Of a DNA stretch of 64,000 nucleotides, positions 1 to 64,000 are shown in pieces. Origin of the DNA: Okamejei kenojei (lineage: Eukaryota); assembly GCA_035221665.1 (NCBI GenBank), contig CM069162.1, forward strand, positions 6,076,001 through 6,140,000, read 5' to 3'. Made by a program: the position numbers and the translations under genes. Each line of letters begins with the position of its first letter. The first letter of the stretch is position 1. Under the pieces are notes generated by a model that did not search any database, was not told the DNA's origin, and saw nothing but the letters and a program-made list of their open reading frames with translations.

Positions 1-685
1 TTCTCACCCTCCAGGGCCAACACCAATTTACCATAAGATGAATTTGGAGAAAAAGATTCCTACAATTCCATGCCACCTTGCATCTTGCTGTGTCTGTGTC
101 AAACGCTAAACACTTTGGAGGTCTGGCACTCATTAGGCTCCAGGCTCACTGTGAACTGTTCCTCACACTTGCATTGCACAGGATTATACAGAATGCACTG
201 AGCAGGAACAGGCCATTCAGCCCAGCAAGCCTCTGCTGGAGATAGACACAAAATGCTGGAGTAACTCAGCGGGACAGGCAGCACCTCTGGAGAAGGAATG
301 GGTGACGTTTCGGGTCGAGACTTTGGTGCTGGTTCTCCTTTAGACCTTATCCTTCGTCAGGCACATTAATTCACATAATCCTCTCCACAGCTCAGAGACA
401 ACCATTCTCAATAGCATGGACAATCACCCCTTGTACCCCAGCAAAGAATTACAGCATAAGTCAGGAAAAAAAACTGGAAGATAAAAGTTAAATGTTTTCA
501 CTCATGGAATGGTGTTGTCCTGGAACACCACACTTGAAAGTTGGCAGATGTGGGCAACCCTGTGTATACGTGGAGTGGCAGCGATCTGTTGCACCCGGCT
601 GGTATGAGCTCAATGGACCAGATGCCTTCCTACTGGAGGGCAAATTCAATAACCAGTTTGTCTATGAGGCTGGTGTCTAACAAGG

Positions 686-981
686 GGGCGGCACTGTGGC
701 GCAGCGATGGAGTTGCTATCTTACAGCGCCAGAGACCCAGGTTCGATCCTGACTATGGGACGTTCACTGTCTGCACAGAGTTTGTACCTTTTCTGTGGGT
801 TTTCTCCAGGTCCTCCGGTTTCCTGTCACACGCCAAAGACGTACAGGTTTTTAGGTTAATTGGCTTCTGTAAAACGTAAATTGTCCCTAGTGTGTGTGGG
901 ATAATGTTAGTGTACGGGGTGATCAGTGGTCGACATGGACTCAGTGGGCTGAATGGGCTGTTTCCACGCTGTATCTCTAAA
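686..981 (+). mobile_element. tRNA-derived V-SINE (HE1-like), full length
   Basis: A-box tggcgcagcgatgg, B-box ggttcgatcc, V-domain ggtttcctgtcacacgccaaagac, CR1-like tail ctgtttcc...tctctaaa. Confidence 0.85.
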
Positions 982-1124
982 GTCTTAAGTGAAAGTTTTC
1001 CGTGGGGGAAAAGGATAAATCCTGCTGGAAAAGACAATCAGAAGGAAGACTCTGGCATCCGGGAGAATTGTGGTAGAGCCAACGAAGAGAGAAGGTGCAC
1101 ATTTTGTTTTGCTGAAAGGTGCAC

Positions 1125-1343
1125 AATGGCGGTGGGTGTATGGAACAAGCTGCCAGAAGAGGTAGATGAGGCAGGGACTATCCCAACATTTGAGAAACAG
1201 TTAGACAGGAACATGGATAGGACGGGTTTGGAGGTATATGGACCAAACGCGGGCAGTTGGGACTAGTGTAGATGGGACATGTTGGTCGGTATGAGCAGGT
1301 TGGATTGAAGGGCCTATATCCTCACTGTATGACTCTATGACTA
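1125..1343 (+). mobile_element. CR1 LINE 3' end
   Basis: VGVWNKLPEEV...FEKQLDRNMD, then 3'UTR and gactctat tail. Similar copies at 9062-9355 (+), 19030-19525 (-), 35500-36075 (+), 36241-36492 (-) and 41478-41810 (+). Confidence 0.8.
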
Positions 1344-4069
1344 TACCAGGAGTGGGGGTAATGGATCAGATGTTCAAATCCGGCATGTGGGAAATTCAAA
1401 GTCAAATATTCCAATAAAACTGGGAAGGAAAACTACTGCCAGTTGTAGGTTCCATGAAATTATGTCTTTGCTGTGAAGCCACATCTGGTTCATTCGTGAG
1501 GTCAGGAAAACTATTCTGCTACCCTTAGCCTCGCTGGCTCACACGTGGTCACAGACCATTGACGTGATTGATTCTTAGCTGCATCTTCATTTCTGCAGCT
1601 TCTCAGGATGGACAATAATCACCAGCAGGGCTGACGAGCATGAATACATTTGTAAAGGAGGCGTGAGTTCCGACACTGAAGTCTGCAGGAACACAGAGTA
1701 GAGATTGGGCACTCTTTAGTTTAGAGATACAGAGTGGAAACAGGTCCTTCCGCCCACCGAGTCCATGCCGACCAGCGATCGCCCTGTGCACTAGTTCCAT
1801 CCTCCACACCAGGGGCAATTTACAGAAGCCAAGTCACCTACAAATCTGCACGTCTTTGAAATGTGGGAGGAAACCGGAGCATCCAGAGAAATTCCAAGCA
1901 GTCACAGGGCACCCATAGTCAGGATCGAACCCGGGTCTCTGGCGCTGTAAGACCACTGTTACCACGGGTAGTATGGAAATACTAACTCCCCCACTGCTCT
2001 GCAAATGTCACTGCACCGTTAAAATCTATGTTGCAGAAGCTGGTTTCATAGAAGGTGATTTTGGAGAGTTCTTTTGGCAGCCTGACCATTATCTCTCTGC
2101 TTTAGACTGCATCGGACATCGAGTGTGGTTCTGAAAACAAGGAACATTTCCTAAGAAATTAAAGAACTAAGTGGTGCGACCAGGGAGCAATATTATTTCA
2201 GCATGCGAAAATTAATAAAAATTTTATATCAATGCTGTTAATAGAATGAGAATATTGATGTGAGGAGGAAATTGGTTTTCTAATAAAGTGCATATCATCG
2301 ATTATCTTTACCTTTGTTGGGGGTAGGGAGATTGCATCCAAACAGAATCATAATACTCCACAACATACTTCCCCAGCATTTACTGAAGCTCATAAAAAAA
2401 CAAGGAAACAAAGAAATATTTTATATTAGAACCATATCCACATATGTGTAAGTCAGGGAACACCTGGCCTAGCCGTTCGGAGTCATATTTATTGCCCGCA
2501 GTGACGTTTACAACTTGCAAATTAAAGAAGAAAAAGATTTATATTTCTGTGGCGCCTCGTACAACCTCAGTTTGCCCCGAAGTGCATTAGAGCAAATTAA
2601 ATATTGCTGGAGTGTCATTATTTTTGCTTTCTTTACTTCATAAGCAATGAGATTTCATCACAGGCTGTGTACCATCTTTTCTGCCTATATCTGCAATAAA
2701 ATACATTTATGTTGACATGCTTTTCTAGTCTATAAAAACTTTCTCCTTGCTTCTATGTTTTAGTTAACTTTACGTCTAGTTGTAACATGACAAATACTGG
2801 GTTTGTTTTTAATGAACCGGCAGTGAGACATGGGTGCTTAGTAACTACGGGCCATGACCAGCAGGTGGTGATATGGCAACTTTATTGTGGAGAGTTTAGA
2901 GATTCCGCGCAGAAACGGGCCCTTTGGCCCACCAAGCCCGTGCCGACCAGCGGTCATCCCACGTACTGACACTATCCTGCACACTAGGAACAATTTACAA
3001 TTTTTATCCAAGCCAATACACCTACAAACCTGTGCGTCATTGGAGTGTGGGAGGAAACCTTTCATGTATCTTGTGGCCTGTGTTTTATGACTGTTGACAG
3101 ATCAATTTCCCTCCTGGGTTAAATAAGGTTCTAACGTGTCGTGTGTCGTGTCGTGTCGTATTGTATCATAAACCTGAGCACCGGGAGAAAATCCACGTCG
3201 TCACGGGGAGAACGTACAAACTCTTCCCAGACGCCATCTGGAGTCAGGATCGAACCAGGCTCACTGGTGCTGTAAGGCAGCAACTCTACCACTGTGCTAC
3301 TGCAATGCCTACTTTACTTACAATAGAGCGCTCCTTCCCCTTTCACGCTGATCATATTTTCTTTTCCAAGGACGTTAGGCTCCTGCGATGTTGTCTTAAA
3401 ATTTATTAAAGAGTCAAAGTTTAGTGGATTTTCATTAATTGCCCTCGAGGTCAATGCGTTACTAAAAGATAACACCAACCGTTAGTCGGGAGGGATATGA
3501 GCCCAATGTGTACGGGTTGGAGCAGTGTGGATGGTCGGCATGGGTAAGTTGGGTTGAAGGTCCTGTTCCCATGCTGAGTGGCTCTATCCCCCCCAGCCCA
3601 CAGACGCTCAGGAGCTCATAAGTTCATGCATATGTTCTACGAGTGGTATTAGGCCATTTGGCCCATTAAGACAACTCCGCCATTCAATCACGGCTGATCT
3701 ATCTTTCACTCTCATCTCCATTCTCCTGCCTTCCCCCTATAACCCCTGACACCCATACTAATTCTATTAATCTCCGCCTTGAAAATATCCATTGACTTGG
3801 CCTCCACAGCCGTCTGTGGCAATCCATTCCACAGATTCTTCACCCTCGGACTAAAGAAATTCCTCCTCATCTACTTTCTAAAGGTAGGTCCTTTTATTCT
3901 GGTGCTTTGGCCCCTGGTCCTAGACTCTCCCACCAGTGGAAACATCCTCTCCACAGGTTCTAAACCATTCTCTAAAATGACCCAGTAGGTCAGGTCAAAG
4001 TCAATAAGAGACTGGCAATAAATGCTGGCATCGCCTTTGATACCCACGGCGTATGTTTAGTTTAGTTTA

Positions 4070-4155
4070 ACGATAGACACAAAATGCTGGAGTAACAGGC
4101 AGCATCTCTGGAGACAAGGAATGTGTGACGTTTCTGGTCGAGACCCTTCTTCAGA
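4070..4155 (-). mobile_element. Short Penelope-like repeat insertion next to a SINE tail
   Basis: Flanked by atgtttagtttagttta at 4053-4069 and 4156-4172; ends in ...cccttcttcaga. Confidence 0.65.
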
Positions 4156-4164
4156 ATGTTTAGT

Positions 4165-4470
4165 TTAGTTTAGAGAAACAGTGCAGAAACAGGCCCTTCT
4201 GGTCCACCGAGTCCTCACCGACCAGCGATCCCCGCACATTAACACAACCCTACACACGCTAGGGACAATTTTACGTTCATACCAAGCCAATTAACCTACA
4301 CACCTGTACGTCTTTGGAGTGTGGGATGAAGCCGAAGATCTCGGAGAAAACCCACGCAGGTCACGGGGAGAACGAACAAACTCCGTACAGACAGCGCCCG
4401 TAGTCGGGATCGAACCCGGGTCTCTGGTGCTGTAAGACAGTAGCTCAACTGCTACGCCACCGTGCCACCC
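4165..4470 (-). mobile_element. V-SINE (HE1-like), full length
   Basis: Reverse complement of the 686-981 family. Other minus copies: 1716-1960, 2895-3310 (split), 6905-7160, 16320-16626, 20165-20430, 32225-32385, 37340-37635, 39035-39320, 41828-42010, 43490-43660, 44060-44365, 49158-49480, 60680-61170 (split), 63260-63565. Confidence 0.85.
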
Positions 4471-4858
4471 TATAGTTTGAATAGATTTTAAAATGTCCTA
4501 TTGTAACCTTTGACTCTGGCTGCTGAAATGGAATTGCATTATAAACATCATTCTAACTTTTAAAATCTTATTTTTAAAAATCTGAACATCGCCAAGGGAT
4601 TGCTGCTTGTTACAGAATCTGACTGGGGTCATTAATAACTGTGCTCGCTTGACAAAAGGACGTTCATTTGCGTTAACACAGATGTTTGCCTGGAGACAAC
4701 AGCATGGACATCGAGTGCAACAAGAGACATGATTTTAATCTTCTCTTCTCCAGGAAATATTCCACGTTTGAGCCCAGGTAAGAACAAATTTAATCAAGTG
4801 GATATAATATTTTGGAATGCAGAAATGAATCCTGATAACGATCAAAGTGAAAAACTTG

Positions 4859-4987
4859 ATCTGAAGAAGGGTCTCAACCCGAAACGCCGCCTATTCCTTC
4901 GTTCCATAGATGCTGCCGCACCCGCTGAGTTTCTCCAGCAGTTTTGTCTACCTTTGAATTTTCCAGCATCTGCAGTTCCTTCTTAAA
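4859..4987 (+). mobile_element. Short hammerhead-headed Penelope-like insertion with 16-bp TSD
   Basis: Flanked by caaagtgaaaaacttg at 4843-4858 and 4988-5003; begins at-ctgaagaagggtctcaacccgaaac. Confidence 0.8.
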
Positions 4988-5103
4988 CAAAGTGAAAAAC
5001 TTGGACTTTATCATATCATCATGAATGTTGGGGTAAAGTACACGGGAAGATTTCCTCTCAATGCATGGGCAGCTTATTATTGACCCAATTATTGGTTATG
5101 ATT

Positions 5104-5435
5104 ATTGAGTTCTCTGACTTCAAGTAACCCTTGCTTTCCCTCTCTCCCTGTCCCGTCCCTATCCTAGTTCCGCTAGTTTCAGTCCTGATTAATTTTACCT
5201 TGTACGCCATTTTGTTATCATTCCTACAGCCAACAATGATTCATTGTACAATTCCTTGACCATCATCTGCTTTGATCTGTCCTTTTCACACCTTACATGT
5301 TCTTTGTACCTCTCCATATCTCCTTTCCCTCTCCCCTGACTCTCAGTGTGAGGAAGGGTCTCGACCCGAGACGTCACATATTCCTTCTCTCCAGACATGC
5401 TGCCGGGAGTTATCCAGCACTTTGTGTCTATCTTC
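5104..5435 (+). mobile_element. Penelope-like element 3' end and terminal repeat
   Basis: attgagttctctgacttcaagtaa (ORF end IEFSDFK*), then the terminal repeat with a degenerate hammerhead. Confidence 0.75.
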
Positions 5436-6149
5436 TATTTAATCATATTCCATTGGAGAGCAATTTGAAGCGACATATTGGGCAAACACACTTCTGTGCC
5501 CATTTTAAAAGAGCAATGAACAGATTTAAAAGAAACCCCTGTCAATAACAGCGTTAAAATAAAGGGCAGACACTTGATCCACTTAAGGTCTGGGCTGGAT
5601 CATGTCAGCTCAGGCTGGTGATTCCATAGAGAGTGGTTCTACTGGTGGGACCGATCACATCTGCCCACCCCCCGATCTTCCATAAATGCATTGAAACCAC
5701 TGAGCCCAGCATCTGAGAGTTACCGAGCGTACACGCTGATTAGCTGCACATTATGGTGTTGAACTTTACTGCAGCAAGAGAATAAAGGTACATTCACCTG
5801 ACTGCTGTCACCGACCTTTTACAGAGTTAACTTCAGCTGTGCTTTGTGTATTGTTATTTATTTCGTATTATCTTCATGATTTTAATTCATTTCTAGTATG
5901 TAGGATAGCGCTGGTGTATGAGGTGATCGCTGGTTGTGTGGGCTGGTTGGCGTAGGCCGAAGGGCCTGTTTCAGCCCTCTAAAGGGCCTGTTTCACGTTA
6001 TCTCTAAAATCAGGTTTTTCTAACTTTTGTCCCCTAATTTTAATATATTTTTGAATTACCTCAGGGTATTTGCAACATATTTGCCAGATTCAGTTGGAAA
6101 CAATCCCAAGGCATTGGGTGAGAGTTGAGAGCGAGAAATCTGGACCCAC

Positions 6150-6380
6150 CCTACGACAATGTCTATAACGAGCTACCACCTAGCGACGTCAAGCGATGAC
6201 AAGCTTTGTCGACCGGCGACACAAGTCCTCGCGAATTGGGACGTCCACCTACGACCACACCTACGACGACCTTCGACCACACAGGCGACAACCTACGACA
6301 ACTGAAGTCGACCTACGTCCACCCGCGACAAGATACGCCAAGCTACGACGCTGTCGGCGACAACTGAAGACGTCACGCCA
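6150..6380. repeat. CpG-rich CTACGAC-motif fragment, probably internal part of the same MITE group
   Basis: Repeated cctacgac/ggcgaca motifs as at 41255-41330; no TIRs seen. Confidence 0.5.
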
Positions 6381-7830
6381 TAGTGACTTCACGGTACTAG
6401 TTGTACTGTGTCGGGGCGGTGGTGAAGTGCGTGAGTCTTGCGCTCTATGAGTGAGAGTTGGCAGCGCTGCCCAAGGACCTTGGCAGTCCCAAGTGCCACA
6501 TTCTGAGGCACCAGACATGAGATGCTGCCCCTCTCTAGGACTCTTGGATCAGACAACCTTGCCGTTATTGCAGGGAGGTAGGTGTTGGTCCCTGGGCCTG
6601 GTCCGCGATAATCTGCCCCTTTCAGTATTTTTTTAACGTAGTCGATGTTTACTGCATTACACCGTGATTGTAAGGTCCAGGTTCAGGAACAGCTTCTTCC
6701 CAACAACCATCAGGCTATTCATCATGTATAGGGAGAAACTACCGATGCTGATTTACACCAAAGATAGATGCAAAATGCCGGAGTAACTCAGCGGGCCAGG
6801 AAGCATCATTGGAGAAAAGGAATAGGTGATGCTTCAGGTCAGAACCCTTCTTCAGATGATCTGATGGGACTTGCCAAGATGGGGCATCTTTACTTTAAAT
6901 GTTAGACTTTAGAGATACAGCGTGGAAACAGCCCCAGCGAGTCTACACTGACCAGCGATCACCCGTACACTAGCACTATCCTACACATTAAGGACAATTT
7001 CCAGAAACCTACAAACCTGTATGTCTTTGGAGTGTGGGAGGAAACGGGATCACCCACACGGTCACGAGGAGAACGTACAAACTCCGTAAAGTCAGCACCC
7101 GTAGAACCCGGGTCTCTGGCGCCTGGAAGGCAGCAACTCCACCACTGTGCCTCTGTGCTGCTCTGGATTTGTATTGATGAGATGGGCCGGTGCCTGTGTC
7201 TGTGCTCTGTGACTCTATGACTGTACAGGCGGGGTAATGGGAAACAAGTAGAGAAGTAGGTCAGATTCTGACATTTGCAGTTTTATTTGTTTTTCAGTTG
7301 AGAACAAGATTCTGCATTTAGTCTCCGTTTTAGCGGGTAAGGGATCCCAATAAAAAAAGGCAAAACTGAGCATTAAATCAGACCCTGATGCTGAAAGACC
7401 TTGTTAACCACACACCTTTGAGATCATAATTGTTGTTAGATTATAGTTATTTAAAAATATACATATATAAGCTTGTATGCTCAGTTGATAGCTGTCATTT
7501 CTCAGCTCAACAATGAAAGGATACAAAGTGGAGTGAAATGATGCGTAATTGCATGTTGAGCTGTTCAATCAAAGCTTCGTTGATGGGTTAGTCTAGCACA
7601 GTATTGTTCAATTTGGCACGTCACTGCACAGGCCAAATCCAGTTGCATGCTGGAGTCGAGTGAACTGATCGCCAACAAGACTCCGCTATTTGCCTCGATG
7701 CTACCTCTACTAAGACCTGAGCAAAGTCCAGTTTGTTTCTCCATTCCTGCTACCTCTATTACAAGTGCTCAGATAGTGAAGTGTGAAAACGCACACCTCC
7801 AAATTCAGGGGCAGTTTAACGTACACCGTT

Positions 7831-8138
7831 CGGTACGAGTTCATTCCAAGAGCTCTCCCAAGTTTAAAAAAAAATCAAACTCGTGGTAAGCACGGAGAAT
7901 GAACGTAGCGGGTACGTCGGAGCTCGGGGACGTCTCTTAGCGCTAACGGCAGGTACTCGGGAAGACTCGCTAACGGCAGGTAAGCACGGGAAGACTTGTG
8001 AAGATTTTTCAACATGTTGAAAAATGTCCACGAGTGCCCCGAGTACCGACGAGCGGCCATTACCGTAAATCTCCGAGTTCGAATCAGGGCAAACTCGGGA
8101 GAAATCTTGGAATGAACCCGTACCATGGGACAGGGCTT
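7831..8138. mobile_element. Related Harbinger-like MITE, left tip missing
   Basis: cggtacgagttcattccaagagctctcccaagttt is inverted at ~8091-8125; right end tgggacagggct. Confidence 0.7.
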
Positions 8139-11100
8139 TAACTTAAAGGCTTGAATCAGATCAGCTTGACCTTTGTCTGGAGTGTTCATGCTCATAAGTG
8201 TCAGGAGCAGGATTAGGCCATTCGGCCCATCAAGTCCACTCTGCCATTCAATCATGGCTGATCTATCTCTCCCTCTCAACCCCATTGCCCTGCCTTCTCC
8301 CCGTAGCCCCTGACACCCGTCCTAATCAGGAGCGTGGTGAGAGTGGGGGAGAGGATGCAAGAGCAGCAGAATGGGTGGGGGGGGAATATGTTTGTAAGGT
8401 GGATCTCAACTTCCACTTGGTCTGTCTTTTCCTCCTGACTCCGGAGTCACGGTGAAGAACTCCAAACTCCCACCACCAAGGTCGGATGGGAATGACACCG
8501 GAGGCAGACATTGATGCGGGGACCACCAGCAAAGTAGCTGACGGCTCCACTCAGTGAATTTAAAATTGAACACTTATCCCTTCACTGCCCCGAGCCTGTG
8601 CACTCCACACTGCATGAATCTTTAACAGTTATCAAAGGTGAACGAGAACTAACTCCTGAGCAAACGGGCCAGCAGAGGAGATGTTTCCAACGCAAACCAG
8701 ACAGCTAATTGACGGTGAGCGGCACTGCGGTTGAAGAGCCTGCTGCTTACCCTCCGAGTTCTGACCTCTGTAATCACACAAATTGATTCTATCCCTGACC
8801 CACGGTGCCCTCTGGAATATCAGAGTGTCAAGGATGCGCGGAATTATGCAAATACCGGCGTTAAGCGGTTTTGGAATGTATCTTTGTTTTCAGAATGATG
8901 GAAACAGTGGAGCGGAGAGAGAGGGAGAGAAAGGGAGAGAGAGTTATGGATATGTCATTGGGCTCAGAATCCAGAGACCACCTGCTTGTCGGGCAGAATA
9001 AACAAAAGGTCAGAAAGATAAGCCAGTTACCTATAATCCAATTGGAAATTCAGGAGAAACAGGACCAGAGGACATTGGTTTAAGGTGAAGGGGAAAAGAT
9101 TTAATAGGAATCTGAGGGGTGACTTTTTAATGTAAAGGGTGGTGGGTGAATGGAACAAGCTGCCGGAGGAGGTAGTTGAGACAGGGACTATCCCAACGTT
9201 TAAGAAACAGTAAGACATGCACAGGGATAGAGCAAGTTTGGAGGCATATAGGCCAAACGCAGGCAGGTGGGACTAGTGTAGATGTGACTTGTTGGCTGGT
9301 GTGGGCAAGTTGGGCCGAAGGGCCTGTTTCCACACTGTATCACTCTATGACTCTACAATATAAACAACCTTACCCTTCGGGGAAAGGTAATGGACAAATG
9401 GAACTTGCAAGTGCAGGGATTAGGTGCAGAAGCAGCATAAATGATTACTTACTGATTTTTACAAATGTAATTCAAATTCTCAGCTAATTTGAGAATTTAA
9501 AACTCCCCTTGCAAATTTTCCAATCACGTCTAGAAACAAAGATTAGAAACATAGAAAATAGGTGCAGGAGGAGGCCATTCGGCCCTTTGAGCCAGCACCG
9601 CCATTTGTTGTGATCATGGCTGATCATCCACAATCAGTAACCCATGCCTGCCTCCCCATATCCCTTGATTCTGCTAGCCCCTAGAGCTCTATCTAACTCT
9701 AACTCCAGTGAATTGGCCTCCACTGCCCTCTGTGGCAGAGAATTCCACAAATTCACAACTCTCTCAAGTCAATATCAAAATCTTTTGTCTTTCCTACTTC
9801 GAATGCCCAAACCCCCAGGACCTCTCTAGGATCTACACACAGCTGGATAAGTTCAGGTTCATAAGTGATAGGAGCAGAATTTGTCCATTCAACCCATCAA
9901 GTCTACTCTGCTATTCAATCTTAGCTGATCTATCTCTCCCTCCTCACCCCATTCTCCTGCCTTTCCCCCATATCCCCTGTCACCAGTACTAATCAAGAAT
10001 CTATCTATCTCTGCCTTAGAAATATCCACTGCCTGGTCGCAACAGCCCTCTGTGGCAATTAATTCCACAAATTCACCACCCTCTGGTTATAGAAATTCCT
10101 CCTCATCTCCTTCCTAAAGGAACAAACGCCCTTTAATTCTGAGGCTATGAGCTCTGGTCCTTGTCTCTCCCACAAGTGGAAACATCCTCTCCACATCCAC
10201 TCTATCCAGGCCTTTCACTATTTGATGGTAAACTTGAGGATGGGTTTGGCTCTGCCTCTCTCTTACTCTGGAGATCAGGCATCGTGTTTTTAGAGAAGGC
10301 AGCCCATTTTCAGCCTGTAAGTGGGGACTAATGCAGCCCAGCTGAGTGCTGCAGCGAAGGTGCAGAATATGGGCCACACCTGCACCTTGCCAACACCTGG
10401 CAACCAGGCTCTTCCCGTGACCCCACAGCCCACAAACACCATTGAAAACTGCCGTTCAGAGCTAACTGCGATCACCTCATAGACGACAGAATGAAGTCTT
10501 TCCGTCGTTACTGTAGGATTCCAAGATCCCATCAAACGTTGTTTTTTCATGTACATTCTTAGTTTTTGCTGATGTCAAATTGCTCCATATAAGATAAAAA
10601 GTGTCATATTAAGCGAGATTTATAATTAGCTATTTTTGCCATTGGATTTCAGAGAGCATGAATGTCAGAGAACATTGCTTGGCAAACAGCTGCAGTTTAA
10701 AAGAATTCAACAGTACTATTTTCCTATTAGAACATATGACTAACTCCAGCTATCTGTCAACTTCCAGGAGTATTCAAAGAAAATGCAATGAGTAGAAACA
10801 TTCCAGCATTCAAGAGGCTGGGTCTTTTTTTCAGTATTGGTCCTCGGTGCTTGAGATAATCGGGCAGGGGTAAAAAAGAAAATCGGCTTTGCTTTTTTAT
10901 TATCAGGCTGCTTTTAAAAATTTGACATTTTGTACATTTTTTTCAGGATTTTTCACATCAGACTGATAGCACATATAATTACCAACTTTAAACCAAAATT
11001 ATTTCTGACACGACTCACGCAGTAAATTAGAGCATTTCAAGGAGTGAACAATTGCCCAGGGAAGGTCAATCGGATAAAGGCCACAGCGCACAGTATATAT

Positions 11101-11910
11101 AATTAATTTGAATATTACACATGATAACTAGAAATGCGGCAAATCACTTGGTTTAGTCCCTGAGACATTAATTTTCTAAAACAGGCTGTAACACCAGCAA
11201 TGTGTGGGAAGGAACTGCAGATGCCAGTTAACACCGAAGTTAGACACAAAATGCTGGAACAGGCAGCCGCTCTGGAGAGAATAGAATAGGTGAAGAAGGG
11301 TCTTGACCCGAAACGCCATCCATTCCTTCTTCATAGAGTAACACCATCATTTCTGATTAACCCTTTAGTAACGCAAGGCAGCAACGGAAAGGGGGCGGAA
11401 CACAGTAGTGCGGCAGGTAGAGCTGCTGCCTCGCAGCGCCAGGGACCTGCGTTCAATCCTGACCTCGGGTGCTGTCTGTGTGGAGTTTGCACGTTCTTCC
11501 TGTGCCCGTGTGGGTTTCTTCCGGGTGCTCGGATTGCTCCACATCCCAGAGGCGGGCAGGTTTGTGGGTTAATTTGCCTCTGTATATGTGTTAGATAGAA
11601 CGACAGGTGATGGTTGGACAGTACAGGCTCTGTGGGCCGAAGGTTCTGTTTTCACGCAGTATATCTAAACAAATCTGGAATATTTGGGTACAGAGTACCT
11701 GGACAAAGGCTTAAATTTCAACTTCCAACTCCCAAATCGCACTTTCAAGATGTAAATTCAAATCAAAAGTTACTATATCCATGAATGAATTATTTTGGGA
11801 TAGGTTAGTTAGATAGTTTAGTTTATTGACACTGTACCGAGGTACAGCTTTGTTGTTGCGAGCTATGCAGTCAGCAGAAAGACTATCTATCTTCTCTCTA
11901 TCTATCTTCA

Positions 11911-12530
11911 TCTATACGCAACTAAAGCTCTGATCTTGTTATCTTCCGGTTGCGCGGTCATTCTATTTGGCAAATACGGTACGTGATAGCGCTACGATTT
12001 TTCGCCAGCTTACTCACCATATTCCTGCGCTGCGATTGCTCCAAGCTTCATTCCGATCGGTGGACTAATGTAAACTTTAGCGAGGTTTAAAAATCTGAAT
12101 AACTGCGCGTGCGCAGATTGATCTCCTCCCCTGCTGTTCAGCGCCGCGTGGATTGGCCTTTTCTCCTGTCACTCCACAGGACGGTCCACCCCTTCCTGCG
12201 CCATCGTGTCTTTACTGGAGCGGTGAATGGCCGGCGGAGGTTTCCAACAGGAAACAGTTTTCAGAGGGATTGGAAACGGCCCGACCCGGCACGGGAAATG
12301 CCGCCAAAACGGAAAGCGGAGAATCTGATCTCGGCGGAGGAGAGCGACCAGTGACCAGCGGACCAACGGACCACCGCCCAGCGACCGCTGTGAGTCCGCT
12401 CCAGCCCCTTCCCCTTTGGTCCCCCTCGCTGGCTCCTGTCCCCCTCCCCCGTGATACCCCCCACAACCCCCGTATTGTCCCTGAGCTCTCTCCCCCCCAC
12501 CTACACAACCCCCCACCCCCCACCCACATT
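11911..12530 (+). mobile_element. CpG-rich insertion, possibly a Helitron-like 5' part
   Basis: Starts A|TCTATA...ACTAAA and contains caagcttcattccgatcgg; no 3' hairpin-CTAG found. Confidence 0.35.
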
Positions 12531-12842
12531 GTGATGGTCTGGAGGCTGCGTCCACAACTGGCTGCGGTTTCTTGCGGTTTTGGATGGAGAAACATATTTT
12601 TGCATGTTTGGAAGTGGGGTGTATCACTAAAGACAGCCAAGACCAAGCGTGTAAGATGTAGGCTTCTGTTATTTATCTCAGTGGATGCTGATTGACCTTC
12701 TAAGCATTGCCAACATTTTCAGTTTTAATTTCAAAGACCAGTGATCCTTGACTTGTCAGAACCAAATCAATAAACCTGCCATTAAGTTGCTGACTGCCAT
12801 GGTGTCAAATTACAGGCCCCATAACCAGGGATTTTCTGTAGT

Positions 12843-13169
12843 GTAGGAAGGAACTGCAGATGCTGTTTTAAACCGAAGATAGTTACAAAACACTGGAGTA
12901 ACTCAGTGGTCAGGCAGCGAACTCAGGAGAGAAGGAATGGGTGACGTTTTGGGTCGAGACCCTTCTTCAGACTGGTTAGGAATAAGGGAAACGAGAGATA
13001 TAGACAATGATGGAGAGAGATAAAGAACAATGAATGAAAGAGATGCAAAAAAGTAATGATGATAAAAGAAACAGGAAGGCAGACAAAAATGCTGCAGAAA
13101 CTCAGCGGGTGAGGCAGCATCTATGGAACAAAGGAATAGGTGACGTTTCACGTCGAGACCCTTCTTCAG
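12843..13169 (-). mobile_element. Penelope-like terminal repeats (two hammerhead-type motifs)
   Basis: aggaaggaactgcagatgctg...gtcgagacccttcttcag, with the motif present twice. Confidence 0.75.
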
Positions 13170-13170
13170 T

Positions 13171-14131
13171 TTTGATGTGGATAGAGAACTGGCTGGCAGA
13201 CAGGAAGCAAAGAGTAGGAGTAAACGGGTCATTTTCAGAATGGCAGGCAGTGACTAGTGGGGTACTGCAAGGCTCAGTGCTGGGACCCCAGCTATTTACA
13301 ACATATATTAATGATCTGGATGAGGGAAGTGGATGCAACATCTCCAAATTTGCGGATGACACGAAGCTGGGGGCAGTGTTAGCTGTGAGGAGGATGCTAG
13401 GAGGCTGCAAGGTGACTTGGATAGGTTGGGTGAGTGGGCAAATGCATGGCAGATGCAGTATAATGTGGATAAATGTGAGGTTATCCACTTTGGTGGCAAA
13501 AACAGGAGGGTAGATTATTATCTGAATGGTGTCCGATTAGGAAAAGGGGAGATGCAACGAGACCTGGGTGTCATGGTACACCAGTCATTGAAAGTAGGCA
13601 TGCAGGTGCAGCAGGCAGTGAAGAAAGCGAATGGTATGTTGGCATTCATAGCAAAAGGATTTGAGTATAGGAGCAGGGAGGTTCTACTGCAGTTGTACAG
13701 GGTCTTGGTGAGGCCACACCTGGAGTATTGCGTACAGTTTTGGTCTCCTAATCTGAGGAAAGACATTCTTGCCATAGAGGGAGTACAGAGAAGGTTCACC
13801 AGATTGATTCCTGGGATGGCAGGACTTCCATATGAAGAAAGACTGGATAGACTCAGCTTGTACTCGCTGGGATTTAGGAGATTGAGGGGGGATCTTATAG
13901 AGGCTTACAAAATTCTTAAGGGGTTGGACAGGCTAGATGCAGGAAGATTGTTCCCGATGTTGGGGAACTCCAGAACAAGGGGTCACAGTTTAAGGATAAG
14001 GGGAAAGTCTTTTAGGATCGAGATGAGAAGATCTTTTTTCACACAGAGAGTGGTGAGTCTGTGGAATTCTCTGCCACAGACGGTAGTTGAGGCCAGTTCA
14101 TTGCCTATATTTAAGAGGGAGCTAGATGTGG
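13171..14131 (+). mobile_element. CR1 (HER1-like) LINE ORF2 RT fragment
   Basis: [13 protein letters not shown]...[11 protein letters not shown]...FADDTKLG, one frameshift near 13375, then [15 protein letters not shown]...TRGHSLRI...FFTQRVV. Confidence 0.95.
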
Positions 14132-14134
14132 TAG

Positions 14135-14945
14135 GTTGGAAGGTGAGGACAAGGGGGACTCTGTCCTTGTTATGAGTGGGGGGGGGGATGTGGAGTGAGA
14201 GCGGAGCTACGGGATATAGAAGAGACCCTGGTGAGAGCCCCATCTAAAGTCGAAGAGGGGGACCCCCGTTCCCTAGAGAATGAGGACATCTCCGATGCCC
14301 TGGTGTGGAACACCTCATCCTGGGTGCAGATGCGGTGCAAACGGATGAATTGGGAGTAGGGGATGGAGTCCTTACAGGAAGCAGGGTGGGAAGAAGTGTA
14401 GTCCAGATAGCCATGGGAGTCAGTGAAACAGGCTGTTGTTAGCTGTTTGTTGGGTGGAAACGAGAAGCTGGTGCGACTTGGGTGGTGGAGGGATGGGGAG
14501 AGAGGGAATGCCGGGGCTACATGAAGTGAGAGAAATCAAAATTCATACCACTGGGCTGTAAGCTGCACAAGCGAAATATGAGATGCTGTTCCTCTAATTT
14601 GTGTTTAGCCTCACTCTGACAATGCATGAGACCTAGGACAGAAAGATCAGTGTGGGAATGGGAAGGAGAATTAAAGTGTTTGGGGACTGGGAGATCAGGT
14701 AGGTTCAGGTGGGCTGAGTGAAGGTGTTCTGCGAACGATCGCCCAGTCTACGTTTAGTCCCGCTGATGTATAAGAGTCCACATCTTGAACAACGGATACA
14801 GCAGATAAGGTTGGAGCAGGTGCAAGTAAGGTTAGGGGCAAGCCTAACCTAAAAGGACTGTCGGGGTCCCTGGATAATGGCGAGGGAGGAGGTACAGGGA
14901 CAGGTGTTGCATCTTCTGCAGTTACAGGGGAAGGAACCTGGGGAG
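14135..14945 (-). mobile_element. Penelope-like element RT and GIY-YIG fragments, rearranged
   Basis: Minus-strand TDSHGYLDYTSSHPASCKDSIPYSQFIRLHRIC and NKDRVPLVLT, followed by an endonuclease C-terminal segment. Confidence 0.85.
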
Positions 14946-17289
14946 GGGTGGGGGGATGTGGTTTGGGAGTGAGCAGAAATTATTTTGTCAAAACATACCC
15001 ATAATAAAAGTTCTATTATTTAAATTTAACAAAGTCACCTTGTGATACTTAGACAAATTTCACAATGCAGCTTTATAGAGGCATAGATAGGGTAAAGAGT
15101 CAGAACCTTTTTCCCCAAGGTGGAAATTATCAAATACTAAAGGGTGCAGCTTTAAGACGAGACGGGCAAAGTTTAAAGGCGATGTGCGGGGCAATATTTT
15201 TGTGTAGGTGTTGTGTGCCTGGGTTGACACAGTGGCACAGCGGGTAGAGCTGCTCCCTCACAGCGCCAGAGACCCAGGTTCTATCCTGACCTTGGGTGCT
15301 GTCTGTGTGGAGTTTGCACGTCCTCCCCGTGAGCGCTTGGGTTTCCTTCGGTTCCTCCCAAAGACGTGTGGGTTTGTAGATTAATTGGCTCCTGTAAAAT
15401 GGCCCGGGTTTGTGGGGAGCGGATGTGAAAGTGAGATAACATAGAACTAGTGTGAATGGGTGATCAATGGTCAGCGTGGACTCAGTGGGCCGAAGGTCCA
15501 TTTTCCATGCTGATGAGCTTGGGCACAGGGCACTCTATCTTGTGGAAATTAATCCTCGTGAGCGGCAGTATAGTCGCTGCCGTGCAGCATCAGAGACCCG
15601 GATTGGATGCTGACTATGGGTGCTGTCTGTAAGGGGTTTGTGCGTTCTCCCCGTGACCTGCGTGGGGTTTTTTTCCGGGTACTCCGGTTTCTTCCCTCAC
15701 TTAAAAGACGTTCAGGTTTGTAGGATAATTGGCTTTGGTAAAAATTGTAAGTTGTCCCTAGTGCGTGTAGGATAGTGCGTGCTGGTGTGCGGGTGATCGC
15801 TGGTTGGCGTGGTGAGTCGAAGGGCCTGTTTCCATGCTGTATCTCCAAAACTAAAGCTAAATCTCTTTCCCTGAGTGTTCATTCCATTTCCCTTCCCATT
15901 CCAGATGCTAAACTTTTAAATTGCCGAGACAGGTGACATTTTGAGTTTTGCATTCAGTTTTGTTCACCCGCTATAGGTAGAATGACATTCATTTGGAAAA
16001 ATTGGAGCGAGAGAAGAGGGTTACAAGGAACTGCAGATGGTGGTTTACAAAGACACAAGTGATGTCCCTAATCCATGTTCTCCAGGGATGCTGCCTGACC
16101 CACTGAGTTACTCCAGCACTCTGAGTCCTTTTTTGAAAAAGTGCTGTTAAAATAAACTTTGGTGCTGTGGTCACCTTGATCACTCCCAGAGACATGAGAA
16201 ATAGCTGCTTTTCAACTTAGCAGAGTGTAAAAACTCTAAGCCATTCCTCACAAAAAATAATTAAAAACCAACATTCCCTTCGAAAACCTGAAGTATTTCA
16301 GCAAGGAATATACTTTAGATTTTAGACTTTAGGGATATAATGCGGTGTCAGGCCCATCGGCCCACGGAGTGCATGCCGTCCACTGATCACTCCTAACGCT
16401 ACCGCTATCCGACACACCAGGGGCATTTTTATAACATACTGAAGCCAATGAACCTACAAACCTGCACGTCTTTGGTGTGTGGGAGGAAACCGGTGCACTC
16501 AGATAAAACCCACGTTGTCACGGGGAGAACGTACAAACTCCGTACAGACAGCACCCAGAGTCAAGGTCGAAGCCGGTTCCCTGGCGCTGTGAGGCAGCAA
16601 CTCCACCGCTGCGCCACCGTGCCGCCAATACTCAACACTTGTCACCAATGAGGAAGAAGATTCCAATACCTCTGAAGAAAAACATATATTCTCCTCACCT
16701 CTGACCTTTCATTTTGAGATGACCCTGCAGCTTTGACCTTGTCAACCAGAAGAAAAAGCTTCTTGGCATTTATCCCCGTCCCAACGGCAAGAAGCTGGAC
16801 CAACCGCACTCCATCGTACAAATGGGAAGTTGACCAGTGGACCAGCCAGTTAGCCTGTGGGCCCTGACTCCGTGTGTGAACAGATTCAATACAATAATGC
16901 AGGTTCAAGGTGTCATTGAGACATCAGACTCACGTTTTCCCATCTGACTGCTGCTACACAAAGGAATGGACGCAACTCATAACAACTCTGAAGGTAGACC
17001 GTTGCATCCATGTCTGCTCAGCGAGACTTTGTTACGTTTCTGCCACTTCCTCCCCATTGCTTTACAAATATATTGCCCCCGAATGATAATCCAGTTCCCA
17101 TCTAAAGAATCTATGTCCACAGCCCTCCAGATCAAAATATTGAACTTATATTGAGTCAGCGAGAGATGTTTTCCTATGTTTCTCTGGGTCCTTTGCCAAA
17201 CTGACTGTGCTGGTCCATTACACTTCCACCAATGACAGCTGTTTCTCTACTTACCTAATTATCAAAACCAAATCTCCTCTCTAGATACC

Positions 17290-18400
17290 CACAAACTGCT
17301 GCAGCTATCTAGATTACACCTCCTCTCACCCTGCCTCTTGCAAAGATGCCACCTCCTGCTCTCAATTCATCCGTCTCCACCGCATCTGCCTTCCATTCTC
17401 AGACATCCAAAATGTCTCCCTTTCTTTAGTAAATGTGGTTTCCCCTTCTGTCATAAACGGACCCCTCATCTGAATCCCCGCTGTGCCCTGTAGTTCTTTC
17501 TCCCCCTCCTCCCAGAACTCTATCGAGTTCCCCTGGTCCTTGCCTTTCACCCCACTGGCCTCCACATCCAACACATCATTCTCCAACTTTTCTGCCATTT
17601 CCAAAAAGATCTCACCACCTGTCACGTCTTTCCGTCTCCACCCCTTCCACCTTGTGCAGAGACCGCCCCCTCCGCAACCTGTTGGTTCACCCATCCCATC
17701 TCACCCAAACCACCCCCGTCCCAGGCACTTTCCCCTGCATCCGCAGGAGATGCAACACCTGTCACTTTACCTCCCCCCACCACTCCATCCAGGACCAAGC
17801 AGTCCTTCCGAGTGAGACAGATGTTCACATGAACCTCCGCTAACCTCATCTACTACATGCAGTGTTCGCAATGTGGCCTTGTGCATCTGTAAGACCAAGG
17901 CCTGCTGGATCTCCCTGTTGCTAAACACTTTAACTTTGCTTCCTATTCCCATACTGACCTTTCCTTCCTGGGCCGCCTCCATTGCCAGCGTGAGGCCACA
18001 CGCAAACTGGAGGAACAGCATTCTGCTTGGCTAGCTTACAACTTAATGGTATGAACATTGAATTGTCCAATTTTGTGTAATAAACCTACCACTCCACCCC
18101 CCCACCTACCTCTGCCCTCCTCTCTTCCCTGAACCCCACCTGGACTCCCCTTCCATCTATATTCCTTCCTCTGGCTTCACAATTTGCAAATCTTCTATCT
18201 AATCTCACATCTCTTTTCTTCTAATTTCTGGCCTTCATCCAGCCATCTGCCTATCACCCCCCCCCCCCCTCCCACCTGTGTCCACCTATCACTTGCCAGG
18301 CTTTGTCCTGCCCCTTCTCAGTTCCTGCTATCTCTACCGCACCACCGCCACTGGCCCCGATCTGAAACATCACCTATCCATGTTCTCCATAGATGCTCCT
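17290..18400 (+). mobile_element. Penelope-like element, decayed RT C-terminus, GIY-YIG region and 3' repeat
   Basis: SYLDYTSSHPASCKDA...SQFIRLHRIC; PGTFPCIRRRCNTC; ANLIYYMQCSQC; KHFN...RKLEEQH. Confidence 0.85.
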
Positions 18401-20550
18401 TCTTCTTATCAAGTCCACACACAAGATTAGAAGTTGTTCAGCCAGAGCTGAACACACTTCTCGGCATCTGCACACAATGGTGTCTGTCCTGTCGCTTCTT
18501 GTCGCTCCTTGTGCGTGCTGGTGGAAAGATTGGTGGAAACAGGACCGCGACGTCAACGCTCTTTCCTTGACCCCTCCATAGATGCTGCCAGACCTGTTGA
18601 GTTATTCCAGCACTTTGTGTGTTTTTTGTTACCTGACCTGCCTGGATTAGAGGGTCGAGGCTAGACACCCTTGGATTGTTTTCTCTGGCATGCCGGATGT
18701 TGAGGGGAGACCCAATAGAAGCAAATAAAATCATCAAAGGTACAGATAGAGTAGACAGTCAGGATCATTTTACCATGGTGGAAAAGGGCACAGCTTTAAG
18801 GTGAGAGGGGCAAAGTTTAAAGGAGATGTGTGGGTCAAGTTTTTTACACAGATGGTGGTGGGTGGATATGGATCACGTGCAGGCAGAGGAGATTAGTTAA
18901 TCTTGGCATCATGTCTGCCACGGACACTCTAGGGTCAAGGGCCTGTTCCAGTTCAATGTTCTATGTTCTAATGTAAACCCATCTAACATTTTCCATCTGA
19001 AGCATTTGACTGAGGTGACAGTGTGAAGTCATAGGGTCATACAGCATGGAAACAGGCTTCTCGGCCCTACTTGCCCACACCGACCAATGTACCCCATCTA
19101 CGCTAGTCCTATCTGCCTGCGTTTGGCCCATACCCCTCTAAACGTATTCTATCTACAGTATGTATTTGTCAAAATATTTCCTAAACGTTGCGGTAGTTCC
19201 TGCCTCAACTACCTCCACCGTCAGCCCATTTCATATGCCCACCACCCTTTGTGTAAAAAGGTTACCCCTCAGGTTCCTATTAAATCCTTCCCCCCCCCCC
19301 CCCCCCCCCCCTCACCTTAATACCACGTCCTCGATGCCCCTACTTTGGGTAAGAGACTTTGTGCGTTTACCCGATCTATTCCACTCATGATTTTGTACAC
19401 CTCTTTACGGCCACTCCTCATCCTCCTGTGCTCGAAGGAATAGGGACCCAGTCTGCTCAGCCTCTCCCTGTAGCTCAGACCCTTGGGTCCTGGCAACATG
19501 CTCGTAAATCTTCTCTGCGCACTTGACAACATCTCTCCTATAACATGGTGACCAATACAAAGTGATTCACATCTAAATCCAACCTTGACTGAACACGGTG
19601 GTTTCGATCAGCGTGGAAGATATTTTTCTTCCCATTCTTCTGACGTCTAATTCTAATCGATGCAGGAAAGGATAAAGTTAGTGCTTTTTTAATGGGATGT
19701 CCAAATTTAAGGTTGCCGTGTGTTCATTGGTGGTAGGCCTCAGAATGGCAGCTTGGCATAATAATTATGTTTAAAGTCACAAATAAAAGCTCTATTTGTT
19801 CCACTATTTAACTGACATCAAATTGAGATAAAAAATACTCATTATTTCTGCCCCCAGAGAATTGATAAGAATGCTTTGTAAATCTCATTCAATTTTTTTT
19901 CCTCTTCTCATATAAAGATATCATTATCTCGATGCTCAGTGTAATTAGTACATCTTGGATGCAGGGATGATCTTGTTGGCAGTAAAACTCTTTCCTTCCT
20001 TTTATTCATAATCTCTTTAGTCGCTTCTCTGGCAGACTAACAGAGCTGGGGAAAGTTGCGGCGGCTCTGGTGAAACCATCACACCAGTGAGTGACCCTCT
20101 TCCAATGTCTAAAGCTGGGATAGAGGGAGTTTTCAGGGGTGAGTTTGATTTCGTTTTTTAGTTTTAGCTTTCGAGATACAGAGCGGAAATTCAGCCCACA
20201 GAGTCTGCACTGCACACTAGCACTGCCCTACACACACTAGGGACGATTTTACATTTATACCAAGCCAATTAACATACAATCTTTGGAGTGTGGGAGGAAA
20301 CCGAAAATCTGGGAAAAAACCCACATGGGGAGAACGTACAAACTCCGCACAGACAACACCCGTAGTCAGGATCGAACCGGGGTCCCTGGCGATGTAAGAC
20401 AGCAACGCTACCGCTGTGCCACCGTGCCGACACCCATCTGACCTTATTACAACGGATGGAGTTGGGGATAACGGAGAATTGTTGGGGTGTTGCTGTTTAC
20501 GGGGGAAGGGCATGAAGAAAAGTGTTGGTAAAAAGAACCGGGGTGTTACC

Positions 20551-20860
20551 GGCGGACGGCACGGAGGCGCAGCAGTAGAATTGCTGCCTTATACTGCCAG
20601 CGACCTGGGGTCGATCCTGGCTACGGTTCCTGTCTGTTTGGAGTTTGTACGTTCTCCCTGTGACAGCATGGGTTTTCCCAGGGGGCTCCGGTTTCCTCCC
20701 ACACTCCAAAGATGTACAGGATTGTAGGTCAATAGGCTTCAGTAAAATTGTAAATTGTCCCTAGTGTGTAGGGTAGCGCTAGTGTATGGGGATGATCGCT
20801 GATTGGTGGGGTCTCGGCAGGCCGAAGGTCCTCTTTCTGCGCTGTATCGCTAAAGTCTAA
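20551..20860 (+). mobile_element. V-SINE (HE1-like), full length
   Basis: Same head, V-domain and tail. Other plus copies: 11393-11670, 15228-15510, 15560-15850, 24210-24620, 26977-27240, 38214-38500, 42370-42660, 47697-47945, 50715-50930, 51800-52120. Confidence 0.85.
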
Positions 20861-21467
20861 ATCTAAAGTAAATGCAGCCATCGACTCTATATTGCTCCAT
20901 TCAACCATTTTCCTGCTCAACTCCATTCCCCTGCCTTCTCCCCGTAACCTCTGATGCTGTTTCTCATCAAGAACCTATCAATCTCCGATTTAAAAATACC
21001 CAATTGACTTGGCCTCCACCGCCATCTGTGGCAATGAATTCCACAGATTCACCACCCTCTGGCTGAAGGAATTCCTCTTCATCATTCTAACGGCGCATCC
21101 TTTTATTCTCAGGCTGTGTCCTCTGGTTCCAGGCTCTCCCATGAGTGGAAACGCAATGAGCAAGATTGTGCAGAAAAGACACAAAGTGCTGGAGTAACTC
21201 AGCAAGTCAGGCAGCATCTCTGGGGAATGCGGATAGGTGACGTTTCAGGTGGGGACCCTACTTCAGACCCAGCATCTGCAGTTCCTTGTTTCTCCATTCT
21301 AGCCTGGTGCAGATACCCACACTCCTACATGGAGAACATTGCCGGCCTGCACCTCTTTGACCTTGGGTCTCTGCAACTCATCCACACACTTTGATGGGAA
21401 TCAGAACTGGTCGATCGGTGTTCAGGCCACCGAGATTGGTCCCGGAACACTAGTAGATTATTCCAAA

Positions 21468-22056
21468 TAGAAACATAGAAACATAGAAAATAGGTGCAGG
21501 AGGAGGCCATTCGGCCCTTCGAGCCAGCACCGCCATTCATTGTGATCATGGCTGATCGTCCCCTTTAAATAACCCATGCCTGCCTTCTCCCCATATCCCT
21601 TGACTCCCTAGAGCTCTATCCAACTCTCTCTTAAATCCATCCAGTGATTTGACCTCCACTGCTCTCTGTGGCAGGCAATTCCATAAATTCACAACTCTCT
21701 GGGTAAAAAAGTTTTTTCTCACCTCAGTCTTAAATGACCTCCCCTTTATTCTAAGACTGTGGCCCCTGGTTCTGGACTCACCCAACATTGGGAACATTTT
21801 TCCTGCATCTAGCTTGTCCAGTCCTTTTATAATTTTATATGTTTCTATAAGGTCCCCCCTGATCCTTCTAAACTCCAGTGAATACAAGCCTAGTCTTTTC
21901 AATCTTTCCTCATATGACAGTCCCGTCATCCCAGGGATCAATCACGTGAACCTACGCTGCACTGCCTCAATCACAAGGATGTCCTCCCTCAAATTAGGAG
22001 ACCAAAACTGTACACAATACTCCAGATGTGGTCTCACCAGAGCCCTATACAACTGT
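21468..22056 (-). mobile_element. CR1 LINE 3' fragment with (TTTCTATG)n tail
   Basis: ORF 21546-21941 with LSYEERLKRLGLYSLEFRRIRGDLIETYK; tail repeat at 21468-21490. Confidence 0.93.
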
Positions 22057-22724
22057 GGAAGAAATATGACGAAGGACAACTTGGACAAGTCCAAAACTGC
22101 CCCTGAGGCTCACTGTCTGTAACCAGCCCCAGGTATACTCTTGGGCCTGTCACAGGTTGTCGCTACATGGATCAGATGGTAATGAATCTGGGCCTGAGCT
22201 GTTTAGGGCAGAGTAGCAGTTTTATAAAGTGGTTGGTGAGCTCCATTAAAAATATATATCTGTCTCTTTCAGTATCAATAAGGTAATGCAATTTTTAAAA
22301 TCAAAAGTCAATTACGTTATATGTTGCATCAATAACTGTGATGCATTTCAGTGATAGATGGACCCACTGTAATTCACGATTACTGGACGCCAATGGCAGC
22401 AAATGCACTCAGAGCGCACAAGCACCCGTGAGGAGTAGGTTTGGCCAACATTACATCGTGACGTTTCACGTTGTGTCTGATGCAGGCTGGAGATGAATCA
22501 TAGCATGTTATGGCACCAAAGGAGGCCATTTGGCCCATTGAGGCCATGCCAGTTTCTCTTGCAGCAATCCTGTCATTCTCGTTCCCAGTCCTTGCTTCAT
22601 ATCCATGCTACTTATTTCTTCTCCTCTGAGTGTACAACCGATTGAGTGTTTCACAAACAGACAGTACATCACTGCTGAGTAAATCAGTAAATGTGATATG
22701 CTGTGTATATATAAACATAGTACC

Positions 22725-23906
22725 NNNNNNNNNNNNNNNNNNNNNNNNNNNNNNNNNNNNNNNNNNNNNNNNNNNNNNNNNNNNNNNNNNNNNNNNNNNN
22801 NNNNNNNNNNNNNNNNNNNNNNNNNNNNNNNNNNNNNNNNNNNNNNNNNNNNNNNNAGTGTGTGTTTGTGCCTGTGTGTGTGCCTGCGTGTATGTGCGTG
22901 AGTGTGTGAGTGTGTGTGTACGTGAGTGTGTGTGTGAGTGTGCGTGAGTGTGCATTNNNNNNNNNNNNNNNNNNNNNNNNNNNNNNNNNNNNNNNNNNNN
23001 NNNNNNNNNNNNNNNNNNNNNNNNNNNNNNNNNNNNNNNNNNNNNNNNNNNNNNNNNNNNNNNNNNNNNNNNNNNNNNNNNNNNNNNNNNNNNNNNNNNN
23101 NNNNNNNNNNNNNNNNNNNNNNNNNNNNNNNNNNNNNNTGAGTGTGTGTGAGTGCGTATGAGTTTGAGCGTATGTGTGTGTGTGAGTATGTGTGTTAGTG
23201 TGTGTTAGTGNNNNNNNNNNNNNNNNNNNNNNNNNNNNNNNNNNNNNNNNNNNNNNNNNNNNNNNNNNNNNNNNNNNNNNNNNNNNNNNNNNNNNNNNNN
23301 NNNNNNNNNNNNNNNNNNNNNNNNNNNNNNNNNNNNNNNGTGAGTGTGAGTGTTAGTGTGAGTGAGTGTGAGTGTGTGTGTGAATGTGTGTGAGTGAGTG
23401 TGAGTGTGTGAGTGTGAGTGTGTGTGAGTGTGTGTGTGAGTGGGTGAGTGTGAGTGTGGGTAGATGTGTTGGGGTGTGTGTGTGAGTTTGAGTGTGTGTG
23501 AGTGTGTGTGAGTGTGAGTGTGTGAGTGTGAGTGTGTGAGTGTGAGTGGTGAGGGAGTGGTGAGTTGTGTGAGTGTGAGTGTNNNNNNNNNNNNNNNNNN
23601 NNNNNNNNNNNNNNNNNNNNNNNNNNNNNNNNNNNNNNNNNNNNNNNNNNNNNNNNNNNNNNNNNNNNNNNNNNNNNNNNNNNNNNNNNNNNNNNNNNNN
23701 NNNNNNNNNNNNNNNNNNNNNNNNNNNNNNNNNNNNNNNNNNNNNNNNNNNNNNNNNNNNNNNNNNNNNNNNNNNNNNNNNNNNNNNNNNNNNNNNNNNN
23801 NNNNNNNNNNNNNNNNNNNNNNNNNNNNNNNNNNNNNNNNNNNNNNNNNNNNNNNNNNNNNNNNNNNNNNNNNNNNNNNNNNNNNNNNNNNNNNNNNNNN
23901 NNNNNN
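22725..23906. repeat. (TG/GA)n microsatellite block with four assembly gaps
   Basis: N runs at 22725-22856, 22957-23138, 23211-23339 and 23583-23906, separated by gtgtga-type repeats. Confidence 0.95.
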
Positions 23907-24976
23907 TCATTGTTCTGTTTCAGGACATGACAAGGAAACACTCCTGAATCAGGGCAATTTGAACCCATTCTCTATGGTCCTCACACAATCATGTTCCTTC
24001 TATCTACCCCTGTCGTCTAGTCCACAGCTGTTCAATCAAGTGTCCAGGAACTATTCCACCAAATCCTCTCTGCGCACTCTTTAGGAACTTCAAACCAAAG
24101 ATCACAGAGCTCTCTGATCTTTGCTTCAAACCCCTCTTAACACATTGTGACCAGAATTTAAAGCAACTTTCAGTTGAGGCCTAGCCATTATTTTATCTGG
24201 GCTCAACGCTGTGGGGCAAGCGGACGGTAGAGTTGCTGCCTCACAGCACCAGAGACCTGAGTTTAATCCTGGCCTTGGATGCTGTCTGTGTGGAGTTTGC
24301 ACATTCTCCCACGTGAGTTTCTTCCCTGTGCAGATAGACACAAAATGCCGGAGTAACTCAGCGGGACAGGCAGCATCTCAGGAGAGAAGGAATGGGTGAC
24401 ATTTCGAGTTGAGAACCTTCTTCATACTCGTTTCGGGGCGAGACCCATCTCCAGACCAAATTTCTTCCGGGTGCTTTGGCTTCCTGCCGCATCCCAAAGA
24501 CTAGCGGGTTTGCAGGTGAATGAGCAATCTGAGAAAGTGGGAATAATATAGAACTAGTGTGAACGATGGTCAGCCTGGACTCAGTGGGCCGAAGGCCATG
24601 TTTCCATGCTGTATCTCAAAAGATAAAACCTAAAATGAAAATGAATAACATCAAGAGAGTCTCATTAATTGTCATATATACTGAAAATAGAACAATGACA
24701 TTCTTACTTGCAGCAGCATAACAGATCTGCAAACTAAATACTCACACATTACACCATAAATAAAAGAAAGTTGAACAGATTAAAAAAAAACTTTATTAGT
24801 GCAAAACAAAAGACCTAAAGTCTGTAATGCAACTGAGACTGCTTCTGTTATTATTAATGGATCCCACTTTCTTACATTCTTTTCAAACCACTCTGTGCAA
24901 ATGAGATTTAGAAAAGAAGATTGAAATGCATTTATGAAATCAAATTGACATTTGCACTAATATTCAGTTGAACGGT

Positions 24977-25402
24977 GTAGGAAGGAGCTGGTTTATACCG
25001 AAGATAGACACAAACTACTGGAGTAACTCAGAGGGGCAGGCAGCATCTCTGGAGAGAAGGAATGGGTGACGTTTCGGGTCGAGACCCTTCTTCAGACTGA
25101 AAGTAGTGGTGGGGGGGGGGCGGGGGCGAGGGGGGGGGGGGAAATAAACTGGAGATGAGAAAAGGCCAGAACAAATCAGGATTGACAACAGATGACCTGA
25201 GGGGTGGAGCCCACAATGGCCCATTGTTGGCTGGGAAATGTGTGATAGCAAGAAGGATGCGAACAGTGGGACTACTAGCGCACATAGTGAGGGGTCAGGG
25301 AAAGGGGTGTGTGGGGAGGGGGGGGGTGGGGGGGGGGGGGGAGAGTGGAGGGAATGCAGGAATTATTTGAACTGAGAGAAATTAGAACGTTCATACCACT
25401 GG
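24977..25402 (-). mobile_element. Penelope-like 3' end and terminal repeat
   Basis: Same terminal repeat with an intact hammerhead, plus ORF-end sequence ttcataccact. Confidence 0.75.
25068..25095 (-). ncRNA. Minimal hammerhead ribozyme motif in Penelope-like terminal repeat
   Basis: gacgtttcgggtcgagacccttcttcag is the exact reverse complement of the 58427-58454 motif. Confidence 0.8.
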
Positions 25403-26165
25403 CCGTTTGACTGCAATTTGAACTAAAATACTCACTTAGAACCTGACTCGCTTAGAACTCAGAACCTGACAATTTCAGCGGAACCACAATATCATTCCAC
25501 TTTGGTTCTGCTAATGTTGGCAGGGAGCAATCCCGATTAAAAACCTGCTGTGTAGGAAGCCACAAAGAATATAAAGAGGCATTTGAACTGGACATCAGCT
25601 GCTGAAGCAACACTTGTAAAGGGCCTATTAAAAAAAAATCAATATACATTTTTAAGTTATAGGAGATCAGAAGTCAGTGGAAACATCTTAATAGCGACAA
25701 GCTCCTTCAGGAGAGCAATGAAGAAATACAGGAACTCCAGGCAGCTCTGGAGAGATAATGTTTTTGGATCTGGTGGCTTGGCCGCAGTCCCAAGGCTACC
25801 TGCCGACCCAGTTGTCAGATGTGAAACTTTGATTCTGTTCTTGTCAGCTGAACAATCTGCAGTTGGTGCAGTGCATTTAGCAGTTCCTCGCTCAGTCACA
25901 ACGGGGTTAAACACAATGACTGGACAGCTCCCTAAAGCTTAGAGCACCACCGTACAAATGCAGACACCCCATGCACATTCTCTCACGGTTGTGGGCATGC
26001 TGTGAGAATCCAGAACTCCAATGCATGGCGATGCTTGGCCAAAGGAAAGATGTTGAATAAAAATGAATTGTTTTTTCCAAGATCAATATTGATACAAGGA
26101 GGTCACTTCTGTGATCCCAATGAGTACATGGGACTTGGCCGTGGAATCAAAGCAGATGTACCACA

Positions 26166-26556
26166 GTGTGGATGCATGTCTGTGTGCGAGTGTCTGCTTG
26201 TGTGCATGTCGGTTTATGTGTCTGTGAGTGCATGTATCTGTTTCTGTCAGTGTATCTATTTGTTTGCGTGTTAGCATCTGTTTGTCTGTCCATTTGTATG
26301 TGTGCGTTCGTGTCTGCTCGGTTTGTATGTGTGTGTCTCTGCCTTTGTGTGCTTGTGCATGTGTCTGTATGTGTATTTTGAGCACGTGCGTTTCTGTGTG
26401 TCTGTGTGTGTGCATGTGTTTGTGAGTGGGTGTGCATGATCAGTGCATGCATGTGAGGTAAGTGTGTGCGCGAGTGCATGTGCAGTGCGTGCATGTGCGG
26501 TGCGTGCGTGCACACATGTGTGCATGCTCATGTGTGTGTGTGTGTGTGTGTGCATG
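26166..26556. repeat. Degenerate (TG)n / TGCA microsatellite
   Basis: Alternating purine-pyrimidine tract. Confidence 0.9.
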
Positions 26557-26648
26557 GACACAAAAAGCTGCAGTAACTCAGCGGGACAGGCAGCATCTCT
26601 GAAGAGAAGGAATGGGTGACGTTTCGGGTCGAGACCCTACTTCACACT

Positions 26649-26898
26649 GTGATTCTGCTGTAAAGGTTTGACTGGTGTGAGGTTGCCTGTGGGGGCATCC
26701 AGCATCGGGAGGTGAGATGTGATCACCCTTTGGCTATTATCCATTCTAACTTAAAAATGTTTGATATGTTAGGCCCACCTCAATAGCGCAAGCCAGTCAG
26801 CATCTTTTATGACAGGATCCAACCAAGAAAAGTTGGGAGAACACCATCTGGCTCTGGAGACCAAACAGAAGACTTCTTTTAGCGTTTTCTATGATGGT
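26649..26898 (+). repeat. Local 250-bp direct duplication, copy 1
   Basis: Near-identical to 27722-27972. Confidence 0.95.
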
Positions 26899-27721
26899 CC
26901 CAGACGTGGAGTGTGTGCATATGTGTGTGTGTGTGCGCGCTCCCAGGGATGATATTATTGCACTAATATAACCCAGGGTGGCACGGTGGTCCAGCAGCAG
27001 GGCTGCTGCCTTACAGCACCAAATATCCAAGTTCGATCCTGACTATGGGTGGAGTTTGCACATTCTTCCCATGACTGCGTGGGTTTCCTCAGGGTGCACT
27101 GGTTTTCTCTCACACTCCAAAGACGTGCAGGTTTGTAGGTTAATTGGCTTCTGTAAATGTTCCCGACAGTGTAGGAAGTACCAGCGTACTGGTGATTGTG
27201 CTTGGCCGGAGGGCCTGGTGCCACAGTGTATCTCCAAACAATAACAACCAAAAAAACATTGGCGGATATTCAGGATGCAGCTAGCTTAGGTGGCCCCGTT
27301 GAGAAATGGGGTGAATTCTTGCCCGATTATGCCGGTGCTCTTCTGAGATTCAGTTGCCAAAAGCTGCCAGTCCTTCTTTGAATGTTTAGGAAGGAACTGC
27401 AGATGCTGATTTATACCGAAGATAGACACAAAATGCTGGAGTAAGTCAGCGGGTCAGTCATTAAATGGGCCATTTTGGGCTCCACATTTCATCTGTTATC
27501 GCCACTGATTTGTTCTGGCCATTTCCTACCTTTAGTTCCGCTCCCCCACCCCCCCCCCCCCCCACCGCTATTTACAGTCCGAAGAAGGGTTTTTCCGACC
27601 CGAAACATCGCCTATTCTTTTTCTCCAGAGATGCTGACTGACCCGCTGAGTTACTCCAGTATTTTTGGTCTATCTCCTTTGAATGTTGTTCCATTGGCTT
27701 CATCAGGGCCCAGCTGGGGTC

Positions 27722-27972
27722 GTGATTCTGCTGTAAAGGTTTGACTGGTGTGAGGTTGCCTGTGGGGGCATCCAGCATCGGGAGGTGAGATGTGATCACC
27801 CTTTGGCTATTATCCATTCTAACTTAAAAACTGTTTGATATGTTAGGCCCACCTCAATAGAGCAAGCCAGTCAGCATCTTTTTTGACAGGATCCAACCAA
27901 GAAAAGTTGGGAGAACACCATCTGGCTCTGGAGACCAAACAGAAGACTTCTTTTAGCGTTTTCTATGATGGT
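27722..27972 (+). repeat. Local 250-bp direct duplication, copy 2
   Basis: Differs from 26649-26898 at only a few positions. Confidence 0.95.
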
Positions 27973-28254
27973 ACCGGATGTAGAGGAGTTATAAATGTTG
28001 GGACAGAATACGCTATCTCTGTATGTTCTGCTCCTGTCTGATGTGGACTCTATCTCTCCTCATAACCACAAAGCCCTTTAAACCAGGCCACGACATTTCA
28101 ACAAGAGAGAGCGAGGTGAAGTATGAGCCAAGTCTAAAGAGGATACAAGACCAGCCTTCCAGAACGGTGCTAGCCAGCACAATGCTTACGCCAGCATCAC
28201 TTCAGTAGCTGCAATGTTGACTTGCAGAATAGCCTGAAGCTCCCAGGAACAGGT

Positions 28255-28692
28255 TCCACCTCCAGATTTTCCAGACTTATTTCCCGTGGCTGCACATTTC
28301 AGGCCTCTACCTCCTTTATCTCCTCACTTCACACTTCTTGTCTTATCATCTCTGGCCTTTGTCCAACTGTCTGCCAATCAAAACCCCTCCTCACCTGTAT
28401 CCACCTATCACTCGCCTAGCTTTGCCCCACCCCCACCTTTCTTCCAGCCATCTCCATTCCCCCCGACCCCCCCCCCATTCCCCCACTATCTTCGGTTTGA
28501 AGAAGGGTCTCAACCTGAAACGTCACCCATTCCTTCTCTCCAGATATGCTGTCTGATCCGCTGAGTAACTCCAGCTTTTTGTGTCTATCTTTGATTTAAA
28601 CCAGCATCTGCAGTTCCTTCCTACACAGTGCCTGTCCATGTTCTCCAGAGATGCTGCCCGACCACAGAGTTACCCCAGCATTTTGTGTCTTT
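28255..28692 (+). mobile_element. Penelope-like terminal repeat fragments
   Basis: tgaagaagggtctcaacctgaaacgtcaccc...gcagttccttcctacaca. Confidence 0.7.
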
Positions 28693-29964
28693 TTTGTGGG
28701 TTGATGGGGCAACGTGTGTCAGTCTGGTTGTGTGTTCCATGAGAGCTCCGTGCCATGACTGCTTGCTCCAACCCAAGCCCCAACGAAACCTCTTTGCTTT
28801 AGATAATTACTTTAATTCAACTAAGGTTCTCGTCATCATATTCATATTGCTAGGAAACAGGCCCTTCAGCCCAACATGTCCATGCCGGCCAAGATGCTCC
28901 ATCTACGCTAGTTGCATTTTCCTGCGTTTGGCTCAAATTTCCATTCCATGTACCTACTCAAGTGTCCTTTAATTATGTCACAGTATCTGTTTCTACCCCA
29001 TTTGCAATTCATTCCATTTACCCTCCACTCTCCGAGTGAAAAAGTTTAGTTTGGTTAATTATTATGGTCACATCCACCGATGTACGTGAAAAACCTTTGT
29101 TTGCACGCTATCCAGTCACAGAAAAGATTATGCATGATTAGAGTCAAGCTGTCCACAGTGCACGGACATGGGATAAAGGGTATAATATTGTGTGCAAGAC
29201 ATAACAAGTTCTGATAAAGTCCGATAAAGTCCGATTAAAGACGGTTCGAAGGTCTCCAATGATGTAAATAGGAGGTCAGCACCTCTCTCTAGTTGGCGAG
29301 AGGTTGGTTCAGTTGCCTAATAACAGCTGGGAAGAAACTGTTCCCGAATGTGGAAGCGTGCGATTTCACACTTCTGTACCTCTTGCCTGATGGGAGAGGG
29401 GAGAATAGCGACTGACCTGGGTGAGACTGATCATTGGTTATGCTGCTGGCCTTGGCGAGGCAGCGGGAAGTGCAGATGTTGCCCCTCAGATTCCTATTAA
29501 TTCTTGCCCCTCTCACCTTAAACCTGTTTTTGAATCCCCTACCCTGGGTGAAAACCTTTTGTTGTGTGCTATCCAGTCAGCGAAAAGACAACATGATTCC
29601 AATCGAGCTGTCCACAGTAAACAGATACATGATAAAGGGAATAACGCAAATAATGTTTAGTGCAAGGTAAAGTCCAGTAAAGTCTGATCAAAGATAGAAT
29701 GAGGGTCTCCAATGAGGTAGATAGTACCTCAGGACTGCTCTCTAGTTGTGGTTGGACGGTTCAGTTCCGCGCTTCTCCCAGCTGAGATTGCTGACCTTGC
29801 ATTTGTAGACCTACCATCCTCGGCGTGTCATTGCACAATAGCACCTCCTGTTGGCCATACAGTGAGGCAGCAGCGATAACCCGCTGTTCCTCCACAAGTG
29901 CGATGATTCCGTACCCTGGATATCTGGGTGATTGTTCCCTGGGCAACATCATCCAGTTAATAAT

Positions 29965-30612
29965 CACAAAAAGCTGGAGTAACTCAGCGGGACAGGCAGC
30001 ATCCTCTGGAGAGAAGGAATGAGTGATGCTTCTGGTCGAGATCCTTCTTTAGACTGAGAGTCAGGGGAAAGTGAAACGAGAGATATAGGCAATGATGTAG
30101 AGAGATAAAGAACAATGAATAAAAGATACGCAAAAAAAAGTAACAATGATAAACTGTAGGAAACAGACCATTGTTAGCTGTTTGTTGGGTGAAAATGAGA
30201 AGCTGGTGCGACTTGAGGGGGAGGGATGGAGAGAGAGGGAATGCCAGATTTACTTGAAGTTAGAGAAATCAATATTCATACCACTGGGCTTTAAGTTGCC
30301 CAAGCGATAGCTCGACTGTCGGAACCTCTAATCCGGGTTGGGTCCGAACTGGGATGTCTGGAACCAGAGCTGGAATCCCCGAGGTAGAGGATGGAGGCGC
30401 AGGCAAGTAATGAGAAGATAAACGTGCTGTGGTAGCAGGAGGAATCACAGAGGGGGAGCAGAGAGAGGGTGTTGCACAGCTCTCGTCGGAGAGAGGAGGA
30501 GAACTTCCTCAAAGTAGACATACCTTGAGGAGATTTCGCACTGGCGCAGACGAAATGTGTAGGAAGGAAGTGCAGATGCTGGTTTGAACCGAAGATGGAC
30601 ACAAAAAGCTGG
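29965..30612 (-). mobile_element. Internally deleted Penelope-like element: repeat, ORF start, ORF end, repeat
   Basis: Minus strand: repeat end ccttcctacaca, then MSTLRKFSSSLRRELC...GFQLWFQTSQFGP, joined to LGQLKAQWYEY/IDFSNFK* end sequence and a second repeat. Confidence 0.7.
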
Positions 30613-30637
30613 AAATATCCAGTTAATGTTATCAACC

Positions 30638-31265
30638 GAATAGTGAAGGGCCTGGATAGAGTGGATGTGGAATGAATGTTTCTACTAGTGGGAGAGTCTA
30701 GGACCAGAGGCCATAGCTCCAGAATAAAAGTTCGGACCGAAAGGAGAAGAGGAGGAATTTCTTTAGTCAAAGGGTGGTGAATCTGTGGAATTCATTGCCA
30801 CAGAAGGCAGTGGAGACAAAGTCAGTGGATATTTTTAAGGTGGTGATTGACAGATTCTTGAATAGGAAGGTTGTCAGGGATTATAGAAGCATAAAACCAT
30901 AGAAAATAGGTGCAGGAGTAGGCCATTCGGCCCTTCGAGCCTGCACCGCCATTCAATATGATCATGGCTGATCATCCAACACAATATCCTGTTCCTGCCT
31001 TCTCTCCATACCCCCTGATCCCTTTAGCCACAAGGGCCACATCTAACTCCCTCTTAAATATAGCCAATGAACTGGCCTCAACTACTTTCTGTGGCAGAGA
31101 ATTCCACAGATTCACCACTCTCTGTGTGAAAAATGATCTTCTCATCTCGGTCCTTATGGGGAGAAGGCAGGAGAATGAGGTTGAGAGAGATCAGCCATGA
31201 TTGAATGGCAGAGCAGACTTGATGGGCCGAATGGCCTAATTCTGCTCCTGTAACTTGTGAACTCA
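30638..31265. mobile_element. CR1 3' end (+) interrupted by an opposite-strand CR1 3' end (30885-31155)
   Basis: agggcctggatagagtggatgtgg...ttat resumes at ttatggggagaaggcaggagaatg. Related 3' ends at 3620-3955, 9860-10222, 40945-41200 and 43165-43435. Confidence 0.7.
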
Positions 31266-31875
31266 TGAACCTGTGAACATGCGGAGATCGTCATGGCGCT
31301 GTATTTGACAGCTGAAAACCTCAAGCAGTGCAGAAATCAAAAGTCTGCCTTTAAATTCAATTTGGCAAACTTTCCGTTTTATTATCAAAGAAACAAATGG
31401 ATTCAAATCAGAATTTGTGCACGGGCTATTTATTTTGGTGAGTGCTATTGATTTCAACAAAAATAATTGCACAGAAATTCATCTTTAAATAATTTGCCAA
31501 GGCCAAAATAATCCTGTCTCATCCCAAGTATGCTAATGAGTGGAAATACAAAAGATGAGGATGTGGCCATGGTGGAATTATCTTCAGTTTGGAACACCCT
31601 TAAAACTTGGTCCGTGCACTTAGGGAAATTAGACAATATTGTACAATACAGGCCTGACCTCTGTCAGATCAAAAGCAATCCATTTATCCAGTGGTCTGTA
31701 AATGCCACCAGGTTTGTTCTGCAATTATTTCCATTGATTTTTTTTTTGCAGAACCTCTTACAAATATTGCTTTAAATATTGATTAATTTATCAGGCTAGA
31801 AACACTATTGTTCATAGTCTTTGTAACAATTGTTATAGATAGTAGGGTAGACAACTGACCATTCGATCACTTGGG

Positions 31876-32163
31876 CTCGTCTATTAAATCTTTCTGGCTG
31901 GTAACCTCACGACGGCTAGTGAAGAAAAAACATCCAAGGCAACTCATATGTTAAATCTTTTTGACGGAGAACCTCACTAAAACTAGTCGAAATAAACAGA
32001 AAAATGTACTACACAACTCGCACATTAAATCTTCCGACTGAGAACTTCACTAAAACTAGGCACAAAACAAAACTAAACTAAACATACAAGGCAACTTGTA
32101 TATTAAATCTTTCTGTCACAAAACCGCACTTAAACTAGTCAAAAACCAATAAAAACATACAGG
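31876..32163 (+). repeat. Diverged minisatellite, 4 units of 67-78 bp
   Basis: ttaaatct anchors at 31884, 31951, 32025 and 32103, each followed by aacctcac...ctag-like sequence and an A-rich stretch. Confidence 0.8.
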
Positions 32164-32544
32164 ACACAATCTTATAAAGAGTCCAAGAGATAGATTAGAT
32201 CACGTGGGCTATCCTGAGTGTTTTTAGTTTAGTTTAGTTTCGTGATACAGCGCAGAAATATGCCCCTTGGCCCACCAACTCCGTGCCAACCAGTGACCCC
32301 CGCACACCAACACCATCCTATACACACTGGGGACAATTTACAATTACACCAAGCCAATTAACCTACAAACCTGTACATCTTTGGAGAGAAATGTTCAATT
32401 TAAATGTTGAGATGAACATTTAAACATGTTCATCCATTTGAAGAAGGCTTTAGTGTCTTGAGGTGTAAAAAAATCCACAGATATTGGAAATCTGAAGTCA
32501 AGACAGAAAATTTAGCTGTAATCTAGCTATTTTCTACCGCCATA

Positions 32545-32995
32545 TAAATTGTTTCACCTTTCAGATGAGAAAAAGAATTGTCCCTCAACTACTATTACCA
32601 ACACTGGATTATGCTGATATTGTCTATCAGAATACATTTGATACACATCTTCAACCCCTCAATGTAGTTTATAATAGTCCCTGCAGATTTATTTTAAGGT
32701 GTCCATATCTAACTCACCACTGTTCTATGTACGAAACTCTAAACTGGTTATCCCCCCACGCTCGAAGGTGCTACCACTGGTTCCAGTTCATCTTTAAATG
32801 CATCCATTTCAATTACACTTCTTATTTAAAACAAGACCTATTACCATACACACCCTCATATTCTCTAAGATTTATTCAGCAACCTTTTTTTCATTCCAAG
32901 AACTAACAAAGAAATTGGGAGACGTGCATTTAAATTCAAAGCTCCTTCTGACTGGAACACTCTGCCTAGTACCATAAGAACTATTAGCTCATTTC
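32545..32995 (+). mobile_element. L2/Crack-like LINE ORF2 C-terminal fragment
   Basis: LLPTLDYADIVY...RFILRCPYLTHHCSMYETLNWLS...; after a frameshift, EIGRRAFKFKAPSDWN. Confidence 0.8.
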
Positions 32996-33874
32996 AACCA
33001 GCATCTGAAGCTCCTTCCTACACCCTTTGCCCATCTTTCTTTGTGCTGGAGTGTTTGTTGTGGAGAGATCAGGGACAATGGACCTAACTAATGATGGTTA
33101 AATACATGAAGGATGTTGCAAATGTTAACATTCAGTGTGCTTAATGCGCCTTCCAAAAGCAGTCAAATTTAAGTTCCTGATTTAAGCCCATCGATTTCTG
33201 AGAGCTATTGGTTGAGTTAATTCAGTTAAACTGGCTCATAAACCTGCAAGTGTTACAGCTTTGTTCAACTCAAAAAAAGTGTGAGGATAAGCCTAATAAC
33301 CACAAGCCAGGCCGTGTAATCTTGATGGGGAGACGTTTTGGAAGCAATACTCCTCAATGCATATGAAAGCTACTTTCTAAAATGGAAATTATCTTGAATT
33401 AATCTGCTGCTCAATCCCAGCTGTTATCAGGCAACTGAATCATCCTTCCACAACAGAGATTCCCATGTCATGTATCTATACATTGTAGATGGCCCGATTG
33501 TAATCATGTATTGTCTTTCCGCTGACTGGTTAGTGCTCAACAAAAGCTTTTCACTGTACCTCGGTACACGGGACCATAAACTAAACAGAACTGAACTGTT
33601 GAGGTATCAGAGAGGATGGATGAAGACAGTGTGGTTGATGCTCTGGGGTAAGTTGGTTTCCAAAGGACAGTTGACAAAGTGTCACTTAATAGCAAGGTGG
33701 AACCTATGGAATAAATTGGACATTGGTGACATGGATAAGATTAAACATGTGTAGCCCAGGTAGCTGTGAAAATCAGTGGGTTTATCATCAATGCCAGTGG
33801 ATAGTTTCAGGTTGGGACTATGCATCAGATTAATTTACATCTGTTACAGTCATAAAGTCATACAGCATGGAACC

Positions 33875-35210
33875 ATAGAAACATAGAAACATAGAAAATA
33901 GGTGCAGAAGGAGGCCATTCGGCCCTTCAAGCCAGCACCGCCATTCATTGTGATCATGGCCCGCTATCAATAACCCGTGCCTGCCTTCTCCCCTTATCCC
34001 TTGACTTCACTAGCCCCTAAAGCTCTATCCAACTCTCTTAAATCCATCCAGTGATTTGGCCTCCACTGCCCTCTGTGGCAGGCAATTCCATAAATTCACA
34101 ACTCTCTGGGTAAAAAAGTTTTTTCTCACCTCAGTCTTAAATGACCTCCCCTTTATTCTAAGGCTGTGGCCCCTGGTTCTGGACTCACCCAACATTACCA
34201 TATAACCATATAACCATATAACAATTACAGCACGGAAACAGGCCCTCTCGGCCCTTCCAGTCCGTGCCGACCATTTGTTTTCCCCTAGTCCATCTACCTG
34301 CACTCAGACCATACCCCTCCATTCCCTTCACGTCCATATACCTATCCACTTTACTCTTAAATGTTAAAATCGATCCTGCCTCCACCACTTCTGCTGGAAG
34401 CTCATTCCACACAGCCACTGAGTAAAGAAGTTCCCCCTCACGTTACCCCGAAACTTCTGTCCCTTAATTCTCATGTCAAATTGGGAACATTTTTCCTGCG
34501 TCAATCTCGTGAAACTACGCTGCACTGCCTCAATCACAAGGATGTCCTTCCCCAAATTAGGAGACCAAAACTGTACACAATACTCCAGATGTGGTCTCAC
34601 CAGAGCCCTATACAACTGCAGAAGAACCTCTTTACTCCTGTACTGAAATCCTCTTGTTATGAAGGCCAACATTCCATTAGCTTTCTTCACTGCCTGCTGT
34701 ACCTGCACGCCAACTTTCAGTGACTGGTGTACAAGGACACCCAGGTCTCGCTGTACCTCCCCCTTACCTAACCTAACCCCATTGAGATAATAATCTGCCC
34801 CCTTGTTTTTGCCACCAAAGTGGATAACCTCACATTTATCTATATTATACTGCATCTGCCTCGCATCTGTCCACTCACTCAACCTGTCCATGTCACCCTG
34901 CAACCTCCTAACATCCTCTTCACAGTTCACACTGCCACCCAGCTTTGTGTCATCCGCAAACTTGCTAGTGTTGCTCCTAATTCCCTCTTCCAAATCATTA
35001 ATATATATGGTAAACAGTTGTGGCCCCAACACCGAGCCTTGCGGCACTCCACTCGCCACTGCCTGTCATTCTGAAAAGGACCCGTTCACTCCTACTCTTT
35101 GCTTCCGGTCTGCCAACCAATTTTCTATCCATGTCAACACCCTACCCCCAATACCACGTGCTCTAATTTTAGTCACCAGTCTCCCGTGCGGGACCTTATC
35201 AAACGCTTTC
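33875..35210 (-). mobile_element. CR1 LINE RT and 3' end, interrupted by a second CR1
   Basis: ORF 34364-35059 with SGVPQGSVLGP...FADDTKLGG...[13 protein letters not shown]; 3' end near-identical to 21468-22056. Confidence 0.93.
34197..34478 (-). mobile_element. Nested CR1 3' end of a different subfamily, (TATATGGT)n tail
   Basis: accatataaccatataaccatata tail; host sequence cccaacatt|gggaacatttt is split around it. Same subfamily at 52585-52696 (+). Confidence 0.8.
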
Positions 35211-37834
35211 TGATGGAACCAGGCCCTTCAGCCCACCTGCCTGCATTTGGACCGTATCCTTCAAAGCCTTTCCTATTCGCGCATCTCTTCAAATGTCTTT
35301 TAAAGGTATCTGCCTCAACTACCTACAGCTCGTTCCATATACCCACCGCCCTCAGAGTGGAACAGTTGCCCCTCAAGTTCCTTTTAAATCTTTCCCCTCT
35401 CATTCTACACCTATGTCCTATTTGATTCTGGGTAAAAGACTGTGCCTCTGCCCTCATGAATTGATACACCACTGTAAGATCATCCCTCATTCTCCTGCGT
35501 TCCAAAATTGTAGAACAGAGGGATCTAGGAGTGCAGGCACATCATTCCTTAAAAGTGGCGTCACGGATCAAAAAAGGTTTCGGCACATTGGCCTTCATCA
35601 GTCAGAGTATTGTATGCAGAAGTTGGGAGGTCATATTACAGTTATATAAGACGTTGGTGAGGCCACATTTACATCACCATGTTCTGTTTTTGGTCACCAT
35701 GTTATAGGAAGGATGCTGTCAAGCTGGAAAGGGTGCAGAGAAGATTAATGAGGATGTTGCCAGGACTCGAGAGCTTGAGCTATAGGGAGAGGTTGAGCAG
35801 ACAGGGACTTTATTCCTTTTAGTGCAGGAGGATGAGGGGTGATCTTGTAGTGGTGTATACAATCATGAGAGGAATAGATTGGATAAAAAAAAAGTATTTT
35901 GCCTAGATCTGGTAATTGATAACCAGAGAACATAGGTTAAAGGTGAGGGGGAAGATTTAATAGGAATCTGAGGGATAATCTTTTTACACAAAGGGTGGTG
36001 GGTGTATGGAACGAGCTGCCAAGAGAGGTAGTTGAGGCAGGTACTATCGCAATGTTTAAGAAATATTTCTGACATGTGCACAAAAGTATCTCTAAACTAA
36101 ACGTCAAAATGTTTCCATTGAAACATTCTATGATATAGTTTGTCCACATTTTTTTGTCAATTTCTGGATTAGTCAGGGGGATGGGGATGGATACTGATGG
36201 GAGTTTCATGCAATCTGTTCCCACTGATAAGAAACTGATAGTCATAGAGTGACACAGTGTGGAAACAGGCCCTTAGGCCCAACTTGCCCCCACCGGCCAA
36301 CATGTCCCGTCAACTCCATTCCCACCTGCCTGCATTTTGTCCATATCCCTCTAAACCTATCCTATCCATGTACCTGTCTAAATGTTTCTTAAACGTTACG
36401 GTAGTACTTGCCTCAACTACCTCCTCCGGCAGCTTGTTCCATACACCTACCAACCTTTGTGTGAAAAAGTTACCCCTCAGGTTCCTATTAAACCAGATCT
36501 CTGATCGTGATTAAACTCTGATCATCATTTAAATGGCCAAATGGATCCAATCATGTTTTAACACATTTTGATTTCACTAGTCTGGGCTAAATTAAAAACA
36601 ACCTAAGAGCAATAATCTAAGTCCAAGTGACTGCTGAACAAAAAAGATAGGAAATCAAAGAGATTAAAAAATAATTTAATTTCTAAAGACGCCTTTTCCA
36701 TTAATGGCTAACTCACCCATCAGAAACATATCTTCATTCATCGCCATTCATGATAACATTTCCTGTGCAATTTTATGCTTTATTTACTGACAGATTTACA
36801 AATATTTTAATAGAACTAGCCTCTGAGCATCAGGTTATAATTAGTAATCTGCCATTTCAGAAAAGTGAGACTTTGGCTAAACCACCATTCCAATTACATA
36901 TGCACTCCAATGACTAGAATGCTGCCTGAATTAAAAGGGTATTAGCTGTAGGGAGAGTTTGGACAAACTTATTTCTCTGGAATGTCAGAGTTTGATGGGA
37001 GACTTGATAAAAGTTTATAAATCATGAACGGCATTGATAAGATAGACAGTCAAATTGGAAATATCAAAGGCTTGAGGGCGTAGGTTTAAGGTGAGAGGGG
37101 CAGGAAAAGATGTGTGAGGGATTTTCACCATGTGATGTGCGCCTGGAACGCACTGTCAGGGATGGTGGTGAAAGCACATATGGTAGCATCATTTCAGAGG
37201 CTTTTAGACAGTCTCATGAATATGCAGTGACTGGAGTGAAATGGGCCATTTGGTGGAAGAGAAGATTAGGTTATCTTGACATCAAGTTTGGCATGGATAC
37301 CGTGAGCTGACGGATCTGTTCTTAGCTGTAGTTTAGTTTAATTTAGTTTAGAGATGCAGCGCGGAAACAGGCCCTTCAGCCCACCGAGTCCGCACCGACC
37401 AGCGATCCCCTACACTAGGGACAATTTTTACGTTTTACACCAAGCTAGTTCATCTACAAACCTGTAGGTCTTTTGAGTATAGGTGGAAACCAAAGTTCTC
37501 GGAGAAACAATGCAGGCCATGCAGGGTGAACATACAAACTCCGTACAGACAGCACCCACAGCCAGGATCGAACCCGGGTCTCTGGCGCTGTAAATGTTGT
37601 AAGGCAGCAACTCTACCCCTGCGCCACCGTGCTGGCCTTCTGTTGGAACATGTACTATGATCTAATTCCACAATGCACATAACCCTCAGTATAATGGGCC
37701 AGGAGACGGGGGAGTGGTGTAGGATGGAACTGCAGGTGCTGGTTTAAACCGAAGATAGACACAATGAGCTGGAGTAACTCAGCGGGACAGGCAGTATCTC
37801 TGGAGAGAAGGAACGGGTGACGTTTCGGTTACTG

Positions 37835-38111
37835 CCGATTGTGCACTATAACCGGGTAAGAGGACTTAAATATGTACAGTATTGGAAAAACAGCCAATAA
37901 ACATATACTGAACAAGACACACAATAGATAGGAAAGGGCACAAAACACACAATACTTTATACATTGTAAACAAATAAAAACTTGTTCCAACCACTTAGTG
38001 GTCTCTCCGTGAAATAATGAACGTGGTCCTTTGTCCTATGACAGATTTTGTCCGCTATAACCCAAGTCCGTTATAAAGACGTTCGTAATAACAAAGGCAG
38101 ACCGTACTGTA
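37835..38111. mobile_element. Possible Tc1/mariner Tigger-like remnant
   Basis: End resembles Tigger termini (gtccgctataa, gtccgttataa, ...tactg-ta); no matching left TIR. Confidence 0.4.
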
Positions 38112-40447
38112 TAATAATCCATCCTCCGAGCAAGGCAACTCTGCAATGGAAATGTTTTCTGCTTCCAAATAGTATCAGACAAGGAATTTCTTCAGAAGTT
38201 TAAAGTGTTCCAGGCGGCAGGCGACGCAGTGGGTAGAGCTGCTGCCTCACAGCGCCGGAGACCCGGGTTCGATCCTGACTACGGGTGCTGTCTGTACGGA
38301 GTGTGTATGTTTTCCCTGTGACCGCGTGGACTCCCAAAGTTGCCTCCCACATTCCAAAGATGTACAGGTTTGTCGGTTCATTGGTTAATTCACAAAAATT
38401 GTAAATTGCAACTAGCGTGTAGGATACTGCTCGTGTACGGGGATTGCTGGTCGGCACGGACGCAATGGGCCGAAGGTCCTGTTTCCTAACTGTATCTTTA
38501 AGGACTTAAGTATAAAATCCTGAAAACTGTAACAGACTTTGAAATTATCAATGGCTGATGAATGACTGATAAGAACTTACATGAATGAATATTTTGGACA
38601 GGCACCTTGTGAGCTTGGGATGTCTGAAGAGCATTATTTACCGCTCCATGTATAAATGTATGTTGATCACTCAAGGCCCTCTGTTGCTGACTATCCATAG
38701 GATTGCAAGATGGAGTACTATAGAGGCGTTTTCAAATCGAATCCTGCAACATGGAAGCCAGCAGCTTCCTCACCAGAGTCAGGTCAGGCTCTGATTTAAA
38801 GCACGTTAGCCTCACTGCAAAATGGAAACTGCTGGTGTTGGATTAAAAACAGACCCAGAGGAATTTGCATTGTATTGGCGTTGTTTCATTCAAAAACAAT
38901 AGGGTGGTCAAATTTCCCAAATTCTTTCCCCAAGAGCCTACAAAGTGGATACATGTCCGAATCAAGATAGTCACATAACACTCTCCAATGAACAGGTATC
39001 TGTCAGCTGAATAAACCTTAGATTAGGCTTTTTTTTAGTTTAGTTTAGAGATACAGCGCGGAACCAGGCCCTTCGGCCCACCGAGTCTGCAGCGACCAGT
39101 GATCCGCGCACATTTACAATATCTTTATTTATACTAAGCCAATTAACCTACAAATCTGTACGTCTTTGGAACGTGGGAGGAAACCAAAGATCTTGGAGAA
39201 AACCCACGCGGTCACGGGGAGATCGTACAAACTCCGTACAGACAGCACCCGTAGTCGGGATGGAACTTGGGTCTCTGGCGCTGTAAGGCAGCAACTCTAC
39301 CACTGCGCCACCGTGATGCCGTTCTTAAATACACACAAAATGCTCGAGAAAGAGGGTCTCGACCGGAAACATCGCCCATTCCTTCTCTGGAGATGCTGCC
39401 TGCCCCTCTGAGTTACTCCAGCATTTTGTGTCTATCTTTGGTTTAACCCAGCATCAGCAGTTCCTTCCTACACATTATGTTTTTCTTGGTCAAGATAACA
39501 GCTTTAATATGTCCAACATGAAGATTCTGGATTATTCGGTGAATGCCGAATAATCATGTCTTGTATGACATATTAAAGATGCCTTTGAGAGGAGCTGATC
39601 GCACCGGTGTTAAGCTGAACCTTGGCAAGCCCATCCTTCAGACTACATGCAGAGGAACGCTCTCCAGTAGCCGTCCTGGGAGCATTTAGCCCAAACTCAA
39701 TAGCCACCCTGCTGCACATGTCGACCGTATGAATGCCTCGCACGCTAGCTCATCATTCAATAACGGCTGCGTGGATCGCAGTAGTTTTCTCCTTCAGCAG
39801 AACTGCTGGAGCTGCAGTTATTTTTAACCAAAGCTTTGGGACTACCAAATATCCAATATTCAGCAAACCTTTCATAACAAACGATGCCTGCTTCAAACAC
39901 CCTGAGAGTGCCAGGCTGATTAAATGATACCAGAAGTATATTCAGCTCAATCCTGGAGGTAGACCCTCAGTACTACCTACCGGAGGGTTATAAAGATGTG
40001 ATGTGCTTAGGGATCTAACAGCAAATACTCTTTATTTTTTATTCCAACTCAACGGTTTTTCTAGAAGCCCTCGGGTGATCTGGCTCTGGATAAACCTTTC
40101 ATTGGCCGTGACTTCTGCTTAACTGACAAACAAATTTATTGAACAGTAAAAGACTAAGTAAACACTGGTGGTGACACTGTACATTTTACAGTAGTTATTA
40201 AGTTTAACTGTCACCCTGAAGAAGGAGGATTAGTAATGTCTACTGCAGTAACACAGATAACACTGCTGCTTCTTTCACCAGCTACGCACTGCAAATCTCC
40301 CCAAGTGAACTTGCAATTGAGGCAGGTACAAGAAACTGCAGATGCTGTTTTTTTAACAAAAAAGTCCCGGGGTAACTCAGCAGATCAGACGGCATCTTTG
40401 GAGAACATGGATAGGTGAAGTTTCAGGTCTGGACTCATCTCATCGGT

Positions 40448-40475
40448 CTGAAGAAGTGTCCCGACCCGAAACGTC
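40448..40475 (+). ncRNA. Hammerhead motif within inverted Penelope-like repeat pair (40330-40600)
   Basis: ctgaagaagtgtcccgacccgaaacgtc; upstream GGT can pair with downstream ACC (helix I). Confidence 0.65.
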
Positions 40476-41202
40476 ACCTATCCATGTTCTCTAGTGATGC
40501 TGCCCGACCCGTTGAGTTACTCCAGCACTTTGTGTCTTTCTTCCCTCCAGAGATGCTGCCCTGACTCACTGAGTTACTCCAGTACTTTGTGTCTTTTCTG
40601 GCAGTAGAGGTACGTAGGAACAGGCCACAGAAACCTGTTCTACCATCAGAGAAACCAGGCTTACTCCCCAACATAAGTCCGCATACCCTCCTTTTCTCTA
40701 TATCCCCCAGTATTTTGGATGAATGAAAATGCTTCAGCCTCTGATTTGCCCTCTGACCAGGAAGCAATTGATATTCGTGGAAGGGCATTCTGAATTTCTA
40801 TTAACTTTTGTGTGTTTAAGTGTTTCCAAACTTCGCTCTTGTAAGGCCTGGCTCCAATGTTTAGTCCCTCCCAAAGTGTAGGAATAGCTTGAATCCAAAA
40901 GAGACCACAGATGTCCCAATCTGCAACTAAAATAGAACAGAACGAAGAACGAAGGAGACTGAGGAGGAATTTATGTAATCAGGGGGTGGCGAATCTGTGG
41001 AATTATTTGCCACAGGAGTCAGCGGAGGCTGTCTATGGGTAATCTTTAGGCAGATATAGATAGATTCCTGATTAGTATGGGTGCCAGGGCTTACGGGGAG
41101 AAGACAGGAGAATGAGGTTAAGAGGGAAAGATGGATCAGCCACGATTTAATGGCGGAGTAGACTTGATGGGCCGAATGACCTAATTCTGCTCCGATCACT
41201 TA

Positions 41203-41417
41203 TGGGCCTGTCCCACTTAGGGGAGTCTTTAGGCAACTAATTTTAATGGAATTCACCTACGTCACCTGCCGACAACCTACGACAGAACCCACCACAACCG
41301 ACAACAACCTACGACCGCAAAAAATGTCGCCACTGTTGCCGAAGGTTTTTCAACATGTTGAAGATTTTGCAGCAGTCGCCTGGATTCGCCCAAAGAATCG
41401 CCTGTGGAGCAGGCTCA
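41203..41417. mobile_element. Short related Harbinger-like MITE
   Basis: Left tgggcctgtcccactt, degenerate right gtggagcaggctca; internal ctacgac repeats. Confidence 0.65.
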
Positions 41418-42944
41418 TCATGAGCACGAAACTCATGGGTCAAGCAGCATCTGTGGAGGCAAAAGGTAGGATGTTTTAGAAAGGATGTTGTCCAACTGGA
41501 AAGGATGCAGAGAAGATTTATGAGGATGTAGCCAGGACTCGGGGGCCTAACCAATACGGAGAGATTGGGCTGGCTAGGACTTTAATCCTTGGAATACGGG
41601 AGGCTGAGGGGCCATCTTGTTAAGATGTATAAAATCATGAAGGAAATAGATAGGATGAATACACAATCTTTTACTCAGAATAGGGGAATCAACAGCCCTC
41701 GGATGTACGTTTTGTGTGAGAGGGGAAAGGAACCTAAGGGGCAGCTTTTTCCATACAGAGAGTGATGGGTATGTGGAACAAGCTGCTGGAGGAGGTTGTT
41801 GAGGCAGTTACATTTTTTTGTTATTTTAGTTTAGAGATACAGCGCTGAAATTGGCCCTTTGGCCCACCGGGTCCGCACTGACCAGTGATCCCCGCACACT
41901 AACACTATTCTGCACACACTAGGGACAATTCTTAAATTTACAAAGCCAATTAACCTACAAACCTGGACGCGTGGGAGGAAACTGAAGATCTCGGAGAAAA
42001 CCCACGCAGGTATAATACTGTAATAGCATTTAAGAGACACTTGCATAAGTGCATGGATAGGAAAGGTTTAGTGGGATATGGGCCAAACGCTGCCAAATTA
42101 GACTATCTTGGCGCATCTTGGTCTGCATGGACAAGAAGTGTTGAAGGGTCTGTTTCGATGCTGCATTACTCTACGAATCCACAAGCTGTACAAGGTGTAA
42201 GTCAATCCTGATGCATTCTCAACATGAAACTATCCACTCACATTTATGATAAATCCACTGATTTTCACAGCTACCTGGACTAGATCTCTTTTGGTTTCAG
42301 AATGAGACTCAGATCCAGCTGAGTATATTATCATATATACCAGGGTGCAATGGGAAATCTTGTTCACACAGTGGGCTTGTGGTAGAGTTATTGCCCAACA
42401 GCTCCAGAGACCCCGGTTCGATCCTGACCACAGGTGCTGTCGGTACCGATTTGTACGTTCTCCCTGTGACTCGCGTGGGTTTTCTCCGGGTGCTCTGGTT
42501 TCCGTCCACACTCCAAGACGTACAGGTTTGTAGGTTAATTGGCTTCTGTAAAATTGCAAATTGTCCCCGGTGTGTTTAGGAAAGTGTTAGTGTACGGGGA
42601 TCGCTGGTCGGTGCACATTTATTGGGGCGAAGGGCATGTGTCTGCACTGCATCTCTAAACTAAACCAAACTAAACTAAACATGGAACTCACAGAGTAAAC
42701 AGTAAGATAGATACCAGTGTTGGTGAGCAGAGTGCACCCTTCCTCCCGTGAGGATGGCTTCCCTTACCCCGGCTCCTCTGTCTCAGCCACATCACGGTGA
42801 TGCCTACCATGCCAGGACATCTTCAAGCCACCGCCCAACCCAATGGCTCACAGGAGTTGATGGTGATCATGTTCGAGAGGGATGGGTATTTCGCAAGGGT
42901 GACCAGAAGTGTTCAGCTCAGTGTGGAATAACCAGCCATGAGGC

Positions 42945-43152
42945 ACCGGTTCTACTCACTGCACGGGTCACAGTGGTCTCCATCTTCAGGACATGTGGCC
43001 TCCCTTCTACTGTGGCTGATGAAGCCCTCTCTCACATCTCCATTTCCTGCTCCCACCAACACCCCCATTGCTACACTGCTCCCCACCGCTCCCCAAATAG
43101 AACAGAGATACAGAGTTCCCTTAGTCTTTACCCTTCACACCCACCAGCCTCC
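42945..43152 (+). mobile_element. Penelope-like RT-linker fragment
   Basis: SIFRTCGLPSTVADEALSHIS and YRVPLVFTLH, homologous to 14135-14330. Confidence 0.65.
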
Positions 43153-44989
43153 ATAAAAACTCAGAAAGCCTCAGAATAAAAGGATGTACCTTTAGGAAGG
43201 AGACGAGGAGGCATTTCATTAGTCAAAAGGTGGTGAATCAGTGGAATTCATGTCCGCAGAAGGCTGTGGAGGCCGTCAATGGATATTTATAAGGTGGAGA
43301 TTCTTGATTAGTACGGGTGTCAGAGGTTGTGAGGAGAATGGGGTTGAGGGAAAGATAGATCAGCCACGATTGAATGGCAGAGTAGACCAATGGCCTAATT
43401 CTGCTCCTACAGCTTAAGAACTTATGAACTTATGAATTTATGAATACCAGAGTGCAGAATATAGCGTGACGGCACTGTAGCGTCACAGTTTTAGAGACTT
43501 ATTAGAGGTACAGCATGAAATCACCCGTTCACACTAGATCTCTGTTATCCCACTTTCTCATCCATTCCCTACACATGAAAGGTGATTTACAGAGGGCCAA
43601 TGAACCTACAAACCCGCACCACTTCAGGATGTGGGAGGCAACTGGAGCACCTGGATGAAACTAGCCAGGCCTTCCAGTCTTCTGCTCTTGAAATGAGTCA
43701 TCAGCCATATCAGTTCGCCTTAACATCGCGAAAATGCCAAACAAATCATCCCGGAACCATTTTCAACATATTGTATAGTTTCTGCAATCTCTCCTTGGAA
43801 ATTAACCCCTGCATTCTAGGGATTGCAAGTATTGACGTAAACTAAATCACAACTAATTAATTTTCTGGGGTGAGAATGGTTACAATGTGTGAGGAAATTA
43901 AAGAAAGTAAAAGTATGTCTCATCCTGATCAAGATTCTGACAGACTTTACTAGTTTAATGAGCAAACTATAAACTACTCAGTTTGGTGGGTGTATGGAAC
44001 AAGATGCCAGAGGAGGCAGGTGCTCCGGTTGGACAGATACATGTATCAGAAAGGTTTAGCCTTTAGACTTTGGAGATACAGCACGGAAACAGGTCCTTCG
44101 ACCCACTGAGTACATGCCGACCAGCGATCACCCCGTACACTAACCTACACATACTCGGGACAATTTACAACTTACTGAAGATAATTAACCCACACACCTG
44201 TATGTCTTTGTAGTGTGGGTGGAAACCGGAGCACCCAGAGAAAACCCAGGCAGTCACAGGGAGAACGTGCAAACTCCGTGCAGACAGCACCCGTAATCAG
44301 TATTGTACCCAGGTCTCTGGCGCTATAAGGCAGCAACTCTACCCTTGTGCCACTGTGTCACCCCTAGTATTAGGTTATCAGCCAAATGTGGGCATATGAG
44401 ACTGGTTAATTGGGGCATCTTATTTGACATGGATGAGTTGGGCCAAAGGATCTGTTTCCATGCTGCATAACTCCATAACTCAGCAGGTCAGGCATAATCT
44501 GTGGAGGGTGAAGTCGTTTAATGGTAGTTTAACTGGTTGACTGGTTTAATCGGTATCAACCCTTGCAGTTCTTTGCAGCTGTTAAGAACCATTTGACACA
44601 AAAATGTCAAAGATTTCAAAATGCTTCCAATCCAAAACTTCAGAATTTGAAATGTAAGAGAATGGGGAAAGTAAATTGATGCTGATAGATAGATTTGAGT
44701 CAGATATTTTAGTTTGCTGCAGAGATCTTACAGTTTCAAGAGAAAATTATCGCAAAGAGAGTCTGAATGTGTTACCCAGCCTTTACATGAAGCAGAGGAG
44801 GACATAAAGTGCTGGAGTAACTCAGCGGGTCAGGCAGCATCCCTGGAGAACATGAGTAGGAGACGTTTCAGATCAGCCCTACTTTCATGCACCAGGCTTA
44901 CTGTGTAATTCTATCCCTGAGATCATCACCTTATCCAATATCTGCCGCGGTTCCCAATACTTTTGCCCACTCGCATGTCTGTTTATTTT

Positions 44990-45280
44990 TAGTTTTAGAG
45001 ATACAGTGCGGAAACAGGCCCCTCGGCCCACAGAGTCCGCGCCGACCAGCGATCCCCGCACACTAACACTATCCTATACACACGAGGGAAAATTTACAAT
45101 TTTAACAGGCCAATTAACCTACAAGCTTGTACGTCTTGGAGTGAGGGAGGAAGCCGGAGCACCCACCGAAAACCCACGCAGGTCACAGGGAGAACGTACA
45201 TACAGCACCCATGTTCAGGATTGAGCCCGGATCGCTGGCGCTGAAACGCAGCAACTCTACCGCTGCGCCACCGTGCCGCC
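44990..45280 (-). mobile_element. V-SINE (HE1-like), full length
   Basis: Ends in ccgctgcgccaccgtgccgcc, the reverse of the tRNA head. Confidence 0.85.
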
Positions 45281-45355
45281 CTGGCAGAGTTAATTTTCTT
45301 CCCCTTTTGCACATGCAAATGAGAATTCCTGCCCTCACTGTGGATAGCTGAGTAA

Positions 45356-45918
45356 AGGGGCTGTCCCACTTGGGCGACCTAATCCGCGAGTTCTGACGAG
45401 TTTGCCCTCAACTCATACTCGCAGCATGGTCGACACGAAGTCGTAGGAGGTCTTCGTAACTCTCCTTCATGCTCTCCGCATACTTGAGGCGTCAGCTTTG
45501 TCACGGCGTTTTTTTCAATATGTTAAAAAATGCCCGCGAGTAAAAAAAGGTCGCCATGGAAAAAATCTAAACTTTTTTTTGCTCATAGGTTTGGACGTAA
45601 TAGGTTGTAGTAGATCGGCATGTTAGTCGTAGGTAATCGAGGGTAGTCGAGGGTAGTCGTAGATAGTCTTCATCATAGTTGAAGGGAGGTCGAAGTAGAT
45701 CGAAGGAGATCGTCTTCACTCTCCACTATTCGGTGTCCAATTTTCCCAAAGTTAGTCGTGGCTAGTCATAGCTAGTCGAAGCTGGGCTTCAAAATAGTTG
45801 ATGGAGGTCAAAGAAGGTCGAAGGAGGTCTTCTACATAGTCGAAGGAGGTCTTCAATAGGTTATTTTTTCAAACTCTTCTAAACTCGCCAATCAGGTCGC
45901 CCAAGTGGGACAGCCCCT
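45356..45918. mobile_element. Non-autonomous DNA transposon (PIF/Harbinger-like MITE)
   Basis: Perfect 25-bp TIRs aggggctgtcccacttgggcgacct / aggtcgcccaagtgggacagcccct; flanks TAA / TGA. Confidence 0.85.
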
Positions 45919-48144
45919 TGAGCGACTCCGATCCAGGTAAACCCAGATAATCCCAAGTATTACCAGTAATCCCCAGGCAGCCCAACCCGTGACCCGACGT
46001 CCCTCTCATTGTCTGACTGCCTCTGTGTCCCAGGGGCGCCTCCTACAGCCCACCTTGAAGGCTACACCCTGGTCCCACTCTTCCCATCATGCAGCTCCCT
46101 CCTCCTCGACTGTCCGGTCTTCGGGGCTGCGAGCTTCCCCGTGTAGGCAGAGGCCCGCCGGGGCCTTCTCGGCAGCGGCGAGCCAGGCCTGTCGTCGCAC
46201 GTGGCCGCGGGCGAGAAGGCCCCGCCGGGTCTTTGTTCTCATCGGCTCTCTGTTGTTCACGGTGACTGCCGGGTCCGTCCTTGTACGGCTCAGCGGCGCC
46301 CCGCGGGAGCTTCCTTTCGGATTCATGCATCAGTTCCATCCTTTATTCTCCTTCCACGAAAACGATCCTCAACTTTCAACACCGAACTGGAAATTATAGC
46401 ACCTGAAAAAAAAAAATGTCCAGGTTAACATGCTTGCAAATGCTTTCATATTAACGCTTATCTTGAAAAGAAAAGGTCGTCTTAGCCTTGGAATTTGTCT
46501 ATCACTAGTGCAGAATGTGTCCCTCTCATTTTGTCTGTTAAATGGGGACATGGTGTGGAACACGGAGCTCTGGTGTAAACCGGTTTGACGCTTCCGTATG
46601 TAAATCCATGAAGACGAGAGATGTAATTACGTTAGCAGTGATTTCAACTGCTGAGAATGTTGCTTTTCGTCTTCTTTCTTTGTTTCGTTGTTTACAGCCA
46701 CATTTGTCTGAAAATTTAATAAAGCTAGCAGGCCATAAAAGGTCTACTCCCTGACCATTATTTCCCAAAGACCCTCTTTCCTCAGCCAGGCAACAGATGC
46801 AGAGCAATTCATAAAAAAATTACTAATAATAAAATATCTCCGAGGTGCCATTTTTTTTTTTTTGTCCTGTAAGCACTTTTCCAAGAACATGTAATTCCAG
46901 GCGGATTGGAGCTCATAGTCTCACAGGCTAATGAGACCCGACACATCGTTGTGATATCATTACTACATTATATTCCCAATTTTAAGCAAAAAAAAAATAC
47001 ACTACTTAGAAAGTCGAAATTCATAAATAAATTCATGTCAAACTGCACTTAATATTGATTTTGTTAGTGTTCAGATTCAATAATACGGCACTGGATACAT
47101 GAATATTTAAATATAATCTTCATTTTTGCATCTGCTAATGGCTCCAGCTCTTCCACACTCAATTTAAACACAATTTAAAAACTATAATGTTTTGAAAAAT
47201 ACTGGGATTTAGCAATAAATCATTTGTACAATACTTGAAGCCTTTTATAAGATAGCTCAATACCGAGACCCCTGAGACTTCGACAATTAGATTCATGTCT
47301 TTTTGAACCTCTCAATTATCTTTTCACTACAATTCTACTTTCAAGTTTTTTAGACTTTAAATCCTGCACCAGGGCTGGAGGCTATTCTTGATGCTGGACC
47401 AATGCTGATGTCAAACTTCATAAACTACATTTATCAACCTCCTATTTTACCAGTTAATCACTCAACGGGTGACCCTTCACTTATGGTTTTTGATATTGCT
47501 ATTTGGCATTGAGTTCCACGTAATTTAAAGACATTCTGCACTGGTTACATGTTACAGTTACGGCTGCGGCTCACTATTTCTCTGCATGAATCAGCCTGAC
47601 ATTGAATTTCCGCAGTCAGGATCTGATCTTCTGTTTGAATGATATACCCCACTTTGAAATCAGAGTACCCACATCAAACCAGCACAGAAATATAGGGGAG
47701 GCACGGTGGTGTAGCGGTAGAGCTGCAGCCTTACACCACCGGAGACCCAGGTTTGATCCTGATTACGGGTGCTGTCTGTACGGAGTTTGTACATTCTCCC
47801 CGCGACCGCGTGGGGTTTTTTTCTGGGTGTTCCGGTTTCCTCCCACACTCCAAAGAGGTAAAGGTTTGTAGGTTAAATGGCTTCGATAAAAATTGTAAAT
47901 TGTCCCTAATGTGTAGGACAGTGCCAGTGTGTGGGGTGATCGCTGGCTACCTTAGTTGACCATTTGAACACTGATGCATCGATGATTGTGGCTTAATTAC
48001 TGCAAGTGTATCAAATCAGGATCGGATATTGATCATTGGGAAATAATCATCTTTAAATGTACTGTGTATACACATGCATCGTATATGACAGATCGACTGT
48101 GTCACACTGATTGATATTTGCTTCGGGACGAACATGCAGCGAAA

Positions 48145-48880
48145 CTGTCATTACTATTACAACATTTCCTGAGAAGGCTTAGGAGGTTTGGCATATTCCC
48201 AACCCTCTGCAACTTCCACAGACATGCCGTAGAAAACATTTCATCGGGATGCATCACAGCCTGGTTTGGGAGCAGCTCCATTCAAGACAGCAAAGATATT
48301 GCGGAGAATTGTGGATGCAGCTCAGACCATCACACAAACCAACCTTATTTCTATTGACCATCTACACCTCACGCTGCCTCGGCAAGGTCAGCAGCATACT
48401 CGAGTCGCACCCCAGGCCACTCCCTCTTCTGCCCTCGCCCATCAGGCAAGAGGTACAGAAGTGTGAAAACGCACACCTCCAGATTCACAAAAATGCTGGA
48501 GAAACTCAGCGCGTGCAGCAGCTGCTGAGTTTCTCCAGCATTTTTGTCTACCTTCGATTTTCCAGCATCTGCAGTTCTTTCTTAAACCTGCAGATTCAGG
48601 GACAGTTTCTTCCCAGCTGTTATCAGGCAACTGAATTATCCTACCAACAACCAGAAAGCCATCCTGGGGTACTATCCACATCATTGGAGTCCTTAGAACG
48701 ATCCTTAATTGGAATATACTGGACTTTATCGTGCATTAAACATTATTTTCTTTACCCTGTATCTATGCACTATGGACAGCTTGATTGTAATCGTATAATG
48801 TTTTTGCTGACTGGATAGAATGCAACAAAAGAGCTTTTCACTGTAGCTCGGAACACGTGACAATAAACTAAACTACACTG
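48145..48880 (+). mobile_element. Rex1/Babar-type LINE 3' fragment
   Basis: HFLRRLRRFG...VENISSGCITAWFG...; 3' gacagtttcttcccagctgttatcagg and aataaactaaact tail. Related pieces at 29045-29465 (-), 29555-29770 (-), 33415-33597, 60825-61015 and 61210-61323. Confidence 0.8.
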
Positions 48881-49881
48881 AGTTTCTATCTGAGTTTTCG
48901 ACATGTTGCCAACACAGATTATATGTCCACATTGTGTGTGAGCTCGGTTTGCTGTTTATAGTCGAACTGGAGCTGGCATTCGACTGCCTCCCCTCATACT
49001 TCCATGTATCTCTGGCAGACCCCCTCAGTTACCCCCGCTCCAAGAAAAAACAATCTACCCCATCCCTCCTCTCCACATGACTGAAATATTCCACCCAGTG
49101 AATCTTCTCTGCAGTCCCTTCAGTGTAATCCTGTCTTTCCTCTAGGATGCCAACCAGTTTAGAGATACAGCGCGGAAACAGGCCTCTTGGTCCTCCAGGT
49201 CCGTGACGACCAGCGATCCCCGCACACTAAGACTATCCTACACACTAGGGCCAATTTACAATTTTCACCAAAGGCAATTAGCCCTTGTAGTGTGGGAGGA
49301 AACTGTGTGGGAGTGTGGGAGGAAACCGTGTGGGAGTGTGGGAGGAAACCGAAGCAACTGGAGAAAACACACGCTGGTCACATTGAGAACGCACTAGCTC
49401 CGTACAGACAAGCACCTGTAGTCAGGATCGAACCGGGTCTGTAAGGCAGCAACTCTGCCGTTGTTCCACTGTGCTGTCCCTTGTCCTGGTGATAACTTTG
49501 GCTAGCCTGTTGAAACACACCAAGGGACACCAGTCTTGAGAATGTCAGGCCAACTAACAGAGCCTAATGCCAGAGTAAGTCTATGCCAATGCAAGATGGG
49601 GCCTACGCCAAGCAGAGCGATATTTCCTCAGTAATCCTACAAAGACTCTCCGTGATATCACGACTTTAGTGGCGCATTACTGACTGCTTGGTTACAACAT
49701 CAATCATTAAACAGTGATCTGTTGAGCACTGTTTAACATCATCGCCACAGCACAAATTAAAGTCTACAAGCCAGTGGCTATTAAACAGTGGATACAAGCA
49801 CCTGCAGATGCTGGTTTACAACAAAAAAACACAAAGTGCTGGAGTAAACAACGGGTCAGGCTGCATCTCAGGAGAGAATGA

Positions 49882-50204
49882 ATAGGTGAATTTCAGGTCA
49901 GCACTCTTCTTTAGACTATGATAGGTGACGTTTCGCTTTGGGACCCTTCTTTAGAATGGAGGATAGGTAACATTTCCGGTTGGGAACTTCTTCAGACTAC
50001 GATGGGTGACATTTCGGATCAGGACCCTTCGTCAGACTGCAACAGGTGATGTTTTGGTTCGGAAACCATCATCAGACTGGGCAGGTGATATTTCAGGTTG
50101 GGAACCTTCTTCAGACTACGATAAAACCACGAGTTTCGGGTCGGGAACCTTCTTCAGACTACGATAAAACCACGAGTTTCGGGTCGGGTCACTTCCTCAG
50201 ACTG
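49882..50204 (-). ncRNA. Tandem array of eight ~40-nt hammerhead-ribozyme-like monomers
   Basis: Units start at 49882, 49921, 49963, 50002, 50042, 50081, 50121 and 50164. Each reads CT(G/A)ANGA-stem-loop-(G)AAA on the minus strand. Confidence 0.75.
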
Positions 50205-52798
50205 GAAAGAAGGCCCTGAAGTAGGACCCTAATCGAAACATCACCTATCCACGCTCTTCAAAGAAGCTGCCTGACCCACTGTTACTTCAGCACCTGAAAC
50301 CCCACCTACCGACCTGGAATGTAGAATGGCAGAACGGGGTCGCGGAGAGAAGCTGCTGGAAAATTAAATTAAATAACGCAAAATGATTCCAGAGCTTAAA
50401 ACAGCATTAGCCATGGAGGTGTGACCTCTTGGGGGATATTGGATAGACGAGCTCACTCACATGTTCTCAATTATAGCTGTCTTCTCACTGGTCATTCTCA
50501 AAAATCGCTGCAAATGGTATTGTTTACCGGTTTTAGAACTCTTGCTCAGACGGGGTCCACGTTCTCCGGCCAGTAACCCATACTTTTCCTCTCTCCCCAA
50601 CCCCATCCTAGTTCCACGACCAGTCTGACTGTCATCCTGATTACATTTTATCTTTGTATGGTTCATTGTCTCCTTCCCCTAGCTAGCAATAGGGAGTGTA
50701 GGGTGTTTGTAGTGACTCTGTGCAGAGTTTGTACGTCCTCCCTGTGACCGTGTGGGCTTTCTCCAAGATCTTCAGTTTCCTCCCACACTCCTAAGACGTC
50801 CAGCTTTGTAGGTAAATTGGTTTGGCAAATGTAAAAATTGTCCCTAGTGTGTGTAGAATAGTGCAGGGATCGCTGGTCGGTGTAGACTCGGTGGGCCGAA
50901 GGGCCTGTTTCCACGCTGTATCTCTAAACTTAACTCAACAATGATCTATTTTACATTTACCTTGATCCGCGTCCTCTTTGATGTCTCATTTTCACGCCTC
51001 GCCCTTCCATGTCTCTGTGTCTCCCTCTCCCCAGACTCTCAGTCAGAAGAAGGGTCTCGACCGAAACGTCACCCATTCCTTCCATCCAGAGATGCTGCCT
51101 GTCCCGCTGAGTTACTCCAGCGTTTTGTGTCTATACTCAGTGTATTTCCCGTGCCTGCGTCTCCCAGTCAGAAGCCTCACAAATGTATTGTTGGCAAAAT
51201 GCTGAATGGCCTTTTTTTACTTTCTGGTGACTGAACATTTCTCTTTGACAGCGGGGGGCTCGGCCTTTATTCTGCTTGCCTTTTGACCAGGGGAGTTCAG
51301 GGGAAAAGAGATCATTAAATAAAAGCACAGACCTGCATCAATTCCGTCGCTCGGGTACGAAGACTAATTAACACCGACGAAAATACATTAAGTCCGATGC
51401 GTTTATCCGCTCTTATATTGAATATGAAAATATCATCAAAAATTGCGACCGTGAGTGACAAGTGCCCTTGTAATCTTGTCCCTCAGAGGTGTCAGCCCGG
51501 CCTAACACTAATCAATCAAAGGGCTGATGGAGATGTAGAACAAGCTCGATACAAATTATTTCCATGTGCGCATTCAGACGGTCTTGGCTAACAAGTGAAA
51601 TTAAAGGTCACACTCCGTGGAGTTGTTGGAGATTAATTTTCCGTCATCGTTCGCAAGATCACAGGAATAATCGTACCGCAGGCAAGGAGCACTTCACTTA
51701 GGCTGAGCTGCCCCCGTTACACTGATGTAGGATGTACTGATGTATCACTCTCAAAATAGTCACCCTCCCCTTCTGCCTCGACTGTCTTTCTGTAACAAGA
51801 GGTGGCTCAGTGGCACAGCTGGTGGAGCTGCTCCCTCACAGCGCCACAGAACTAGGTTCGATCCTGACCTCCTGCGCTGTCTATCTGGAGTTTGCACGTT
51901 CTCCCGGTGACCCCGTGGGGTTCCTCCGAGTGCTCCAGCTTCCTCCCACATCCCAAAGATGTGCGGGCTTGCAGTTTTATTGGCCCTCTGTAAAATTGCC
52001 CTGCTGTGTAGGATAATGGGATTTGAAAGTGGAATAACATAGCACTAGGGTGAACAGGCGATCGAAGGTTGGCGCAGACTTGTGGGCTGAAGGGCCTGTT
52101 TCCATGCTGTATCTCTCTAAACTCTGCGATATTAAACATAAAGGCATCACTCAAAATCAAAATTGCCGCATTGAAAGCACTCTCAGTCCCACTCAATAAA
52201 AGCACATTTTTTAATTGGCTAATCTATTTTCACTAATTTTCTTCCAAGGTTGCTCTAAGTCAAATCTATTTTTCCATTTGACATTTATCTCTCTGCCACT
52301 GATCTGAAGGGTTCCTTTGCAGTTTGTATTGCTGGTTCAACACTCAATAGACAATAGACAATAGACAATAGGTGCAGGAGTAGGCCATTTGGCCCTTCGA
52401 GCCGGCACCGCCATTCAATGTGATCATGGCTGATCATCCCCAATCAGTACACCGTTCCTGCCTTCACCCCATATCCCCTGACTCCGCTATGTTTAAGAGC
52501 TCTATCTAGCTCTCTCTTGAAAGCATCCAGAGAACCTGCCTCCACCGCCCTCTGAGGCAGAGAATTCCACAGACTCTAATGTACAAGTGCAGGTAGATGG
52601 GACTAGGGGAAAACAAATGGTCGGCACGGACTGGAAGGGCCGAGAGGGCCTGTTTCCGTGCTGTAATTGTTATATGGTTATATGGTTATACGGTTACAAG
52701 CTTCATTAGTGAGCCTTGTCTATGATTCCTGGGAGACTGGATTGCTGCATTTTTGGACAAAACCCAGCAGGTTTAGTTCAGTTTTAGAGATATAGTGA

Positions 52799-53302
52799 AG
52801 GGGCTGTCCTACGTGTGCGACCTAATCCGCGAGTTCTGGCGAGTTTGCCCTCGACTCATACTCGCAGCAAGGTTGACACGAGGTCGTAGGAGTTCTTTGT
52901 AACTCTCCTTCATGCTCGAGAGTGGTCGCCGCGTACTCGAGGCCTCAGCTAGGTCGCGGCGTATTTTTCAATATGTTAAAAAATGCCCGTGAGTAAAAAA
53001 AGGTCGCCATGGAAAAAATCGATACTCTTTTTACTCGTAGGTTTAGTCGTAGTAGGTTGTAATAGGTCGGCATGTTAGTCGTAGGTAATCGAGGGTAGTC
53101 AAAGGTAGTCTTCGTCGTTGTCGAAGGGAGGTCGAACGAGGTCGAAGGAGGTCGTCTTCACTCTCCACTATTCAGTGGCCAATTTCCCCGAAGTTAGTCT
53201 TAGCTAGTTGTAGCTAGTCGAAGCTGGTCTTCAACACAGTTGAAGGAGGTTGAAGGAGGTCTTCAACATTTCATTTTTTCAAACTCTTCTAAACTCGCCA
53301 AT
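52799..53302. mobile_element. Second copy of the 45356-45918 MITE, right TIR lost
   Basis: Collinear with 45356-45892; ends at aaactcgccaat, fused to Penelope sequence. Confidence 0.85.
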
Positions 53303-53476
53303 AAGCGCAGGCTTGGCGATCATTTCGCTGAACGCTCCCGTTCAGTCCGCCTAAACCTATCCGATTTACCCTTTGCTAAACACTTTAACTCCCCCTCCCA
53401 TTCCCACGCTGACCTTTCTGTCCTGGGCCTCCTCCATTGTCAGAGTGAAGCCCAGCGCAAATTGGAGGAACAGCAA
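53303..53476 (+). mobile_element. Penelope-like GIY-YIG C-terminus, left part (interrupted by Gypsy)
   Basis: KRRLGDHFAE...AKHFNSPSHSHADLSVLGLLHCQSEAQRKLEEQ. Confidence 0.85.
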
Positions 53477-53663
53477 TGTCACATCCTGGCCGCAGATGTA
53501 ACACATTATTAAGAGGTTACATTCGCTGTTCTTTGTGTTTATTAACTCACACAGTCACAGCTTCCATCTGGGCTTACACTGTCCCAACTGATCTGATCTC
53601 CAGGTCATCTGATACAAAGGTCATCTTATTTACATATCATCATCACGACTCATCTTCATGACA
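53477..53663 (-). repeat. 3' LTR (187 bp)
   Basis: tgtcacatcctggccgcagatg...catcttcatgaca. Preceded on the minus strand by the purine tract GGTAAAGTAGGAA. Confidence 0.93.
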
Positions 53664-53972
53664 TTCCTACTTTACCAGACTTAAACTTTAAATTAACATG
53701 TATTCTTTCTAATATACTTCCCAATTAAATTCTTACAAGACATATTTGTATTTTCATTTGTGTTCCAATAACTTACAAACCGGAAGCATTACAACTACAA
53801 AACAAATGCAACTTTTTACACTCTCGTACCCTTAATACCCTCCTTGCTTATAACAAACAGTATTATAATAAACAGTATTATAATAAACAGTATCATACTC
53901 TATAACACAAAATCGTCGTATCGCTTGGGGACTCTCCTTTCACGGTTTGGTCTACCAGCTGGCACAGAAGCA

Positions 53973-56960
53973 TCAGTCTGTTGAATCTGCCACAGTGTTG
54001 TCACCCAGACACCTTCTCTGCTTCCGTGCTGCCTCCGCAACTCTGGACACCACCTCGGAAATGTCGTCTGGCCCCTCTGGACCCGTAACTCTTGGTGAAT
54101 TTTGGCCGACCTCGTTTTGTGTGTCCCTGGACACGTACCTTTTGACGCTCGATACATTTCTCTTGTAGATAACACCTTCTGGAGACTTGACTGTCACCAT
54201 GCTGCCGCTCCTCGCTACAACATTGTATGGCTGGCGATGGTAAGGAGTGTCTATCTTACCGCCATCATCTCTCCTCACAAGCACATCATCCCCAGGCATT
54301 ATTTCAGAGCGCCGGGCTCCACGTTTCAAGTCGCATATCATTTTGCCGCACCTTTCTGTTCAGCATCACAGTCTCTCAGCTCCTGGTCTTCCATGATCCC
54401 TTGCACTTTTGGTATTTTAGTGCGAATCTTCCTTCCAAACAACGCTTCTGCTGGACTTTTCCCTGTCGTTGAGTGAGTGATCGCCTGATATACAGCTACG
54501 TATACTAACAGTGCCTCCTTCCAGTTTCCCCCTTCGGCATGGGCGATACGTATCCTCTTCTCTATGGACTGGTTTTGGAGCCATTTCAGCATCACCTCGT
54601 GGTGATTAATGCTGTGATTCTCATGTATTCAGCAAAGGTCTCAGAAACAAACTGTGGCCCATTGTCGGAATACAATGTAACCCGTGTCTGGCGAAGATCT
54701 CTGCTAATGCCTGTACAGTTTTTTTCTGCTGTAGTTGACTTCATCACTGCATACTCATAGTACCTACTATAGTAGTCTACCACTACCATAATTGATTCAC
54801 CTGTTGGAAGTGGTCCAAGAAACTCAACAGCTATGTCAACTCTCGGTCCCGTTGGCAACTTTGTACTTCTAATTGGTTCTGGTGGGTTGCTCCCGCTTGT
54901 GATGTGGCATCCGTGACATGTCTTGACAAATTTTTCGGCATCTTTCTCACAACCTGGCCACCACACTTTGTTCCGCAAATTCTGTTTAGTACCAACGATG
55001 CCTAAATGTCCTTCATTTGCTAATGACACGATCCTTGGTCATAGTCTCTGCGGGATCACCAATCTACTACCTCTCAGCACACACTGACCAATTGCACAAA
55101 GTTCATCTTTTATGGGAACACATGCTTTGTACGGGCATTGATCCCATTGCCCACTCTGTATACGCTCTCTGATATCTTTGAGTTCAGGATCATGTTCTGA
55201 TTCCCTTTCATCTTCCTTCGTTGTCATGACTCCTGGCGCTGACTGAATTGTGACGAATCGCACACAGTTCTCTGCTTCCATCTCTAGCGTGGATGTTGCT
55301 CCCAGCTGCTCATCCTTCACCAGTCTCGACAGCGGGTCCGCGATGTTTGCGTTCCCGGCCATGTGGACTTGCACTGTTGGAGTCTCAGCACCCAACGTTC
55401 TATTCTGGCACATGGCTTAGACCTTGTCGAATAGATCACTTCCAGCGGCTTGTGATCTGGAACAAGTCTGAATTCAATGCCGTACAAGTGTGCATGGAAC
55501 CTTTCACAGGCCCACACTAGTCCCAGTGCTTCTTTCTCCGTTTGAGAATACCTTCTCTCCACGCTGGTTAATGATCGACTGGCATATGCTATGATTCTGG
55601 GTCCCTCTGCATGTGTCTGTACCAACACTGCTCCTGACCCGACCGGACTAGCGTCTTCTACGACTTTTGTTGGTGCAGCTGGATCATAATATCCAAGGGT
55701 TTCTGCACTCATTAGACCCTGTTTCAGTGATTTGAATGCCTGTCGCCGTTCACTACCAGACTGGAACGGTACGTCTTTCCTGGTCAACTTTCTCAGCGGA
55801 TCTGCCAGTGTAGCAAAATTTGGAATGAATTTTGCACAATAATTGACCAGTCCTAGAAAACTCCTCGTCTCGGTTGCATTCTGAGCTTCACGTGCATCTG
55901 CAACAGCTTTCACTTTAGCTTTGGCTGGTTCAGCCCTTCACTTTTCCCAGGAAATCCATCTGAGAGATGCTAAACTTGCACTTGTCTTCATTCACAGTGA
56001 GACCTGCTTCATGAAGTTTAGTCAACACTGGCTTCAACCTCCTGTCATGCTCTTCACGACTTGATGCATAGACAATGGTGTCGTCTGATATGTTTGCTAC
56101 TCCAGGTACACCTTGAATCACTCGGTGGATTTCATATTGATAGATCTCGGGAGCAGCGCTGATTCCAAACATCAGTCTTTTGTCCCGGTACAATCCGCAG
56201 TGAGTGACGAATGTTGTCACCTCTCTTGACTCTGGATGTAATTCCAACTGATGATATCCCCACTTGAGATCAATTTTGGAAACACACTTCACTGGTTGAT
56301 AACTCTTGTAGCACCTCACCAACCGTAGGAATTGTATGTCTCTCTGATTATTGCCTCATTGGCTCTCCTCGTGTGAATACACAGTCTAACGTCATCATTG
56401 GGTTTTGGCACAATCACAACTGGGCTCACCCATGGTGTCGAACATTCAACTGGTTCAATAATTCCTGATCAATCAACTCCTTGATTTTAGCCTCTACTTT
56501 TCCACAAAGTCCAAATGGCGTTCTCCGCACCGGTTGAGCTATCGGCTTGACATTTTCATCAATGGCTAACTTCACTTGTCGGCCTTTCAATTTTCCAACC
56601 CCTTGGAATACTGAATGAAATTCCTGCCTCATGTCATCATCTGACATGCACTCCAATGTGAAGCACTCCCAGCTCTGGAGCCGTGTTTCTCCTCAGTAGA
56701 GGTTCTCCCTTCTCCTCTATCACCACGAATTCTGCTTCAGTTTCTCTATCTCCTACTTTAGCTGTGAAACATCCAATGGTCTGCAATGGTTTAGTTGCGG
56801 TGTATGGATATAACCTCCTACTACACCTCCTTGATGTGCACTTGATTCTCTGCTGTTTCCCAAAGTGATCTGTCAATTACGTTGCTGTCGCTACCAGAAT
56901 CTACAATCACTGGCACGGCAACACCTCCGATGGTCACTGCAACTTTCTCGTGATGGCTCT
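53973..56960 (-). pseudogene. pol: Retrotransposon Pol (protease, RT, RNase H, integrase), disrupted
   Basis: PR: VIVDSGSD. RT: KIDLKWGYHQ, RLMFGISAAPEIYQ, ISDD. RH: DASPVG, ERRYSQTEKEAL, DHKPL. IN: HLG...WWPG...CHGC, DNGPQFVS. Split over several frames. Confidence 0.93.
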
Positions 56961-57149
56961 CACTCAATGCAAACTGATCATTCCTTTTAACAGCATGCTC
57001 ACCAGCTTCATCACTGTCTTCATCACTTCCGACATCACCTTCTATGTGATGGACGTGACCCTTCTTTTTGTGCCAAGGTCTGTCTTTCTTTTCACTGGAC
57101 TTCCGTTTCTTGGTGTAATCACTTGTCTTGTCTTTGATCTTACTTTTTG

Positions 57150-57873
57150 CAAAATGATCCACATTTCCTACATGTTCTACATTTTTGCTGGACAACATGC
57201 ATCTTCCCCTATGTGACCCTTGTTGCCACACCTGTAACACTCGATCTCACGTGCAGGCTTACTTCTTGGTCTACTGGTTAACTTGCCCAGTCTTGGCATC
57301 TTGCAATTTCAGGCTGTGAAATTGTCCCTCAACAGCTTCCAGTGCTGCTGCAATCGACAAAGCATCATTAAGGTTTAACTCACCCCCTTTTTCTAGCAGC
57401 CTTCTCCTGAGCTTGTCTGACCTGCAATGCTGGACAACCTGATCCACATCAGCAGCCACATATTTGCATCCTACAGACACCTGTCTGAGTCTCGTCACAA
57501 ATTGAGCAACAGTCTCGCCCTCTTCCTGCATTGTTTTACAGAATAAATGGCGTTGAAATGTAGCGTTTGGCACCACCACATAATGACTGTTCAAAGCATC
57601 AACGGCTTTCTTATAGTCCTCCTTCATTCCGGTGTCTGGGAGTGTTTTAAACATTTCTCGAACTGCTGGCCCCGCGGTGAAAAGAAGCAACGCTCTCCGC
57701 TGCACCTTCTGCCCCGGCGTACTCTCCTCAAGAAAGAGCCCTCGACTGTCGGCGTAAGCTTCAAATTCCTCCAGCCAAGCATTCCACATCACGCTGACGG
57801 TACTCGCATCACCCGTCGGATCGAAGTGTGCAACTCCACGAAGTGTTAAGAAATCAGCTCCAGCGATTGACAT
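57150..57873 (-). pseudogene. gag: Retrotransposon Gag with Zn-knuckle remnant
   Basis: 200-aa ORF with WNAWLEEFEAY...QEEGETVAQFVTRLRQ...LRRRLL, then a CYRCGNKGH knuckle at ~57215-57242 after a stop. Confidence 0.85.
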
Positions 57874-57935
57874 TTTTAAAGAAAAGTCTTTTACCAGCTC
57901 GAAGCCACGGATTCAGAATCCAAAATATCCGAAAT

Positions 57936-57948
57936 ATCCTCGTCGCCA
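57936..57948 (-). promoter_or_regulatory. Primer-binding site complementary to tRNA-Ser(GCU) 3' end
   Basis: Minus strand TGGCGACGAGGAT lies 1 nt after the 5' LTR and is complementary to ...AUCCUCGUCG-CCA. Confidence 0.85.
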
Positions 57949-57949
57949 A

Positions 57950-58153
57950 TGTCACATCCTGGCCGCAGATGGGAAGTGATAATGATATCGACACATTATT
58001 AGGAGGTTACATTCGTTGTTCTCTGTGTTTATTAACTCACACAGTCACAGCTTCCATCTGGGCTTACACTGCCCCACCCAGTCTGATCTCCAGGTCATCT
58101 GCTACAGAGGCCATCTTATATACATATCATCATCACGACTCATCGTCATGACA
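57950..58153 (-). repeat. 5' LTR (204 bp)
   Basis: tgtcacatcctggccgcagatg...catcgtcatgaca; direct repeat of 53477-53663. Confidence 0.93.
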
Positions 58154-58522
58154 AGCGCCTCATGTTTCGCTTGGGCAGCTTACACCCCCAGCGGTATGAA
58201 TATTGACTTCTCTAACTTCAAGCAGTCCTTGCTTTCCCTCTCACTCCATCCCTCCCCCCAGTTCCCTGACCAGTCTGACTGTCTCACTATTTACATTTTA
58301 TTTCCGATTGGTTCGTTGTCACCTTCTGCAAGCTAACAATGATCTATTCTACATTTTCCTTGAACCTCATCTCTTTTGGTCACTTACACTTCCTTATCTC
58401 TGTGTCTCCCTCTCCCCAGACTCAGTCTGAAGAAGGGTCTCGACCCGAAACGTCACCCATTTCTTCTATCCAGAGATGCTGCCTGTCCCACTGAGGTACT
58501 CCAGCGTTTTGTGTCTATCTTC
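58154..58522 (+). mobile_element. Penelope-like 3' end and terminal repeat, right part
   Basis: Continues LMFRLGSL...PSGMNIDFSNFK, then the terminal repeat with hammerhead. Confidence 0.85.
58427..58454 (+). ncRNA. Minimal hammerhead ribozyme motif in Penelope-like terminal repeat
   Basis: CTGAAGA-A-GGGTC-TC-GACCC-GAAA-C-GTC: complete core, perfect stem II and a GUC triplet. Confidence 0.8.
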
Positions 58523-58790
58523 ACTCTAAAACTAGTCAGCCCCCTTCTGCCTCTACTGTTTTTCTAGAGCAAGAGGCAGCACAGAGGAACAGAGGGAGAA
58601 CGTGGTGTGCTGGAGGAATGATACACCATCCCCCGAAAGATAACCCGCATCCTTCCTTGCCCTTAGCCAGGCCTTGCACCCAGCAATGCAGCGATCTGCC
58701 CCAAAACCCCAACATTACTTAGCAACAATATTCTCCATTACCCCTCATCCCACTCTCCCAACTCCTCCCCACACTACCACGAGTGCACTC

Positions 58791-59430
58791 TTTTTTTTAA
58801 TCAAAAAATGTATTCAATTATTAAAAAATAATATTTACACTACAATAAAACAAGCCAGAACCCACCACCATCATACAATACAAACATATATCCATAATAA
58901 ACTACTATACAAACTATGTTACAATCCTTGTTGAGGATACATTCAACACCCAGTGGTCCCGGAACTCCCTCAGGGTGCCCGTGGACAGGGCGTATACCCT
59001 TTCTAACCCCACCCGGGCACGGACGTAACCCCAGAAAAGGGGTAGGCAGCCGGCTTGGGTAGAGGCCCTCCACCGCCTGGCGCCGTGACTCGTGGATGGC
59101 CAGCTTGGCTAGGCCCAGGAGCAACCCACCAGGACATCTTCACCCCTACCCTCCCCCCTACACACAGGGTGTCCACAGATGAGGATGGTGGGTGAAAAAT
59201 GCAGCCAGAAGGCAAGGAGCAGCCGCTTTAGGTATTCAAACAGTGGCTGCAGCCTCACGCACTCCACGTACACGTGGTACACAGACCCTGTACCACGTGT
59301 ACAAAGTGGCAGGCGGCTGGCAAGTCTGTGAACCACAAGAGAAACAGGTTGCAGGGAACAATACCCTTGGTGCAATACCCTCCACCCCAGGTCCCCAATG
59401 TAGAGGGGGAGAATCCCCGTGTAGAGGGAC
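58791..59430 (-). mobile_element. 5'-truncated L1/Tx1-clade LINE with poly(A) tail and TSD
   Basis: GDLGWRVLH...SVYHVYVECVRLQPLF (zf-RVT)...LLGLAKLAIH. T-run at 58791-58798. TSD ccacgagtgcactc(tt) at 58777 and 59431. Confidence 0.88.
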
Positions 59431-59639
59431 CCACGAGTGCACTCTTGGGAGGTTTTGCAAAGTTTCAGAAATCCATTCATATTTCAAACAAAATGCTATA
59501 AATATTTAATTTATTCTGCTTTTCCACAGGATACGATGACATAGATTTTCTGCTTGGATGAGGTTTGCAAAATTAAGTCTAATGACTTTCCCCGAGGAGG
59601 GCAAGGTGTGAAGAGCAAGGCTTACACATCATGGTACGT

Positions 59640-59667
59640 CTGAAGAAGGGACCCGACCCGAAACGTC
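59640..59667 (+). ncRNA. Hammerhead motif at start of a Penelope-like repeat fragment
   Basis: ctgaagaagggacccgacccgaaacgtc; one stem II mismatch. Confidence 0.7.
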
Positions 59668-59741
59668 ACCTATATGTGTTCTCCAGAGATGCTGCCTGAC
59701 CTGCTGAGAACTGTGCATTTTTTTGTAAACCAGCATCTGCA

Positions 59742-60058
59742 GTTTAGTTTAGTTTAGTTTAGAGATACAGCGCGGAGAAAGGCCCTTCGGCCCACCGAGT
59801 CTGCGCTGACCAGCGATCCCTGCACACCAATACTATCCTACACACCCTAGGGGCCACTTACAATTTTACTGATACCGTTTAGCCTACAAACCTGAATATC
59901 TTTGGAGTGTGGGAGGAAACCGGAGCTCCCGGAGAAAAGCCACTCATTCACTGGGGAGAACGTACAAACTCCATACAGACAGCACCCGTGGTCAGGATCG
60001 AACCCGGGTCTCTAGCGCTGTGAGGCAGCGACTCTACCGCTGCGCCACCGTGCCGCCC
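59742..60058 (-). mobile_element. V-SINE (HE1-like), full length with (TAAAC)n tail
   Basis: (gttta)n tail at 59742-59761; head ends ccgtgccgccc. Confidence 0.85.
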
Positions 60059-62185
60059 AGTTCATTGCCTCTACATTGTAAGCTATGACCTTCTGTTTGC
60101 TCTGCTACTGTGTGAGCTCACTGCAGATAAAGTACATACTGCCTCTGTTAAAACATCCACTATTGCCATATATCAACTATTCATAAAGCTTATTCTTTAC
60201 ATTAACTATTACAGATATGATGGAGAGCTGTCAAAAAATCAATATGACGATTTTGTTTCCATTATTGGCGCTGAAGACAGTTTGGAAGTCAGTTCTTTAT
60301 TTAATACACAGGCAATTTTAACCTATTAGGATAGAACGACACAGACATTGAACCTGGGTGGTCTTGCTGTGAATATCATACAGCAAGAACCAATTGCACA
60401 AATAACAAGCCGTAACATTTATTTAAAATTACAGTATAGTTTGCAGTTCAGACCAAAGGGGAACATTAGATGAAATATTTGGGTTTGTGTCAGCCTTAAA
60501 GATATCTTTACATTTCAGTGTTCTTTAGATTTTATCGCAGACTGCACTCGGTTCCCCAAGCTCGCATTAATTGAGCTCCTGTTTCTCTGCATTATTTCTT
60601 CAGAGTTGCAATTTTTCAGTCCATTGATATAACCATCGCACAATCGTACTCAGTACTTACTGTATGACAAGTTTAGTTGCGTTTGGTTTGGAGATACAGC
60701 GCGGAAACAGGCCCGGTGGACCACCAAGTCCGCGTGAACCAGCGACCCCGTGCACTAGCACTATCTTACACACCAGGGACAGTTTACAATCTTTACCACA
60801 GACACTTAACGTACAAACTCAATATGACTCATCGGAGATCCTTGGACTATCTTTGATTAGACTTTGCTGGCTTTTGGTCATGAATCTCGGTACAGTGTGG
60901 ATGGTTGGATTGTAATCATGTATTGCCTTTCCACCGGTTAGCACACAACAAAAGCTTTTCACTGTATCTTGGGACAAGGTTACATGTGACAATAAACAAA
61001 ACTAAACACAACTCAGTCTTTAGAGTGCGGGAGGAAACCGGAGCACCAGGGGAAACCCACACGGTAACAGGGAGAACGTACAAACTCCGCACAGACAGCA
61101 CCCGTAGTCAGGATTGAACCCGGGTCTCTGGTACTGTGAGGCAGCAACTCTACCGGTGCGCCAGCGTGCTGCGCTGTGAGCTACCTGTGTTGGTGCGACT
61201 CGGAAGTCATCTGTGCACTGTAAGTGGATCGATTGTAATCATGTATTGTCTTTCTGCTGACTGGTTAGCACACAACAGAAATCTTTTCACTGTTCGTCAG
61301 TACACGTGACAATAAACTAAACTGGATGTGAATTTTAAAATAAGTGGCGATGATCATATCCCCTGCAGTGAAACCACAAAGAATAGATGGGAGGAATACT
61401 TGATGAATTATCCTATTTCAAATTGTTTCTAGTGCATGAATTAAGTTCAAAATGTAATGTGCAATTAAGAAAACAGAGAACTGCACTCAAAACCTGCATC
61501 AAATACAAATCAAATAGAATTTCCTCAAATTTTCATCTGCTCCTGACTCTTCTGGAGGATAATTCTACCTGAAGTTTAAACATAATTATTTGCCTACTTT
61601 CTTTCCTGGGGATTTCTTCGGTGTGAGATATGGCCCAAAATATCTGCTTGTTTTTTATATTTATTCATATACTTCATAAGACCAGAAGACCTTAAGGCCA
61701 TAAGACATAGGAGCAGAAGTAGGCCATTCAGCCCATCGAGTCTGCTCTGCTATCCGTTCATGGCTGATCTATTTTTCTCCTGACAACCCCATTTTCTTGA
61801 CTTCTCCGTTTTGGGCTTCTGAGGGATCTGAGCATCAGTGGGAAAGTCAACATCTACAGCCCATTCTGGAGTGCCCTTGTGGGGTGATGGTGAGCCACCA
61901 TCTAGCACTAGTGAGGGCTGTTCTTGTGAATGATACACACTGCCGTGGGTCGTGGCGAGCTTGCTTGCAGGAGGAATCAACTACAGGATGAATCCAAAAC
62001 CTTATTCTACATTGTCTAGGCAGACTCTCAGGCTTGATGGTGATTTGTGACCATTGCAATGTTTTGGGGCTTCTCAGAGTGAGGTCTGGGTCCAACGGAA
62101 AAGGAGGTCCAACAGGTTTGGTGACCAGGTTCTGCGGCATAGACTCAGTACCCACTCACACTCACACTCACTCACATGCACACAC

Positions 62186-62706
62186 TAGGGTTGCCAACGT
62201 TCTCACTCTCATATAAGGGACAAAAAGTCAAAATAAGGGACAAATTCCCGACGGCAATTCGTTGACCGACTCGGCCATGGGTGGGTGAATGATGAGTTGG
62301 CCCGGGTGCTGGACTGTATATAAAGCCCAGCCGGCGGCCAGCTAAGGAGTTTAGGCCCAGGCGACGTTGCGCGCAAAGTCCGGCGCCCCATCCAACTCAT
62401 GAACCGATAATGGACTTGAGAAGGAGGGGTGGTGGTGGTATCGGCGGTAAGCGAAGGTCCGAAAGTCGGACAGCTGGCCGGGCTGCCGACCGACAGGGCC
62501 ACTGGCGAGGTGCTGCTGCTGCACTCCATGGGCTGCACTATGTCGAGACGGGTGAGGCGGGGCCGGACGCGGCGCTCTGACCCGACAGTCCCCACGACCT
62601 GAGTAGTAGCAGTCAAATACGGGACAAGGGCGGTCCCGTACAGGACAAACCAATTTAGCCCAATATACGGGATGTCCCGGCTAATACGGGTCAGTTGGCA
62701 ACCCTA
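62186..62706. mobile_element. hAT (Blackjack-like) MITE with 8-bp TSD
   Basis: TIRs tagggttgccaac / gttggcaacccta; TSD gcacacac at 62178-62185 and 62707-62714; subterminal gggaca repeats. Confidence 0.9.
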
Positions 62707-63240
62707 GCACACACTCACACTCACGCACACACGCTCACACACACACGCTCACACTCACACACACACATGCACCGACACACGCTCACACACACACTCACAC
62801 ACGCATGCACAAACACAAGCACACACGTAAACACACGCTCACTCACACTCACATGCACACACATGCACACACACGCACACACATGCACACACCTATGCTC
62901 ATGCACACACATGCTCACGTACGCATGCACACACCCATGCTCATGCGCACATGCACACACCCATGCTCACGCACACATGCACACAAGCACACACGCAAAC
63001 ACACACACACTCACAATCACTCACATGAACACAAGCACACACACACACACACACTCACATGCACACACGCACACACGCACACACATACATGCACACACGC
63101 AAACATGCAAACACACACACATGCTCACACACGCGCACACATGCTCACGCACACACACACATTCATGCAAATGCATAAAAACGCACACTCATGCACACAC
63201 ATAAACACACAGACACACACACAGACACACATCCACATCC
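62707..63240. repeat. Degenerate (CA)n microsatellite
   Basis: cacaca/catgca repeats; the tract begins at ~62152 and is split by the hAT MITE. Confidence 0.9.
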
Positions 63241-64000
63241 ACTTGATTGATTGGATGAAAGATACAGCATGATAAAAGGCTCTTCGGCCCACTAAGACCA
63301 TGCTGGCCATTGATCCACTGATCACGCTAGTTCTATGTTATCCCACTTTCACATCCATTCCCTGCACTCTAAGTGCGATTTTCAGAGGTCAATTAATCTA
63401 CAAACCCTTTGGGATATGGGTGGAAACTGAGGCACCCGGAGGAAATCCACGCCGTGAAAGGGAGAACGTGTAAGTTCTACACAGACAGCACCCGAGGTCA
63501 GGATTGAACCTGCGGCCCCTGGCACTGTGGCATCGACTCCACCCACTGCGCACGGTGCTGCCACCTTTGCAGGGAGACTCAGGTAATCAGATGCCAGGAC
63601 GCGCTCTAACCATACACACACACATATTCTGACTGGAGATTCCAAAACCTGGAGGTGAGGTGGGATGAGTAGGAAGGAACTGCAGATGCTGGTTCAAACT
63701 GAAGATAGACACAAAAAGCTGGATAGGTTGGTGCTAAAACTCCTCTGGGCCGCGACTTCCCAGAGCCCTCGCACTGCACGACAAAGCCCGCTGGAGTCCA
63801 GTTACTCACGGCTGAGACAGCAATCCATAACCTGAGCTCTCAATGATCAATGAGAAGAGTTAGCCAGTGCTAAGTGTGAGATATGGTGAGACCGTATCAG
63901 GTTAATTGATCACTTGTGGGACTCAGCCAGCAGTTTGTTTAACGTCCTGGCCGTGTGTGTATGTGGTGATTTATTTACCGCACCAGGCCTCCCTCACTCC

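Follow-up and report, generated by a model that had tools for sequence, protein, structure and literature searches.

A tandem hammerhead array in Okamejei kenojei, probably made by repeated copying of the capped 5' end of a Penelope-like element

The array of eight hammerhead-type units described here is, in the reading that we favour with moderate confidence, the 5' end of a Penelope-like element (PLE), repeated eight times, probably through laps of a reverse transcriptase (RT) that re-engaged the same capped RNA. Some units would be later DNA duplicates, and most of the hammerheads would be dead. Of the origins named in a preliminary description of this DNA, a reiterated reverse-transcription product is the best supported: by a G attributed to the cap, by unlike junctions within one array, by concordant unit ends, and by target-site duplications that enclose entire arrays. 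The window is a stretch of 64,000 nucleotides (contig CM069162.1, positions 6,076,001 to 6,140,000).

The array and its surroundings

The eight units lie head to tail on the minus strand at 49878-50203 and measure 43, 43, 39, 40, 40, 41, 40 and 40 nt (units 1 to 8). TRF reports a period of 40, 6.4 copies and a score of 197. The head-to-tail array of eight monomers of about 40 nt announced in the preliminary description is borne out by the unit coordinates and this period, and its account of the motifs also holds: CUGANGA is kept in six of the eight units (N = G, A, A, U, C, A), CUAAAGA is found in units 7 and 8, and GAAA has become AAAA in unit 4.

Unit 1, the 5'-most (50161..50203), keeps CUGAGGA and GAAA and has a broken helix II. 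Unit 2 (50118..50160), with a junction ending in G-UAGU, has kept the core, has a U.C mismatch in helix II, and has the 3' strand of helix I replaced. The two units have a foreign 3' part in common, are 9% apart, and have both lost a base after GAAA as well as the helix I strand. Unit 3 (50079..50117) has a full core, an alternative helix II of 5 bp and the palindromic AUAU at 15.1-16.1. Unit 4 (50039..50078; junction ending in G-CAGU) combines a fully paired helix II with the CpG-type change G12A, while unit 5 (49999..50038; junction ending in G-UAGU) has a full core and a 4-bp helix II that includes one G.U. Unit 6 (49958..49998) has kept its core, carries C17U and a one-base deletion in helix II, and is 13% from unit 3. 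Units 7 (49918..49957) and 8 (49878..49917) both carry G5A; helix II is broken in the former, and the latter is the head of a complete short element, whose body and tail (49790..49877, minus strand) continue it without interruption. In the body, 11 of the 86 non-CpG positions are unlike the majority of its 30 closest relatives compared. Apart from the pair 3/6, units 3-8 diverge from each other by 23-53%. Judged by these distances, units 1 and 2 appear to be a later duplicate pair, and units 3 and 6 the result of a later duplication or conversion. The locus is probably an old copy, mostly dead.

A 12-nt spacer (50204..50215, plus strand), which by eye resembles a clipped extra head of the inverted copy, separates the array from a head-to-head partner of the same element (50216..50292, plus strand). 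This partner, whose own core carries A9U, is a typical inverted PLE 5' copy, and it is predicted to pair with the element body, which would enclose the array in a hairpin. The preliminary description had placed the array inside an inverted pair of Penelope-like repeats. The partner at 50216-50292 is confirmed, but the stretch at 49797-49881 is the body of unit 8's element and no separate repeat. The description of a micro-array of little more than the ribozyme also has to be given up, because the units are the 5' ~40 nt of a very common PLE end, and unit 8 continues into the body.

An inverted pair of short repeats, 80-83% complementary, brackets the array at 49156-49372 and 50752-50930; we take it to be an HE1-like SINE. 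A 23-nt tandem at 49289-49351 lies inside this repeat. Broken LTR-retrotransposon frames with RVT_1, RNase H, integrase zinc-binding and integrase core domains are found at 54595-56355 on the minus strand, and further RT fragments at 13034-13510 (plus strand) and 34367-35065 (minus strand), the former overlapping a hammerhead-type copy at 13142-13169 on the opposite strand. A second array, at about 24398-24457 on the minus strand, has two units at 29-nt spacing, with the break before the cut site and a G before AGU. A search for host genes among 80 of the 159 N-free ORFs of at least 85 aa, which short exons would escape, gave five ORFs with Pfam matches, all to retroelement domains.

The Penelope-like element behind the unit

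The 2.76-Gb genome contains 68,701 exact matches to a 22-nt piece of the unit. Forty evenly spaced 10-kb stretches (400 kb) contained 91 copies of the element, 2 of them in tandem, and the reversed-sequence control none, so the array is not a chance pattern. Scaled from this sample, the copy number is about 630,000 genome-wide.

Upstream of a pyrimidine-rich stretch, long copies contain same-strand frames with RT (YIDD), CxxC and GIY-YIG-like motifs. Two loci (L072 and L076) have at least 1.5 kb of upstream sequence with such RT and GIY-YIG-like frames in common, and show that the motif of the window family sits in the pLTR downstream of the RT-EN ORF. Pfam matches to the upstream frames are weak and below cut-off (RVT_1, E 0.05; GIY-YIG, E 0.17), with none at 1e-3; the best Atlas match for the upstream ORF, at 0.98, is to a PF26215 cluster, and a PDB search with the RT fragment gave 0 matches. 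The 3' ends of the element fall at two positions, about +60-69 and +95-100 past the cut site. On the combined evidence of the RT and GIY-YIG-like frames, the inverted copies, the target-site duplications and the two 3' end positions, the element is classified from its sequence as an endonuclease-bearing PLE. It may be Neptune-like, a CxxC linker having been seen.

In the family consensus, the ACGU palindrome of helix III lies at +27 to +30 from the A of CAGU, where a DPE would be. The Penelope DPE is RGACGTGY, and D. virilis Penelope has an internal Inr/DPE promoter (PMC2377424). One 40-nt unit may thus hold a whole core promoter. Separately, several matches join the tail of a young element to the body of an older one (e.g. 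G000:C1:191307848 and C2:52277312), which suggests that young elements insert into old ones.

Arrays elsewhere in the genome

Similar arrays, which the preliminary description had suggested looking for, recur genome-wide with 2-6 units in a similarity search, the closest of them only 75% identical to the window array. Exact tandem junctions at 21-51 nt spacing number 723 in young copies, with 0 in the control; at 52-82 nt spacing there are 169 pattern matches, many of which are two short units. Repetition in the parsed arrays affects the head of the element, and the body follows on from the last unit. Unit length and junction are private to each array locus.

The parsed set consists of 125 arrays, 91 of them of the youngest subfamily, with 138 junctions. 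It includes the first 100 of the 472 matches of one pattern (one place left out), a second pattern (all but 4 distinct places), and three loci from a loose pattern. The pattern behind the 472 matches is blind to breaks before C17, some of which are found by the pattern behind the 723 junctions. The loose three-anchor patterns gave counts at or near those of the control and were used solely for collecting loci. After 14 junctions with inserts of more than 4 nt (mostly body mutations) had been dropped, 124 junctions at 86 loci remained.

Tandem duplication in the middle of the element also occurs (430 junctions, roughly half the 5' rate). Exclusive anchoring of the duplications at the 5' end is not supported, as the excess over mid-element duplication is only about twofold (0.39% vs 0.19%; sample counts 27 and 33). 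Many of the mid-element duplications at L331-L350 occupy the 5' end of a copy that is 5'-truncated, and their joints are blunt or show microhomology; the RT may re-copy the last stretch at any stop, not just at the cap.

Three other tandems were encountered. L229 (G000:C472:6300-8300), on a small contig, repeats a 39-nt hammerhead unit about 20 times or more with a single junction type, and has the look of a minisatellite that grew as DNA. At G000:C22, 1.77-3.42 Mb, eight among the matches listed share a 70-nt head-to-tail unit that lacks the CUGA core, and form a satellite-like family confined to this region. L334 holds three tandem whole elements of 139 nt, each with an 11-nt spacer, and is a candidate tandem of retrozyme size.

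Anatomy of the junctions

Junction statistics are based on one junction per locus at 86 loci. Unit starts fall into a stretch of about 10 nt and are most frequent at two pyrimidine-purine steps, the A of CAGU (19) and the G of UGAAG (16). The ends lie between +0 and +17 past the cut site, most often at +7 and +3, and the length has a median of 38 nt. No correlation is seen between the positions of start and end (rho -0.10, p 0.38), and a fixed length measured from the cap is not supported. Microhomology is seen in 17 of the 86 junctions and an untemplated insert in 57.

At 46 of the 86 young loci, an untemplated G stands right before the unit start. Of the 55 junctions at which the template base is other than G, 46 have G as their last insert base (p 2e-14 against 1/3). 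Of the starts at AGU, 17 of 19 have this G before them, and of those at GAAG, 14 of 16; since it stands ahead of several different start positions, no single variant template explains it. Twenty mid-element duplications served as a control: 13 could be parsed and 7 could not, and an untemplated G was found in none of the 13 (Fisher p 1.5e-4). We infer that the starts of young units are the 5' ends of capped RNAs, from the untemplated G and from the reading of a 5' G in L1 insertions as a copy of the cap (PMC9341517). Capped starts would also fit the internal promoter of D. virilis Penelope (PMC2377424). Among 50 older loci the G mark is present in 46 of 120 junctions, compared with 2 of 24 single copies whose own upstream sequence is retained; in several long old arrays (L002, L003, L007) the junctions show microhomology and no G.

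In the window array, four of seven junctions show the +7 break, a G and then (C/U)AGU, which is the modal young junction, and a fifth has an A where CpG decay would put it. The same pair of G-CAGU and G-UAGU is present at L398. Two of the four G junctions are a duplicate pair and not independent, and one helix II change is common to four units of the array; for both reasons some units are taken to be later DNA duplicates. A fold-back from antisense upstream sequence was considered as a possible source of the GU linker in the window; it would need two switches, and the pair at L398 also speaks against it.

The ends of the units also bear on the role of cleavage. Only 5 of 86 young units end at the cut site (+0), and 9 at +0 or +1, so the units cannot be regarded as cleavage products, and cleavage does not set the re-entry point in most cases. 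Twenty of the 86 start downstream of C3-U4 and therefore have no hammerhead core. A hammerhead-cut RNA circle of about 40 nt, a micro-retrozyme that is reverse transcribed by rolling circle and spreads as a family, is for these reasons hardly credible as the source of the array. Tandem hammerhead units do define animal retrozymes, for which families down to 51 bp are reported in the available parts of the literature, and arrays with identical junctions exist (L096, L162, L229). Against a circle stand the privacy of unit length and junction to each locus, the junctions that differ between laps, the untemplated G at unit starts, the units without C3-U4, the continuation of arrays into the element body at the 3' end, and the lack of any close relative of the window array. 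The rolling-circle origin offered in the preliminary description is accordingly not upheld.

Evidence for repeated laps

Twenty-six arrays have at least two clean junctions, and in 19 of them (17 once homopolymers are collapsed) the junctions are unlike. The bodies in those arrays differ at 10 of 1400 nt (0.7%), and later mutation would make about 8% of junction pairs differ. Within arrays with unlike junctions the 3' ends are 0.9 nt apart (random pairs, 4.6), and 18 of 19 are consistent in start class (chance 0.64, p 0.003). In 25 of 26 arrays the junction made first, in which the start of the long template is recorded, agrees with the one after it. In 26 of 92 young arrays a target-site duplication lies around the array as a whole; this count is a floor, because the script ignores sequence outside inverted copies. 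At the window locus, which is old, a target-site duplication was looked for and not found.

The array could alternatively have grown as DNA, a single dimer made by RT or by slippage having been expanded by slippage and unequal crossing-over into a minisatellite, with no RT laps at the window locus. The close unit pairs 1/2 and 3/6, as later duplicates, speak for such growth, as do the identical junctions in 7 of the 26 young arrays and L229 with its one junction type and its paired degenerate units; moreover, all window junctions could come from a single G junction. We nevertheless consider DNA expansion unlikely. It fails on the differences limited to junctions in 17-19 of the 26 young arrays, and most unit pairs among units 3-8 differ as if they were about as old as the insertion.

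A further possibility is that the RT joins different short capped RNAs, such as paused or prematurely terminated Pol II transcripts, some of them oligoadenylated, by end-to-end jumping. Paused Pol II transcripts are similar in size to units of 26-51 nt. Short A tails could account for the inserts A, AG and AAG, two among the listed junctions consist of GAAA and three extra A before G-AGU, and L112 holds two unlike unit types. Some arrays have G-CAGU in one lap and AC-CAGU in the following one, perhaps because two RNAs were involved. This explanation is very unlikely, because both unit ends agree within an array far more than they would if drawn at random from the pool across the genome.

Repeated copying of one RNA, the reading that we favour, could proceed as follows. 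What is repeated is the head of a short, very abundant element, and long copies of this element have an upstream ORF with RT and GIY-YIG-like motifs. To judge from the unit starts, transcription would begin in a cluster of about 10 nt at the 5' edge of the hammerhead, and the ribozyme would thus form the first ~35 nt of a capped, uncut RNA. As suggested by the insertion ends and by PLE biochemistry, the RT would prime at the target nick and start internally at about +65 or +98 past the cut site. It would run to the cap, add a C opposite it, and then engage that RNA again at a point 26-51 nt away from the cap, using either a trimmed 3' end or an internal site. Copying would then repeat, with 0-2 untemplated bases acquired separately in each lap. 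Candidates for what sets the re-entry point, both of them guesses, are internal re-entry and a trimming of the hybrid of the RNase H type. Unit 8, as the head of the complete element, would be the first unit copied, and a second cDNA from the other DNA end would give the inverted copy. The copies would then decay neutrally, as they do in the family at large and as we assume for the window locus.

Hammerhead integrity and decay

The hammerhead check proposed earlier gave 0 Rfam matches at the gathering score in the window, and a search of 49500-50600 returned no hammerhead among 5 matches at E<=10; this is unsurprising for minimal hammerheads without helix III. With the CUGANGA, GAAA and UH core elements at fixed positions, the complete core is found in three of eight units and in the family consensus. 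The family reference has helix II with G10.1-C11.1 and the palindromic 15.2-16.2; helix II is also present in units 4 and 5 and is broken in most units; in the family register, units 1, 2, 3, 6, 7 and 8 have non-pairs or a gap in it. Helix I consists of two pairs and an A.C mismatch in units 3-6 and 8, and of one pair in unit 7.

Units 4, 7 and 8 are predicted to be dead by core change, from G12A in the first and G5A in the other two. Only units 3 and 5 could still cut, with a helix I of 2 bp, and unit 5 would be the best candidate. The two are not adjacent, folds of single units are not hammerheads, and the array fold is less stable than shuffles (z +1.39). Self-processing into a ladder of ~40-nt RNAs, as the preliminary description imagined, therefore finds no support: just these two units keep the core and plausible helices, and the junctions differ between laps. 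Three sequencing runs from the same species, of uncertain type, cover only the repeat parts, with paralogous contigs, and leave the unique flanks bare; they are uninformative on expression.

The pattern of decay in the family is neutral in unbiased samples. Arrays anchored only after the cut site (16 of 21) have 31 core changes vs 29.5 expected, and random single copies 80 vs 86.2. G12 is lost like any CpG (26/109, other CpG 106/535). N7, on whose freedom to vary the preliminary description had built an argument, is changed in 7/109 cases and the core A in 31/436. The G12 and N7 counts come from 37 of 38 loci found without reference to the core, most of them anchored on helix II. N7 hypervariability as a family-wide sign of selection is ruled out by these counts.

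The window array itself is short of core changes, and in this respect both the N7 argument and the suggested avoidance of core positions retain some ground. It has 3 core changes vs 14.3 expected from its non-core rate (Poisson p 4e-4), or 2 vs 14.6 when distinct alleles are counted (p 8e-4), and N7 is changed in 3/8 units, the core A in 0/40. Arrays found by similarity to the window array also show a deficit (29 vs 46.1 expected, p 0.017), which ascertainment may explain, though perhaps not in full. For the window array a winner's curse is a plausible cause, since it was chosen for its hammerhead looks and its helices are not conserved.

Selection could instead have kept the array as a multi-hammerhead that would cut a host or read-through transcript, with neighbouring units acting as dimers. 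In favour of such a function one may cite the deficit of core changes, the four bases taken by N7, a compensatory U-A pair in helix II of unit 4, and the helix III palindrome kept in unit 3. We regard it as distinctly unlikely. Three units carry core changes of a lethal type, helix II is disrupted in six in the family register, and helix I has 1-2 pairs; the fold is less stable than shuffles, and a hairpin with the inverted copy would tie up the flanks. Constraint is not seen in unbiased arrays, and the p-value is post hoc, the array having been picked for its hammerhead looks. Published PLE hammerheads, so far as the accessible parts of the reports describe them, cut weakly even as dimers or need protein.

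Discussion

The preliminary identification of the units as Penelope minimal hammerheads is supported. The minimal type I hammerheads that metazoan PLEs carry in their pLTRs, described by Cervera and De la Pena (2014, PMC4209133), have the core, unpaired 9.1, G10.1-C11.1 pair and palindromic 15.2-16.2 of the present family. As here, they have no real helix III and occur mostly as solo copies across the genome, and weak activity is expected of them. The tandems described there are ~3 kb apart or opposite-strand pairs, whereas the units here are ~40 nt apart, and the motif here would mark the RNA 5' end, unlike in the available text of that description. Of the features of an EN+ PLE insertion, the window locus has the inverted copy and the tail; no target-site duplication was found there.

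Animal non-LTR retrozymes (Cervera and De la Pena 2020, PMC7229834; Li, Clavereau and Pollet 2026, 10.64898/2026.07.22.740005) are likewise non-coding tandems, derived from PLE pLTRs, with one type I hammerhead per unit; the sample of the latter study included one chondrichthyan genome. Their units, according to the accessible parts of both reports, are of 51-972 bp and form families, whereas those here are of 26-51 nt and private to each locus. Retrozymes are thought to spread via cut, circular RNA or to grow by unequal crossover (PMC7229834; 10.64898/2026.07.22.740005), while the cut site does not delimit the present units, which frequently have no core. The window array does not look like a retrozyme, having neither a shared dispersed unit nor consecutive complete ribozymes (helix II of unit 6 has a deletion). 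If repeated copying is the right reading, short hammerhead arrays tallied as 'retrozymes' can be by-products of insertion, and the transcription start of the element has been mapped without RNA data.

That tandem hammerhead repeats arise from PLE ends is already known; what is added here is the cap G and the unlike junctions. The formation of PLE tandems and partial tandems was described as an open question (Schostak et al.), template jumps have been proposed for other PLE structures (PMC3846280), and in vitro study of the tandem structures was named as the next task in 2021 (available text of PMC8557442). Searches of openly accessible literature, at the level of titles and abstract openings, turned up no account of cap-marked 5' reiteration in PLEs. 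The junctions carry a sharp signature, made up of the cap G, a re-entry point 26-51 nt from the cap and the use of one and the same RNA; it is testable, and the test is direct because an in vitro PLE system now exists.

In that system, the Anolis Poseidon PLE (Frangieh et al. 2024, PMC11167929), the RT has two internal start sites 30-40 nt apart, to which the 3' ends here are comparable. Both target strands are extended, uncut RNA is the main template, and the hammerhead needs protein; that cleavage mostly does not set the re-entry point here agrees with such a template. Reiteration at the cap end is not described in the accessible part of that work. The element here, by contrast, looks Neptune-like. 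The untemplated 5' G of L1 insertions, read as cap copying (PMC9341517), occurs once per insertion, whereas here the G recurs at internal junctions. Template jumping by the R2 RT also needs untemplated additions; it was observed in vitro and is perhaps not physiological (Pimentel et al. 2022, PMC8857657, as far as its available text goes).

A further parallel is repeat addition by telomerase and DRT10 (PMC12632851), in which, as proposed here, an RT recopies one short RNA segment. According to the accessible text, these enzymes realign by A-A' homology on a fixed template and with an exact period. Here there is mostly no microhomology, the period varies by locus, the runs are short, and the breaks are spread from +0 to +17. 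We tentatively raise the possibility that PLE RTs perform a primitive repeat addition in vivo, in which one RNA is held at the cap and its 5' ~40 nt are re-copied at thousands of sites, as a source of PLE partial tandems and a seed of retrozymes and minisatellites, a rare array maybe being kept as a working multi-hammerhead. PLE RTs have their closest ancestor in common with TERT (PMC8557442, in the part available), and repeated copying of the capped end, if true, would place reiterative copying in the closest retroelement relatives of telomerase.
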